Source: an uncultured Acidimicrobiia bacterium (GTDB taxonomy: Bacteria > Actinomycetota > Acidimicrobiia > Spongiisociales > UBA5794). From it: a stretch of DNA of 51,107 nt. The notes under the pieces were generated by a model. That model searched no databases and was not told the DNA's origin. It saw only the letters and a list, made by a program, of their open reading frames with translations. The stretch spans positions 1 to 51,107 of the forward strand of contig CBDUOH010000004.1 in assembly GCA_965368815.1 (NCBI GenBank). Direction: 5' to 3'. The stretch's first letter is position 1. Each line of letters opens with the position of its first letter. The translations under genes were made by a program, and so were the position numbers. Positions 1-51,107 of the stretch are shown piece after piece.

Positions 1-912
1 GCCGTCGGCGAGCACGAGACCCAGATTCGTTCGTATCCCCAATCGTGGGGACAGTTCGAGACGGGCGGGTATGAAGTGATCCGCAAGTGGAACTTCCCCG
101 ACCATGCCCAGAGGATCGCCGAGGAGGCAGTCGCCCTCCTGTCGGCCCCGGAGATGGAGGAGCGCGAGACGAACCTGGTCCTCGAATCCTCGCAGTTGGC
201 CCTCCAGATACACGAATCCGTCGGACACGCGATCGAGCTCGATCGCATCCTCGGGTGGGAGGCGGCCTTCGCAGGCACCAGCCATCTTGAACTGTCCAAA
301 CTCGGTGTCCATCGCTACGGGTCCGATCTGATGAACATCACCGCGGATGCCACGATTCCGGGAGCCTTGGGAACATTCGGGTACGACGACGAGGGTGCTC
401 CGGCACGTCGGGTCGACATCGTCAAGGATGGCATCTGGGTCGGGGTGCTGTCGGGCCGAGACTCGGCAGCCGTTGCCGGTCTCGAGGGCGGCTCTGGTGG
501 GATGGTGCGTGGCGACGGTTACAACCGTATTCCGATGGTGCGGATGACCAACGTCGGTCTGCTGCCCGGTGAGGGGACGCTCGACGAGATCATCGCCGAC
601 ACACCCGATGGCGTGTACATGGCAACCAACCGGTCGTGGTCGATCGATGATCGGCGCCTCAACTTCCAGTTCGGATGCGAGATCGGCTACGAGATCAAGA
701 ACGGCAAGCTTGGTCGCATGGTGAAGAACCCGACGTACACGGGGATCACGCCGCAGTTCTGGGGTTCGATGGACCGTCTCGCTGGTGCGGAGGAATGGAC
801 CCACTGGGGGATTCCCAACTGCGGGAAGGGGCAGCCGGTCCAGGTTGCCCACACGGGACACTCGGCATCGCCTGCCCGTTTCGCGAACGTGCGAGTGGGG
901 GTGAAGGGATGA
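1..912 (+). CDS. tldD: TldD/PmbA family metalloprotease, TldD subunit (5'-partial)
   Basis: Frame is open from base 1; HESVGH (HExxxH) zinc motif, GYDDEG, RMTN and C-terminal CGKGQP motifs. Confidence 0.93.
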   Translation, partial: AVGEHETQIRSYPQSWGQFETGGYEVIRKWNFPDHAQRIAEEAVALLSAPEMEERETNLVLESSQLALQIHESVGHAIELDRILGWEAAFAGTSHLELSKLGVHRYGSDLMNITADATIPGALGTFGYDDEGAPARRVDIVKDGIWVGVLSGRDSAAVAGLEGGSGGMVRGDGYNRIPMVRMTNVGLLPGEGTLDEIIADTPDGVYMATNRSWSIDDRRLNFQFGCEIGYEIKNGKLGRMVKNPTYTGITPQFWGSMDRLAGAEEWTHWGIPNCGKGQPVQVAHTGHSASPARFANVRVGVKG

Positions 913-2261
913 GCGACATCACGCGACGTGCGCAGGACCTCGCCGGTCAGGTACTTGCGATTGTCGGGGACGATGCGAATGCCGCCGTCTACGCACGAGC
1001 TGGGACATCTGCGCTCACGCGTTTCGCCAACTCGTTCATTCATCAGAACGTCTCGGACGATGTCGCCGAGCTGACGTTGACGATCGAACGCGATGGCAGG
1101 GTCGCACATGGAACAACGACCACAACCGACGCCGACGCCATCCGGGCGTGGGTCGAGGCCACCATCGCCACCGCCGATGCCCAGAACGTGGACGACGACT
1201 GGCCGGGGCTCACACCGCCAACGGCCATCCCTGCCGTCGACCACTACGACGAAGAAACTGCTGCAGCGGATCCATCCGTGCGAGCGGAGCTCGTCCGGGC
1301 CTTCGTGGAAGCCGGCGATGGACTTCGCGCAGCAGGTATGTGTGAAACCGTGGTGTTCGGCGACGCGTTCGCCAACTCGGCAGGGCAGACAGCTCAGGGT
1401 CGATGGACACGTGTGGTGCTCGACGGGATCCATCAGACCGACACGACAGCCGGGAGCGGTCACGCCTCCGGTGGTGCCATCTCGGGTATCGACGCAGCCG
1501 CCGCAGGCCGTGAAGCGGCGGTCCGTGCGCGCGACGGCCAGCATGCCTTTGACGCCAAGCCGGACAGGTACGAGGTCGTCCTCGCACCCGAAGCGGTTGG
1601 CACCATCGCCCAATTCCTGGGTTTCTATGGCTTCAACGGGCGGTCATTCAACGAAGGGATGTCGTTCGTGAAGTTGGGCGAGGACCGATTCGATCCTTCG
1701 GTCAATCTCTATGACGACGCCACTGATCCCAGAGCGCTCGGCGTTGCGTTCGACAGTGAGGGGTCTCCCAAGCATCGGGTCAACCTGATCGACCACGGCA
1801 CGACCGCGAACGTGGTCCACACCCGACGGACGGCAAAGAAGGCCGGCGTCGAGACGACCGGAAGCTCGTTCAAGGCCGAGGACGGTTTTGGCACGGGTCT
1901 CCCGTTCGCCGACAGGATGTTCATCGACGGAGGCACCGATACCGAGGAAGATCTGGTCGCGGGCGTCGAACGAGGGATCTACGTGGCAACGTTCAACTAC
2001 TGCCGGATCCTCGATCCGAAGACGTTGGTGGTGACCGGGTTGACCCGCAACGGCACCTTCATGATCGAAAACGGGCGGATCACGGGCCCCATCACGAACA
2101 TGCGGTTCACACAGTCGTTCGTTGATGCCCTTGCTCCGGGTCAGGTGGGGGCGTGGGCGAACAATGCCAGGTTCAATGCCGGCGAGTTCGGGAACGCGAC
2201 CGTGCATGCACCATCGGTGCACCTGCGGTCGTGGAACATGACGGGCGGTGCCGACGGCTGA
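909..2261 (+). CDS. tldE: TldD/PmbA family protein, TldE/PmbA subunit
   Basis: ATGA overlap with tldD; LTRFANSFIHQN, FDSEG and TGLTRNGTF motifs; no HExxH. Confidence 0.88.
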   Translation: MSDITRRAQDLAGQVLAIVGDDANAAVYARAGTSALTRFANSFIHQNVSDDVAELTLTIERDGRVAHGTTTTTDADAIRAWVEATIATADAQNVDDDWPGLTPPTAIPAVDHYDEETAAADPSVRAELVRAFVEAGDGLRAAGMCETVVFGDAFANSAGQTAQGRWTRVVLDGIHQTDTTAGSGHASGGAISGIDAAAAGREAAVRARDGQHAFDAKPDRYEVVLAPEAVGTIAQFLGFYGFNGRSFNEGMSFVKLGEDRFDPSVNLYDDATDPRALGVAFDSEGSPKHRVNLIDHGTTANVVHTRRTAKKAGVETTGSSFKAEDGFGTGLPFADRMFIDGGTDTEEDLVAGVERGIYVATFNYCRILDPKTLVVTGLTRNGTFMIENGRITGPITNMRFTQSFVDALAPGQVGAWANNARFNAGEFGNATVHAPSVHLRSWNMTGGADG

Positions 2262-2479
2262 TGGGAATCCTCGGACCTGACATCGCTGCCGCCGTCTTCA
2301 AGGACGTTGACACCGCCGAACAAGGATGGGCGTTGCTCAATGACGCCGACATCCCCTCGACGATGATCACCGACCCTGGCATGCTTGGTGCCTACAGCGT
2401 CCAGCTCATGGTCGACCGCGAAGATCTCGATCGCGCCCAAGCCGTCCTTGCTCCGTTGGTGCGGCAGACCAAGGGCTAG
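2261..2479 (+). CDS. Small protein (72 aa), DUF2007/PII-like fold suspected
   Basis: TGATG coupling to tldE; MGILGPDIAAAVF...VQLMVDREDLDRAQAVL resembles the DUF2007 C-terminal pattern. Confidence 0.7.
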   Translation: MGILGPDIAAAVFKDVDTAEQGWALLNDADIPSTMITDPGMLGAYSVQLMVDREDLDRAQAVLAPLVRQTKG

Positions 2480-2493
2480 CGCCCGCCTGGTCA

Positions 2494-2524
2494 TCGACGA
2501 CGGAGCGTTCTCCGTCGCTGTCGA
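2494..2524 (+). terminator. Hairpin between convergent genes, probable terminator
   Basis: CGACGGAG-cgtt-CTCCGTCG stem (2498-2517) with outer TCGA/TCGA pairing; no U-tract. Confidence 0.45.
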
Positions 2525-2651
2525 GCAGCATGCGGATGACTCCGGAATCGCAGAACGATCGAATGGAATTGGGATCGATCTCGTTCCCGCTAGGGCGCGG
2601 AACGCATACTTCGATTGTCAAGCGACAATCCGCAGGCTTCAGATCGGAATA

Positions 2652-3110
2652 TCAGAGGTGTGAGCGCGCGGCGTATGCGGGGTTGGAGAACGGCCAGACG
2701 GTAGCGATCCACTCCGACAGTTCCTGCCACACCACGATGTCCATTTCGGAACGGCTCACCCGGACCCACGACCTCACATTCGCATCATGTGCTGGATCCG
2801 ATGACGGGTAGATGTAGACGCACCCGATGACCTCGTCTCCGTCGAGGATCGAGTAGGTGAAGCCTGTCCTCGATGCGAAGTCGTCAGCGTGTCGCACCAG
2901 GTCGCCGAGGTTCCTCTCGAGGGACATGGGAGCCGGCCAGTCCGCGTCGGGACCATCGAATCCCGGAGTTGCGTGGATGTGTTCGATGCTCGACATCCAC
3001 GCCTCGTGGTCACGCTCGTTGTGGACGGCGCCAAGAGGCTCAAGCCGGAACCCGGTTCCTTTGAAGGATTCGGGAACATCGAAATCGGTGGGTACGAATG
3101 CGTCGGTCAT
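2652..3110 (-). CDS. GNAT-family N-acetyltransferase-like protein
   Basis: MTDAFVPTDFDVP...FRLEPLG...FTYSILDGDEVIGCVYIYP...VRSWV; TATCGT lies 6 nt before the ATG (leaderless). Confidence 0.8.
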   Translation of the reverse strand: MTDAFVPTDFDVPESFKGTGFRLEPLGAVHNERDHEAWMSSIEHIHATPGFDGPDADWPAPMSLERNLGDLVRHADDFASRTGFTYSILDGDEVIGCVYIYPSSDPAHDANVRSWVRVSRSEMDIVVWQELSEWIATVWPFSNPAYAARSHL

Positions 3111-3112
3111 GT

Positions 3113-3319
3113 GGCCACGATACGTCGGCGGCGTTGTTCCGGGGCCCACACCCGCGCCGGCATCGCGTCGTTGACCTCGACGACGGACCGGAGCTCTCGA
3201 TCCATCCTCACGGACCGGGCACACTCGGTACATTCAGCGTCCAGCTGATGGTGGACCCCAATGATCTCGACCGGGTGCAGTCGGTACTGGCCCCTCTCGT
3301 GAGACGAGAGGCCCGCTAG
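3113..3319 (+). pseudogene. Degenerate second copy of the 2261..2479 gene
   Basis: PGTLGTFSVQLMVDPNDLDRVQSVLAPLVR matches PGMLGAYSVQLMVDREDLDRAQAVLAPLVR at 23/30 residues; the 5' half is decayed and lacks a credible start. Confidence 0.7.
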
Positions 3320-3981
3320 CGGTCGTCCGACTGTGCGGCGATGCCGTTTGCGTCCGCTGAAGTCGAGCGGTGCTCGCGGAGCTGTGCTGCTGGTGTTCCC
3401 GGGTGAGCGGGGATGCCCTGCTTGATGATGACGAGGGCTTGGGATACGGGGGTTCGGGTCATGGGACCTTGGCTTTCTTACTGGTGGCCTGTCGAACGTT
3501 TCGACGGCCGTGCGATACAAACTGCGTCATTGGTTGATGCGATGACAGGCAGAAGGGCGAGGCGTTGTGGCAATCCCGTCCAACGAAGTGGCAGCGGGAG
3601 CCGGAACGAGCACGAGAATTCGCGGTGTGTGATCGTGCGTTGTCAAGGACACTATCGGGTCAGGGCGCGAATCCACCCTTTATCCGCTCGCGTCGTTCAT
3701 CAGGGTCGACATCGCCGTGCCGACGGCCCGTTGTGAACGCGTGACCTGGATTGCACTGATGGCTCCAAGCCGCCGGTGCGGTGGCGCCGGCAAGCTGTCG
3801 AGCACCGGGGAGTTCTCAGACTGACTCCGGAACCTCAACCGGGAAGGAGAGTTTGGTGTGGCAACTGATGGAGCACTCGGCGGTCCATGGCTCACGAATC
3901 GCTGGCGCCGTGACTCGGCCACGAGTACATTGTTGCCACGCGACCACGCATTGTGTTCGCGAGGGCAAGATGGAGGAAACA

Positions 3982-4212
3982 ATGAGGAGACGACTCGTGG
4001 TGTTCGCGCTGGCCTTGGCCATGGCGTTCGGCTCGATGGTCGGCGTTGCGGCCGCCACCGGTGAGGGTGACGGTGGTGCCAAATGCAACAACGGTGTCGG
4101 GAACGGTCCCGATTGTCGACCAGGTAAGGCTCGCTTCAACAACGACGATGCAGGTGGCGTGCCCGGGGCTCCCGGCTCACGCGGTGGTCCGGCGAGCGGC
4201 AACGCTTACTAG
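3982..4212 (+). CDS. Small secreted Gly/Asn-rich protein (76 aa) with one Cys pair
   Basis: GGAGG RBS before ATG 3982; Sec-type signal peptide MRRRLVVFALALAMAFGSMVGVAAA; followed by a strong hairpin. Confidence 0.8.
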   Translation: MRRRLVVFALALAMAFGSMVGVAAATGEGDGGAKCNNGVGNGPDCRPGKARFNNDDAGGVPGAPGSRGGPASGNAY

Positions 4213-4226
4213 GACGACGATCAGGT

Positions 4227-4259
4227 AGATGGGTCCTCGCCGTGGGTGGGGACCCATCT
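4227..4259 (+). terminator. Strong hairpin terminator
   Basis: AGATGGGTCCTCGCC-gtg-GGTGGGGACCCATCT, a 15-bp stem with two G-U pairs, between convergent genes. Confidence 0.7.
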
Positions 4260-4346
4260 GCGCGTACTGCGTCGTTCGGGGCTCCGCTGTATGCGACTGC
4301 CCGGGCCGGATCTTGGTCTGCGATACTTCCGCTGGCCCGCCGACCG

Positions 4347-4529
4347 CTATGCCCCGAGGGCGGAGAAGACCTCGTAGACCATGAATGCGGGCCAAAAGAG
4401 ACCCTGGAAGAACGACAACACATACTGCCAGAAAGAATCTGCCTGCTGCCAGAAGTACACGAACGATCCGAAGATCCCCAGTCCGTAGATGGCGCCGCCA
4501 CCCGCTGCTCCTGCCCGATGTGAACCCAT
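4347..4529 (-). CDS. Small membrane protein (60 aa)
   Basis: AGGAGG RBS; hydrophobic GGAIYGLGIFGSFVYFWQQA...FWPAFMVY. Confidence 0.8.
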   Translation of the reverse strand: MGSHRAGAAGGGAIYGLGIFGSFVYFWQQADSFWQYVLSFFQGLFWPAFMVYEVFSALGA

Positions 4530-4592
4530 GGTTCCGTACCTCCTTCAGATTCCATGCTAGGTGCTCGGTTGTCGGTCAATATGCTTGTCGGT

Positions 4593-4925
4593 ATGGCTCC
4601 TGCCCGCCCGCTCGCATTGGTGTCCTCGATGATCGGCTTCGGTGGTGTGAGTGCCTATGTGGCCATCATGGCCGGTGAGGGGGACAACAGCCTCCGCATT
4701 GCGGTCCCGATTGCGCTTGGCATGCTTGTCGCAACCGCCTTGGCGCTGGTCGGCACGTTCGCCGCCCAGCCCTCCATCGCTCGGGGCTCGCTGATCGCAG
4801 CGACGATCGTGTTCGGAATCGTGGGGTTCCTCGGGCTCTTCACGATCGGGATCATCTTCGTCATCGCAGCGGCTTTGTCAGGTGCCGCGCTCGGAAGGAT
4901 GCAGGGTCAGCGCTCGGGTCGGTAG
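4593..4925 (+). CDS. Small multi-pass membrane protein
   Basis: About four hydrophobic segments; TATGCT lies 7 nt before ATG 4593. Confidence 0.7.
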   Translation: MAPARPLALVSSMIGFGGVSAYVAIMAGEGDNSLRIAVPIALGMLVATALALVGTFAAQPSIARGSLIAATIVFGIVGFLGLFTIGIIFVIAAALSGAALGRMQGQRSGR

Positions 4926-4962
4926 ACCGCAGAACCGGGCAGGGTCGTCGTTGTCGGGACGC

Positions 4963-5169
4963 TCAATGGTGGTGGTCGTGGCCGTGGGAGCCCGAACCGG
5001 GCTCGTCAGGACCCACTCAACAGCCGGGTTCGCCGTGATTCCCGCAGCACGACGTTCCGTTCTTGATCTTGATCGCGTTGTTCTTGGCCACCAACCGGAG
5101 TTTCTCGAGCAGTGGGAGGTCGCTGTTGGCGAAGTTCCCGAAGTAGTGGCGAGGGTGCGGTCGTGGCAT
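4963..5169 (-). CDS. Cys-rich microprotein; candidate selenoprotein (68 aa with TGA 5017-5019 read as Sec, or 50 aa if that TGA is the stop)
   Basis: TACCGT lies 6 nt before ATG 5169; MPRPHPRHYFGNF...CCGNHGEPGC-TGA, then in frame VGPDEPGSGSHGHDHHH-TGA. The confidence refers to the gene; the Sec reading is less certain. Confidence 0.7.
4984..5016 (-). promoter_or_regulatory. Candidate bacterial SECIS hairpin
   Basis: Immediately 3' of the UGA: GUGG-guccugac-GAGCCC-GGUUC-GGGCUC-CCAC; the G-leading apical loop starts after an 18-nt spacer. Confidence 0.55.
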
Positions 5170-5294
5170 GGGCCCACGGTACACACCCTGGGTGCGGATT
5201 GCGGAGGCTGTCGCGTCGACACCCCGACCGAACTGCTCGTTCAATGTCGGGGTGTCGACGACGTACTCAGGACCTGAGCCGATGGTTGGATGGA

Positions 5295-5714
5295 CTACGC
5301 CTCGAGGGAGTGCTCGTGGTCGTGCTCGTGGGCTTCGTGGTCATGACCGCCGGAAGCCTCCTCGGCTGCGATCTCTTCGCGGATGGCATCCATGTCGAGT
5401 GCCTCGATCTGTGCGATCAGATCCTCAAGGGCATCTTCGGGCAGGGCGCCGGGTTGGGCGAAGATGCCGATCTTGTCGCGGAAGGCGACGAGCGTCGGGA
5501 TCGACTGGATCCCGAAGTTCTGTGCAACCGCCTGCTCGGCCTCGGTGTCGACCTTGGCGAACGTGATGTCGGGATGTGCTTCCGAGACCTTCTCGTAGGT
5601 CGGTGCGAACGAACGGCACGGACCGCACCATTCGGCCCAGAAATCGATCAGGACGATGTCGTTGCCCTCGATCGTCTCGACGAGCGTGTCTGCGGTGATG
5701 TCAATGGTTGCCAC
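5295..5714 (-). CDS. trxA: Thioredoxin with His/Glu-rich C-terminal tail
   Basis: DFWAEWCGPCRSF active site and SIPT cis-Pro motif; AGGAG RBS before GTG. Confidence 0.92.
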   Translation of the reverse strand: MATIDITADTLVETIEGNDIVLIDFWAEWCGPCRSFAPTYEKVSEAHPDITFAKVDTEAEQAVAQNFGIQSIPTLVAFRDKIGIFAQPGALPEDALEDLIAQIEALDMDAIREEIAAEEASGGHDHEAHEHDHEHSLEA

Positions 5715-5806
5715 GATGGCTCCTCTGCAATGGGTTCCAGTCACAGCAACGCGTCGGCGTATCTGTGTATTCCGTTGCAGGGCTTCCTCTCGGTACCCTG
5801 CCTGAT

Positions 5807-6451
5807 GTGTCCGAACCTATCGCGATCGTTACGTTGTCGGGTGTCGCCGTGCGTGCAGGCGCGGTGCCGATCCTGCGCGACATCAACCTGTCAGTCGCCG
5901 CCGGTGAGACCATCGGACTCTTCGGGGCGAACGGTGCTGGGAAGACGACCCTTCTCCGGGTCATGGCGACTTTGAACCGCCCCTCTGCCGGCACCGGGTC
6001 GGTGTTCGGCATCCCGCTCGATCACGACGACCGATTCGATATCCGACATCGCATCGGCTACATCGGGCACACACCGGGGCTCTACCCGGAGCTGACGCTG
6101 GGTGAAAACCTTCGTTTCATTGCCGAGGCCATGGGGATCAGTGCCGAGGAAGCCGATCGGTATCTCGCGGTCGTCGGTCTGTCGGGGGCGATGGACCGTC
6201 GAGCAGATCGATGTAGCCATGGCATGCAGCGGCGAGCCGAGTTCGCCCGGGCTCATATGACCCGTCCCGATCTGCTCCTTCTCGACGAGCCACATTCGGC
6301 CCTCGACGACACCGCAGTCGCCCTCGTCGATGACCTGGTGCGCCGCACCGTGGAATCCGGGGGAGCAGCGGTACTGGTCTCACACGAGCGGGATCGGGTT
6401 GCAGCGTTGTCGACACGGACATTCGAGATCGAAGGTGGCACCCTCCGATGA
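5807..6451 (+). CDS. ccmA: Heme ABC exporter ATP-binding protein CcmA
   Basis: GANGAGKTT Walker A, SHGMQRR signature, LLLLDEP; first gene of the ccm operon; TACCCT 7 nt before GTG. Confidence 0.88.
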   Translation: MSEPIAIVTLSGVAVRAGAVPILRDINLSVAAGETIGLFGANGAGKTTLLRVMATLNRPSAGTGSVFGIPLDHDDRFDIRHRIGYIGHTPGLYPELTLGENLRFIAEAMGISAEEADRYLAVVGLSGAMDRRADRCSHGMQRRAEFARAHMTRPDLLLLDEPHSALDDTAVALVDDLVRRTVESGGAAVLVSHERDRVAALSTRTFEIEGGTLR

Positions 6452-7119
6452 AGGCTTCGTTCTTCGCCCAGACACGTGCCGTCATGAAGCGTGATCTCCT
6501 GCGAGAAAAGCGGTCCGGCGAGGTCCTGTGGATCACCATCCCGTTTGGCGCCGTTGCCCTGCTGTTGATCCCGATCGCGATCGGGATCGACACGCCGACC
6601 CTCCGAGGGGTAGGGATCGGGATGTTCTGGGTGGTGATCATGCTCTTCGGCGTTCTGATCTCCGTTCGGCGATCAACGACAGACTCGATGGCACAGCGCG
6701 ACATGGTGGCACTGACCGGGATGGATCCTGCAGCGGTGTTCGCGGGATCAAGTGCTGCCAACTTCGTGCTGCTCGTGGTGTTCGAGTTGGTACTCGGTGT
6801 GTTGACGATCGTGCTCTACGACATATCGCTGACCGGGTGGGTTTGGATCCCCGCCATCCTGCTCCTTGTCGCTGCTGGGCTCTCGTTCCTCGGTACGCTC
6901 GCCGGAGCCATCGTTGCGACCGGTCAGTCGGCAGGAGCCCTGGTGCCCTTCATCGTTGCCCCGCTGTCGGTGCCGATCCTCATCGCTGCGACCCAGTCGT
7001 TTGAAGGCTTACGGCTCGGTCACAGTATCCTCACATGGGTTCTGATGCTGGTCGTCGTGGCACTTGTCCTGGCGATCGCCGGAGTCCTCGCAGCCCGGCC
7101 CCTCCAGGAGACCTCATGA
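6448..7119 (+). CDS. ccmB: Heme exporter protein CcmB
   Basis: Six-TM-type hydrophobicity; KRDLLREKR and PLSVPILI motifs; lies between ccmA and ccmC. Confidence 0.85.
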   Translation: MKASFFAQTRAVMKRDLLREKRSGEVLWITIPFGAVALLLIPIAIGIDTPTLRGVGIGMFWVVIMLFGVLISVRRSTTDSMAQRDMVALTGMDPAAVFAGSSAANFVLLVVFELVLGVLTIVLYDISLTGWVWIPAILLLVAAGLSFLGTLAGAIVATGQSAGALVPFIVAPLSVPILIAATQSFEGLRLGHSILTWVLMLVVVALVLAIAGVLAARPLQETS

Positions 7120-7868
7120 CCACCGGCGTCGCATCCGACCAGACGCAATCATCTTCAGCCACGTGGCCGTGGTACGCGATGATCGGCGCCGGTGTCGTCA
7201 CGCTCACCGCGTCATTCGTCGTTCCGCCCGATGCCATCCAGGAACAGCTCTCGCGCATCCTCTACGTCCACGTGCCAGCGGCGTGGCTCGCGTATGTGTC
7301 GTTCGGCGTCACGATGCTCGCATCGGCGATCTACCTATGGCGCAAGACCCTCGTGTGGGACCGCATCGCAGCGTCCTCAGCCGAGATTGGCGTCGTGTTC
7401 ACCGGGTTGACGCTCGTGGTCGGCATGATCTGGGGAAAGTCGACATGGGGAGTGTGGTGGACCTGGGATGCGCGTCTGACCCTCACAGCGATCATGTTCT
7501 TCGTGTATCTCGGCTACCTCGCGTTGCGCCGGACCACCGACGATCTCGAGGCGAGGGCCAGGCGTAGCGCCATCCTCGGTCTCATCGCCGTCGTCCAGAT
7601 CCCGCTTGTGCACTTCTCGGTCATTTGGTGGCGTGGTCTGCACCAAACCCCATCGCTCGTCAAGCCGGCCTCGGTGGACATGGATCCCGAAATGGTGGTG
7701 ACGCTGCTCCTTGCGGTCGCGATGTTCTCACTGTTCTACGTCGCCCTGATGTTCAAAAGGGTCGAGCTCGCCAAGCTCGAAGACCGGTTGCTCATCCAGG
7801 ATGTCGCCGACGCAGGTCCGATGGCGGGGGAAGCGGTCACTGCGCCCACGCTCGGAGGTGATGCCTGA
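7116..7868 (+). CDS. ccmC: Heme exporter/chaperone CcmC
   Basis: RILYVHVPAAW; WWD domain WGKSTWGVWWTWDARLT; VHFSVIWWRGLHQ. Confidence 0.95.
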   Translation: MTTGVASDQTQSSSATWPWYAMIGAGVVTLTASFVVPPDAIQEQLSRILYVHVPAAWLAYVSFGVTMLASAIYLWRKTLVWDRIAASSAEIGVVFTGLTLVVGMIWGKSTWGVWWTWDARLTLTAIMFFVYLGYLALRRTTDDLEARARRSAILGLIAVVQIPLVHFSVIWWRGLHQTPSLVKPASVDMDPEMVVTLLLAVAMFSLFYVALMFKRVELAKLEDRLLIQDVADAGPMAGEAVTAPTLGGDA

Positions 7869-7999
7869 TGGATGTCGCTGAGCAGTGGAACTGGGTCGGG
7901 CTCGCGTACGGGGCGACGTATATCAGTCTCGTCGTCTACGCCGCGGCCGTGGCCAACAAGATCTCCAAGGCCCGGCAACGCCTCGACGGAGGATCATGA
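7868..7999 (+). CDS. ccmD: CcmD-like small membrane protein (43 aa, not in ORF track)
   Basis: MDVAEQWNWVGLAYGATYISLVVYAAAVANKISKARQRLDGGS; TGATG overlap with ccmC and ATGA overlap with ccmE; AYG motif, TM segment and basic tail. Confidence 0.75.
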   Translation: MDVAEQWNWVGLAYGATYISLVVYAAAVANKISKARQRLDGGS

Positions 8000-8406
8000 A
8001 CCGCTACCTCCGGTTTGTCATCCCTGGGATCGTGCTGGTGGCCATTCTCGCTTTCCTGCTCGTCAACCTCAGCGCATCGCTGGTGTACTACAACACACCT
8101 GCAGAGGTCCAGACCCGCGAGGCGAGCACCGAACGGCTCCGGCTCGGTGGGCGGGTCGAACCAGGCTCGGTCTCCCAGGCCGACGAGACCGTGATGTTCA
8201 ATGTCCAGGACTGTGACACGTTCGTCGCGGTGGTGCACCAAGGTGCTCCGCCCCAATTGTTCCAGGAGGGGATTGGTGTGGTGCTCGAGGGAACCTGGGA
8301 CGGTGCGGTGTTCGAGTCCGACACGATGCTCGTCAAGCACGACGAGCAATACCGTTCGGACGACACCGAGTACGACACGGAACGCCACTCCTGTAGCGAG
8401 TCATGA
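7996..8406 (+). CDS. ccmE: Heme chaperone CcmE
   Basis: LVYYNTP, RLGGRV, PQLFQEG and heme-binding KHDEQY (HxxxY). Confidence 0.93.
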   Translation: MNRYLRFVIPGIVLVAILAFLLVNLSASLVYYNTPAEVQTREASTERLRLGGRVEPGSVSQADETVMFNVQDCDTFVAVVHQGAPPQLFQEGIGVVLEGTWDGAVFESDTMLVKHDEQYRSDDTEYDTERHSCSES

Positions 8407-10430
8407 TCGCCGTCGCGGGCTATCTCGCCGTTGTCACCGCCGTGGTCGCAGCCGTGGGCCTTGTCATCCAGGGGGCCCGCGCGTCACGCACAGGTGACCG
8501 ATCCCTCGTCAGTCTGCCGATCCGGGTCCTGGTCGGCTCGGCTGCGGCTTCGTTCATCCTGCTTGAAGCCGGCATTCTGACGCACGATTTCTCGATTGCG
8601 TACATAGCCAACAACACCGCAACGAGCACGCCGTCGGTCTTCCTGTTCGCCGCGGGGTGGGCAGCCCTCGAAGGCTCGATTGTTCTGTGGGGGCTGCTGC
8701 TCGCCGCCTTCATCGGGATCGTGTATCGCTCGAAGGCCTCCAGCGACCCACTCGGCCTTCTCGCGCTTTCGATCATGGGCGCCGTCGCCGTGTTCTGGTT
8801 CGGGCTCATGGCCACCGTCGCGAATCCTTTCGCCGTGTGCACTGCGGTGGCAGGCGGTGTTTGCTCGGACACGGCCTGGTGGCCCCTTGCGCAGTCCTTG
8901 GCACCACTCGAGGGACGTGGGCCGAATCCCCTTCTCCAGAACCACATCCTCATGGCGATCCATCCGCCGATGCTCTACGTCGGGTACGTCGGGATGACGG
9001 TCCCATTCGGGTTCGCAATAGCCGCCCTCATCCGAAGAGAAGGAGGCAAGCGCTGGCTCGACAGGACGCACCGATGGACGCTCGTGTCGTGGGGATTCCT
9101 CACGGCAGGCATCATGCTCGGCGGGTGGTGGTCCTATGAGGTGCTTGGCTGGGGAGGCTATTGGGCGTGGGATCCGGTGGAGAACGCTGCCCTCCTGCCG
9201 TGGCTCGCTGCAACCGCTTTCCTTCACTCAGCGCTCGTTCAACGAAGGCGCGGCATGCTCCAGGCGTGGAACTTCATGCTGGTGATTGCCACATTCTCGC
9301 TCACAATTCTCGGCACCTTCCTCACGCGGTCGGGTGTGATCGCTTCAGTCCACTCGTTCACGCAATCTGCCGTCGGGCCGGCAATCCTGTCGTTCCTCCT
9401 GATCGTCGTCGTGGCGTCGCTCGCACTGTTCGTGGTCCGGGCTCGCGACATCTCCCAGTCGCCACGGCTGGACTCGCTCGTCTCGAGGGAGGGCTTCATC
9501 CTCGCCAACAACCTGTTGCTCACCGTGTTCACGTTCAGCGTGTTGTTCGGCACGATGTATCCGCTGATCGTGGAAGCAATATCGGGTGACGAAGTGGCTG
9601 TCGGTCGACCGTTCTACGACAAGGCAGCCGTCCCCCTTGCGCTTCTGCTGCTGCTCATGATCGGCCTCGGGTCGGTCGCGCCCTGGCGGGTGGCGACGCC
9701 ACACGTGCTCTGGATTCGTCTGCGTTGGCCGATTGCCGGCGCTCTGGTCGCCGGTGCCGTCGCCGTCGTCGCTGGACTCGCATCGGTTGGTGTCCTGATC
9801 ACGCTGGTACTGGCGGTTTTCGTGATCGGCGCACTTGCTCTCCGGTTCGCCGAGGTCGTCAGCGCCAGGCCCGAAGGGCTCCCTGCGGCGGCGCGCAAGG
9901 TTGTCGCCAATGACCCGGGGTACTGGGGCGGGCAGATCGCCCATGTTGGTGTAGCGCTGGTGGCAATCGCGCTGGCGACCACGAGCGGGCTCGCCGTTCG
10001 CGACACGATCTCGATCGGTATCGACGAAAGCGTCGCCAGCGTCGGGTACTGCTTCGAACATCGGGGTCCGTTCGAGACACAACAGGCGCACCGGACGGTG
10101 TCGGGTGTGTCCATCGCAGTACTCGACGAAGCATGCAGCACAGAGATGCGGGTCATGACCCCGAGCGTCAACGAGTACCCGGGTTTCGGTCAGCCGATCG
10201 GGACGCCTGACGTATGGACGCGTTTCACCGAGGACGTGTACCTGCGGATATCGGGCGGAACCTCAGAGACGATCACGCTCGATGTCTTCGTGTTCCCGTT
10301 CCAATGGCTGTTGTGGTTCGGGGGTCTGGTGATCGTGAGCGGTGGAGCCGTGGCGTTCAGGCGGAAACCGGATCGACGCCCGGAACCGTCAGACCGAGTG
10401 ACGCACTCCGAAGGGCTCCTCGATGCGTGA
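8403..10430 (+). CDS. ccmF: Cytochrome c heme lyase CcmF
   Basis: NPLLQN, HPPMLYVGY, WSYEVLGWGGYWAWDPVENA, GTFLTRSG, SVHSF. Confidence 0.96.
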   Translation: MIAVAGYLAVVTAVVAAVGLVIQGARASRTGDRSLVSLPIRVLVGSAAASFILLEAGILTHDFSIAYIANNTATSTPSVFLFAAGWAALEGSIVLWGLLLAAFIGIVYRSKASSDPLGLLALSIMGAVAVFWFGLMATVANPFAVCTAVAGGVCSDTAWWPLAQSLAPLEGRGPNPLLQNHILMAIHPPMLYVGYVGMTVPFGFAIAALIRREGGKRWLDRTHRWTLVSWGFLTAGIMLGGWWSYEVLGWGGYWAWDPVENAALLPWLAATAFLHSALVQRRRGMLQAWNFMLVIATFSLTILGTFLTRSGVIASVHSFTQSAVGPAILSFLLIVVVASLALFVVRARDISQSPRLDSLVSREGFILANNLLLTVFTFSVLFGTMYPLIVEAISGDEVAVGRPFYDKAAVPLALLLLLMIGLGSVAPWRVATPHVLWIRLRWPIAGALVAGAVAVVAGLASVGVLITLVLAVFVIGALALRFAEVVSARPEGLPAAARKVVANDPGYWGGQIAHVGVALVAIALATTSGLAVRDTISIGIDESVASVGYCFEHRGPFETQQAHRTVSGVSIAVLDEACSTEMRVMTPSVNEYPGFGQPIGTPDVWTRFTEDVYLRISGGTSETITLDVFVFPFQWLLWFGGLVIVSGGAVAFRRKPDRRPEPSDRVTHSEGLLDA

Positions 10431-10839
10431 GTCGATGAAGACGCTGCTGCCGATCGCCGTAGGTGCGATCGCTATTGGCGTGATGGTCGTTGGGCTCGCC
10501 GGGGGACCCCAGTCGAGCCCGACGGTCGAGGACCGTGTTGCGAGCCTGACAGCGTCGATCAAATGCCCGTTCTGCAACGGTGAGTCCCTCGCCGATTCGC
10601 CCTCGGGGGTGGCGGGGGACTACCGCGATCTCATCGAGGCGAGGGTCCGTGCCGGTGCAACAGACGAAGAGATCCTTGGCGAATTCGCTGCGAACTTCGG
10701 TGATTCGTACATCCTCGACGGATCCACGACTTCGTGGACGGTCGCGTTGTGGGCGATCCCGGTCGCACTGCTTGTCGGTGGCTTGGTGACGATCGTCGCC
10801 ATGCGACGCAGTTCCGCCGCTCCCAGAGGTGGCCCGTGA
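10423..10839 (+). CDS. ccmH: Cytochrome c biogenesis protein CcmH
   Basis: IKCPFCNGESLADSPS motif and C-terminal LWAIP TM segment. Confidence 0.9.
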   Translation: MRESMKTLLPIAVGAIAIGVMVVGLAGGPQSSPTVEDRVASLTASIKCPFCNGESLADSPSGVAGDYRDLIEARVRAGATDEEILGEFAANFGDSYILDGSTTSWTVALWAIPVALLVGGLVTIVAMRRSSAAPRGGP

Positions 10840-11597
10840 ACGACCCAACGCTCGAACACATCGAATTGCTGAACGATGAACTGTCTGATCTTGAGCGGCA
10901 GGTACTCGAAGGCGACATCGACGAGCCGACAGCCACGAGGCTCCGCGATCGATACACCGCCGAGCTCGAAGCGCTGATCGCCGCCAGAGGTGCCGACGAC
11001 TCGCTGACCACGACTCGCGCAACGCGGAGCTGGATGTCTCGCCGGGCGGCAGTCGGTGTGGCGATTGTCGGTGTGGCGGTTGCGGCGATTGCTGTGTTTG
11101 CAGTCCTTTCACTCAATGATGGTTCCGTGTCGGGAGTCGAAGGTGTCGCGGGTGACGTTCTCGACGGTGACGGCCCGCGCGACCTGTCGACCGTCACGAA
11201 TGACGAGATGGAAGCCGTCGTTGCGGCGAATCCAGACGTGGTACCCATGCGCCTGGCTCTGGCCAGGAGATACTTCGAAGCCGGAGAGTTCGCAAAGGCA
11301 CTCGACCATTACTTCGAGGTACTGGACCGGGAGCAGCACCCCGAGGCCCTCGCGAACGTGGCGTGGATGACCTATCTGTCAGGCCACGCCGACGTCGCCG
11401 TCGGCTATGCGGAAGCGGCGATCGAGCGGGACCCGACGTTTCTCACTGCGCGGTGGTTCCTCGGGAACATCTATGCGACGCTCGGGCGGAATGACGAGGC
11501 CATCGTGATGCTCCGATCCGTGGTTGCCGACGATGAGACCCCGGACGAGGTTCGCGAGAGCGCGCTCGAACTCATCCGGCAATTGGGTGGATCATGA
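10836..11597 (+). CDS. CcmI/CycH-like TPR protein
   Basis: N-terminal ELSDLERQVLEGDI segment, one TM, TPR-like repeats; GTGA overlap. Confidence 0.75.
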   Translation: MNDPTLEHIELLNDELSDLERQVLEGDIDEPTATRLRDRYTAELEALIAARGADDSLTTTRATRSWMSRRAAVGVAIVGVAVAAIAVFAVLSLNDGSVSGVEGVAGDVLDGDGPRDLSTVTNDEMEAVVAANPDVVPMRLALARRYFEAGEFAKALDHYFEVLDREQHPEALANVAWMTYLSGHADVAVGYAEAAIERDPTFLTARWFLGNIYATLGRNDEAIVMLRSVVADDETPDEVRESALELIRQLGGS

Positions 11598-12196
11598 CCC
11601 AGCACTCTGCGGTCCGCGGTTCGAGGATGGTGTGGGCGGTGATCGCTGGCGGAGTGTTGTTCCTCGCCCTTGCGGTTGTCTTCGCCAGCCGTTTCGGCTC
11701 TGATCCCTCCGTCGCCGACTCCCCCCTGATGGGCAAGCAAGCTCCGACCGGACAGATCGCCCTCATGGACGGCTCCGGTGCGGTTTCGGTGGACGAGTTC
11801 GGCGGGGACATCGTGGTTGTCAACTTCTGGGCTTCGTGGTGTCTCGGCTGTCGGACGGAACATGAGGCCCTGATCCGTGCCGCGGACGACTACGCGGACT
11901 TCGGTGTCACGTTCGTTGCCGTCAACTACCAGGACGATCCGGTGCGGGCAGAAGGATTCCTTGCCGAACTCGGCGAGAGTGCCCATACGGTGTACACCGC
12001 GGACGAAGGCTCAAGCACCGCATTCGAGTGGGGGGTGCTCGGCCTCCCTGAGACCTTCTTCGTCGATCGCGATGGAACGATCGTCGGCAAGGTGTCGGGG
12101 CCGATCACCTACGGGCTTCTGAGTCAGACGATCGAATCGATCATCGTGGGGAAATCAATCGGTGACATCTCGACCGGCGAGGTCGAGAACCGCTAG
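11594..12196 (+). CDS. ccmG: CcmG/DsbE (TlpA-family) thiol:disulfide oxidoreductase
   Basis: VVNFWASWCLGCRTE and GLPETFFVDRDG; N-terminal anchor. Confidence 0.88.
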   Translation: MTQHSAVRGSRMVWAVIAGGVLFLALAVVFASRFGSDPSVADSPLMGKQAPTGQIALMDGSGAVSVDEFGGDIVVVNFWASWCLGCRTEHEALIRAADDYADFGVTFVAVNYQDDPVRAEGFLAELGESAHTVYTADEGSSTAFEWGVLGLPETFFVDRDGTIVGKVSGPITYGLLSQTIESIIVGKSIGDISTGEVENR

Positions 12197-12206
12197 GTCA
12201 CGTTGG

Positions 12207-12605
12207 TCAGCCGATCGTCGCAAGTGCTGCGACGAGGTGATCGTTGGCCTCGGTGGCCACCGCCTCGAGATCCGGGGAGTCCGCCGCGACCCCGAGCATG
12301 GAATGCGGGTTGACGACCGATATCCGCGTCTTGCCATCGATCGTCGCAATCACGACATTGCATGGCAGCAGCAGGCCGATGTTGTCGTCGGCACCGATGG
12401 CCCGGTTGGCAAGGTTCGGATTGCACGCACCCAATATCTTGTACGCGTCCCGTGTGATCCCGAGCTTCGAGGCGAATGTCGCCGCGACGTCGATCTCGGT
12501 GAGGATTCCGAAACCTCGTTCAGCGAGGGCCGCTCGCATGGCGGTCTCTGCCTCATCAACGGACATCTCTGTGGTGACTTCGTAGCCGTACCGTGTCTTG
12601 TTCAC
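12207..12605 (-). CDS. DUF302 domain protein
   Basis: GFGILTEIDV, YKILGACNP, IGLLLPCNVV. Confidence 0.9.
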   Translation of the reverse strand: MNKTRYGYEVTTEMSVDEAETAMRAALAERGFGILTEIDVAATFASKLGITRDAYKILGACNPNLANRAIGADDNIGLLLPCNVVIATIDGKTRISVVNPHSMLGVAADSPDLEAVATEANDHLVAALATIG

Positions 12606-12695
12606 GCTGGGTTCCTTTGCCGACGCCTCACCCGTGGTCTACCGCGACGCGGCGGCTATTGCTCCGACGCACGGAGGAGCACTTCCATCCGTGGG

Positions 12696-12905
12696 TCAGG
12701 CTGGCGTGCCGATTCGGAGCGACGCCATCAGACGTTCGGTCGCGTCCGCTATCTCACGCACGGCGGTGTCGAACGCATCCTGATTGTGGGATGCGGGCTT
12801 GGAGAAACCCGACACCTTCCGAACGTACTGGCGCGAGGCTTCCTCCATCGCAACGCGATCGAAGATCTCGGTTCCGTCCCTGAGTCTGTGGATTGATCTG
12901 CACAT
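12696..12905 (-). CDS. DUF2277 family protein
   Basis: MCRSIHRLR...ASRQYVRKVSGFSKPASHNQDAF; TACTGT 6 nt before the ATG. Confidence 0.85.
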   Translation of the reverse strand: MCRSIHRLRDGTEIFDRVAMEEASRQYVRKVSGFSKPASHNQDAFDTAVREIADATERLMASLRIGTPA

Positions 12906-12940
12906 GCCGCAACAGTAGTTGGCCGCCGACCCAGGTGGAC

Positions 12941-13540
12941 TCAACGTCCTTCTCGTGTGCCGTCCTCGGATGCTGCGTGAGCCGCGATCGCATCGATCAC
13001 GAGGCCGATCGTGGTCGCGAATGAGTCGTCGATGTCGTCGGCCAACGCGAATCCGCCTCGGTTCTCGAGATCAACGAAGCCATGTACCGACGCTCGTAGT
13101 GCCCTGATCAGGGGGACAACCGCCCCGGGGTCGACGCCCATCGAGCCGAGGATCGATCCGATGACTGCAACCGGCCTGGCGAAGGCCGCAGCCAATTCAG
13201 GATCCTCCTCAGCCGACGGTGCGGGCAGAAGCGAGTCGTAGAGCCCCGGGTGGCGGCGGGCGAACGATCGCAACTGCTCGGCAACCGACCTCAGCGCATC
13301 GATACCAGCCAAGCCCTCGACACTCGTGGCGGCCTCGACTGTGAGTACTTCGCTGGCGTGGAGCGCCAGCTCTCGACGGAGCCCTGTGATTCCGTCGACG
13401 TGGCTGTACAGAGAAGGGGACCGCACCCCGAGATCCGCAGCGAGCGATGCAAGCGTGAGTGCGCCAAGACCGTCGCGGTCGACGATGGCGGTCGCGGCGG
13501 CCACCACCTGCTCCCGATCCAGTCCGCGTTTGCGACCCAT
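12941..13540 (-). CDS. TetR/AcrR regulator with WHG-type C-terminal domain
   Basis: HTH LTLASLAADLGVRSPSLYSH; RASVHGFVDLE. Confidence 0.9.
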   Translation of the reverse strand: MGRKRGLDREQVVAAATAIVDRDGLGALTLASLAADLGVRSPSLYSHVDGITGLRRELALHASEVLTVEAATSVEGLAGIDALRSVAEQLRSFARRHPGLYDSLLPAPSAEEDPELAAAFARPVAVIGSILGSMGVDPGAVVPLIRALRASVHGFVDLENRGGFALADDIDDSFATTIGLVIDAIAAHAASEDGTREGR

Positions 13541-13983
13541 CAGGAAACGGCGACGGACTCGGCCCGTGTCTTCAGTGCCCGGTTCATCGCCTCGAATCCG
13601 GACTTCGTCTGGGTATCGAGCGACTTGCGGAAGAAGCGGACGAGTACCCCGGAGAACGTCTCGCTCTGAGTGAGCTTCGTGCCGTTGGGGGATGCTGCGA
13701 TCTCGAAACGGTGTCGACCGTCAAAGATGCCGCGGAATCCGAGGCTGCCCAGCCACTCCAGGACCCTTCCGCTCTCGACGACCGTGACCCGTGGTTTGAA
13801 TGTCACGGCGTTGCCTTCCGGGGGTTCCAGCCTGTTGATCAGCTTCGTGCCGACCCGAGCCTCGCCCACGGACGAAGTGATGAAGGGGTTCCAGTCCGCG
13901 TATCTGTCCAGGTCGGTCAAAACCTGCCAGACCACTTCGGGTGTGGCGTCGATCTCGATCTCGGTGTGCAGTTCGTGGCGCAT
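13540..13983 (-). CDS. SRPBCC (polyketide cyclase/dehydrase-like) domain protein
   Basis: TEIEIDATPEVVWQVLTDLDRYADWNPF; FDGRHRFEI. Confidence 0.9.
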   Translation of the reverse strand: MRHELHTEIEIDATPEVVWQVLTDLDRYADWNPFITSSVGEARVGTKLINRLEPPEGNAVTFKPRVTVVESGRVLEWLGSLGFRGIFDGRHRFEIAASPNGTKLTQSETFSGVLVRFFRKSLDTQTKSGFEAMNRALKTRAESVAVS

Positions 13984-14004
13984 GGCCGTTCTCCTTGCAT
14001 GTGA

Positions 14005-14047
14005 CTAATGACATTAGGACGATAACTAATCGCATTAGGCATGTCAA
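14005..14047 (-). promoter_or_regulatory. Sigma70-type promoter with twin palindromic operators
   Basis: Minus strand TTGACA-17 nt-TATCGT; CTAAT-N3-ATTAG at 14005-14017 and 14026-14038. Confidence 0.85.
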
Positions 14048-14151
14048 GAGCGATTCGTTCTACACGCCAGCTTCCGCCGATCGCTGTACGTCTGGACGTC
14101 GAGGAACGATACGCTCCAGCAATCGCAGCCGCGTATTGAAGGAGTTCCGAA

Positions 14152-16662
14152 TTGGCTTCCGAAGCTGACTACCGCTTGCCGCGTTCGGTGATACCGAGCC
14201 ACTACGACATCCACCTCGAGCCTGACCTTGTGTCAGCGTCGTTCACTGGAACGGTGGGAATCGACGTGGACATCGTCGAGTCGACCTCCGATGTCGTCCT
14301 GAACGCGATCGAACTCGATCTTCATTCCGCTGTCATCGAACAGGATGGTGTCGAGCACCCGGCCTCGATCACCCTTGATGCGTCCTCAGAGCGAGCCACC
14401 CTCTCAACCACCTCCCCTCTCGGGACCGGTCCAGCGCGGATCGAGATCAGTTTCACGGGCGTCCTCAACGACGACTTGCGTGGGTTCTACCGATCGGTCT
14501 ACACGATCGACGGTGTCGAGAAGGTCATGGCGACCACGCAATTCGAGGCGACGGACGCACGTCGGGCGTTCCCGTGCTGGGATGAACCGGACCTCAAGGC
14601 AACCTACGGAGTGAAGCTTGTGGTCGAGGACGGTCTCATGGCTGTCTCCAACGCCGCCGAAACAGGCAGACGCACTCGCGAGGACGGCAAGATCGAGGTG
14701 ACGTTCGCCGACACCATGAAGATGTCGACGTACCTCGTGGCGTTCATCGTGGGCGAGCTCGTTGCCACGGACGCTGTCGATGTGGACGGCACCCCGCTCC
14801 GGATCATCGCACCACCGGGCAACGAGGATCTGACGGATTTTGCGCTCGACATGGGCGCCCACTCGCTCCGATTCTTCTCCGAGTACTACGACATCCCGTA
14901 TCCGGGTGACAAGCTCGACATGATCGCCATCCCCGACTTTGCGTTCGGTGCGATGGAGAATCTCGGGTGCATCACGTATCGGGAAACCGCTCTCCTCCTC
15001 GATCCCAAGACCGCCACCCAAGGCGAGATGACGAGGGTCGCCGACGTGATCGCCCATGAGATTGCACACATGTGGTTCGGCGACCTCGTCACGATGCAGT
15101 GGTGGAACGGCATTTGGCTGAACGAGGCATTCGCAACGTTCGCCGAGATCAAATGCGTCAACGCCTATCGACCCGAGTGGCAGCGATGGTTGTCGTTCTC
15201 GGCGATGCGATCGATCAGTCAGGAGACAGACGCACTGGCGGCGACCCGCCCCATCGAGGTGCCCGTTGCCTCGCCCGAGGACGCGAACGCGATGTTCGAC
15301 GTGCTGACGTACCAGAAGGGATCCTCCGTTCTGCGCATGCTTGAGCAGTATCTCGGTGAGGACGAGTTCCGAAAGGGAGTCACCGCGTACCTCAAGAAGC
15401 ATGCGTATGGCAACACGGACACACCCGATCTGTGGGCGGCACTCGAGGCGGCATCGGGCGAGCCGGTCGGCGAGATCATGGACACGTGGATCTTCCAGGG
15501 AGGGTATCCGAGGCTCAATGTTGAGCGCGATGGTGACAACTACCGACTCACCCAGGAGCACTTCCGTCTGATCGGGGACGGCGAATCGACGTGGAAGGTG
15601 CCCGTGCTCTACACGTCGTCGGAAGGAGACGGAAAGGTCATCGTCGGTGAGGACCCTGTCGTGGTGCAGGCCGGGGCGGACGCCATCTTCGATTCCGGCG
15701 GCGAGGGGTTCTTCAGGGTCAACTATGACGAAGACATCCTCGACGGTGTGATCGCTCGGCTGACGGACCTCGATCCGATCGAGCGCTATTCGATCGTCTC
15801 GGACACGTATGCGGCCGTACTCAAGGGCGACCTTCGTGCGGGGAACTACCTGGAGCTCGTTGCGCGACTCAAGGACGAGGACGAGGTCGATGTCTGGTCC
15901 ATTGCTCTTGCCGGGATCGCCGAACTCGACCGCGTGATCTCGTCTGATGACCGACCAAGGATGCAGGCATATGTTCGGGGTCTCGTCTCGCGGAAGGTCG
16001 ACGAACTCGGCTGGAATCCCCGCTCCGGTGAATCCGACAGGAAACGGCAGATGCGTGGTCTGCTGCTGAGAACGCTCGGCAATCTGGGGCAGGATGTCGA
16101 CACCATCGGCGAGGCGATGAACGTCTATACGTCCGGCGGCGCAGTCGATGCCGAGGTCGCAGAGGCGGCCCTGATGATCGTGGCGTCGAATGACGACGGT
16201 GGTCGGCTGGACGAATTGATGAGCAAGTCGAATGCCGCCACCAACCCGCAGCAGAAGATCAAATTCCTCCGGGCAGCGACCCAACTCGGGAGTCCGGAGT
16301 CAGCCGAAAAGCTGTTCCGGATGTGTCTTGACGGCACGGTCCGGACCCAGGACACGTTCTGGGTCCTTGCGTTGCTGATCGGTCACCGAGAGAACGGACC
16401 CCTAGTCTGGAATCTCGTCACCGAGCATTGGGATGAGGTCATCGGTGTGATTCCCCCGGCGACGAAGCGGCGTCTCATCGACCTCCTCCCGAACCGATCG
16501 GAGCCTGAGGTCGCCGCATCCATCGAAGCCTGGTTCGAGGATCATGAGATCCCAGGTGGTGCCCTCGCGGTCCGTCAGCAGCTCGAACTCTTGCGTGCCA
16601 ACGTCGGTCTCCGTGAGCGCGAAGGCACCCGGATGGGTGAGGCATTGGACCAGCTCGGCTGA
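14152..16662 (+). CDS. pepN: M1 family aminopeptidase (aminopeptidase N, ERAP1-like C-terminal domain)
   Basis: GAMEN, HEIAH...NE zinc motif, ARRAFPCWDEP; AAGGAG RBS before TTG. Confidence 0.95.
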   Translation: MASEADYRLPRSVIPSHYDIHLEPDLVSASFTGTVGIDVDIVESTSDVVLNAIELDLHSAVIEQDGVEHPASITLDASSERATLSTTSPLGTGPARIEISFTGVLNDDLRGFYRSVYTIDGVEKVMATTQFEATDARRAFPCWDEPDLKATYGVKLVVEDGLMAVSNAAETGRRTREDGKIEVTFADTMKMSTYLVAFIVGELVATDAVDVDGTPLRIIAPPGNEDLTDFALDMGAHSLRFFSEYYDIPYPGDKLDMIAIPDFAFGAMENLGCITYRETALLLDPKTATQGEMTRVADVIAHEIAHMWFGDLVTMQWWNGIWLNEAFATFAEIKCVNAYRPEWQRWLSFSAMRSISQETDALAATRPIEVPVASPEDANAMFDVLTYQKGSSVLRMLEQYLGEDEFRKGVTAYLKKHAYGNTDTPDLWAALEAASGEPVGEIMDTWIFQGGYPRLNVERDGDNYRLTQEHFRLIGDGESTWKVPVLYTSSEGDGKVIVGEDPVVVQAGADAIFDSGGEGFFRVNYDEDILDGVIARLTDLDPIERYSIVSDTYAAVLKGDLRAGNYLELVARLKDEDEVDVWSIALAGIAELDRVISSDDRPRMQAYVRGLVSRKVDELGWNPRSGESDRKRQMRGLLLRTLGNLGQDVDTIGEAMNVYTSGGAVDAEVAEAALMIVASNDDGGRLDELMSKSNAATNPQQKIKFLRAATQLGSPESAEKLFRMCLDGTVRTQDTFWVLALLIGHRENGPLVWNLVTEHWDEVIGVIPPATKRRLIDLLPNRSEPEVAASIEAWFEDHEIPGGALAVRQQLELLRANVGLREREGTRMGEALDQLG

Positions 16663-16686
16663 TCCCAGCCCTCCTGCAAGGTCACA

Positions 16687-16745
16687 CGTTCCGTGGGTCC
16701 GAGTACCACGTTTTCGTGGTCGTACAACCCCGGGTACGCGGATTC
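16687..16745 (+). repeat. 59-bp intergenic repeat, copy 1
   Basis: 56/59 identical to 22191-22249; internal hairpin ACCACG-tttt-CGTGGT. Confidence 0.9.
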
Positions 16746-17307
16746 AGTCGGTTGCGGCAGCTTGTTGCGTGCTGCGGCGGGGTCTCGGCCCTCGGCTTCC
16801 GATGATTCTGACAATGGTCAGGAGGAAGACCGATGTCACGGCGATGGTGTACGTGGCGATGGCCGCGGGGTGACTTGTGTCCGTTCCCGCGAGCACACCA
16901 TGACCGGTGCCGGCCAGGAACACCCCGAACGACAAGTAGTGCAGGTTGCGCCACCGTGTCTGACCGATCCACTTCTTGACGTAGAAGGTCAGCGACACCA
17001 CCGCCATCGTCCAGAAGCTGACGATGCCGAAGGTGACGGCGAGTGGTTCCCACGTGCTGAGGCCAGGAATCAGTATGTCGAACCACGAGAACCCGATGAA
17101 CTCATCCATCGAGAGGGCGACGATGTGAACGACTGTCGCAAGCAACGCCGCGAGGCCGAGCGATTCGTGGAGCCATTGGAGACCCTTCGCCTTGACCGCG
17201 CGGCCGAACGCCTTGCTTGAGATCATGAGACCCCACAGCATCGACGCAGAGAGCAGGCCGTAGGCGACGAACCCGGATCCCCGGATGATGTACCACGTCA
17301 GATTCAT
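16744..17307 (-). CDS. Ferric reductase-like (MsrQ-like) di-heme transmembrane protein
   Basis: WYIIRGSGFVAY; four His in TM segments (LHESL, VHIVA, WRNLHYLSF, GHGVLAGTD). Confidence 0.88.
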   Translation of the reverse strand: MNLTWYIIRGSGFVAYGLLSASMLWGLMISSKAFGRAVKAKGLQWLHESLGLAALLATVVHIVALSMDEFIGFSWFDILIPGLSTWEPLAVTFGIVSFWTMAVVSLTFYVKKWIGQTRWRNLHYLSFGVFLAGTGHGVLAGTDTSHPAAIATYTIAVTSVFLLTIVRIIGSRGPRPRRSTQQAAATD

Positions 17308-18143
17308 GATGCCTTCGCCTCCGTGGTGCCATAGACACTGCCGTCGTGCCAGATCACGACCGCACCACGGATCCATTCCTGGCGGTCGGCCCACGCCAGC
17401 CCGTCGGCACCGATCAGGGCGACGGCTTTTGCACCGGCTTCCGCCTCGGCCGCTGTGTCGGCGACGACCGTTGCACTCAGTATTGGTGTGGACGCCGGGG
17501 CCATGGTTCGCGGGTCGATGAGATGGTGCGCCTTGACTGGTCCGGCGTTCCACGTCCGGCGTGTGATCGAGCTTGTCGCGAGGGCACCGGCTCCTACCGC
17601 GACCGATGCTGCGACGGTGTCGTCGTCGTCGACGACCTCCACGACAAGCGATGGTTCACGGGATCGCAGATCGCCACCAGCGGACGCAATGATCGCGGCA
17701 CCCGCCTCGACGACCTGATCGGCGGTCCAACCCTTTGCGATACCGCCGAGATCGAAGATCGTGCCCCGAGCGCGGCGGAGGACGTTGCCATCGACCGTCC
17801 ACGATGGTGCAGCAGTCGGATCGGGGATGTCGGGGAGGTCCGTCATGTCGACGAACGTGGTGCGGTATCCCCACGAAACCACTGCGCCACCGACACCGAC
17901 ATCAACGAGACCATCTGTGCGGTCACGGATCTCCGATGCGAGGACAAGGACGGCAGCGAGCTCGTCCGAGACCGTGATCCGACGGTCCGTGCTCCGGTTG
18001 ATGATTGAGAGTTCGCTGTCGGCGATGAACCGACTGAATCGTTGTTCATACGCGCCGAACATCTGACGCGCGCGTCGATCATTGCCATCGGACGTGTGAA
18101 CGGCCACGGTGGTACCCATGGCACGGAACGACGTTCGGATCAT
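17304..18143 (-). CDS. apbE: FAD:protein FMN transferase ApbE
   Basis: FRAMGT, FSRFIADSELS, DLGGIAKG, AGGD, ALATSS, HHLIDPRT. Confidence 0.94.
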   Translation of the reverse strand: MIRTSFRAMGTTVAVHTSDGNDRRARQMFGAYEQRFSRFIADSELSIINRSTDRRITVSDELAAVLVLASEIRDRTDGLVDVGVGGAVVSWGYRTTFVDMTDLPDIPDPTAAPSWTVDGNVLRRARGTIFDLGGIAKGWTADQVVEAGAAIIASAGGDLRSREPSLVVEVVDDDDTVAASVAVGAGALATSSITRRTWNAGPVKAHHLIDPRTMAPASTPILSATVVADTAAEAEAGAKAVALIGADGLAWADRQEWIRGAVVIWHDGSVYGTTEAKAS

Positions 18144-18484
18144 GAGCCTGAGCTCCGTTCGCGGACGACTGGGGCTGTCGGCGCCGATGGAGCCGAAGCA
18201 GGGCCCTGCACCGTGACGGTCTGCACGATGACCTTCGGTTCGGGTCGTTCGACCGGCGTGTAGCGCAGGACGACGATGCCCGATTCGGGCAGCGTAGGTG
18301 CGGCAGCCGGTGCGTCCACCAGGATGGTGGTCGTTGTGGGGGCGGGTTCGCCGACCGGTACCTCAGGCTCGACGCCGGGAGTCGCATTTGCCAATGCGAC
18401 GGCTGCGGTGCCCCAGGTCACCGACGCCGCAGTCCACGCGGCGATTCCCGCGACCCTGCTCGGTGAGAGACGTCGGGATGCCAT
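18140..18484 (-). CDS. Secreted/anchored Pro/Thr-rich protein ending in RSSGS
   Basis: N-terminal hydrophobic segment; overlaps both neighbours. Confidence 0.75.
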   Translation of the reverse strand: MASRRLSPSRVAGIAAWTAASVTWGTAAVALANATPGVEPEVPVGEPAPTTTTILVDAPAAAPTLPESGIVVLRYTPVERPEPKVIVQTVTVQGPASAPSAPTAPVVRERSSGS

Positions 18485-18828
18485 CAGTCGCCACCTTCTT
18501 CTCGAATCACCAGGATGACGCCTGCGTCGCTCAATACCCGCACCACCGCGGGATCGAGTTCAGCCTGTTCATCGGGTGTCAGAGACTGCGCATACCCCGT
18601 GTTGCCAAGCGCCTCAGCAACGGCATCGTCAAGGGTGCCGACCGACGGCAACTGCGAGGGCTCCGTGATGGGCGTTGTGATGGGAGCCGCGACCTCGGCG
18701 GCCGACGGTGGCAGGATCTCGGAACCCGCCACCGCCGTAGCCGAAGCCGTCTGGCCCACCGAAACAAGCACGATCGCTGCGGCGCCTGTTGCGACGCTGC
18801 CTGCGAGTGCTGATACCCAACGCATCAT
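18484..18828 (-). CDS. Secreted/anchored hypothetical protein
   Basis: MMRWVSALAGSVATGAAAIVLV signal-like N-terminus; ATGA overlap upstream. Confidence 0.7.
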   Translation of the reverse strand: MMRWVSALAGSVATGAAAIVLVSVGQTASATAVAGSEILPPSAAEVAAPITTPITEPSQLPSVGTLDDAVAEALGNTGYAQSLTPDEQAELDPAVVRVLSDAGVILVIREEGGD

Positions 18829-19391
18829 CCCTCGTGGTCCTCGTCTTCGTGATCCTCGTCTTCGTGGTCTTCGTGATCCTCGTCGTCGTCGTCTTCGTGG
18901 TCTTCGTGATCCTCGTCGTCGTCGTGGTCTCCGTAGTCGTCGTCGTCGTGGTCCTCGTACTCGTCGTCGGCGATGGTCGTGCCGGGCGACGAACCCGAGC
19001 TGGTCCGGGTGACGACGCGAACGACATCGTCGGGCACGGGCGGGCCGGCGACGGTCATGCCGTTGGCCGCACAAACCTCGCGCAACGCGTCGAGAGCGGC
19101 GGCCTCGATCTCGGAGATCGATTGATCCTGCTCTTTCTCGATGAGATCCTCAGCACCGTCCGTGCATGCCTCGTCGATGGCCTCGCCTCCATCGACAGTC
19201 GTCGTCGTGGTGTCGATCGCTGTCGTAGTGGTCGACGTTGTCGTCGTGATCTCCTCAGCCAACACCGCGGGCGGGCGGGTGGTCGCCACGATGGCGACCG
19301 CAGCGATGGCGGTCGCCGGTACGAGGAGCAAGCCTGTGAGCACGGCTCCTGAGATACCGAGCCCTGCTCGACCTGTCTTGTTCTCGGACAT
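18825..19391 (-). CDS. Anchored protein with Thr linker, Cys pair and Asp/Glu/His-rich tail
   Basis: AGGAGG RBS; TM segment; tail DDEYEDHDDDDYGDHDDDEDHEDHEDDDDEDHEDHEDEDHEDEDHEG. Confidence 0.8.
   Translation of the reverse strand: MSENKTGRAGLGISGAVLTGLLLVPATAIAAVAIVATTRPPAVLAEEITTTTSTTTTAIDTTTTTVDGGEAIDEACTDGAEDLIEKEQDQSISEIEAAALDALREVCAANGMTVAGPPVPDDVVRVVTRTSSGSSPGTTIADDEYEDHDDDDYGDHDDDEDHEDHEDDDDEDHEDHEDEDHEDEDHEG
18831..18970. repeat. Low-complexity tandem coding repeat (EDH/DED units)
   Basis: Repeated tcgtcttcgtg(a/g)tc units and tcg triplets. Confidence 0.8.
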
Positions 19392-19487
19392 GGAATCCTC
19401 CTGATTCGGGATCTGTTCCCGCCACGATGCGGCAGTGTGCGTTAACGGCGCGGTAAACGAAGCCAAACCGTGCGGAAACTCTGAGAA

Positions 19488-20777
19488 TCAGCGGTCGTCG
19501 ACGTCGAGGCGTATGACGATGGCAGCTCCGTCAAGGAGGATCGATTGACCGATCGCGATCGTACCGCCGTTGTTCTCGACCGTTCTGCGCACGATGTCGA
19601 GGCCAAGACCCGTCGAATCGCCGCGAGAGGTTCCCCGTTCCACCGCCGTAGTGTCGGTGAATCCGGGTCCTGCGTCCTCAACCACCAGAACCGCCGACGT
19701 GCCTTCCCGTTCCAGGGTCACGGCGAACGGGGTTCCTTCGGGTGTGTGCGAAAGGACGTTCTCGATGAGGGCGTCGATCACCGCTTCGGTGTCGACAAGC
19801 GGGATCGGAACAGGCATGGGTTCTTCGGAGATGTTTGTGGACACGCGTCGCTGCTGGTCCGAGGCAAGCGGTTCCCAGAAGGCGAGCCGATCTCGGAGGA
19901 CGGCTGCAATGTCCGATCCTTGCAGTTCCTCTCGTCTGACCGGTCGACGCGCCTCCCTGATGATGAAGTCGGTGGTCCGTTGGAGGTCGTCCATGTCCGC
20001 AGACAACCTGTCTTTCTGGCGTCCTTCGTCCAGGCCTTCGATGCTGAGTCTCGCTGCTGTGAGCGGGGTGCGAAGTCGATGGGCGAGATCCGCCACCGAT
20101 TCGCGCTCCTGCTGGAGGAGTCGCCCTATCTGATCGGCGAGCCGGTTGAACTCTCTGCCCACTTCTTCGACTTCGGAAGGGCCGCTCGGCTCGACCCTTG
20201 CCCCGAGTTCACCGTGTCCGAGTCGATTCGCCACGGCCGCAAGGGCGTTGACCGGTTGCACCATCGATCGGCCGAGTCGATCTGCGACCCAGGCAGCGAT
20301 CACGACGAGGGCGAATCCGAGCGCAGCAAGGATCGCCCAGCTACGCATCACGCCCTCTCGCATGACCGAGTCCGGAACGAATGCCCGAACCACAGCGGTG
20401 GAGCCGTCTGTCATCAGGACAGGGACATACACCGCAATGCCGCCTTCGGTCGGAGCGAGGAACGATGTGCCCGCGGTGGCAAGCGTCAGGTCCTCATTCG
20501 GCGGGATGTCGGCGCCGATCACCGCTCCGTCGGGGAGTATGACCGACCCCCTCACGTCCTCGATTCGTTCCTCACCCACTGTGGCGATCGCGTCCTCGAG
20601 TGTTCCTGAAACCGTGAGGACCGAGAGTATGCGAGCGAGCGTCTCGGCGTCCCGTTCGCCCTCCGACAGGGCGGAGTCCCGTGCCAGGTCCGACACCAGG
20701 ATGAAGAGCGGTACGAGGAACGCAACGACGACCATTGAGGTGACAGCCACAGAAACGAGGATCAGTCGGCGTCTCAC
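19488..20777 (-). CDS. HAMP-domain sensor histidine kinase
   Basis: Two TMs, HAMP, H-box DLAHRLRTPLT, ENVLSHT, VEDAGPGF, TGLGLDIV. Confidence 0.94.
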   Translation of the reverse strand: MRRRLILVSVAVTSMVVVAFLVPLFILVSDLARDSALSEGERDAETLARILSVLTVSGTLEDAIATVGEERIEDVRGSVILPDGAVIGADIPPNEDLTLATAGTSFLAPTEGGIAVYVPVLMTDGSTAVVRAFVPDSVMREGVMRSWAILAALGFALVVIAAWVADRLGRSMVQPVNALAAVANRLGHGELGARVEPSGPSEVEEVGREFNRLADQIGRLLQQERESVADLAHRLRTPLTAARLSIEGLDEGRQKDRLSADMDDLQRTTDFIIREARRPVRREELQGSDIAAVLRDRLAFWEPLASDQQRRVSTNISEEPMPVPIPLVDTEAVIDALIENVLSHTPEGTPFAVTLEREGTSAVLVVEDAGPGFTDTTAVERGTSRGDSTGLGLDIVRRTVENNGGTIAIGQSILLDGAAIVIRLDVDDR

Positions 20778-21457
20778 TGGGTCGGATCGACGAGCCGAAC
20801 CCCGACTCCTCGCTTGGTGTGGAGATAGACCGGCTCGGCTGCCGTTTCGCCGAGGGCCTTGCGAAGCCACGAGACGTGCACATCCACCGTCTTGTCGGCA
20901 CCTCCGTAGGGCTGGTGCCACACCTGGGCGAGTATTTCGCGCTTGCTGCACATCTTGCCCGGCCGGCTTGCGAGGTAGGCGAGGAGATCGAATGCCCGAG
21001 CGGTGACATCGAGGGGTTCTCCGGCAAGTGTCGCTTCGTGGGCGTCGAGGTCCACACGGAGATCACCGATCTCGATGATCTCGTCCGGTGTGTGATCTGA
21101 TGCGCGTCGCATCACCGCGCGTATGCGGGCGGCGAGATGATCGGCCGAATACGGTTTCACGACGTAGTCGTCGGCGCCGGCGTCGAGAACTTTGATGATG
21201 TCCGGCTCGTCGTCTCGTGCCGTTGCGACGACAACCGGAATCGTGCTGACCGCTCGGATCATGCGCAGGGCCTCGGCTCCATCGAGGTCGGGAAGTCCGA
21301 GATCGAGGACGACCACGTCATGTTCGCCCGACACGGCGCGGTGGACGCCGTCCATGGCTGTCCCGACTGACTCGACGGTGTGACCTCGTTCAGCGAGTCT
21401 GGTTGCGAGTTCCTCGCGGATTCGCTGCTCGTCCTCGATGACCAGTATGGATGGCAT
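20774..21457 (-). CDS. OmpR/PhoB family response regulator
   Basis: ILVIEDE, VLDLGLPDLDG, GADDYVVKPY, VDVHVSWLRKAL. Confidence 0.95.
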   Translation of the reverse strand: MPSILVIEDEQRIREELATRLAERGHTVESVGTAMDGVHRAVSGEHDVVVLDLGLPDLDGAEALRMIRAVSTIPVVVATARDDEPDIIKVLDAGADDYVVKPYSADHLAARIRAVMRRASDHTPDEIIEIGDLRVDLDAHEATLAGEPLDVTARAFDLLAYLASRPGKMCSKREILAQVWHQPYGGADKTVDVHVSWLRKALGETAAEPVYLHTKRGVGVRLVDPTQ

Positions 21458-21572
21458 GTCGGGATCAACGTTAACGCCGGACCCGCGCACGCATCCGCTC
21501 GTTATGCGATCAATGACCGGGGTTTAGCGCTCGGTTAACCCAGTAGCCATGGAATCGGGGAGACTTGGACAC

Positions 21573-22151
21573 ATGAGAACAGCTGGCATTCGATTCTTCG
21601 CCGCGTGGCTCGGTGCCACGCTTGTGGCTGTCGTGGTGGCCGCCGCCGCCGTCGGGTCGGTGCGGTCACAGCTGACCGACACGCCGACCCCACTCGGGGC
21701 GTCCGCTTCCGCAACGTTCCCGACCGAGAACACCACGCCGAGCACCTCGTCTGCTGATGGTGCTGGGGCCGATCCCGCAAGTACCACGACCACCACGGAC
21801 GCGGGCGCCGGGGGTTCGGCGACCTCCACCTCGACGTCGGTGCCGCCGAATTCGGCCACGTCCTCGACCTCAACGACCACGCCACCAACGTCGTCGACGC
21901 AGGCTCAGAGCTACTCGAGAACGTTCGAGACACCCGGTGGCTCGGTTCGTGTCGTCGTCGACGGATCCGATGTTTCCTTCGGGGGCGCGGTTCCGAAGAC
22001 CGGCTGGCGTGTGGAACTCAAGGAATCCGGACCCCAAGAGGTCAAGGTCGAGTTCGAACAAAACGAGGGCAGCGGCAAGATCGAGTTCGCCGCGAAGGTG
22101 GAGCACGGTGAACTCGTGACGGAGATCTCATCGGAAGACCACGACGACTGA
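21573..22151 (+). CDS. Secreted/anchored Ser/Thr-rich protein with small C-terminal beta domain
   Basis: Hydrophobic N-terminus, S/T linker, GGSVRV...AVPKTGWRVE...VKVEF; start could be 21549. Confidence 0.8.
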   Translation: MRTAGIRFFAAWLGATLVAVVVAAAAVGSVRSQLTDTPTPLGASASATFPTENTTPSTSSADGAGADPASTTTTTDAGAGGSATSTSTSVPPNSATSSTSTTTPPTSSTQAQSYSRTFETPGGSVRVVVDGSDVSFGGAVPKTGWRVELKESGPQEVKVEFEQNEGSGKIEFAAKVEHGELVTEISSEDHDD

Positions 22152-22190
22152 GCCGGACCGTCCCGACGACAACGCAATCCGCCTCTCCCG

Positions 22191-22249
22191 CGTTCTGTGG
22201 GCCCGAGTACCACGTTTTCGTGGTCGTACAACCCCGGGTACGCGGTTTC
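22191..22249 (+). repeat. 59-bp intergenic repeat, copy 2
   Basis: 56/59 identical to 16687-16745, same orientation. Confidence 0.9.
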
Positions 22250-22263
22250 GGGCAATCGGTCAA

Positions 22264-22995
22264 TCAGATTCGGACGCCTTTGGGCAAGCCCAGGCGGTGG
22301 GTTGTGAGGAGGTCGGTGTCGCGCAGGATGGTTGCGGTCGAACCGTCTGCCACCACACGTCCGGCGTCCAGAATGAGGGCCCGGTCGCACACCTCGTTTG
22401 CGTAGAGCAGGTCGTGGGTCACGATGAGTTGTGTCACGTCGAGTCCGTCCAGGATCGTCGTCAGTTCCGACCGCGACGCGGGATCGAGGTTGGCGGTCGG
22501 TTCGTCGAGCACGATGATGTCGGGTTCCATCGCGAGCACGCCGGCGATTGCGACACGACGCTTCTGACCGAACGAGAGGTGGTTCGGTGGACGGTCGGCA
22601 AGGTCAAGGACGCCCACCGCGTCCATCGCTGCGTCGGTACGCTCCTTCAGCGCCTGACCCTCGAGCCCGAGATTCCGGGGTCCGAATTCGACGTCGGTGC
22701 GCACGGTGGTCATGAACAGCTGGTCGTCGGGATCCTGGAAGACGATGCCGACCCTGCGCCTGATGTCCATGACCGAGGTGTTGTCGAGCTCTATCCCTGA
22801 GACGACGACGCTCCCTGTCTGGGGCATGTGGATTCCGTTCATGTGGAGTATGAGGGTCGTCTTGCCCGCGCCGTTCGGGCCGAGCACAGCGACGCGCTCA
22901 CCCGCATGGATGTGAAGCGAAACGTCGTTCAGTGCCGCCGTGCCGTCGGGGTATCGATACGACAGATCGTCGATGGCGATCACCGGTGTGCTCAT
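22264..22995 (-). CDS. cbiO: ECF transporter ATPase (NikO/CbiO)
   Basis: GPNGAGKTT, VFQDPDDQLF, LSFGQKRRVAIAG. Confidence 0.93.
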   Translation of the reverse strand: MSTPVIAIDDLSYRYPDGTAALNDVSLHIHAGERVAVLGPNGAGKTTLILHMNGIHMPQTGSVVVSGIELDNTSVMDIRRRVGIVFQDPDDQLFMTTVRTDVEFGPRNLGLEGQALKERTDAAMDAVGVLDLADRPPNHLSFGQKRRVAIAGVLAMEPDIIVLDEPTANLDPASRSELTTILDGLDVTQLIVTHDLLYANEVCDRALILDAGRVVADGSTATILRDTDLLTTHRLGLPKGVRI

Positions 22996-23759
22996 GCCGT
23001 CACCTGGGCCGCCATCGCTATCGCCCACACGGCAGCGATGAGGGCGATTCCGAGGATCCACTCTGCAGTGGGCGTCGCGGGAATGGCGGACGTCGGCATC
23101 GTCCCGGTGTATCCACGTGACCGCATGGCCAGGTAGACCCGTTCGCCCCGTTCATATGTCCGTACGAACATCACACCGAGCGTTCGCGCGATGGGCCCCA
23201 CCTGGGCGATCCATCTCGCATCGTGACCCCGCGATGTCATGGCAGTCCGCATCCTCGACCAATCGGACAGGATCACGTCGATGTATCGCACCATGAATCC
23301 AGCGATAGACGTCACGATCGACGGCATCCGGAGTCCGTCGAGTCCGACGAGGATCTCGGGAACCTGGGTCGTTGCACCGAGGATCACCGCCACAGCGAGG
23401 CCGAGTGTCGCCTTCGCCAGGATGTTCCACGCATCCCAGAGACCCGGTTCCGACAACTGGATCCCCACGAATTCGAGTGTTGGGCCACCCCCGACCAACG
23501 GGAGGAGGACTGCGACGAGGAGGAACGGGACCTCGATCACCATGCGTCTTGCAGCAAACCGTGGCGTTATTCCCGCGATGGCCGACAGGCCGATCATGAG
23601 CCCCGCGTAGAGAGCGAACGCCCAGAACGCTTCGCGGGGTGTGAGCACGATGCCTATCACGATCAGGAACGAGCCCACGATCTTGACCTGGGGGGACAGC
23701 CGGTGGAGGGGTGAATGTCCGTGGGCGTAGAGCGCGTGGACGTGACTCGTTGCAGCCAT
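22992..23759 (-). CDS. cbiQ: ECF transporter T component (NikQ/CbiQ)
   Basis: SPLHRL, RTYERGERVYLAMRSRGY. Confidence 0.93.
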   Translation of the reverse strand: MAATSHVHALYAHGHSPLHRLSPQVKIVGSFLIVIGIVLTPREAFWAFALYAGLMIGLSAIAGITPRFAARRMVIEVPFLLVAVLLPLVGGGPTLEFVGIQLSEPGLWDAWNILAKATLGLAVAVILGATTQVPEILVGLDGLRMPSIVTSIAGFMVRYIDVILSDWSRMRTAMTSRGHDARWIAQVGPIARTLGVMFVRTYERGERVYLAMRSRGYTGTMPTSAIPATPTAEWILGIALIAAVWAIAMAAQVTA

Positions 23760-23760
23760 G

Positions 23761-24078
23761 TCAGTCCGGCTGACCGGGTGGGGAGGTGTCGTTGGTCGGG
23801 TGCGACGGACGGCTCAGCACCTTGAACAACGCGAAGCCTCCGCCGAGCGTGACTGCGATTCCGACAAGCGCAGCAAGGGCTCTGCTCAACCCGTCGTTCC
23901 CGTAGTCAGCGAGTGGAGACGCGTCGAGCGTGTGGCCTTCAGCTGTATCAGCGAAGCCCTCTTGTTCTGCGACAAATTCGAGTCCGTCCGGCTCTGACGA
24001 TGCGAATTGGCTCACGACCAACCCGGTTGCAAGAATCACGAGGAGCGCCGCGACGCCGAGGACCGTGTTGCGGTTCAC
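23761..24078 (-). CDS. PDGLE-domain protein (NikN-like)
   Basis: ASSEPDGLE motif flanked by two TMs. Confidence 0.9.
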   Translation of the reverse strand: MNRNTVLGVAALLVILATGLVVSQFASSEPDGLEFVAEQEGFADTAEGHTLDASPLADYGNDGLSRALAALVGIAVTLGGGFALFKVLSRPSHPTNDTSPPGQPD

Positions 24079-24755
24079 GCGTGTGTCTTTTCAGTTCGGT
24101 CGTATTCGTACGTCGGAGACCCATACACCAGGTCGGGTCGCGACCGGACCACGGCTGCTACGACCACGGCGGTGATGAATCCCTCTCCGATACCGATCAG
24201 CGAATGGGTGCCGACGAGGGCCCACAACACGGATGACAACGAAACGGAGGTTGTGGTTCCTGCGAGGGCAAACTCGAGTGCAAAAGCCGACGCAGCCAGC
24301 GGGACGGACACGGCAGCGGCAATGCCGGACGCGACGACCACACTCCGGGCGGATTTGTTGGACATCTGAAGCAGGGCGCGGTAGATCCAATAGCCCCCCA
24401 CCGCTGCTGCCCCGCCGAGGTTGACGATGTTGAGGCCCAACGCCGAAAGCCCGCCATCTGCGAACACCAAAGCCTGGACGCCGAGGACGATTGCCAACAC
24501 GAGGAATCCGGCTGACGGACCGACGAGGACCGCTGCGAGAACGCCGCCTATCAAATGGCCGCTCATCCCGGGCAGCACTGGGAAGTTGACCATCTGAGCA
24601 GCAAAGACAAAGGCTGCGCTCAGCGCGGCGAGGGGAACGAGGCGGTCGTTGAGGTACTGCTTGGCTCGGCGGACAGCGACTCCGAAACCACCTGCGGCTC
24701 CGATGCCAGCGATTGCCGAGGCTCCTGGTCCGATGAATCCGTCGGGTATGTGCAC
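24075..24755 (-). CDS. cbiM: ECF S component (NikM/CbiM)
   Basis: N-terminal MHIPDG metal-binding motif; FAAQMVNFP, SGHLIGG, HSLIGIGEG. Confidence 0.95.
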   Translation of the reverse strand: MHIPDGFIGPGASAIAGIGAAGGFGVAVRRAKQYLNDRLVPLAALSAAFVFAAQMVNFPVLPGMSGHLIGGVLAAVLVGPSAGFLVLAIVLGVQALVFADGGLSALGLNIVNLGGAAAVGGYWIYRALLQMSNKSARSVVVASGIAAAVSVPLAASAFALEFALAGTTTSVSLSSVLWALVGTHSLIGIGEGFITAVVVAAVVRSRPDLVYGSPTYEYDRTEKTHA

Positions 24756-24763
24756 GTTGAATC

Positions 24764-24788
24764 CTTATTGCGAACGACTCGCAATAAG
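24764..24788. promoter_or_regulatory. Nur-type operator
   Basis: Perfect 10-5-10 palindrome CTTATTGCGA-acgac-TCGCAATAAG just upstream of nikM/cbiM. Confidence 0.8.
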
Positions 24789-24789
24789 A

Positions 24790-25236
24790 CTACCTCGTTG
24801 CCTGCCGTGTGGCACATTCGTGGCAAAGACCTGTCAGCGCAAAGTGTTCGATGTTCGGGACGAACCCGGTTCGCTGTGTGATGCCATCGACGAGTGCACC
24901 GATGTCATCGCTCGAGATGGCCTCGGTTCTTCCGCACTCGGAGCACACCAAATGCTGGTGCTCGGGCTCATCGGTGAGGTGGTAGACGGTGGGCCCGTGT
25001 CCGATGTGTCCGTGTTTGACCACTCCTGCCTCTTCGAGCACGTCGAGCGTTCGGTAGACGGTCGCCATGTCGAGTTCCCCGTCGCCCTCCGACTGGACGC
25101 CTTCGAAGATCGTTGCGGCCGTGAGGTGTTCGTCGTGTCGGGTGGCGATCACGGCGCACACGAGCCGGCGCGGCTCGGTGATGCGGAGCCCGTGAGCCCT
25201 GAGGGTGGCAATCAGGTCGTCGGTGTGAATGTGCAT
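24790..25236 (-). CDS. nur: Fur-family regulator, Nur (nickel) subtype
   Basis: GLRITEPRR, ATVYRTL, HGHIGHG (Streptomyces Nur has HAHLGHG), HQHLVCSECG, CHEC; adjacent to nikMNQO. Confidence 0.8.
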   Translation of the reverse strand: MHIHTDDLIATLRAHGLRITEPRRLVCAVIATRHDEHLTAATIFEGVQSEGDGELDMATVYRTLDVLEEAGVVKHGHIGHGPTVYHLTDEPEHQHLVCSECGRTEAISSDDIGALVDGITQRTGFVPNIEHFALTGLCHECATRQATR

Positions 25237-25384
25237 CGGTGGTTTCCCTGAGCGTGGAACTCGGACCCGGGGACGGGACACGGGTTGCGAACCGAGGCTA
25301 CTGCGCTGGTCGAGCCGCTGCTGTTCGCTCGATGCAGGATGGGGAAGACAACTACATTGCACCTGAGGAACGAGGGGAGAGGTT

Positions 25385-26917
25385 GTGGACGTCATCGTTG
25401 ATGGTTCACCGCTCACGGTCGACGACGTGGTAGCGGTAGCGCATCGGCACGCCAAGGCAATCGCCGGTCGCGATCTCGATGCAACGATGGCACCGGCAAA
25501 GGCGCTCGTGAACCGTGTCGTGGACAACGACGAGATCGTGTACGGCATCACGACCGGCTTCGGCGCACTGGCGAACACACACATCCCTCCGGATCGGGCC
25601 TCGGACCTGCAATACGGTCTCATTCGGAGCCACGCCGCTGGCGTCGGCTCGCTCATGTCTCCCGAGATCGTCCGCGCGATGTTGCTGTGTCGGGCGCGGA
25701 CGCTGTCGCAGGGCTACTCGGGTGTCCGGCCCATCGTGGTGCGGACGCTGCTGCGGCTGCTGGACGCTGATGTGTTGCCGGCGGTTCCATCCCAGGGATC
25801 CGTCGGTGCTTCTGGTGATCTTGCGCCGTTCGCCCACCTCGCCCTACCGCTCATCGGGGAGGGCTTCGTCCTTGGCAAACACGGGCCCGTTCCCTCGCTC
25901 CCAGCTCTCGAAGCAGCTGGAATCGAACCACTTCGTCTCGAGGCGAAGGAGGGCCTCTCGCTGCTCAACGGAACCGAAGGCATGCTGGCCCAGGGGTGTC
26001 TCGCGGTGGCTCGCGCCAGACGCCTCGTCGACGCCGACGACGCCGCATGCGCGCTCAGCGTCGAAGCCCTGATGGGGTCGTCGCGTCCGTTCGACGAACG
26101 CATCCACGCGCTGCGGCCACACCCGGGGCAGATCGAGAGTGCACGCAGGATCCGGGCGCTCCTGGCCGGCTCTGAGATCTCCGAATCACATCACGACGAC
26201 TTCGCCCACAAGGTGCAGGATGCGTACAGCCTCCGGTGTGCACCCCAGGTGCATGGTGCGGTGCGGGATACGATCGCCCACGCCGAACGCGTGTTCAACA
26301 CGGAACTCGCTGCCGTTGTCGACAATCCGATTGTCTTTGCTGCCGACGGTGAGGTCGTGTCTGCTGGCAACTTCCATGGCCAGCCCCTGGCGTTCGCCCT
26401 CGACTTCCTCGCGATCGCAGTGGCAGAACTCGGATCGATCTCCGAACGACGGACGGACCGAATGCTCGATCCGTCGCGGTCGAGCGGCTTGACCGCGTTC
26501 CTCGCGACAACGCCCGGGGTCTCGAGCGGCTACATGATCACCCAGTACACCGCAGCGGCAATCGTCGCTGAGAACCGAATACTCGCCCACCCCGCGTCGG
26601 TTGACACGGTGCCGACGTCAGGCCTCCAGGAGGACCATGTCTCGATGGGGTGGGGCGCCGCCACGAAGCTCAACACGGTGCTCGAGAACACCGCTCGTGT
26701 GATCGCAGTCGAACTGATGTGTGCCGCCCAGGGGGCAGAACAACGGGGCATGGAGCTCGCGCCGGGCACACGAGCGATCAAGAAGGTTGTCCGAGGTGTG
26801 TGTGCGCCACTCGTCGACGATCGTCCGCCTGGGCCCGACATCGAAGCAATCGCGGCTGAGATCGAAGCGGGCGCGTTCAGCAGACTCGACGACTTGACGA
26901 CGGAGGACGCGACATGA
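25385..26917 (+). CDS. hutH: Histidine ammonia-lyase
   Basis: [12 protein letters not shown]-forming [32 protein letters not shown]. Confidence 0.97.
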
Positions 26918-28605
26918 CCGAAGCCAACGGGGCGTTCGCTTTCGGAACCGGCCCCCGGACCGTCAGTGCTCCACGGGGCACAGAGCTGGTCACGAAGGGT
27001 TGGCTCCAGGAGGCCGCCCTGCGGTGCCTGCTCAACAACCTCGACCCGGAGGTCGCAGAGATCCCGCTCGACCTCGTGGTGTACGGCGGTCGAGGCAAGG
27101 CTGCCCGCAACTGGGAGTCGTTCGACGCCATCGTCCGCAGCCTCACAGACCTTGAATCGGACGAGACCCTCCTCATCCAGTCCGGCAAACCGGTCGGCCG
27201 GTTCCGAACCCACGCGATGGCACCGCGGGTCCTGATAGCGAACTCGAACCTCGTTCCCGATTGGGCGAACTGGAAGACCTTCTGGGATCTCGAAGATGCG
27301 GGCCTGATGATGTACGGGCAGATGACTGCCGGGTCGTGGATCTACATCGGAACCCAGGGGATCCTCCAAGGCACCTACCAGACCTTCGTCGCGATCGCTG
27401 ATCTGCGATTCGGTGGGACGCTCAAGGGGACGCTCACCCTGACAGCCGGTCTCGGTGGCATGGGTGGTGCCCAACCACTTGCCGTGACGATGAACGAGGG
27501 CGTATGCCTGGCCGTGGACATCGACCCGGCGCGGATCCACAAACGCCTCGACACCCGTTATCTCGACGAGATCGCTGAATCGGTGGACGCTGGCGTCGCA
27601 CGTGCTCTGCAGGCGAAGGCCTCAGGCGAGGCGGTGTCGATCGGCGTCGTCGGCAATGCCGCCGACGTGTTCCAGGATCTTCTCGATCAGGGCATCGACA
27701 TCGACATCGTGACGGATCAGACGTCGGCGCACGACCCGCTCAATGGCTATGTGCCCACCGGTATGACGTTGGAGGAAGCTGGTGCGCTGCGTGCCGAGGA
27801 ACCCGAGGAATATGTCGAGCTCGCGCGCGCCTCGATGGCAAAGCACTGCAGAGCGATGGTCGGATGGCAGAACGCCGGCGCCGAGGTGTTCGACTATGGC
27901 AACAACCTGCGTGGTGAAGCCGTCGAAGGCGGATTCGAGGATGCGTTCGCCTATCCCGGATTCGTGCCGGCGTACATCCGCGACCTGTTCTGTGAAGGGC
28001 TTGGCCCGTTCCGCTGGGTCGCGCTGTCCGGGGATCCTGCGGACATCAGCGCGACAGACGATGCGTTGCGCGATCTGTTCCCGGACAACGCACCGTTGCT
28101 CCGTTGGCTCGACATGGCCGAGGAGCGCATCGAGTATCAGGGCCTGCCGGCGCGGATTTGTTGGCTCGGCTACGGGGAGCGACACAAAGCCGGGCTTGCG
28201 TTCAACGAACTCGTGAGATCCGGGAAGGTCAGCGCCCCGATCGTCATCGGGCGTGACCATCTCGATTCGGGTTCGGTGGCCTCGCCGTATCGCGAGACCG
28301 AGGACATGCTCGATGGGTCCGATGCTGTTGCCGACTGGCCGATCCTCAACGCGCTGGTGGCGAGTGCATCGGGAGCAGCGTGGGTGGCTGTTCACCACGG
28401 TGGAGGTGTCGGGATGGGCAAGTCGATCCATGCGGGAGCCCAGGTCGTGGCAGATGGCACCGACGAAGGCGCCCTCCGCATCGAGCGCGTGCTGACGAAC
28501 GATCCGGGCATGGGAGTCATCCGGCATGCGGACGCTGGTTACGACAAGGCCATTGCGGTGGCACGCGAGCGAGGCGTGACGATCCCGATGCTCGGCGAAT
28601 CGTGA
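26914..28605 (+). CDS. hutU: Urocanate hydratase
   Basis: [46 protein letters not shown]. Confidence 0.98.
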
Positions 28606-28615
28606 CGGTGTCGTC

Positions 28616-29833
28616 GTGAGTGACCTCGTCCTGGCCAACATCGGCGAGCTCACCACCAATCACCCCGCTCGCGGCGATCTGCTCGGATCGATGGTTGATG
28701 CTGCGGTCGCGGTTCGCAACGGGATCGTCGACTGGGTGGGGGCAACCGAGGATCTCCCGTCTGAGTATGCGTCCCTGCCGTTGTTCGATGCGATGGGGGC
28801 AGCCGTTGTACCCGGCTTCGTCGACGCGCACACACACGCTGTGTTCGGAGGTGACCGTGCCCATGAACACGCCATGCGCCTCGGCGGCGCCACATACGCC
28901 GAAATCCAGGCCGCCGGTGGAGGCATCTATGCCACAGTCGAGGCCACGCGACAGCTGCCCAAGCGGACGTTGGTGGTCGAATCCCATGATCGTCTGAGCA
29001 GGATGTTGGCGGCAGGCACCACGACCGTTGAGGTGAAGACCGGGTACGGACTCGACATCGAGACCGAGATGAAGATGCTTGATGTCATCGATGCCCTTTC
29101 GACGAGTCTGCCGATCGACATCGTGGCAACCTTCCTGGGTGCCCATGTCGTCGCACCCGAATACCGCGCGGATCGTCAGGGCTATGTCGATCTCGTCTCC
29201 GGGGAGATGCTCGAGGCCGTCAGGAGCAGGGTGTCGTTCGTCGATGTGTTCTGCGACGACGTCGCCTTCTCGGTGGCTGAGGCGGACCAGATCACAGCGG
29301 CAGCGATGAAGGCAGGTCTCGGCATCAGGCTTCATGCCGACCAGACATCCCACTCGGGCGGCTCGGCTCTCGCTGCCCGAATCGGTGCGACGGCGGTGGA
29401 CCATGTCGACCACGCAACCGATCAGGATCTCGCCGACCTCGCACGGGCAGGCACGGTCGTCGTGCTGCTGCCGGCGGTGTCGATGATGATGCACGAGCCC
29501 TACCCGGATGCGAAGCGGTTCCTCGACGCCGGCATCACCGTTGCGATCGCGACGGACTGCAATCCGGGAACCGCGAACGTCGAGACGATGCCGTTCGTCA
29601 TGGCGCTCGCGGCAACATCGTGTGGCATGTCGCCAGCACAGGCGCTGTGGTCAGCAACGGCGGGAGGTGCCGCTGCTCTTGGTCTCGAGGATCGCGGTGT
29701 GGTTGCGCCGGGGATGGTCGCCGACCTTGTGGTGCTCGACGCTCCATCCCATGAACACCTCGCGTACCGCCCCGACGCCGACCTTGTCCTTCGCGTGGTC
29801 AAGCGGGGCACGCTCGTACAGAGGACGGGCTGA
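28616..29833 (+). CDS. hutI: Imidazolonepropionase
   Basis: PGFVDAHTH, GGGIYATV, GTTTVEVKTGYGL, HADQ, ATDCNPG. Confidence 0.96.
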   Translation: MSDLVLANIGELTTNHPARGDLLGSMVDAAVAVRNGIVDWVGATEDLPSEYASLPLFDAMGAAVVPGFVDAHTHAVFGGDRAHEHAMRLGGATYAEIQAAGGGIYATVEATRQLPKRTLVVESHDRLSRMLAAGTTTVEVKTGYGLDIETEMKMLDVIDALSTSLPIDIVATFLGAHVVAPEYRADRQGYVDLVSGEMLEAVRSRVSFVDVFCDDVAFSVAEADQITAAAMKAGLGIRLHADQTSHSGGSALAARIGATAVDHVDHATDQDLADLARAGTVVVLLPAVSMMMHEPYPDAKRFLDAGITVAIATDCNPGTANVETMPFVMALAATSCGMSPAQALWSATAGGAAALGLEDRGVVAPGMVADLVVLDAPSHEHLAYRPDADLVLRVVKRGTLVQRTG

Positions 29834-29899
29834 CTCGGGTCGGGTTGCCGGAACCTCACCGCGGCGTTCGCTGCCCATCCAGCGCTCTACCCTTTCGGC

Positions 29900-30697
29900 A
29901 TGTCAGGCCGTCCCTATCTCGCCCGCGAACATCCGATTCGCCTTGCCCATCGCGGCAGTCGCGTCCTGTGGCCGGAGAACACGCACCATGCGTTCCGCGG
30001 TGCGGTCGAACTCGGCTATCGCTACATCGAGACCGATATCCGGATTACCCGTGACGGCGTGGTGGTCGTGTTCCACGACGAGACGCTCGAACGGACGACG
30101 AACGGCGTCGGTGCCGTTGCCGATTGGCACTGGGACGACCTTCGCCACCTTGATGCGGCGTACAACTTCAGCCCGGACGGGGAGTCGTTCCCCCTCAGGG
30201 GTCAAGGGATCGGGATCTCACGGCTTGCCGACACATTCGACGAGTTCCCCGACATCAACTTCAACATCGATCTCAAGGCGAAGCACGCCGAATGGCCCGT
30301 GGCTGACGTGATTGTTGCCAAGAAGAGATTCGATTCCGTGCTCGTGGGTGGATTCCTCGATAACCGCACATCACGGTTCTCACGCATCACGAAGGGCAAG
30401 GTCGCAACGTCGGCTGGTTCAGCCGGGGCGATGGCCATGTACGCGGCGTCGCGCATCGGTCGTTCGTCGCGTCGGAACTTCGATGCGTATCAGCTGCCTG
30501 CAGCGTCTCGTGGAGTGACGATCGACGCCAAGCTCGTTGATGCGATCCATGCGGCAGACGCGCATCTTCATGTTTGGACCGTGAACGATGCCGACGAGAT
30601 GCGGGCACTCCTGGATCTCGGTGTCGACGGTATCGTGACGGATCGACCAGATGTGTTGAACGACGTGCTCGAGGAGAGAACGAATGACACCGGGTGA
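29900..30697 (+). CDS. Glycerophosphodiester phosphodiesterase
   Basis: AHRG, PENT, IETD, HDETLERTT, HVWTVND, GVDGIVTDRP. Confidence 0.93.
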   Translation: MSGRPYLAREHPIRLAHRGSRVLWPENTHHAFRGAVELGYRYIETDIRITRDGVVVVFHDETLERTTNGVGAVADWHWDDLRHLDAAYNFSPDGESFPLRGQGIGISRLADTFDEFPDINFNIDLKAKHAEWPVADVIVAKKRFDSVLVGGFLDNRTSRFSRITKGKVATSAGSAGAMAMYAASRIGRSSRRNFDAYQLPAASRGVTIDAKLVDAIHAADAHLHVWTVNDADEMRALLDLGVDGIVTDRPDVLNDVLEERTNDTG

Positions 30698-31265
30698 ACC
30701 AATCGGGCCGATCGTGCGCATGCAGGTCCAGACCCTTCCCATCAAGAAGAAGGGTGAAGGGTATCTCCCGGAGTACATCATGGAAGTGCCATCGGCTGCA
30801 GTCGATGCGTGGGGCATGATCGCCCGACAGGGTGACCACTGGATCATCGATGCCCATCACAAGTCGCACCCGATGAGCCGGGCCGGCGGCCGGAGACCCC
30901 TTTCGATCGGCTTCACGGGCCATTATGCGCTCATGGGTCAACGGTTCGGACAGGCCCCTCTCGGAATCGCCGGTGAGAACATCATCGTGGACGGGCCCGC
31001 ATTGGCCCTGGAAGATCTCGGAGACGGCCTGATCATCGAGACATCGACCGGCGAGTTCGTTGAGCTTGACCGCCCGCGCGTTGCCGCACCGTGTATTGAG
31101 TTCACGAGCTTCATGCTCGGGCTTGATCATGTGGCTCCGCTCGATGAGATCGAGGATGCACTCGCCGAGTTGCACGACGGTCGCAGGGGCTTCATCGTCG
31201 CAGCGGACCACCAGTCCCAACCAGTGACAGTTTCGGTCGGTGACACGGTGTATCACCGGGGCTAG
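30684..31265 (+). CDS. MOSC-like domain protein
   Basis: GIAGENIIVDG and RVAAPC resemble MOSC motifs; overlaps the GDPD stop. Confidence 0.6.
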   Translation: MTPGEPIGPIVRMQVQTLPIKKKGEGYLPEYIMEVPSAAVDAWGMIARQGDHWIIDAHHKSHPMSRAGGRRPLSIGFTGHYALMGQRFGQAPLGIAGENIIVDGPALALEDLGDGLIIETSTGEFVELDRPRVAAPCIEFTSFMLGLDHVAPLDEIEDALAELHDGRRGFIVAADHQSQPVTVSVGDTVYHRG

Positions 31266-31274
31266 CCCGTCGAT

Positions 31275-31634
31275 TCAGTCGATGCGGAACGGAATCCCGT
31301 TCATCATGACGATGCAGTCGATTGCCGCGTCCCGTGCCTGGTCGAACGTGAGTGCATCGAAGACCTCGTACGGCTCACCGTTGTGTTGCTGGTACACCGT
31401 GTAGCCCTCAGGTCGCTCAAGGATGTACAACCCGTTCCTCGGTCCTGGGATCGTCATGCCGAGTGCGAGCAGCGCCGCGTCGTCGGGCACCTCGGAAATC
31501 AGGTCGATGCGTTCGACGGTGAGGGCCGCAGCGAAGTCAGAACCTGTTGTTGCGTGATGCCCGAGCATCGAGGACGCGAGAGTCCGCGCCTTGAACTTCA
31601 GTATCGCCTGAGCTTGTTCTTGTCGCGTGTACAT
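31275..31634 (-). CDS. Hypothetical protein
   Basis: Coding-like composition; TAGGCT 7 nt before the ATG. Confidence 0.7.
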
Positions 31635-31676
31635 AGGGCGCAGCCTACGCCGACACAATGCTGCTCGGGCTCGGCG

Positions 31677-32285
31677 CTATGCCGACGGGACCACCGGTCG
31701 GAACGAGGGGCGCTCGGACTCGTACGTGTCGATGTCGGCGACGTGTTCGAGTGAGAGGGCGATGTGGTCGAGGCCGTTGAGTAGGCAGTGTTTGGTGAAC
31801 TCGTCAATCTCGAATCTCGCTTCGAATCCCGGGGCGGTCACGGTCTGTTTCGCCAGGTCAACCGTCACTTCGTTCGGCGTCGATCCGGCAATCGCGAGAA
31901 GCTCGGTGATCTCTGCCTCGTCAAGTTCGATTGCCAGCAGTCCGATCTTTGCACAGTTGCCCTTGAAGATATCTGCGAACGACTGGGCTATCACCGCCTT
32001 GAAACCCCAGTCCTCGAGAGCCCACGGGGCGTGTTCGCGTGAGGAACCCGATCCGAAGTTCGGTCCGGTCACGAGAATCTGCGCGTCGGCATACTGCGGC
32101 TTGTTCAGCACGAAATCGGGATCGATCTCACCCTCGTGGTCTGCCTTCCAGTCGAAGAACAGGAACTCGCCGAACCCCGACCGCTCGACACGCTTGAGGA
32201 ACTGTTTCGGGATGATCTGATCCGTGTCGATGTTCGCCCGCGGTAGGGGAGCAGCGGTGCCCGAGATGGTGGATACCGGTTTCAT
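31677..32285 (-). CDS. leuD: 3-isopropylmalate dehydratase small subunit
   Basis: [29 protein letters not shown]. Confidence 0.97.
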
Positions 32286-33691
32286 GCGCTCTCCTTGCTG
32301 ACGTCGACGAAGTGGCCGGCTATGGCCGCTGCGGCTGCCATCGCCGGTGAGACGAGGTGGGTGCGACCGTCGCGCCCCTGTCGACCCTCGAAGTTGCGGT
32401 TCGATGTCGACGCGGCCCGTTCGCCCGGTTCGAGCCGATCGGGGTTCATGGCAAGGCACATCGAACAGCCGGCCTCACGCCATTCGAGTCCCGCCTCAAC
32501 GAAGATCTTGTCGAGTCCCTCCGCCTCGGCTTGCTCCTTGACGAGGCCGGAACCGGGAACGACGAGACCGGTGACGTGCTCCGAGATGGTGTTCCCTGCA
32601 AGAACGGCTGCTGCTGCCCGGAGATCCTCGATACGTCCGTTGGTGCACGATCCGATGAACACGCGATCGATCTCGATTTCGGTGATCGGCGTGCCCGCCT
32701 CCAGATCCATGTATGCGAGCGCACGCTCGATCGAGTCCCGCTCGACCGGATCGGTCACGTCGTCCGGTGAAGGTATCGATGCCGAGACGGGGAGCGTCTG
32801 GCCCGGGTTCGTGCCCCACGACACGTATGGCTCGAGCGTCGTGGCGTCGATGACGAGCTCAGCGTCGAACGTTGCGTCGTCGTCGGTTCGGAGCGTTCTC
32901 CACAGGTCGAGGGCATCGTCCCAATCCGATCCCTGTGGAGCCATCGGACGACCCTTGAGGTACGCGAACGTGGTTTCGTCCGGAGCAATCATCCCAGCTC
33001 GGGCGCCCGCCTCGATGCTCATGTTGCAGATGGTCATCCGCCCCTCCATCGATAGGTTCTCGATGGTGGATCCGCGGTACTCAAGGACATAACCGGTGGC
33101 CCCGGCCGTCCCGATCTCAGCAATGACGGCAAGAATGATGTCTTTCGCGGTGACCCCGGTCGGGAGCTCCCCATCGACGGTGATGGCCATCGACTTGGCC
33201 TTCCGCTGCTGGAGTGTCTGGGTCGCCAGGACGTGTTCAACCTCAGATGTGCCGATACCGAACGCAAGAGCACCGAACGCACCGTGGGTGGCCGTGTGGG
33301 AATCACCGCACACGATTGTCATGCCCGGCTGCGTGATGCCTTGTTCGGGTCCGATCACATGGACGATGCCTTGGCGTTTGTCGTCGATGTCGAACAGTTT
33401 GATACCCGTCGATGCCGTGTTCCTGCGGAGGGTGTCGATCTGCTTCACCGACATCGGGTCTTCGATTCCCTGTTCTCGCGGTGTCGTGGGCACAGCGTGG
33501 TCGATGGTCGCAAGCGTGAGGTCCGGTCGGCGGACGGTGCGATTGCTGATCGAGATCGACTCGAACGCCTGCGGTGACGTGACTTCGTGAACGAGGTGGA
33601 GATCTATGTAGATCAGGGCAGGTCCGTCGTCGTCCTGACGGACGACGTGGCTGTCCCACACCTTGTCAAACAACGTTCTTGGCTGTGGCAT
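32282..33691 (-). CDS. leuC: 3-isopropylmalate dehydratase large subunit
   Basis: [47 protein letters not shown]. Confidence 0.98.
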
Positions 33692-33782
33692 GTGACTCCT
33701 GGAGCGGGTCGGGGCAAGGGTAGGCGTTCAATGGCGCCTTCGATAAACCGACGTTCCGCGTGGGCATACCTACGCTCCTGAT

Positions 33783-34304
33783 GTGCCCTGGATTCTCGGA
33801 CTCCTCGCGTCGGTCGTTCTCGCTGCCCCGTTCGGGTCTGCCAGTGCGGCTGCCGTTGGCGACACGAACGGCCTCGAGGTGCTTGTCACCGTCGAGTACG
33901 AGTCCGGCGCCGAGGCAGTCATCGCTCGCCCCTTCTCCCAGTTCGAGGAGTTACCGCCGACGGCAATGGTCGACAACGGGGACGGCACATGGACGACCGT
34001 CGTCCGTCTGCCGACGTTCGAGAACTGGACAGTGGCGTTCGAGGCGTTTCCCGCCGGTGGGGGTTCGGATGTCTCCGATGGCGCTACGTTGATCGACATG
34101 GGTGTCGACCCGGTGGTAGTCACCCCGGACGTCGAGGCTCCGCTGCCCGCAGACCCGCTGATCCCCGACGGTTCGTGGTGGCTCATCATCGGCATCGGCC
34201 TTGCCATCGCCGCACTGATTGCCCTCAGCGTCTGGACATTCGGCGGAGACCCCGATGACGGGACATCCGCAACGGACGACGAGTTGGAGACCCCGGGGGA
34301 CTGA
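33783..34304 (+). CDS. Exported, C-terminally anchored hypothetical protein
   Basis: Signal peptide plus C-terminal TM; TACGCT 6 nt before GTG. Confidence 0.75.
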   Translation: MPWILGLLASVVLAAPFGSASAAAVGDTNGLEVLVTVEYESGAEAVIARPFSQFEELPPTAMVDNGDGTWTTVVRLPTFENWTVAFEAFPAGGGSDVSDGATLIDMGVDPVVVTPDVEAPLPADPLIPDGSWWLIIGIGLAIAALIALSVWTFGGDPDDGTSATDDELETPGD

Positions 34305-34308
34305 TCCC

Positions 34309-34352
34309 TTGACAAATGGTCGGGATTCGCCGAATATTCGTGTTCTCCCGAC
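34309..34352 (+). promoter_or_regulatory. Promoter with overlapping inverted-repeat operator
   Basis: TTGACA at 34309; GTCGGGA-N5-CGAATATTCG-N5-TCCCGAC (34319-34352) centred on the -10 region. Confidence 0.7.
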
Positions 34353-34957
34353 AAGCGAGGTCGATCATCGGCTCACCTGCACCGAAGGAACGTGACCAAC
34401 TCGGCCACACCCTCGACTACGACCTGGAACCAGCTGTTGTCGTGTCGACGACGGCTCAGCTCAAGGCGATGGCCGATGATACGAGGGAGGCCATCGTCGG
34501 GTTGCTCTCAGAACGGGCAGCCACCGTGAGTCAGCTCGCTGACATACTCGGGAAGCCGAAAGGCACGGTCGGCTATCACGCCAAGGTGCTTGAGGAGGCC
34601 GGCCTGATCCGGGTCGTCCGGACACGAAAGGTCCGGGCGATGACCGAGAAGTACTACGGCAGGACCGGGAAGACGATCATCTTCGAGCGGTCGCCGAAAG
34701 CGGATGACCCGCTGTGGATGGTCAACGACGCGCTCAGGCACATGACCGTCGATCCTGATGCGCCGTTCCCGATGTTCACGTCGCGCGTCGCGCGCATCCC
34801 ACAGTCCCGGGTTGCCGAGTTCGCCGAACGTGTCGTTGCCCTCGCCGAGGAGTTCCTCGAACTGCCGCGTCAGGGGGACACCGTCTACGGGTTCCTCGCC
34901 GGTGTCTTCCCGACCGATCTACCGACGTTCAAGGATGAGGAGAACGCCGATGAGTAG
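34340..34957 (+). CDS. ArsR/SmtB-like winged-helix regulator (start uncertain)
   Basis: LKAMADDTREAIVGLL, ATVSQLA, GTVGYHAKVLEEAGLI, EKYYGR. Confidence 0.85.
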   Translation: MFSRQARSIIGSPAPKERDQLGHTLDYDLEPAVVVSTTAQLKAMADDTREAIVGLLSERAATVSQLADILGKPKGTVGYHAKVLEEAGLIRVVRTRKVRAMTEKYYGRTGKTIIFERSPKADDPLWMVNDALRHMTVDPDAPFPMFTSRVARIPQSRVAEFAERVVALAEEFLELPRQGDTVYGFLAGVFPTDLPTFKDEENADE

Positions 34958-36383
34958 TGAGCAGATGTCGGATCGGGCTGTGGAACCGCGCAAGCCGGCC
35001 CGGGTGCCGCTGGGGATGAACTATTGGAAACTGTGGACGGCAAGTGTCGTATCGAACCTCGGCGACGGTGTTGCCCAGATCGCCTATCCATGGCTGGCGT
35101 CGGCGGTCACCCGTGACCCGGTCCTCATCGCGTTGATCGCGGTCGCCCAACGACTGCCCTGGCTGCTCTTCACGCTCCCGGCCGGCGTGATCACCGATCG
35201 GGTGGATCGCAAGAAGATCATGTCGTGGACTTCGGTGTTCCGGACCGTGCTCACCGGTCTTGTGACGGTGGTCGTCCTGATGCAGACGGACATGCTCCCG
35301 ACACCGTCCGAGATCGTCGACGGTGCGGAGTTCTCCACGAACCTGTTCGTCTACGGGACGTTGCTGGTTGCATCGTTGTTGTTCGGCATGGCCGAGGTCC
35401 TGTTCGACAATTCAGCCCAGACGATTCTGCCTGCGATCGTCGAGCCGGAAGGACTCGAGAAGGCCAACGGCCGGCTCTGGGGTGCCGAGATGGTCGCCAA
35501 CTCGTTTGCGGGGCCACCGCTGGGAAGCGTGATGATCGGAGTTGCCTTCGCACTCCCGTTCTTCTTCGACATGGGGACCTTTGCCGTCGCGGCGGTCTTC
35601 ATCTTCCTGCTGACCGGAGCGTTCGCATCGCCGACCGAGTCCGGTGTCGCTCATACCGGCAAGCGGGCCAAGGGCAGTTTCGTGGCAGACATCAAGCAAG
35701 GGGTGTCGTGGCTTTGGGGTCATTCGTTGCTTCGGCCGATGGCGATCATCCTCGGCTTGCTCAATGGATTGGGTGCGGTGACCGCTGCGACCTTCATCCT
35801 CTTCGCGCAAGAAGTGCTCGGCGTCGATGCCTTCACGTTCGCGCTGCTCGGAGTGGCAGGAGCGGTCGGTGGGGTCGTCGGTTCCGTCGCGGCACCCAGG
35901 ATCTCTGAGAAACTCGGATCGGGTACGTCGCTGTATCTCACGCTCGCCGGTCAGGCGGTACTCACCGCCGCGATCGGCATTTCATCCAACTGGGTTGTCG
36001 TTGCCTTGCTCTTTGGTGTGTTCACCGTCACTGCGGTGTTGTGGAACGTGATCACCGTGTCGTTGCGGCAGACCATCATCCCGGATCACCTGCTCGGGCG
36101 GGTCAACAGCGTGTATCGGTTCTTTGCGTGGGGCATGATGCCGATCGGGCTCGGCATCGGTGGGCTCCTCGTCTCGCTCGGGGAGGCGACAGGGCTGTCG
36201 CGCTCGACGTCATTGAGACTTCCGTACTTCGTAGCGGCGGTGGCGGCGCTCATCATGTTCTTCTGGGCGGCCCCGAAACTCACGACCGACAAGATCGAGG
36301 CAGCTCGCGCCGAAGGCGTGGCCCAGCGTCAGGCTCGGAAGGCCGCGAAGGCCCAGGGCGAGGATGCATCGGAACCACAGTGA
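34950..36383 (+). CDS. MFS transporter (efflux type)
   Basis: KLWTASVVSNLGDG, AGVITDRVDRKK, LRQTIIPDHLLGRVNS; 12-TM pattern. Confidence 0.93.
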   Translation: MSSEQMSDRAVEPRKPARVPLGMNYWKLWTASVVSNLGDGVAQIAYPWLASAVTRDPVLIALIAVAQRLPWLLFTLPAGVITDRVDRKKIMSWTSVFRTVLTGLVTVVVLMQTDMLPTPSEIVDGAEFSTNLFVYGTLLVASLLFGMAEVLFDNSAQTILPAIVEPEGLEKANGRLWGAEMVANSFAGPPLGSVMIGVAFALPFFFDMGTFAVAAVFIFLLTGAFASPTESGVAHTGKRAKGSFVADIKQGVSWLWGHSLLRPMAIILGLLNGLGAVTAATFILFAQEVLGVDAFTFALLGVAGAVGGVVGSVAAPRISEKLGSGTSLYLTLAGQAVLTAAIGISSNWVVVALLFGVFTVTAVLWNVITVSLRQTIIPDHLLGRVNSVYRFFAWGMMPIGLGIGGLLVSLGEATGLSRSTSLRLPYFVAAVAALIMFFWAAPKLTTDKIEAARAEGVAQRQARKAAKAQGEDASEPQ

Positions 36384-36437
36384 TGGTGACGCGGAACGCG
36401 GTCACACGCCATTTGATCAAGCCGTCGATGGCTGCGT

Positions 36438-37220
36438 CTAGGACCGCTTCCGGGTTGCCGCGTAGAACGCAGCGGCACCGAGCGCTGCTGCCCCCGCGCC
36501 CGCTGCGACCCATGCCTTCTTCGGCGGAGCAGGAACCCTTGGGCCGAGGCTGACGGGACGCTGGAACTCAAGAATGCTCCACCCACGTTCGGTCGCTGTT
36601 TCCCTGAGCTCCTTCTCCGGGTTCACGGCCACGGGGTTTCCGACGATCTCGAGCATGGGCAGATCGGTGTAGCTGTCGGTATAGGCGAATGACTTGTCGA
36701 GGTCGATGCCGTCGCGTTCGGCCGCCCGCTTCATGGCGAGTGTCTTGCCCGGGCCCATGACGTACTGCTCGAGTTCCGGGACGTAACGTCCGAGCCCATC
36801 GGTGCGGATCTTCGTGGCGATGACGTTCTCGATCCCGACCATGCGTGCGATTGGTCGAACGAATTCCTCAGGGCTCGCGGACACGACATACACCTCGCGG
36901 CCGGAACGTTGATGTTCGTCGATCAGGAACAGTGCTTCGGCGAATACCAGTGGTTCGATGACCTCATCGAGGGTCTGGGCGACGATCGCATCGATCTCGG
37001 CCTTGTGCCACCCCGACACAAGGTCGAGCATTTCGTTGCGGGCGCGGTCCAAATCGTCCTCGTCGGCGCCGAACAGCATGTAGGACATCTGTGCGATCCC
37101 GAGGCGCACGAGCGTCTTGCGCTGGAGAAAGCCTGCCTTGTACAGCGGCTTGCCGAACGCAAGTGTCGACGATCCGGCGATGATCGTCTTGTCGAGGTCG
37201 AAAAATGCTGCTTCGGTCAT
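36438..37220 (-). CDS. HAD-IB (SerB-like) hydrolase
   Basis: AAFFDLDKTII, VVSAS, AYTDSYTDLPML, PVAVNP; TACAAT 7 nt before the ATG. Confidence 0.93.
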   Translation of the reverse strand: MTEAAFFDLDKTIIAGSSTLAFGKPLYKAGFLQRKTLVRLGIAQMSYMLFGADEDDLDRARNEMLDLVSGWHKAEIDAIVAQTLDEVIEPLVFAEALFLIDEHQRSGREVYVVSASPEEFVRPIARMVGIENVIATKIRTDGLGRYVPELEQYVMGPGKTLAMKRAAERDGIDLDKSFAYTDSYTDLPMLEIVGNPVAVNPEKELRETATERGWSILEFQRPVSLGPRVPAPPKKAWVAAGAGAAALGAAAFYAATRKRS

Positions 37221-37354
37221 GACACGGATTGTATCGGCCGCCAACGATTGCCCCGTGAGCCATTCATCCCGTTCCCATGTCGCACGCACACCTTCAATCG
37301 ATCGAAACCAGCTGATACGGTGACGACACTTCCCTCCTGCACGAGGAGGTTCAT

Positions 37355-37894
37355 CTGTCCGTCGTCGCTCTTTGGTCCGACACCGACCACCTGCTCAGTG
37401 TGCTTGCTCCCCTTGGACTCGCCGTTTCGCGCCCCCCATCTCTCGTCATCGATCTCGACCCCATCGGCCCCTCGTATGACTCGCCGTTCACGCTCGCCGA
37501 CCTCGCCACCGATGGTCCGACCGCAGCCCAACTCAAGCCGGAGCGGAACGGGACGAGCATCCTTCCGAACGGCGGCGTGGCGATCGGTGACGCCGCGGAG
37601 ATCGTGCGGGCGCTCACTCGGACGTGGCCCAACGTGGTGCTTCGCTGCGATCCGAGGTCCGAGCCTCCCGACAGCGCGGTTGCCATTCTCCCGCTCCTAC
37701 CGGGACCCTTTGCGAGCCGACGCGGCCATCGTTCGATCTATCAGGACCTCGGCCTCGGCGTGCAACCACCCGAGGGTGCGTTCATCCTGCCGCGACCGAC
37801 GCCGTCGACACTGCACGCCCTGACAAGGCTCGAGAACGTACCGATCCGATCACGATGGCTGAGGGCGCTTGCGAAGTTGTGGGGATCGCCGTGA
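37355..37894 (+). CDS. Reduced Ssd/CpaE/TadZ-like protein, probable CTG start
   Basis: GAGGAGG-ttcat-CTG; LVIDLDP motif; sits directly upstream of tadA. Confidence 0.65.
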   Translation: MSVVALWSDTDHLLSVLAPLGLAVSRPPSLVIDLDPIGPSYDSPFTLADLATDGPTAAQLKPERNGTSILPNGGVAIGDAAEIVRALTRTWPNVVLRCDPRSEPPDSAVAILPLLPGPFASRRGHRSIYQDLGLGVQPPEGAFILPRPTPSTLHALTRLENVPIRSRWLRALAKLWGSP

Positions 37895-38952
37895 ACGACG
37901 TCGATCGCATCGTTGCTTCGATCGTTCGCTCCGACGTACCCCTGACCAGGGAATCCGTTGTGCGAGCCGCAGCGGCCGTGAAACCCACCGAGGCACCATT
38001 GGCACCACACAGGGTGATCCACGATGCGACCGACGCCATCGTCGGCCTCGGGCCGCTTGAACCGATTCTGCGCGATCCAGGTGTATCTGATGTTCTCGTC
38101 AATGGTGCCACAGAGGTGTGGGTCGAGCGCGACGGTGTGCTCGAAAGAGTCGATGTCACATTCGGTTCCGACAAGGCCCTTGTGGCAGCGGTTCGCAGGA
38201 CGATTGCCCCCCTCGGACTTCGGTTGGATCGAGCCGTTCCCGCTGTCGACGCCAGGCTCGCCGATGGATCACGATTGCACGCGATCATTCCGCCCGCGTC
38301 CGTCGATGGTCCGGTGGTTGCGATCCGGCGCTTCATCCAGGCAGTCGATGATCTCGGCGACCTGGTGGCCCGGGGGGCGATACCGGCGTCTGGGGCAGAG
38401 ATGCTTTCGGAGGCCGTGGTCGCCAGGTCCAACATCCTGGTTGTCGGTGGAACCGGCGCGGGGAAGACGACGATCCTGAACCTGCTCGCTGCCACCATTG
38501 ACCGTGGAGAACGGATTGTGACGATCGAGGACGCAGCCGAGCTCAGCTTCTCCGGACATGTGGTTCGCCTTGAGGCGCACCCTCCCAACGTCGAGGGGAG
38601 CGGTGAGATCACGATCAGGTCACTGCTCAAGTATGCCCTCCGTCTCCGGCCGGATCGGATCATCGTGGGGGAGGTCAGGGGCCCCGAGGCCGCTGACATG
38701 ATCCAGGCGATGAACACCGGTCACGCAGGCTCGATGTCGACGTTGCACGCCAACAGTCCCTCTTCGGCGCTCGATCGCCTCGAAGTCCTCGCTGCCCAAC
38801 TCGGCGTGGCGGTATCCCCTACGACGGTCAGGCAACAGATCCTGTCGGCGTTCGATCTCGTGGTTCATGTCGGCCGGCGGGAACGCCGGAGAGTCGTGAG
38901 ATCAATCCATCGCGTGGCGCCCGACGGACTCGAGGAGGTGTCCACGTGGTGA
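37891..38952 (+). CDS. tadA: Tad pilus assembly ATPase TadA/CpaF
   Basis: GLGPLEP, DARLADGSR, GGTGAGKTT, TIEDAAEL, ALRLRPDRIIVGEVRG, AMNTGH. Confidence 0.95.
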   Translation: MNDVDRIVASIVRSDVPLTRESVVRAAAAVKPTEAPLAPHRVIHDATDAIVGLGPLEPILRDPGVSDVLVNGATEVWVERDGVLERVDVTFGSDKALVAAVRRTIAPLGLRLDRAVPAVDARLADGSRLHAIIPPASVDGPVVAIRRFIQAVDDLGDLVARGAIPASGAEMLSEAVVARSNILVVGGTGAGKTTILNLLAATIDRGERIVTIEDAAELSFSGHVVRLEAHPPNVEGSGEITIRSLLKYALRLRPDRIIVGEVRGPEAADMIQAMNTGHAGSMSTLHANSPSSALDRLEVLAAQLGVAVSPTTVRQQILSAFDLVVHVGRRERRRVVRSIHRVAPDGLEEVSTW

Positions 38953-39608
38953 TGTGGATCCTGGTTGCGGTCGGCATCGGAGCCGGATTGCCGTGGTGGA
39001 TGGTGCTTGCCGCAGCTGGGGTGGCCATGTCTCCTGTCAAGGGCACCGTGGCAATCATCGGCGTGGCCTTGGTGCTCGAGTCGGTCCGAAAACGCCGCTC
39101 TGACCCTTCCGTCGATGAGGCCGATCTTCTGCGACGCATCGCCTCGTCGGTCGCCGCTGGGGCGACCCTCCGGGAAGCCATTGTTGCCGTGGACGTCGGC
39201 GAACCGTACGGGACGGTCGGGCGTCTTTGCAGGGCAGGCGCACCCATCGCAGAAGTGGGCACCGCGATGAAGCAGGTGTTGCCGGTCAACGGTCGTCGGT
39301 TCGCCTCGTTGTGCGCCATGTCCGAACTCACCGGAGCCCCGGTGGGAGACGCGTTGCGCTCGTGCGCGGACCGGGCTGCACGAGATGCGGAGAATCGCAG
39401 GAAGCTGCGTACATCGCTCGCACAGGTACGAATGTCAGCATGGGTCGTCGGTGTTGCGCCCCTCGCATTGACCGGCATCGTCGTCGCGGCTCGGGGAATC
39501 CCTGAGCCGGGCGGAGCCATCATTGTCGTACCCATGGCGGTCGGGTTCATCCTCGAAGCCGTGGGCATGGGCATCGTGCTCACCCTCTCGCAGCGGGCAA
39601 TCGGATGA
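38946..39608 (+). CDS. tadB: TadB-like type II secretion F-family protein
   Basis: ASSVAAGATL, SELTGAPVGDAL; position after tadA. Confidence 0.8.
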   Translation: MVMWILVAVGIGAGLPWWMVLAAAGVAMSPVKGTVAIIGVALVLESVRKRRSDPSVDEADLLRRIASSVAAGATLREAIVAVDVGEPYGTVGRLCRAGAPIAEVGTAMKQVLPVNGRRFASLCAMSELTGAPVGDALRSCADRAARDAENRRKLRTSLAQVRMSAWVVGVAPLALTGIVVAARGIPEPGGAIIVVPMAVGFILEAVGMGIVLTLSQRAIG

Positions 39609-40210
39609 TTGTGACGGGAACGGTTGCTGCGGCTCTGGTTCGGCTGATCGTTCCGAAGAGGGTGCAACCGTTCGCTGTCGCGGGGACACTCGGACTCGCT
39701 GTTGCTCCGCCGCTCGCGGTGGCGGCACCACTGGGTGTCTGGATCACTCGGCGGTCCCGAGCCATCTCTGCCGAGCGGCGAGCGAGCCGGCTGGCGCGAT
39801 CCGACGGATTGCTCGCCGTGGAGTTGGTCGCTGCTGGTGTCGCCGCGGGGGTGGCGTTCGATGCAGCGCTGACCACTGCCGCGTCGGAGATCGGGGGTGA
39901 CGTTGCTCGCTCGATGATGCAGCGACTCCGGACGTTTCGCCGCGATGACGGAGGTTCGGACGATGACGATCCCATCGCCACCCTCATTGCGATCGCTCGG
40001 CGATCAGAAGCTTCGGGCTCGAGGCTTGCGGACGAGCTGCGTGCTCTCGCAGAAACCGGGTACGCCATCGACGCTGCTGCAACAGCGGAACGGCTCGCCC
40101 GACTTCCCGTGACGATGCTCTTCCCCCTTGCCCTCTTGATCCTGCCGGGCTTCATCCTCGTGGCCGTCGCACCGGCCCTGATCAGTGGAATCACGCGGCT
40201 CGGGTTGTGA
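39605..40210 (+). CDS. tadC: TadC-like type II secretion F-family protein
   Basis: ELVAAGVAAG, SGSRLADEL, FPLALLILPGFILVAVAP. Confidence 0.82.
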   Translation: MIVTGTVAAALVRLIVPKRVQPFAVAGTLGLAVAPPLAVAAPLGVWITRRSRAISAERRASRLARSDGLLAVELVAAGVAAGVAFDAALTTAASEIGGDVARSMMQRLRTFRRDDGGSDDDDPIATLIAIARRSEASGSRLADELRALAETGYAIDAAATAERLARLPVTMLFPLALLILPGFILVAVAPALISGITRLGL

Positions 40211-40235
40211 CAGAGCCGACCAGAAAGGAACAGTC

Positions 40236-40400
40236 ATGCAATCAGAATCCGGTCAGGCGACCGCCGAATATGCCCTCGTGCTCGTGGCTGCTGCCATCGT
40301 TGCTCTCGCGCTGATCACGTGGGCGTCGACGACCGACACCCTCCCGGCGTTCTTCAACTCTGTGATCCAGAGAGTCATATCCGTCGCGAACAGCGTCTGA
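40236..40400 (+). CDS. Flp-type pilin (DUF4244-like)
   Basis: GQATAEYALV prepilin motif; AAAGGA RBS. Confidence 0.88.
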   Translation: MQSESGQATAEYALVLVAAAIVALALITWASTTDTLPAFFNSVIQRVISVANSV

Positions 40401-40762
40401 TGCGATTTGAGCAAGGGAGCGCCGTGGTCGAGTTCGCACTTGTGCTGCCTCTCATCCTGATGCTCCTGTTCGGCGTGATCGAGGTTGCCGTCGTGGCCAG
40501 AACTGAGATCCAACTCGTCCACGCGGCCAGAGAGGGAGCGCGGGAGGCAGCTGCATCGCCTGATACGTCTCGTGCGGTGTCGGCCGTCCGGGCGGCGCTC
40601 GGTGACAATGGTTCCGTGGCTCGAATTGCGGTATCGCGGCCGTCAACCGTCGGCGAAACGGCTTCCGTCTCCGTCCGGGTGCCTTATCGGATCGCCGCAC
40701 CGGTCTTCGGAGGTTTCGTCGTCACACTGTCGTCGCATGCGTCCATGCGGGTGGAGCGGTGA
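40400..40762 (+). CDS. tadE: TadE-like pseudopilin
   Basis: GSAVVEFALVLP; HAAREGAREAA. Confidence 0.9.
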   Translation: MRFEQGSAVVEFALVLPLILMLLFGVIEVAVVARTEIQLVHAAREGAREAAASPDTSRAVSAVRAALGDNGSVARIAVSRPSTVGETASVSVRVPYRIAAPVFGGFVVTLSSHASMRVER

Positions 40763-41184
40763 ACGGCCCGATCAGCGACGAGGCAGGATCCGCGGTCATC
40801 GGTGTTGCTCTGGTTGGTGTGTTGCTGGTCCTCACTGCGGTGATCGGGGGTCTGGGTGCGGTCGCGGCAACCTATGCACGGGCAGCGACGGCTGCCGATG
40901 CTGCCGCGCTCGCCTCGGCGCCCGTGACATTCAGACCGTTCGGAGCTTCATCGACAGCCCGAGCCGAAGCAGCTCGCTACGCCGCCGCCAACGACGCACG
41001 CCTCGTGAGGTGTGTTTGTGTCGCGGACCGGTCGTGGGCGTCGCGCACCGTGTCGGTGACGGTCGCTCGTTCGCTGTGGCTCCCGGTCGTGGGTGAGGTC
41101 ACGGTCACGGCCTCGAGCAGGGCCACGTTCGACCCGAGCGCACTGCTGAGGTCGGGTGACCGAGGCGTCGGGGGCACCGGTTGA
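40759..41184 (+). CDS. Rv3654c-family TadE/TadG-like protein
   Basis: DEAGSA, RAATAADAAALASA, AANDARLVRC. Confidence 0.85.
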   Translation: MNGPISDEAGSAVIGVALVGVLLVLTAVIGGLGAVAATYARAATAADAAALASAPVTFRPFGASSTARAEAARYAAANDARLVRCVCVADRSWASRTVSVTVARSLWLPVVGEVTVTASSRATFDPSALLRSGDRGVGGTG

Positions 41185-41224
41185 TATGGAGTTCGTCATC
41201 GAAACGTCTCTAGTCTCATGAGCT

Positions 41225-42553
41225 ATGCGGATCGTGATCGTCGGTGCAGGGGCCATTGGCTCGTTTCTTGCAGAGAAGCTGTCGCTCGAACGGCTTGATG
41301 TCGTCGTCATCGAGTCGAACCCCGAGGTGGCAGCGGCTGCACAAGCCCGTATCGACTGCCTGGTCATCGAGGGCAACGGTGCATCTTCCGAAACTCTCAA
41401 GCAGGCCGGAATCGAATCTGCGGACCTGCTGATCGCTGTGAGTTCCTCTGATGCGGTCAACGTCCTCGCCTGCGCTGCAGGCACCAGACTCGGCATCCCA
41501 TACAAAGTCGCCCGCGTCGAGGATCCTCATCTCAAGGCAGAAGTCGAAGCGCTTGGCGTGGATCTGGTGATCGATCCCGATGCGGCAGCATCGCGCGAGC
41601 TGGTCGCGCTTGCATCTGGTGGCGAGGTGGCAGAGATGATCCGCTTCGGCAACGGTGATCTCGTGCTCATCGGCGGCTACGTCGGCAAAGGGGCTGCCAT
41701 CATCGGTGGAACCCTTGCGGATCTCCGCAACACGGTCGAGGGATGGGACTGGCTCGTCGTAGCAGTCATCCAGGGGCACAAGACCATCATCGCGCGCGGG
41801 GACACGACACTCGACGAGGGCGATCACGTCCTGATGATGGCGAGAACAGACAGCGCCGAGAAGGCGTACAAGTGGCTCGGCCTGTCATCGCGGCCAGCCG
41901 AAAAGGTGATCATCCTCGGGGGTACCCGCCTTGCACGCCTCACGGCGGGTCTGCTGTCCGCTCGCGGAGTCCACACGACAGTGATCGAACCGGACATGGA
42001 CCGCTGCAAACTGATCGCCACGAAGTATCCGAAGGTTGTGACGGTGTGCGGATCCACCTCGGACAGGAAGCTCCTCGAATCCGAGGGCGCAGGAAGCGCA
42101 GACACCGTCATGGCCCTGACCGGGTGGGACGGCGAGAACGTGCTCGGAGGCATGATCGCCAAGGACCTTGGTGCACGCGAGGTGATAGCGCGGTTCTCGA
42201 ACACCGAGCTCATGGGGCTCGGTGCAGGGGTCGGCATCGATGCGACGGTCAGCTCACGCCTCTCAGCTGCCGATGAGATCCTTCGATTCGTCCGCCGTGG
42301 CGCGATCCACACGGTGGCGACCTTTTCGGACTCGGATGCCGAGGCGATCGAGCTCGAGGTCGGAGCGGATTCCTATGCCGTCGGCAAGACCCTCATGGAA
42401 CTCAAGTTGCCGCATTCCCTCATCATCGGTGGTGTCCAGCGCGGGGATGAATCATTCGTCCCGCGGGGCGACACACGCATCGAGGTCGGGGACCATCTGA
42501 TCGTCATGGCACTGCCCGAAGCCATAGCCGCCGCCGAACACCTCTCGGGCTGA
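41225..42553 (+). CDS. trkA: Trk potassium uptake NAD-binding subunit
   Basis: MRIVIVGAGAIG; two RCK N/C domain pairs. Confidence 0.94.
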   Translation: MRIVIVGAGAIGSFLAEKLSLERLDVVVIESNPEVAAAAQARIDCLVIEGNGASSETLKQAGIESADLLIAVSSSDAVNVLACAAGTRLGIPYKVARVEDPHLKAEVEALGVDLVIDPDAAASRELVALASGGEVAEMIRFGNGDLVLIGGYVGKGAAIIGGTLADLRNTVEGWDWLVVAVIQGHKTIIARGDTTLDEGDHVLMMARTDSAEKAYKWLGLSSRPAEKVIILGGTRLARLTAGLLSARGVHTTVIEPDMDRCKLIATKYPKVVTVCGSTSDRKLLESEGAGSADTVMALTGWDGENVLGGMIAKDLGAREVIARFSNTELMGLGAGVGIDATVSSRLSAADEILRFVRRGAIHTVATFSDSDAEAIELEVGADSYAVGKTLMELKLPHSLIIGGVQRGDESFVPRGDTRIEVGDHLIVMALPEAIAAAEHLSG

Positions 42554-42558
42554 CGTCC

Positions 42559-44010
42559 ATGTCGTTGCGTCATCTGTTGCACGTCGTTGGGGCCGTGATC
42601 GGCGCCATCGGGGTCTCGATGATGGGACCTGTCGCTGTCAGCCTCCTGTACCGGGAGTGGGATCAGATTCCCGGGCTGCTCGGGGCGGCCGTGGTCACCA
42701 CGCTTTTCGGTTTTGCCTTGTGGCGCAAGTACGACCGGCCGGGTGAACTGAGCACACGAGAAGGGTTCGCGAGTGTCGGCCTTGCATGGATTGCACTCGC
42801 GATGTTCGGATCGCTGCCGTACCTGTTCAGCGGTGCCATCACGAACATCAACGACGCCGTTTTTGAGTCTGCCGCAGGAATCACGACGACCGGTGCGTCG
42901 ATCCTGTCGGATCCCGCCCTGTTGTCCCATGGCGTCTTGTTCTGGCGTTCCTTGACGCAGTGGATAGGAGGCATGGGGATCATCGTTCTCTCCGTAGCGA
43001 TTCTCCCGCTGCTCGGCATGGGGGCGGTCCAGCTCGCAAGGGCCGAGTCGCCAGGGCCCAATCCCGACCGCCTGACGCCCCGATTCTCCGAAACCGCGAA
43101 GCGGCTCTGGTACGTGTATGCCGCCCTGACCGCGATCGAGGCGCTGCTGCTGTGGTTCGGCGAGATGACCTTGTTCGAGGCCATCAACCACTCGTTCACC
43201 ACCCTGTCCACCGGCGGGTTCAGCACAAATGCGGGCTCGCTCGGGGCGTACTCGTCCTATTCGCAGTGGGTCGTGATCGTCTTCATGTTGCTTGCCGGGA
43301 TGTCCTTCACCCTGCACTACAAGATCGTCAGGCGCGACCGGATGGCGTATTTCAAGTCGGCGCCACTGCGGGTGTACCTGGGAATCGTTGTGATTGCTGC
43401 CGTGCTGATGACCATCGGGACCTGGGGAGGGTCGGTCGTCCTCACGATCCGCGACGCGGTCTTCACGTCGCTGACCATCATCACCACGACGGGGTACGGC
43501 ACCGCCGATTTCGTCTTGTGGTCGCCCGCGCTCGGGGTCATGATCGTGGGCCTCATGTTCGTCGGTGGCATGGCAGGGTCCACGTCAGGCGCCATCAAAT
43601 CTGACCGGCTGTTGATCCTGTCGGGTGCGTCGCGCACCGATGTTCGTCGCCTCATCCATCCCAGAGGGGTGTTCGTGACGCGTGTCGGCAAGGATGCCGT
43701 TCCCGACCTCGTTGTCGAGACTGTTCAGACGTTCTTCTTGCTCTACATGTTCTCCTTCATGACCGGGGTCTTCGTGATCGCGATCATCGGCGCTCTGTCG
43801 AACGCCGGTACCGACATGATCACGATGGTGACGGCTGTCGCGTCGTCGCTCGGCAACGTCGGTCCGGGACTCGGTGACATCGGTCCCACCGGCAACTATG
43901 CAGGGTTCCCCGGCCTGAGCAAGTGGGTCCTGTCGACGCTCATGGTCGTCGGTCGCCTCGAGATCCTCCCCATCCTGATTCTCTTCAACCCCGAGGTATG
44001 GCGTCGCTGA
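42559..44010 (+). CDS. trkH: Trk potassium uptake permease
   Basis: FESAAGITTTGAS, QWIGGMGII, STGGFS, TTTGY, LGNVGPG, GRLEI. Confidence 0.96.
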   Translation: MSLRHLLHVVGAVIGAIGVSMMGPVAVSLLYREWDQIPGLLGAAVVTTLFGFALWRKYDRPGELSTREGFASVGLAWIALAMFGSLPYLFSGAITNINDAVFESAAGITTTGASILSDPALLSHGVLFWRSLTQWIGGMGIIVLSVAILPLLGMGAVQLARAESPGPNPDRLTPRFSETAKRLWYVYAALTAIEALLLWFGEMTLFEAINHSFTTLSTGGFSTNAGSLGAYSSYSQWVVIVFMLLAGMSFTLHYKIVRRDRMAYFKSAPLRVYLGIVVIAAVLMTIGTWGGSVVLTIRDAVFTSLTIITTTGYGTADFVLWSPALGVMIVGLMFVGGMAGSTSGAIKSDRLLILSGASRTDVRRLIHPRGVFVTRVGKDAVPDLVVETVQTFFLLYMFSFMTGVFVIAIIGALSNAGTDMITMVTAVASSLGNVGPGLGDIGPTGNYAGFPGLSKWVLSTLMVVGRLEILPILILFNPEVWRR

Positions 44011-44152
44011 TCCCGGGTGAGTCCGATCCCGGTCCGAGGTCGCGGCTCGCTGGAGCGGGTTTGATGTCGCCGGACCACGGATGCGTGAGGTCGCGGGTTC
44101 TCGATATACTGCCGCCGGTTTAGAACCCCCTTCCACAACAGGAGTGATTTCT

Positions 44153-46228
44153 GTGGCTAGTCCCGACCTATGGCTGTACATCGCCATCGGCATGGGTGTC
44201 GCAGCACTGCTCTTGGCGGCCCTGTACGGGCGTCAGGTGCTTGCTGTCTCACCCGGAAACGAGCGAATGACCGAGCTGATGGTCGCCATCCGCGAAGGTT
44301 CGATGGCGTTCATGCGCCGCGAGTACCTGGCCATCGCCGGTTTCGTCGCGATCATGGCGGTGCTCATCTTTGCTCTGCTCGATTGGGGTCGCCCTTGGGG
44401 TGCGGTTGCCTATGTCTTCGGAGCGGCACTGTCCGCACTCGCCGGATTCATCGGCATGCGGATCGCAACGGCCGCAAATGCCAGGACAGCCGAGGCTGCA
44501 CGTACCGGTGGGACGGCTGGAGCGCTTCCTGTCGCCTTCCGTGGCGGCGCGGTCATGGGATTCACCGTCGCAGGTCTCGGTCTGCTCGGGTTCTCCCTCG
44601 GCATCTGGTTCTTCGCTGAGATCCTCGAAGACCCCGATTGGGTCGACATCGTGACCGCGATCGGCCTCGGCGGATCGTCGATCGCATTGTTTGCTCGTGT
44701 TGGTGGTGGGATCTACACGAAGGCAGCCGATGTCGGTGCCGACCTCGTCGGTAAGGTCGAGGCCGGCATTCCCGAGGACGATCCCCGGAACCCGGCCACG
44801 ATTGCTGACAACGTGGGAGACAACGTCGGCGATGTCGCCGGCATGGGAGCCGATCTCTTCGAGTCATACGTCGGCTCGCTCGTGGCTCCGATTGCCTTTG
44901 CCTCGATCGTCTTTGCCGGCAAGGCATTCGTCCCACACACCATCTTCTACCCACTCATGATTGCCGCAATCGGCATGGGGGCTTCGATCATCGGGTCGTT
45001 CCTCGTGAAGCCGAAGGGCGACGACCTCGCCAGGGCGCTCCACATGGGGACGTGGGCAGCAGCCGCGATCACCGTTGTCGGTGTGGCGATCCTGACGCCC
45101 GTGATGTTCAACGGGGTCGAAGGTGTCGACAACCCGTGGGGCTTCTTCGTTGCGGTCATCGTCGGCCTGGTCGTCGGACTCTTCGTCGGCAAGATCTCCG
45201 AATGGTTCACGTCGGACCACTACAAGACGGTCAAAGAGATCGCACGACAGGCCGAGACCGGTCCAGCGACCGTCACGCTCGCGGGGATCGCCGAAGGCAA
45301 GAAGTCGGCTGCGTATTCCGTGATCGTCGTGGCCCTCGGAATGGGTGCCGCCTACTGGGCGGGTGATCTCGCCGTCGACGAAGGTGGCATCTATGGTGTC
45401 GCCATCGCCGCGATCGGCGTGCTCGCGACCCTGGGCATCACCGTGTCGGTGGACGCATACGGTCCGATCGCGGACAACGCAGGCGGCATCGCCGAGATGG
45501 CAGAACTCGATCCGGAGGTCCGTGAAGCGACGGATCAACTCGACGCCCTCGGCAACACCACCGCAGCAGTGGCCAAGGGCTTCGCCATCGCCTCCGCAGC
45601 GGTTACCGCCCTTGCCCTGTTCTTCACCTTCTCAAAGGCTGTCGGAGTCGAGAGCTTCGACATCCTCGACATCAAGGTTGCTGTCGGTCTGTTCCTCGGG
45701 GCGATGTTCCCGTACCTCTTCGCAGCCATGACGATCCAGGCTGTAGGACGTGCAGCGTTCCAGATGATCGAGGAGGTCCGTCGCCAGTTCCGAGAGATCC
45801 CAGGTCTCCGCGAAGGCAAGCCCGGTGTCAAGCCCGAGTACGCCAAGTGCGTGGACATCTCGACGAAGGCTTCACTGCGCGAGATGATCATCCCCGGCGC
45901 CCTCGCTGTCGTATTCCCGCTTGTGGTCGGTTTCATCTCCGTCGAGATGCTTGGCGGCGTGCTCGCCGGAGCATTGATCTCAGGCTTCCTGCTGGCCATC
46001 TACATGGCCAACGCCGGTGGTGCGTGGGACAACGCCAAGAAGTTCATCGAAGCTGGTGCATTCGGGGGCAAGGGCTCAGATGCCCATAAAGCGGCGGTCG
46101 TCGGTGACACCATCGGTGACCCGTTCAAGGACACATCGGGCCCAGCCATGAACATTGTGATCAAGGTCATGACCATCGTGTCGTTGATCTTTGCATCAGC
46201 GTTCGTCAGTGCAGGCGGGATCCTCTAG
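44153..46228 (+). CDS. hppA: Membrane pyrophosphatase, K+-dependent, probably Na+-translocating
   Basis: DVGADLVGKVE, EDDPRN, DNVGDNVGD, ADLFESY, GNTTAA, GDTIGDPFKDTSGP. Confidence 0.96.
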   Translation: MASPDLWLYIAIGMGVAALLLAALYGRQVLAVSPGNERMTELMVAIREGSMAFMRREYLAIAGFVAIMAVLIFALLDWGRPWGAVAYVFGAALSALAGFIGMRIATAANARTAEAARTGGTAGALPVAFRGGAVMGFTVAGLGLLGFSLGIWFFAEILEDPDWVDIVTAIGLGGSSIALFARVGGGIYTKAADVGADLVGKVEAGIPEDDPRNPATIADNVGDNVGDVAGMGADLFESYVGSLVAPIAFASIVFAGKAFVPHTIFYPLMIAAIGMGASIIGSFLVKPKGDDLARALHMGTWAAAAITVVGVAILTPVMFNGVEGVDNPWGFFVAVIVGLVVGLFVGKISEWFTSDHYKTVKEIARQAETGPATVTLAGIAEGKKSAAYSVIVVALGMGAAYWAGDLAVDEGGIYGVAIAAIGVLATLGITVSVDAYGPIADNAGGIAEMAELDPEVREATDQLDALGNTTAAVAKGFAIASAAVTALALFFTFSKAVGVESFDILDIKVAVGLFLGAMFPYLFAAMTIQAVGRAAFQMIEEVRRQFREIPGLREGKPGVKPEYAKCVDISTKASLREMIIPGALAVVFPLVVGFISVEMLGGVLAGALISGFLLAIYMANAGGAWDNAKKFIEAGAFGGKGSDAHKAAVVGDTIGDPFKDTSGPAMNIVIKVMTIVSLIFASAFVSAGGIL

Positions 46229-46256
46229 GCGCCCACCCGCTCGAGAGTCCTTGCAG

Positions 46257-46283
46257 GAGCCGTCGGGCAACCGGCGGCTCTTT
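46257..46283 (+). terminator. Intrinsic terminator after hppA
   Basis: GAGCCGTCGG-GCAA-CCGGCGGCTC followed by TTT. Confidence 0.85.
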
Positions 46284-46339
46284 GCGTTGCGGCGATTCGT
46301 ACCGGGCCGCGGCCAACCCGATGCTGTTCGACCCGGTGA

Positions 46340-47461
46340 TCAGTCGATGTCGCGGCGGCTGAAGACTGCGGTGGCGGCAGCCATTGCGAGGATCGCATAC
46401 ACGGCTATGACCGCCAGCGCCACGGTGCCGCTGTGCGAGAAGACCGTTTCGAGGTACCCCTCGTCATTGGTGATGAACCTGCCGACCTCACCGCCGTTCG
46501 CGAATGCGGTCAGGTTCTCCGTGAGGTCGAACGGCCGGTAGCTCTTCAGGAGTGTGTAGGCGATCGATGGACTGATGGCGATGTAGCCGATCAGTGCGAC
46601 AACGCCACCGACCGTGGCACGGGTGATCGTCGAGATCGAGAGCGCTATCAGGGCAACGGCAGCGGCGGCAACCCCGCCTCGCAGAATGCCGCCCACCAAG
46701 CCGAACCAGAACTCCGAGTCCCCGCCCGCCGTTGATCCTCGCCACAGTGCCGCCGGGAGCAGCGAGACCGTGAGCACCGACAACAGGAACACATGGATCA
46801 GGAACGCGGTGATCGCTGCCACGACAAGTTTTGCGGTGAGAACGCGTTTGCGCCTCGGTTCCCACAGCAGCGTCGTCTCAATCGTCGCCGCAGCGTATTC
46901 GGCCCCTATGAACGATGCACCGATGACGGCGGCAAGTGCAAACAGCATCAGGCTCATCACCGGGATGATGCCGTTGGCCATGGGTCTCGCAGAACGGTAC
47001 TCGACGTCGTTGACCATGATGGTCCGCTCGATGTATTCGGATACCTGTGCTGCGTCCAGATCAGGGCAGCCCTGGCGGTACTGCACCGTCGGCTCGTAGA
47101 GCGACACGACACAGAAGCGGCCGTCCTCGAACGCGTATCCGAAATTCATCGGATTGCAGGCCTCGTCGGCATATGCCTCTGCGGTCGGAAACGAACCCAG
47201 GTACTCCAGGTACCCGGGGTCGGCGTCGACGAGTGCGCCCTCGTCGAAGCGATTCCACTCATCGACGGAGTACAGCCGGCATTGTGCGATGTCGTTGGCC
47301 AGCACCTCGTCGATCTCCGACGTGTCAGGCGGTTCAGCGCTGGATGTGGCGAAGTTTGCGACCCCCGACACGACCATGGCGGAGCCGACGAGCAGCATCA
47401 CCATCCACGGCATGCGCCGCGACCACATTCGGCGCCACTCGATGGCAACGAGCTGCTTCAC
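46340..47461 (-). CDS. ABC-2 type exporter permease
   Basis: IEWRRM, GASFIGAEY...TLLWEPRR, FSRRDI C-terminus. Confidence 0.88.
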   Translation of the reverse strand: MKQLVAIEWRRMWSRRMPWMVMLLVGSAMVVSGVANFATSSAEPPDTSEIDEVLANDIAQCRLYSVDEWNRFDEGALVDADPGYLEYLGSFPTAEAYADEACNPMNFGYAFEDGRFCVVSLYEPTVQYRQGCPDLDAAQVSEYIERTIMVNDVEYRSARPMANGIIPVMSLMLFALAAVIGASFIGAEYAAATIETTLLWEPRRKRVLTAKLVVAAITAFLIHVFLLSVLTVSLLPAALWRGSTAGGDSEFWFGLVGGILRGGVAAAAVALIALSISTITRATVGGVVALIGYIAISPSIAYTLLKSYRPFDLTENLTAFANGGEVGRFITNDEGYLETVFSHSGTVALAVIAVYAILAMAAATAVFSRRDID

Positions 47462-48390
47462 GAGTCCTCCTCGTGGTCTTGGGTGAGGTCGAGGAAGATG
47501 GACTCGAGGTTGGCCGACTCCAAGCGCAGCCCGCGCAGGAACCTTCCGGCGGATGCGAGTACCCGGGTGACCTCGCTTGCGTTGTCACTGCCGGCCTCGA
47601 CGATGAGCGCGTCGGGATCGGCGGACAGTCGGCCACTGAAACCTGCCGCAGTGAGAACATCGAGTGCCCCCGGGGCGTCGTCGATGGTGACCAGCAGCGT
47701 TCCGCCACCGTTCGCCAGCACGTCGGACACGCGCCCGGACGCGATGAGCCGCCCGCGGTTGACGATGGCGACCGAATCACACATCAGCTGCACCTCGGCG
47801 AGTTGATGACTCGAAACCAGCACGGTCGATCCCGACGCTCCGTAGCGTCGGATCAGCTCCCGCATGTCCTTGATGCCGGCGGGATCGAGGCCGTTCGCCG
47901 GTTCGTCGAGCACCAGAAGCTCCGGATTCTTGAGGATCGCGCCTGCGACGGCGAGGCGTTGCTTCATCCCGAGCGAGTACGCGCCGTACTTGTCGTCGGC
48001 GCGGCTTGCCAATCCGACCTCGTGGAGCGCCTTCCCGACGGCATCGGTCCCCAACCCGCGCATCGAGGCAAGAAGTTCAAGGTTGAGTCTTCCCGAGAAC
48101 CCGGGGGAGAACTTCGGCGACTCGACAAGAGCGCCGACCCTGTCCATGACCGCCGAGAGATCGTCCGTTGTATCCGTGCCGAGCAACCGGACGGCACCGG
48201 CTGTGGGGGTGACCAGTCCGAGCAAGCAGCGGATGGTGGTCGTCTTGCCAGCGCCGTTGGGTCCGAGAAAACCGAACACGCCACCCTTGGGAACATCAAG
48301 ATCGAGCGACTCGATGGCAACGGTGGACCCCCCACGGAGCCCTGTGTACACCTTGCGCAGCGCGCGGATCTCAATTGCCGACTCGGTCAA
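47458..48390 (-). CDS. ABC exporter ATP-binding protein
   Basis: GFLGPNGAGKTT, YSLGMKQRL, LDEPANGLDPAG. Confidence 0.95.
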   Translation of the reverse strand: MTESAIEIRALRKVYTGLRGGSTVAIESLDLDVPKGGVFGFLGPNGAGKTTTIRCLLGLVTPTAGAVRLLGTDTTDDLSAVMDRVGALVESPKFSPGFSGRLNLELLASMRGLGTDAVGKALHEVGLASRADDKYGAYSLGMKQRLAVAGAILKNPELLVLDEPANGLDPAGIKDMRELIRRYGASGSTVLVSSHQLAEVQLMCDSVAIVNRGRLIASGRVSDVLANGGGTLLVTIDDAPGALDVLTAAGFSGRLSADPDALIVEAGSDNASEVTRVLASAGRFLRGLRLESANLESIFLDLTQDHEEDS

Positions 48391-48490
48391 TCACCCCACC
48401 TTGGTAGCGCCAGATTCTACCGGTGGGTCGCGTACACAGTCGTCGAATTGAAGCCGATTCTTGGACCACCAGCGAAGGAACCCCGCCCGA

Positions 48491-48724
48491 TCACAGGTCG
48501 CCGGGGTCCTTCATGTCGGGATCATTTCGTCTCCGCTCGTCCTCTTGGCGTTTGCGGTCCCAGTAGTCGCGGTAGGCCTTCTTGCGCGTGTTGCGGATCA
48601 TGAGCCACAGGGCAACGATGGCTGCAGCCATGAGCACCCAGACGACCCACTCTCCACCGCTGCCATCAGGCAGGTTCGCCTCGGCTCCAAGGATGCTGAT
48701 TGCGATGTTTTGAACTCCATGCAT
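48491..48724 (-). CDS. Small single-pass membrane protein
   Basis: One TM plus a charged tail; TAGGCT 6 nt before the ATG. Confidence 0.75.
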   Translation of the reverse strand: MHGVQNIAISILGAEANLPDGSGGEWVVWVLMAAAIVALWLMIRNTRKKAYRDYWDRKRQEDERRRNDPDMKDPGDL

Positions 48725-48759
48725 CCACCTAGCCTACGGTGCGATCCAGGGGAGGTCAT

Positions 48760-49989
48760 GTGGCCAAGACCGTCACGCTGATCAGGCACGCCGAAACCAA
48801 CGCCAACGCCGAGCAGAGGTGGCAGGGCAACACGGACTCGGGGATCTCCGCGCGTGGGAAGATCCAGATCGAGCGGCTCGCCGAGCGGGTTCGGTCCTGG
48901 TCACCGACGGTTGTCTACTCCTCGGACATGCCGCGCACGATGGAAACGTCGCAAGCACTCGGCGGCGGTATCCCGACCCCTGGATTCCGCGAGTTCGGTG
49001 TGGGGATCTGGGAGGGTCTCACGTCTTCTGAGATAGCTGAGCGCTATCCCGACGAGTGGCAGGCATTCTTGCGCTGGGAGGATGTTGCGCCTGGCGGGGG
49101 CGAACAGCTGTCACTGTTCTCACGCCGAGTGAACGCAGCATTCGAACAGGTCATCAGCGACCTCGACGACGGTGGGCACGCTGTCGTCGTCGCCCACGGA
49201 GGGGTCATCTGGGATCTACTCGGGACGATCGCCGGAGTCGGGGGTGGTGGATCGATGATCCCGTCCCACAACACGGGGATTTCGAAGGTCACGATCCACA
49301 GCTCGGGAGCCCGAACGATCACCACCTTCAACGATGCGACCCATATCGAAGAACCTCGGGCACAGTTCGGCCCCGAGGGTCGGAAGCTCACGTTTGTGCG
49401 CCACGGGCAGAGTCACGGGAACGTTGCCGGAACCTGGGATGCAAGCACGGACACCACGCTCACCGAACTCGGACAACAACAAGCCATGGCTGCTGCGGCG
49501 TATGTTCCTGCGGTGCGGTCGTTGTTCAGTTCACCGATGAAGCGAACGAGCCAGACCGCCGAGATCATCGGATCGAAAGTCAACGCAACGGTCACCAAGG
49601 ACGAAGGATTGGTCGAGATGTCGTTCGGAGCGTGGGAGGGGTTGACCACCGAACAGATCGCGCAACAGTATTCGGACGACATCCAGGCATATGAGAGCGG
49701 GGACACCGATCACCTACCCAGGGGCGGTACCGGCGAATCGCTGGTCGGTGCGGGGATCCGGATGCGTGCCACAGCCGAGCGACTCGCCGCAACCGTCGGA
49801 TCCGAGCCGTACGCAGCCGTCTCACATGGCGCGGCGATCAGGGCCCTTGCGGTCAACGTCCTTGGCATCAAGAACGCAGGTCGGGGGAAGATCGCTATTC
49901 CGCACAACACCGCGATGTCGAGCTTCCTCATGACCGGGTCGTCCATGTTCCTCGAGTCGTTCAACGTCGCGCCACACCTCGAGGCGTAG
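48760..49989 (+). CDS. Tandem two-domain histidine phosphatase (phosphoglycerate mutase family)
   Basis: RHAET...VAHGG and RHGQS...VSHGA domains; GGAGG RBS before GTG. Confidence 0.9.
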   Translation: MAKTVTLIRHAETNANAEQRWQGNTDSGISARGKIQIERLAERVRSWSPTVVYSSDMPRTMETSQALGGGIPTPGFREFGVGIWEGLTSSEIAERYPDEWQAFLRWEDVAPGGGEQLSLFSRRVNAAFEQVISDLDDGGHAVVVAHGGVIWDLLGTIAGVGGGGSMIPSHNTGISKVTIHSSGARTITTFNDATHIEEPRAQFGPEGRKLTFVRHGQSHGNVAGTWDASTDTTLTELGQQQAMAAAAYVPAVRSLFSSPMKRTSQTAEIIGSKVNATVTKDEGLVEMSFGAWEGLTTEQIAQQYSDDIQAYESGDTDHLPRGGTGESLVGAGIRMRATAERLAATVGSEPYAAVSHGAAIRALAVNVLGIKNAGRGKIAIPHNTAMSSFLMTGSSMFLESFNVAPHLEA

Positions 49990-49993
49990 CCGA

Positions 49994-51061
49994 ATGCGTC
50001 TTCTGGTCATCACCAACGACTATCCGCCGAAACCGGGCGGGATCCAGATGTACCTGCGGAACCTTGTCGATGCATATCCCGATCCCGTCCATGTGTTTGC
50101 ACCGAGCGACCCCGGCGCCGAGGCAGGGGAAGAGGGCGTGACCCGGGGCGCACGCGCCTGGATGCTGCCGACCCCCTCGGTCCGCCGGCGGGTCAGCGAC
50201 GTCGTGGATCGATTCCGACCCGATGCGGTGCTGTTCGGTGCTCCACACCCACTCACTTCACTCGGGCCCGGGATTCGGGAGGAGTTCGACATCCCGTTCG
50301 GTGTCCTGAGTCACGGAGCCGAGATCACGATTCCGGGTGCGCTCCCTCTCGTGGGCGGACGGCTCGGGCGGGCCCTTGCCAAGGCAGATGTGAGGTTCGC
50401 TGTCAGCAGGTTCACCGCCAACAAGGTCGAGCGGCTCGCCGGTGCACCGTGTGTGTTCATGGGCGCGGGCGTCGAGATCGATACGTTCACGCCTGCGGAA
50501 CATCCGCCGTCCAATCGCGTGCCGGTGATCGGTTGTGTCAGTCGGTTCGTGCCCCGCAAAGGGCAGGAACGGGTACTCGAGGCAGCGGCGATGCTCGATC
50601 GGGAGGTTGAAGTACTGCTTGTCGGGAAAGGGCGCACTGAGGGGCGGCTCCGCAAGAAGGCGGCATCGCTGGGAATCACGACCCGTTTCGCAGTCGACGT
50701 GCCGTGGGAGGATCTGGCTGAGCTGTATCGGGGAATGGACGTATTCGTCATGCCGTGCCGGTCACGACTCGGAGGGCTTGAGGTCGAAGGACTCGGGCTG
50801 GTCTTTCTCGAAGCATCAGCGTCCGGTCTGCCGGTGATCGCAGGTGATTCCGGTGGCTCCCCCGAAACCGTGCAGGAGGGTCGGACTGGGTTCGTAGCGA
50901 CATCGGCTCCCGACATCGCACGACATCTCGCAACCCTCCTCGATGACCCGTCAGCGGCCCGTCGGATGGGTGCGGCGGGACGCGATTTCGTCGTCGCCGA
51001 GTTCACCTGGGAACGGGTGGTCGACCGGATGCGCGAGGGATTTGCCGCGCATATCCGTTAG
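49994..51061 (+). CDS. GT4 glycosyltransferase (PimB-like mannosyltransferase)
   Basis: LVITNDYPPKPGGIQ, SRFVPRKGQ, EGLGLVFLEASASGLPVIAGDSGG. Confidence 0.9.
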   Translation: MRLLVITNDYPPKPGGIQMYLRNLVDAYPDPVHVFAPSDPGAEAGEEGVTRGARAWMLPTPSVRRRVSDVVDRFRPDAVLFGAPHPLTSLGPGIREEFDIPFGVLSHGAEITIPGALPLVGGRLGRALAKADVRFAVSRFTANKVERLAGAPCVFMGAGVEIDTFTPAEHPPSNRVPVIGCVSRFVPRKGQERVLEAAAMLDREVEVLLVGKGRTEGRLRKKAASLGITTRFAVDVPWEDLAELYRGMDVFVMPCRSRLGGLEVEGLGLVFLEASASGLPVIAGDSGGSPETVQEGRTGFVATSAPDIARHLATLLDDPSAARRMGAAGRDFVVAEFTWERVVDRMREGFAAHIR

Positions 51062-51082
51062 GTTCCGCCCCGCATGTCTCCC

Positions 51083-51107
51083 TTGACACTGCGGGCAACC
51101 TGTCGTA
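51083..51107 (+). promoter_or_regulatory. Possible sigma70 promoter for a gene beyond the window
   Basis: TTGACA, a 17-nt spacer, then TA at the window edge. Confidence 0.45.

What the first reader, a model, noticed from the sequence alone, without database searches (positions are those of the whole stretch)
4963..5169. Candidate selenocysteine microprotein: Gly-Cys-Sec, SECIS-like hairpin and hidden His tail, beside a thioredoxin
Seen: the minus-strand gene MPRPHPRHYFGNFANSDLPLLEKLRLVAKNNAIKIKNGTSCCGNHGEPGC ends at TGA (5019-5017). The frame continues for 17 codons as VGPDEPGSGSHGHDHHH before a second TGA (4965-4963). The RNA directly after the UGA folds as GUGG...GAGCCC-GGUUC-GGGCUC-CCAC, with a G-leading apical loop after an 18-nt spacer. 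A His cluster ending exactly at the next stop looks like selected coding sequence, and the upstream same-strand thioredoxin also ends in a His-rich tail. Established: bacterial SECIS elements are hairpins immediately 3' of the UGA with a G early in the apical loop (E. coli fdhF). An adjacent Cys-Sec pair is the redox centre of mammalian thioredoxin reductase (Gly-Cys-Sec-Gly). Inference: this is a 68-aa selenoprotein with CC-x7-CU and a metal-binding tail, possibly a Trx-linked redox or metal module that gene callers truncate. No sel genes lie in this window, and I cannot say whether the family is already catalogued.
Basis: partly seen in the sequence, partly recalled or inferred. Interest (0 to 1): 0.9.

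Follow-up and report, generated by a model that had tools for sequence, protein, structure and literature searches.

The report
Widespread small actinobacterial selenoprotein family
A tiny gene that annotation pipelines cut short at an internal UGA almost certainly encodes a 68-residue selenocysteine protein, one member of an uncatalogued family found in hundreds of actinobacterial genomes that probably handles metals or redox chemistry.

Summary
The minus-strand gene 5169..4966 reads MPRPH…CCGNHGEPGC-UGA-VGPDEPGSGSHGHDHHH.

- **Sec machinery:** the genome carries selA, selB, a Sec-containing selD and tRNA-Sec. It also has AhpD-like and UGSC selenoprotein genes.
- **The codon after …PGC:** it is TGA in 27/27, 34/34 and 28/28 inspected homologous loci, and in 79/80 species genomes; the 80th has TGC (Cys). 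The second stop varies among TGA, TAG and TAA.
- **Database relatives:** of the 150 best cluster representatives, 134 end at …GC and 7 continue with Cys plus a His-bearing tail.
- **Hairpin:** a 6-8 bp hairpin puts an apical G-U at +23/+24 (or +26/+27), the position of the GGUC loop of E. coli fdhF. Its stem covaries strongly.
- **Tail:** His codons stay in the UGA frame in 69/77 unique sequences.
- **Cataloguing:** no Pfam or NCBIfam model matches. The family is absent from a 2026 table of 119 prokaryotic selenoprotein families.
- **Thioredoxin:** the adjacency is local only (1/89 loci).

Function is inferred. I favour a Cys2-His-Cys-Sec site with a His/Asp arm that binds a metal, over a selenenylsulfide redox centre. 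Selenium insertion has not been shown experimentally.

The parts
4966..5169 (-). Full coding sequence of the small selenoprotein (68 codons, Sec at codon 51)
   Evidence: Orthologues were aligned over the whole length (A2). Differences by codon position in the 40 codons before the UGA are 35/19/119, third-position dominated, which shows protein-level selection.
5020..5169 (-). Conserved N-terminal domain (50 aa): basic two-helix region followed by the CCGNHGEPGC loop. This is the part that gene callers annotate as a 50-aa hypothetical protein.
   Evidence: Invariant residues are N12, N30, K34, C41, C42, G43, G46, G49 and C50. AlphaFold2 gives helices 7-15 and 20-37 at a low mean pLDDT of 60.8. 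Of 73 database relatives, 72 end here.
5017..5019 (-). UGA read as selenocysteine (residue 51; Gly-Cys-Sec)
   Evidence: The codon is TGA in 27/27, 34/34 and 28/28 inspected loci and in 79/80 species genomes, with TGC in the 80th. Cys stands at this position in 7 of the top 150 cluster representatives.
4988..5004 (-). SECIS hairpin: GAGCCCG / GUU / CGGGCUC. The apical G and U sit at +23/+24 from the U of UGA. Read instead as a 6-bp stem, the loop is GGUUC.
   Evidence: repeat I4. The G of the loop GU is at +23 in 54 and +26 in 12 of 74 unique sequences. Covariation is shown. The E. coli fdhF loop GGTC is at +22..+25. The AhpD-like and UGSC genes of the same genome have the same geometry.
4966..4986 (-). 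His/Asp-rich C-terminal tail (HGHDHHH)
   Evidence: Pooled post-hairpin tails are 38% His and 20% Asp in the UGA frame. CAY codons are most frequent in that frame in 69 of 77 unique sequences. The Cys-form homologues carry the tail too.
4963..4965 (-). True stop codon (TGA)
   Evidence: In relatives this second stop is TGA 67, TAG 19 and TAA 3 across 89 loci, and TGA 57, TAG 19 and TAA 4 across 80. It behaves as an ordinary stop, unlike the first UGA.
5176..5181 (-). TACCGT, a TAnnnT-type -10-like hexamer at -12..-7 from the ATG. It suggests a leaderless mRNA (inferred).
   Evidence: Across 73 unique upstream regions, T is at -12 in 40, A at -11 in 51 and T at -7 in 44. Members from other classes have GGAGG-like sites instead. 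The E. coli-type promoter scan found nothing.
5214..5260 (.). 15-bp perfect inverted repeat between the thioredoxin gene and the small gene. It probably separates the two transcripts (inferred).
   Evidence: repeat I1. No T-run follows it.

Best explanation
The gene at 5169..4966 (minus strand) is a real selenoprotein gene. The UGA at codon 51 is decoded as selenocysteine by Sec-tRNA(Sec). SelB delivers the tRNA after docking on the hairpin 13-29 nt downstream of the UGA, whose apical G-U sits at +23/+24. Translation then continues through the hairpin-encoded linker into a His/Asp-rich tail and stops at the second TGA.

The product is a 68-aa protein with three parts: a basic two-helix N-terminal domain, an invariant CC-G-(N/H)-x-G-x-P-G-C-U loop, and a disordered His/Asp arm. 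It belongs to an uncatalogued family that nearly always uses Sec and is spread across Actinomycetota, with a few records labelled Dehalococcoidia.

Shown by computation:
- the Sec machinery is present in the genome;
- the TGA is conserved while the second stop varies;
- Cys forms exist;
- the hairpin covaries and sits at a fixed position;
- the tail is frame-locked to the UGA.

Inferred:
- Sec is actually inserted.
- The function of the protein. My preferred reading, at about 50%, is a soft-metal or transition-metal binding or hand-over site built from C41, C42, H45, C50 and U51, with the His/Asp arm capturing the metal.
- At about 30%, C50-U51 cycles as a selenenylsulfide redox centre. The two readings are not exclusive.
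For: **Sec machinery in the same genome**
- selA scores 397 bits and selB 361 bits; they are adjacent on contig C66.
- selD scores 400 bits with one in-frame TGA at ...GAGU-ACK.
- tRNA-Sec scores 71 bits, and ARAGORN finds anticodon TCA.
- There are two further known selenoprotein genes with in-frame TGA: AhpD-like TIGR01926 at 145 bits and UGSC NF041046 at 156 bits.

**The codon after ...GC**
- TGA in 27/27 class genomes, from 21 genera in the tally.
- TGA in 34/34 metagenome loci that carry the motif.
- TGA in 28/28 inspected phylum loci.
- All 73 matching genomes of 401 sampled in the phylum have at least one TGA inside the match.
- 79 TGA and 1 TGC in 80 species genomes.

**Second stop as an internal control**
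- It is TGA 67, TAG 19, TAA 3, and TGA 57, TAG 19, TAA 4.

**Cys forms**
- 7 of the top 150 cluster representatives continue GC-C plus a tail.
- Locus L181 has TGC with the tail.

**Hairpin**
- 66 of 74 unique sequences have an uninterrupted stem of at least 6 bp, against 408 of 1480 shuffles.
- The loop G is at +23 in 54 and at +26 in 12 sequences, so shifts come in whole codons. There are 50 distinct stems.
- Covariation on A1: 29 double-change cells against 10.3 in shuffles, 0/500 shuffles as high.
- Covariation on A3: 95 against 27.9, 0/500. Pair 20-34 is AU 30, CG 26, GC 14, GU 6.
- The encoded residues change (EPGSGS, ESGPDS, ASGSDG, GSGSGP) while the base pairs are kept.
- The E. coli fdhF loop GGTC lies at +22..+25. 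The AhpD-like gene of this genome has GGUC at +22..+25, and the UGSC gene has G at +23.
- No T-run follows the hairpin.

**Tail**
- His codons are most frequent in the UGA frame in 69/77 sequences, with 7 ties and 1 other. At least 2 His occur in 70/77 tails.

**Real coding gene**
- Codon-position differences in the core are 35/19/119.
- Start-site signals are conserved.

**Function lead**
- CC and CU motifs in other selenoproteins have been argued to contact heavy-metal atoms. This comes from passages of bioRxiv 10.1101/2022.07.06.499078.
Against: - No protein, selenium or transcript data were seen.
- The hairpin of this one sequence is not better than chance (z = -1.02). The loose hairpin pattern is common in this genome (196 hits).
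- The post-hairpin tail shows no codon-level purifying selection: differences by position are 28/27/34, with 48 non-synonymous and 9 synonymous codon changes.
- 5 of 77 tails have no His. One member, L044, has an unrelated 83-aa tail. So only the tail's composition is conserved, and it could partly be a by-product of having to translate through the SECIS.
- Cys forms are rare (7/150 and 1/80). The one Cys-form genome I checked still has selA.
- For function there is no support from gene context. The commonest neighbour is a convergent undecaprenyl-diphosphate synthase in 14 of 77 loci.
- No Pfam, NCBIfam or PDB relative was found, and the model has low confidence (pLDDT 60.8).
- Alignment A3 was made from the 77 of 120 unique sequences that I chose because they fit the hairpin register. 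Its 95.7% paired figure is therefore inflated. The double-change counts are less affected.
Confidence: 0.9

Rival explanations
1. The UGA is an ordinary stop. The product is the 50-aa protein ending ...PGC. The hairpin is a terminator or other 3' element, and the His-rich frame downstream is a chance feature of GC-rich DNA.
For: All public gene calls stop there: 72/73 and 134/150. The single-sequence hairpin is not significant. GC-rich DNA keeps frames open and forms hairpins easily. The tail evolves without codon-level constraint.
Against: - This stop is never TAA or TAG in any inspected locus, while the next stop varies freely.
- Sense-codon variants at this position are Cys and carry the tail.
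- The hairpin keeps a fixed distance in whole-codon steps and has a GU loop like known SECIS elements of the same genome and of E. coli fdhF.
- There is no T-run.
- The hairpin stays with the small gene although the downstream neighbour differs between loci.
- His codons are locked to the UGA frame in 69/77 sequences.
Confidence: 0.04
2. The gene gives two products. Termination at UGA yields a functional 50-aa form ending in Cys, and Sec insertion yields the 68-aa form. The ratio is set by selenium supply, so the gene works as a selenium-dependent switch rather than simply as a selenoprotein.
For: Competition between release factor 2 and SelB at UGA is established knowledge for bacterial Sec insertion (recalled). 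The conserved domain is complete before the UGA. An alternative pairing (5022-5032 with 4993-5003, 11 nt, 91% complementary) could sequester half of the SECIS stem (repeat I2).
Against: Nothing here measures the products. The invariance of TGA and of the SECIS shows selection for read-through, not for termination. The Cys forms make only the long product.
Confidence: 0.1
3. UGA is read as tryptophan or another standard residue, that is, a reassigned genetic code, rather than as Sec.
For: Four database relatives show W at this position. UGA-to-Trp reassignment has been reported in some Actinomycetota (Eggerthellaceae); I saw only the listing and abstract of PMC13462651.
Against: - Most family members also terminate at TGA.
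- The genome carries the full Sec machinery and three known selenoprotein genes with TGA at their Cys/Sec sites.
- Sense-codon variants confirmed at DNA level or in ordinary gene calls are Cys, not Trp.
- Two of the four W forms carry further W residues where relatives stop. That points to gene calling under a TGA=Trp table (inference).
Confidence: 0.01
4. It is a selenoprotein, but its role is a thioredoxin-coupled redox module working with the adjacent thioredoxin.
For: A thioredoxin with its own His-rich tail lies 125 nt upstream on the same strand. Gly-Cys-Sec recalls the thioredoxin reductase redox centre (recalled).
Against: - A Trx lies within about 1.5 kb in only 1 of 89 loci.
- A 15-bp perfect inverted repeat and a -10-like hexamer separate the two genes.
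- The Trx gene is divergent from ccmABCEF and is more naturally tied to cytochrome c maturation (inference).
- Sec is not penultimate, and there is no flavoprotein domain.
Confidence: 0.08

Closest known systems
Bacterial SECIS of E. coli fdhF (SelB-dependent UGA recoding)
   Same: Both are hairpins inside the coding region directly 3' of the UGA. The apical loop G-G-U-C/U is at +22..+25 from the U of UGA, identical in position to fdhF. The upper stem is 6-8 bp.
   Different: There is no bulged U in the upper stem of the window's element; a few relatives do have a bulge. Some members have CGUGA or GGUCG loops, or a shift of one codon. That G23/U24 and the bulged U matter for SelB binding is recalled, not tested here.
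AhpD-like (TIGR01926) and UGSC (NF041046) selenoprotein genes of the same genome
   Same: They share the organism and the Sec machinery. Each has a hairpin of 7-8 bp with GU at +23/+24 after the in-frame TGA.
   Different: They are unrelated proteins of catalogued families, with CxxU and UGSC motifs. The candidate has CU and matches no family model.
Gly-Cys-Sec-Gly C-terminal redox centre of mammalian thioredoxin reductase (recalled)
   Same: A Gly-Cys-Sec tripeptide with adjacent Cys and Sec, able in principle to form a selenenylsulfide.
   Different: Here Sec is followed by 10-36 residues, 83 in one member, rather than Gly-COOH. The protein is a 68-aa stand-alone with no flavoprotein domain. 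A second vicinal pair, CC, lies 8 residues upstream.
Catalogued CU-motif selenoproteins (SaoC, SaoB, SaoL, HgcA, MbdU, KCU-star/DUF466, Csac_0668 type). Sources: Table 1 of PMC13188914 and passages of bioRxiv 10.1101/2022.07.06.499078.
   Same: They share the Cys-Sec dipeptide and truncation in databases at a C-terminal Cys. Some are small proteins. CC and CU motifs are proposed there to contact heavy-metal atoms.
   Different: No sequence relationship was found: 0 NCBIfam or Pfam families at E<=10 for four diverse members. This family is actinobacterial and mostly from non-anaerobe-type genomes, has a His/Asp tail, and has no conserved transporter or operon neighbour.
His-rich-tailed metallochaperones such as UreE, HypB and SlyD (recalled)
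   Same: A flexible His/Asp-rich C-terminal arm next to a Cys-containing metal site.
   Different: There is no homology and no nickel-enzyme or other metal-enzyme neighbourhood. The likeness is by composition only.

Membership tests
Bacterial selenoprotein gene (UGA-Sec recoding via SelB and a coding-region SECIS) | In-frame UGA kept at the same codon across orthologues | tested here: met
   TGA in 27/27, 34/34 and 28/28 inspected loci and in 79/80 species genomes. All 73 matching genomes of the phylum sample have a TGA inside the match.
Bacterial selenoprotein gene (UGA-Sec recoding via SelB and a coding-region SECIS) | Homologues with Cys aligned to the UGA | tested here: met
   7 of the top 150 cluster representatives, and L181 with TGC. 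They are rare compared with most families.
Bacterial selenoprotein gene (UGA-Sec recoding via SelB and a coding-region SECIS) | Downstream reading frame conserved and used | tested here: met
   His codons are in the UGA frame in 69/77 sequences. Hairpin shifts come only in whole codons. The Cys forms carry the tail. Caveat: there is no codon-level purifying selection in the tail.
Bacterial selenoprotein gene (UGA-Sec recoding via SelB and a coding-region SECIS) | Hairpin just 3' of the UGA with G(U) in the apical loop at a set distance, supported by covariation | tested here: met
   The position equals that of E. coli fdhF and of two known selenoprotein genes of the same genome. No Rfam family matched.
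Bacterial selenoprotein gene (UGA-Sec recoding via SelB and a coding-region SECIS) | selA, selB, selD and tRNA-Sec in the same genome | tested here: met
   All 27 carriers in the class sample have selA; the background is 273/401 over the cut-off.
Bacterial selenoprotein gene (UGA-Sec recoding via SelB and a coding-region SECIS) | Selenium shown in the protein (75Se labelling or mass spectrometry) | not testable with these tools
   This needs a wet experiment or a re-search of metaproteomes.
Thioredoxin reductase-type Gly-Cys-Sec-Gly redox tail | Sec penultimate, followed by Gly-COOH, on a pyridine-nucleotide disulfide oxidoreductase | tested here: not met
   Sec is followed by V/M/R/K/Q and 10-36 further residues. 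No Pfam domain was found. Only the G-C-U tripeptide is shared.
KCU-star / DUF466 small selenoproteins (NF033934) | Match to the family model; Sec as the last residue | tested here: not met
   0 families at E<=10 in NCBIfam and Pfam for four diverse members. Sec is not C-terminal.
Other catalogued CU-motif selenoproteins (SaoC NF040734, SaoB NF040727, SaoL NF040728, HgcA NF040863, MbdU NF045648) and hypothetical families GOS_B/C, DG/DW/DF | Match to the NCBIfam model named in Table 1 of PMC13188914 | tested here: not met
   There were no NCBIfam hits at E<=10. The table was read in full. GOS_A has no model and its alignment was not visible to me.
HdrB-type CCG cysteine-rich domain (PF02754; accession number recalled) | Match to the Pfam model | tested here: not met
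   No Pfam hit at E<=10.
Thioredoxin-linked operon | Conserved adjacency to a thioredoxin gene | tested here: not met
   tblastn with the window's Trx hits 1 of 89 loci, its own.

The most novel reading that the evidence does not exclude
This is a near-obligately selenocysteine-dependent small metallochaperone or metal buffer of aerobic Actinomycetota. A Cys-Cys / His / Cys-Sec site binds a soft metal, and the His/Asp arm feeds it. Because the conserved domain is complete before the UGA, the gene may also give a short Cys-ended form when selenium is scarce, which would couple metal handling to selenium supply. If so, it would be one reason why many streamlined marine and sediment actinobacteria keep the Sec machinery.
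Probability: 0.3. Interest if true: 0.8.

Novelty: new member of a known kind. Interest (0 to 1): 0.7.

Why it matters
- **Annotation.** Hundreds of database entries are 50-aa 'hypothetical proteins' cut at a Sec codon: 442 clusters at 50% identity have E<=1e-3, and 471 species genomes were found with one peptide pattern. A family model would correct them all.
- **Biology.** The family is present in 73 of 401 sampled genomes and 57 of 249 genera of the phylum. It uses Sec in almost every member, which is unusual, since most selenoprotein families are dominated by Cys forms. It therefore adds a widespread target for the Sec machinery in Actinomycetota.
- **Chemistry.** Two vicinal chalcogen pairs (CC and CU) with a His/Asp arm in a 68-aa protein make a compact, testable model for selenolate-metal or selenenylsulfide chemistry.
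- **Method.** The family shows why Cys-homologue-based selenoprotein searches miss families that are short and nearly always Sec.

Tried and rejected
**Searches that found no relative or gave no usable result**
- Pfam and NCBIfam on the 75-aa truncated form and on five read-through members found no true family. L044 gave only weak coiled-coil/SAP-like hits in its long tail.
- Rfam at a permissive threshold over 4900-5100 gave only a chance aspS hit at E 6.3.
- A PDB profile search gave one chance hit at E 3.
- AlphaFold2 with 26 sequences gave two helices at pLDDT 60.8. I ran no fold search because the model is too uncertain.
- The ESM Atlas look-up with the natural Cys form P0002 returned only unnamed small proteins scoring 0.79-0.82. 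That is a lead that relatives may exist in Chloroflexota and Nitrospirota, nothing more.

**Gene neighbourhood**
- There is no conserved operon. A convergent UppS is the commonest neighbour, in 14 of 77 loci. Other neighbours are lineage-specific housekeeping genes.

**Genome scan for SECIS-like sites**
- The loose pattern gave 196 hits and is not specific on its own.
- One extra candidate (contig C33) matched no family and was dropped.

**Sequencing runs**
- No RNA holder was listed. The nine listed runs are DNA metagenomes, and I did not lay reads.

**Cys form and loss of Sec machinery**
- I asked whether the Cys form goes with loss of the Sec machinery. The one genome checked still has selA.

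**Actinomarina 78-aa family**
- I asked whether this is the uncharacterised 78-aa family reported for Actinomarina in passages of bioRxiv 10.64898/2026.04.03.716425.
- It was not found in 0 of 65 genomes of the ~1-Mb family f12, with either the protein or the profile query.
- That f12 is that group is my guess, and the preprint's sequences were not visible to me.

**Literature**
- Searches found no description of this family.
- Table 1 of PMC13188914 was read in full.
- Passages only were read of PMC13326102, PMC12013277, PMC2398784 and PMC5029168.
- Supplementary tables were not opened, because they are closed. These include the BSepDB family list, deep-Sep Table S2, the GOS Dataset S2 and the Actinomarina tables. 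Any of them could hold this family, so 'not in print' is limited to what I saw.

**Corrections**
- Recounting searches gives 21 TGA and 6 TAG for the class set, and 67/19/3 in all.

**Unpublished genomes**
- The tallies include G477, G483, G538, G610 and G649.
- Loci L084 (G477), L086 (G649) and L093 (G610) are among the sequences counted. L084 and L093 are also in A3.
- The selA tally includes G212, G250, G275 and G389.
- No sequence from any of these is printed here, and the conclusions stand without them.
Full report
**What is in the window.** On the minus strand an ATG at 5169 opens 50 codons (MPRPHPRHYFGNFANSDLPLLEKLRLVAKNNAIKIKNGTSCCGNHGEPGC). A TGA follows at 5019-5017. The frame then runs on for 17 codons (VGPDEPGSGSHGHDHHH) to a second TGA at 4965-4963. 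The RNA after the first UGA forms GAGCCCG-GUU-CGGGCUC (arms 5004-4998 and 4994-4988), flanked by GUGG...CCAC. Upstream on the same strand lies a thioredoxin (PF00085, 84.9 bits) ending in a His/Asp/Glu-rich tail.

Taken alone, this sequence proves little. The hairpin's folding energy is ordinary for its composition (z = -1.02). A loose 'TGA plus hairpin with GU loop' pattern occurs 196 times among the 67,410 TGA triplets of this genome.

**The organism uses selenocysteine.**
- The genome holding the window is 2.30 Mb in 163 contigs, 96.5% complete.
- It has selA (397 bits) and selB (361 bits) side by side.
- Its selD (400 bits) itself has an in-frame TGA at the active-site position ...GAGU-ACK.
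- It has a tRNA-Sec (71 bits; ARAGORN anticodon TCA).
- My scan also turned up two catalogued selenoprotein genes with in-frame TGA. One is an AhpD-like peroxidase-related enzyme (TIGR01926, 145 bits...CHYU...). The other is a UGSC family protein (NF041046, 156 bits).

**The gene is real and belongs to a large family.**
- A word-indexed search found 73 relatives. Of these, 72 end exactly at ...GC, and the sources that name them call them 'hypothetical protein' from Acidimicrobiia or Actinomycetota MAGs.
- A profile search of 1.84 billion cluster representatives found 442 clusters at E<=1e-3 and 113 at E<=1e-10.
- In the 40 codons before the UGA, nearest-neighbour pairs differ at codon positions 1/2/3 in 35/19/119 cases. 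That is the pattern of a protein under purifying selection.
- Invariant residues are N12, N30, K34, C41, C42, G43, G46, G49, C50 and the UGA position.
- Acidimicrobiia members carry a TAnnnT hexamer at -12..-7 from the ATG (TACCGT at 5181-5176 in the window). Members of other classes carry GGAGG-like sites. I read this as leaderless versus leadered expression; that is an inference.

**The UGA is conserved as UGA.**
- With stops read through, a sample of 401 genomes of the class gave 27 carriers, from 21 genera in the tally. Each has one TGA inside the match. All 27 have ...GC-TGA by inspection.
- 34 of 34 metagenome loci that carry the motif have TGA. One of the 35 loci fetched lacked the motif.
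- A sample of 401 genomes of the phylum gave 73 carriers in 57 of 249 genera. Every match contains a TGA, and 28 of the 28 loci I inspected have GC-TGA.
- Among species-representative genomes, 471 encode a relative found with a single peptide pattern. Of the 80 best, 79 have TGA and one (L181) has TGC.
- These sets overlap and the sequences are related, so the counts are not independent.
- The internal control is the second stop. It is TGA 67, TAG 19, TAA 3 across the first three sets, and TGA 57, TAG 19, TAA 4 in the fourth. It drifts as an ordinary stop does, and the first never does.

**Cysteine forms exist.** Among the top 150 cluster representatives:
- 134 end at ...GC.
- 7 continue with Cys and a tail that mostly contains His.
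- 4 show W. Two of these also have W where relatives stop, so I take them to be calls made under a TGA=Trp table; that is an inference.
- 4 show R, G, Q or D, and one is cut.

The closest relatives of the Cys form P0002 (96% identity) have TGA and the same tail. L181 shows the Cys codon at DNA level, and its genome still has selA.

**The hairpin behaves as a SECIS.**
- Among 74 unique downstream sequences, 66 have an uninterrupted stem of at least 6 bp, against 408 of 1480 dinucleotide shuffles. Several of the rest have bulged stems.
- The G of the apical GU is at +23 in 54 sequences and at +26 in 12, never at +24 or +25. There are 50 different stems.
- On the class alignment A1 the 7-bp helix shows 29 double-change cells against 10.3 in shuffles (0/500 shuffles as high). 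It beats all slid registers.
- On A3 the figures are 95 against 27.9 (0/500). Pair types at one position are AU 30, CG 26, GC 14 and GU 6. A3 holds the 77 of 120 unique sequences that fit the +23 register and was chosen by me, which inflates the percentage paired.
- The encoded peptide changes (EPGSGS, ESGPDS, ASGSDG, GSGSGP) while pairing is kept. Differences in this zone show no third-position bias (14/20/9). Selection here therefore acts on the RNA, not on the peptide.
- No T-run follows the hairpin.
- In E. coli K-12 fdhF, read from the record, the loop GGTC lies at +22..+25 from the T of TGA. The window has GGTT at +22..+25, and many relatives have GGTC.
- In the same genome the AhpD-like gene has GGUC at +22..+25, the UGSC gene has GU at +23/+24, and selD has GU at +37/+38.
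- That G23/U24 contact SelB is recalled knowledge.

**The tail.**
- Tails are 10-36 residues long, with one of 83.
- Pooled, the post-hairpin part is 38% His and 20% Asp in the UGA frame. The other two frames would give Thr/Ile or Arg/Pro.
- In a fixed window at +37..+90, CAY codons are most frequent in the UGA frame in 69 of 77 unique sequences, with 7 ties and 1 other. 70 of 77 tails have at least two His.
- Against this, the tail shows no codon-level purifying selection (28/27/34; 48 non-synonymous against 9 synonymous). Five tails lack His.
- The tail is therefore conserved in composition and frame but not in sequence, as disordered His-rich arms often are.

**What it is not.**
- No Pfam-A or NCBIfam (release 20.0, June 2026) model matches four diverse read-through members even at E<=10. 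That covers the models listed for CU-motif and 'hypothetical' selenoprotein families in Table 1 of PMC13188914, which I read in full (119 families).
- No PDB relative was found.
- It is not linked to thioredoxin. The window's Trx has a counterpart in 1 of 89 loci, its own. The Trx is divergent from ccmABCEF. A 15-bp perfect inverted repeat lies between the Trx and the small gene.
- No neighbour is conserved. The commonest is a convergent undecaprenyl-diphosphate synthase, in 14 of 77 loci.

**How it most likely works.** The recoding part is strongly supported. SelB with Sec-tRNA(Sec) docks on the hairpin and inserts Sec at codon 51, and translation ends 17 codons later.

The protein's function is inferred only. 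The model gives a basic two-helix domain, then an unstructured CC-G-N-H-G-E-P-G-C-U loop and a disordered tail (pLDDT 60.8). Two vicinal chalcogen pairs, a usually present His and a His/Asp arm point to metal binding or hand-over, which I put at about 50%. This is in line with the argument that CC and CU motifs in other selenoproteins contact heavy metals (passages of bioRxiv 10.1101/2022.07.06.499078). A selenenylsulfide redox centre of the thioredoxin-reductase kind is the main alternative, at about 30%. A selenium-dependent pair of products, 50 aa and 68 aa, remains possible.

**Novelty and limits.** Some counts include unpublished genomes, listed under Tried and rejected, and none of their sequences is shown.

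**Verdict.**
- Confidence that this is a Sec-decoded gene: 0.9.
- Novelty: new member of a known kind.
- Interest: 0.7.

Noticed in passing
window 5295-5744 (-) and 5708-10430 (+): The thioredoxin with a His/Asp/Glu-rich C-terminal extension (GGHDHEAHEHDHEHSLEA) is transcribed divergently from a System I cytochrome c maturation cluster. That cluster comprises ccmA (ABC_tran), ccmB, ccmC, ccmE and ccmF. The Trx may serve haem or apocytochrome thiol reduction rather than the small selenoprotein. Why it has a His-rich tail is unexplained.
   Followed up: partly
window 5214-5228 / 5246-5260: A 15-bp perfect inverted repeat (17-nt loop) with no T-run lies in the 125-nt spacer between the thioredoxin gene and the small gene. 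It may be a terminator of the kind without a U-tail.
   Followed up: no
window 5176-5181 (-); upstream regions of L018-L080: A TAnnnT hexamer sits at -12..-7 from the ATG in most Acidimicrobiia members, often preceded by TGn. This suggests leaderless mRNAs. Members from other classes have GGAGG-like ribosome-binding sites instead.
   Followed up: partly
window 4993-5003 with 5022-5032 (-): An alternative 11-nt pairing, 91% complementary, joins the Glu-Pro-Gly codons just before the UGA to the 5' half and loop of the SECIS hairpin. It would enclose the UGA and compete with the SECIS fold. It may be chance, since both contain CCCGG-type palindromes.
   Followed up: no
G000 contigs C9:25537-26463 (-), C108:487-1233 (L112), C38:14935-15525 (L113): The same genome has a Sec-containing selD, an AhpD-like (TIGR01926, CHYU) gene and a UGSC-family selenoprotein gene. 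Each has an in-frame TGA and a downstream hairpin with a GU loop.
   Followed up: yes
L044 (G359:C185) and database protein P0210: A divergent branch has the conserved domain and GC-TGA (L044) or GC-Gln (P0210). It is followed by a long coiled-coil/SAP-like tail without His, instead of the short His-rich arm.
   Followed up: no
database proteins P0085, P0086, P0178, P0189: Four public gene calls show Trp at the Sec position. Two of them carry further Trp residues beyond the normal end. They were probably called under a TGA=Trp table, so code-4/25 calls on such contigs may hide selenoprotein genes.
   Followed up: partly
L119, L120, L163, L181 (record titles): Contigs carrying close relatives of this actinobacterial gene sit in MAGs labelled Armatimonadetes, Flavobacteriaceae, Eubacteriales and Saprospiraceae. 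Mis-binning seems more likely than gene transfer. Two Dehalococcoidia records (L162, L191) may be genuine members outside the phylum.
   Followed up: no
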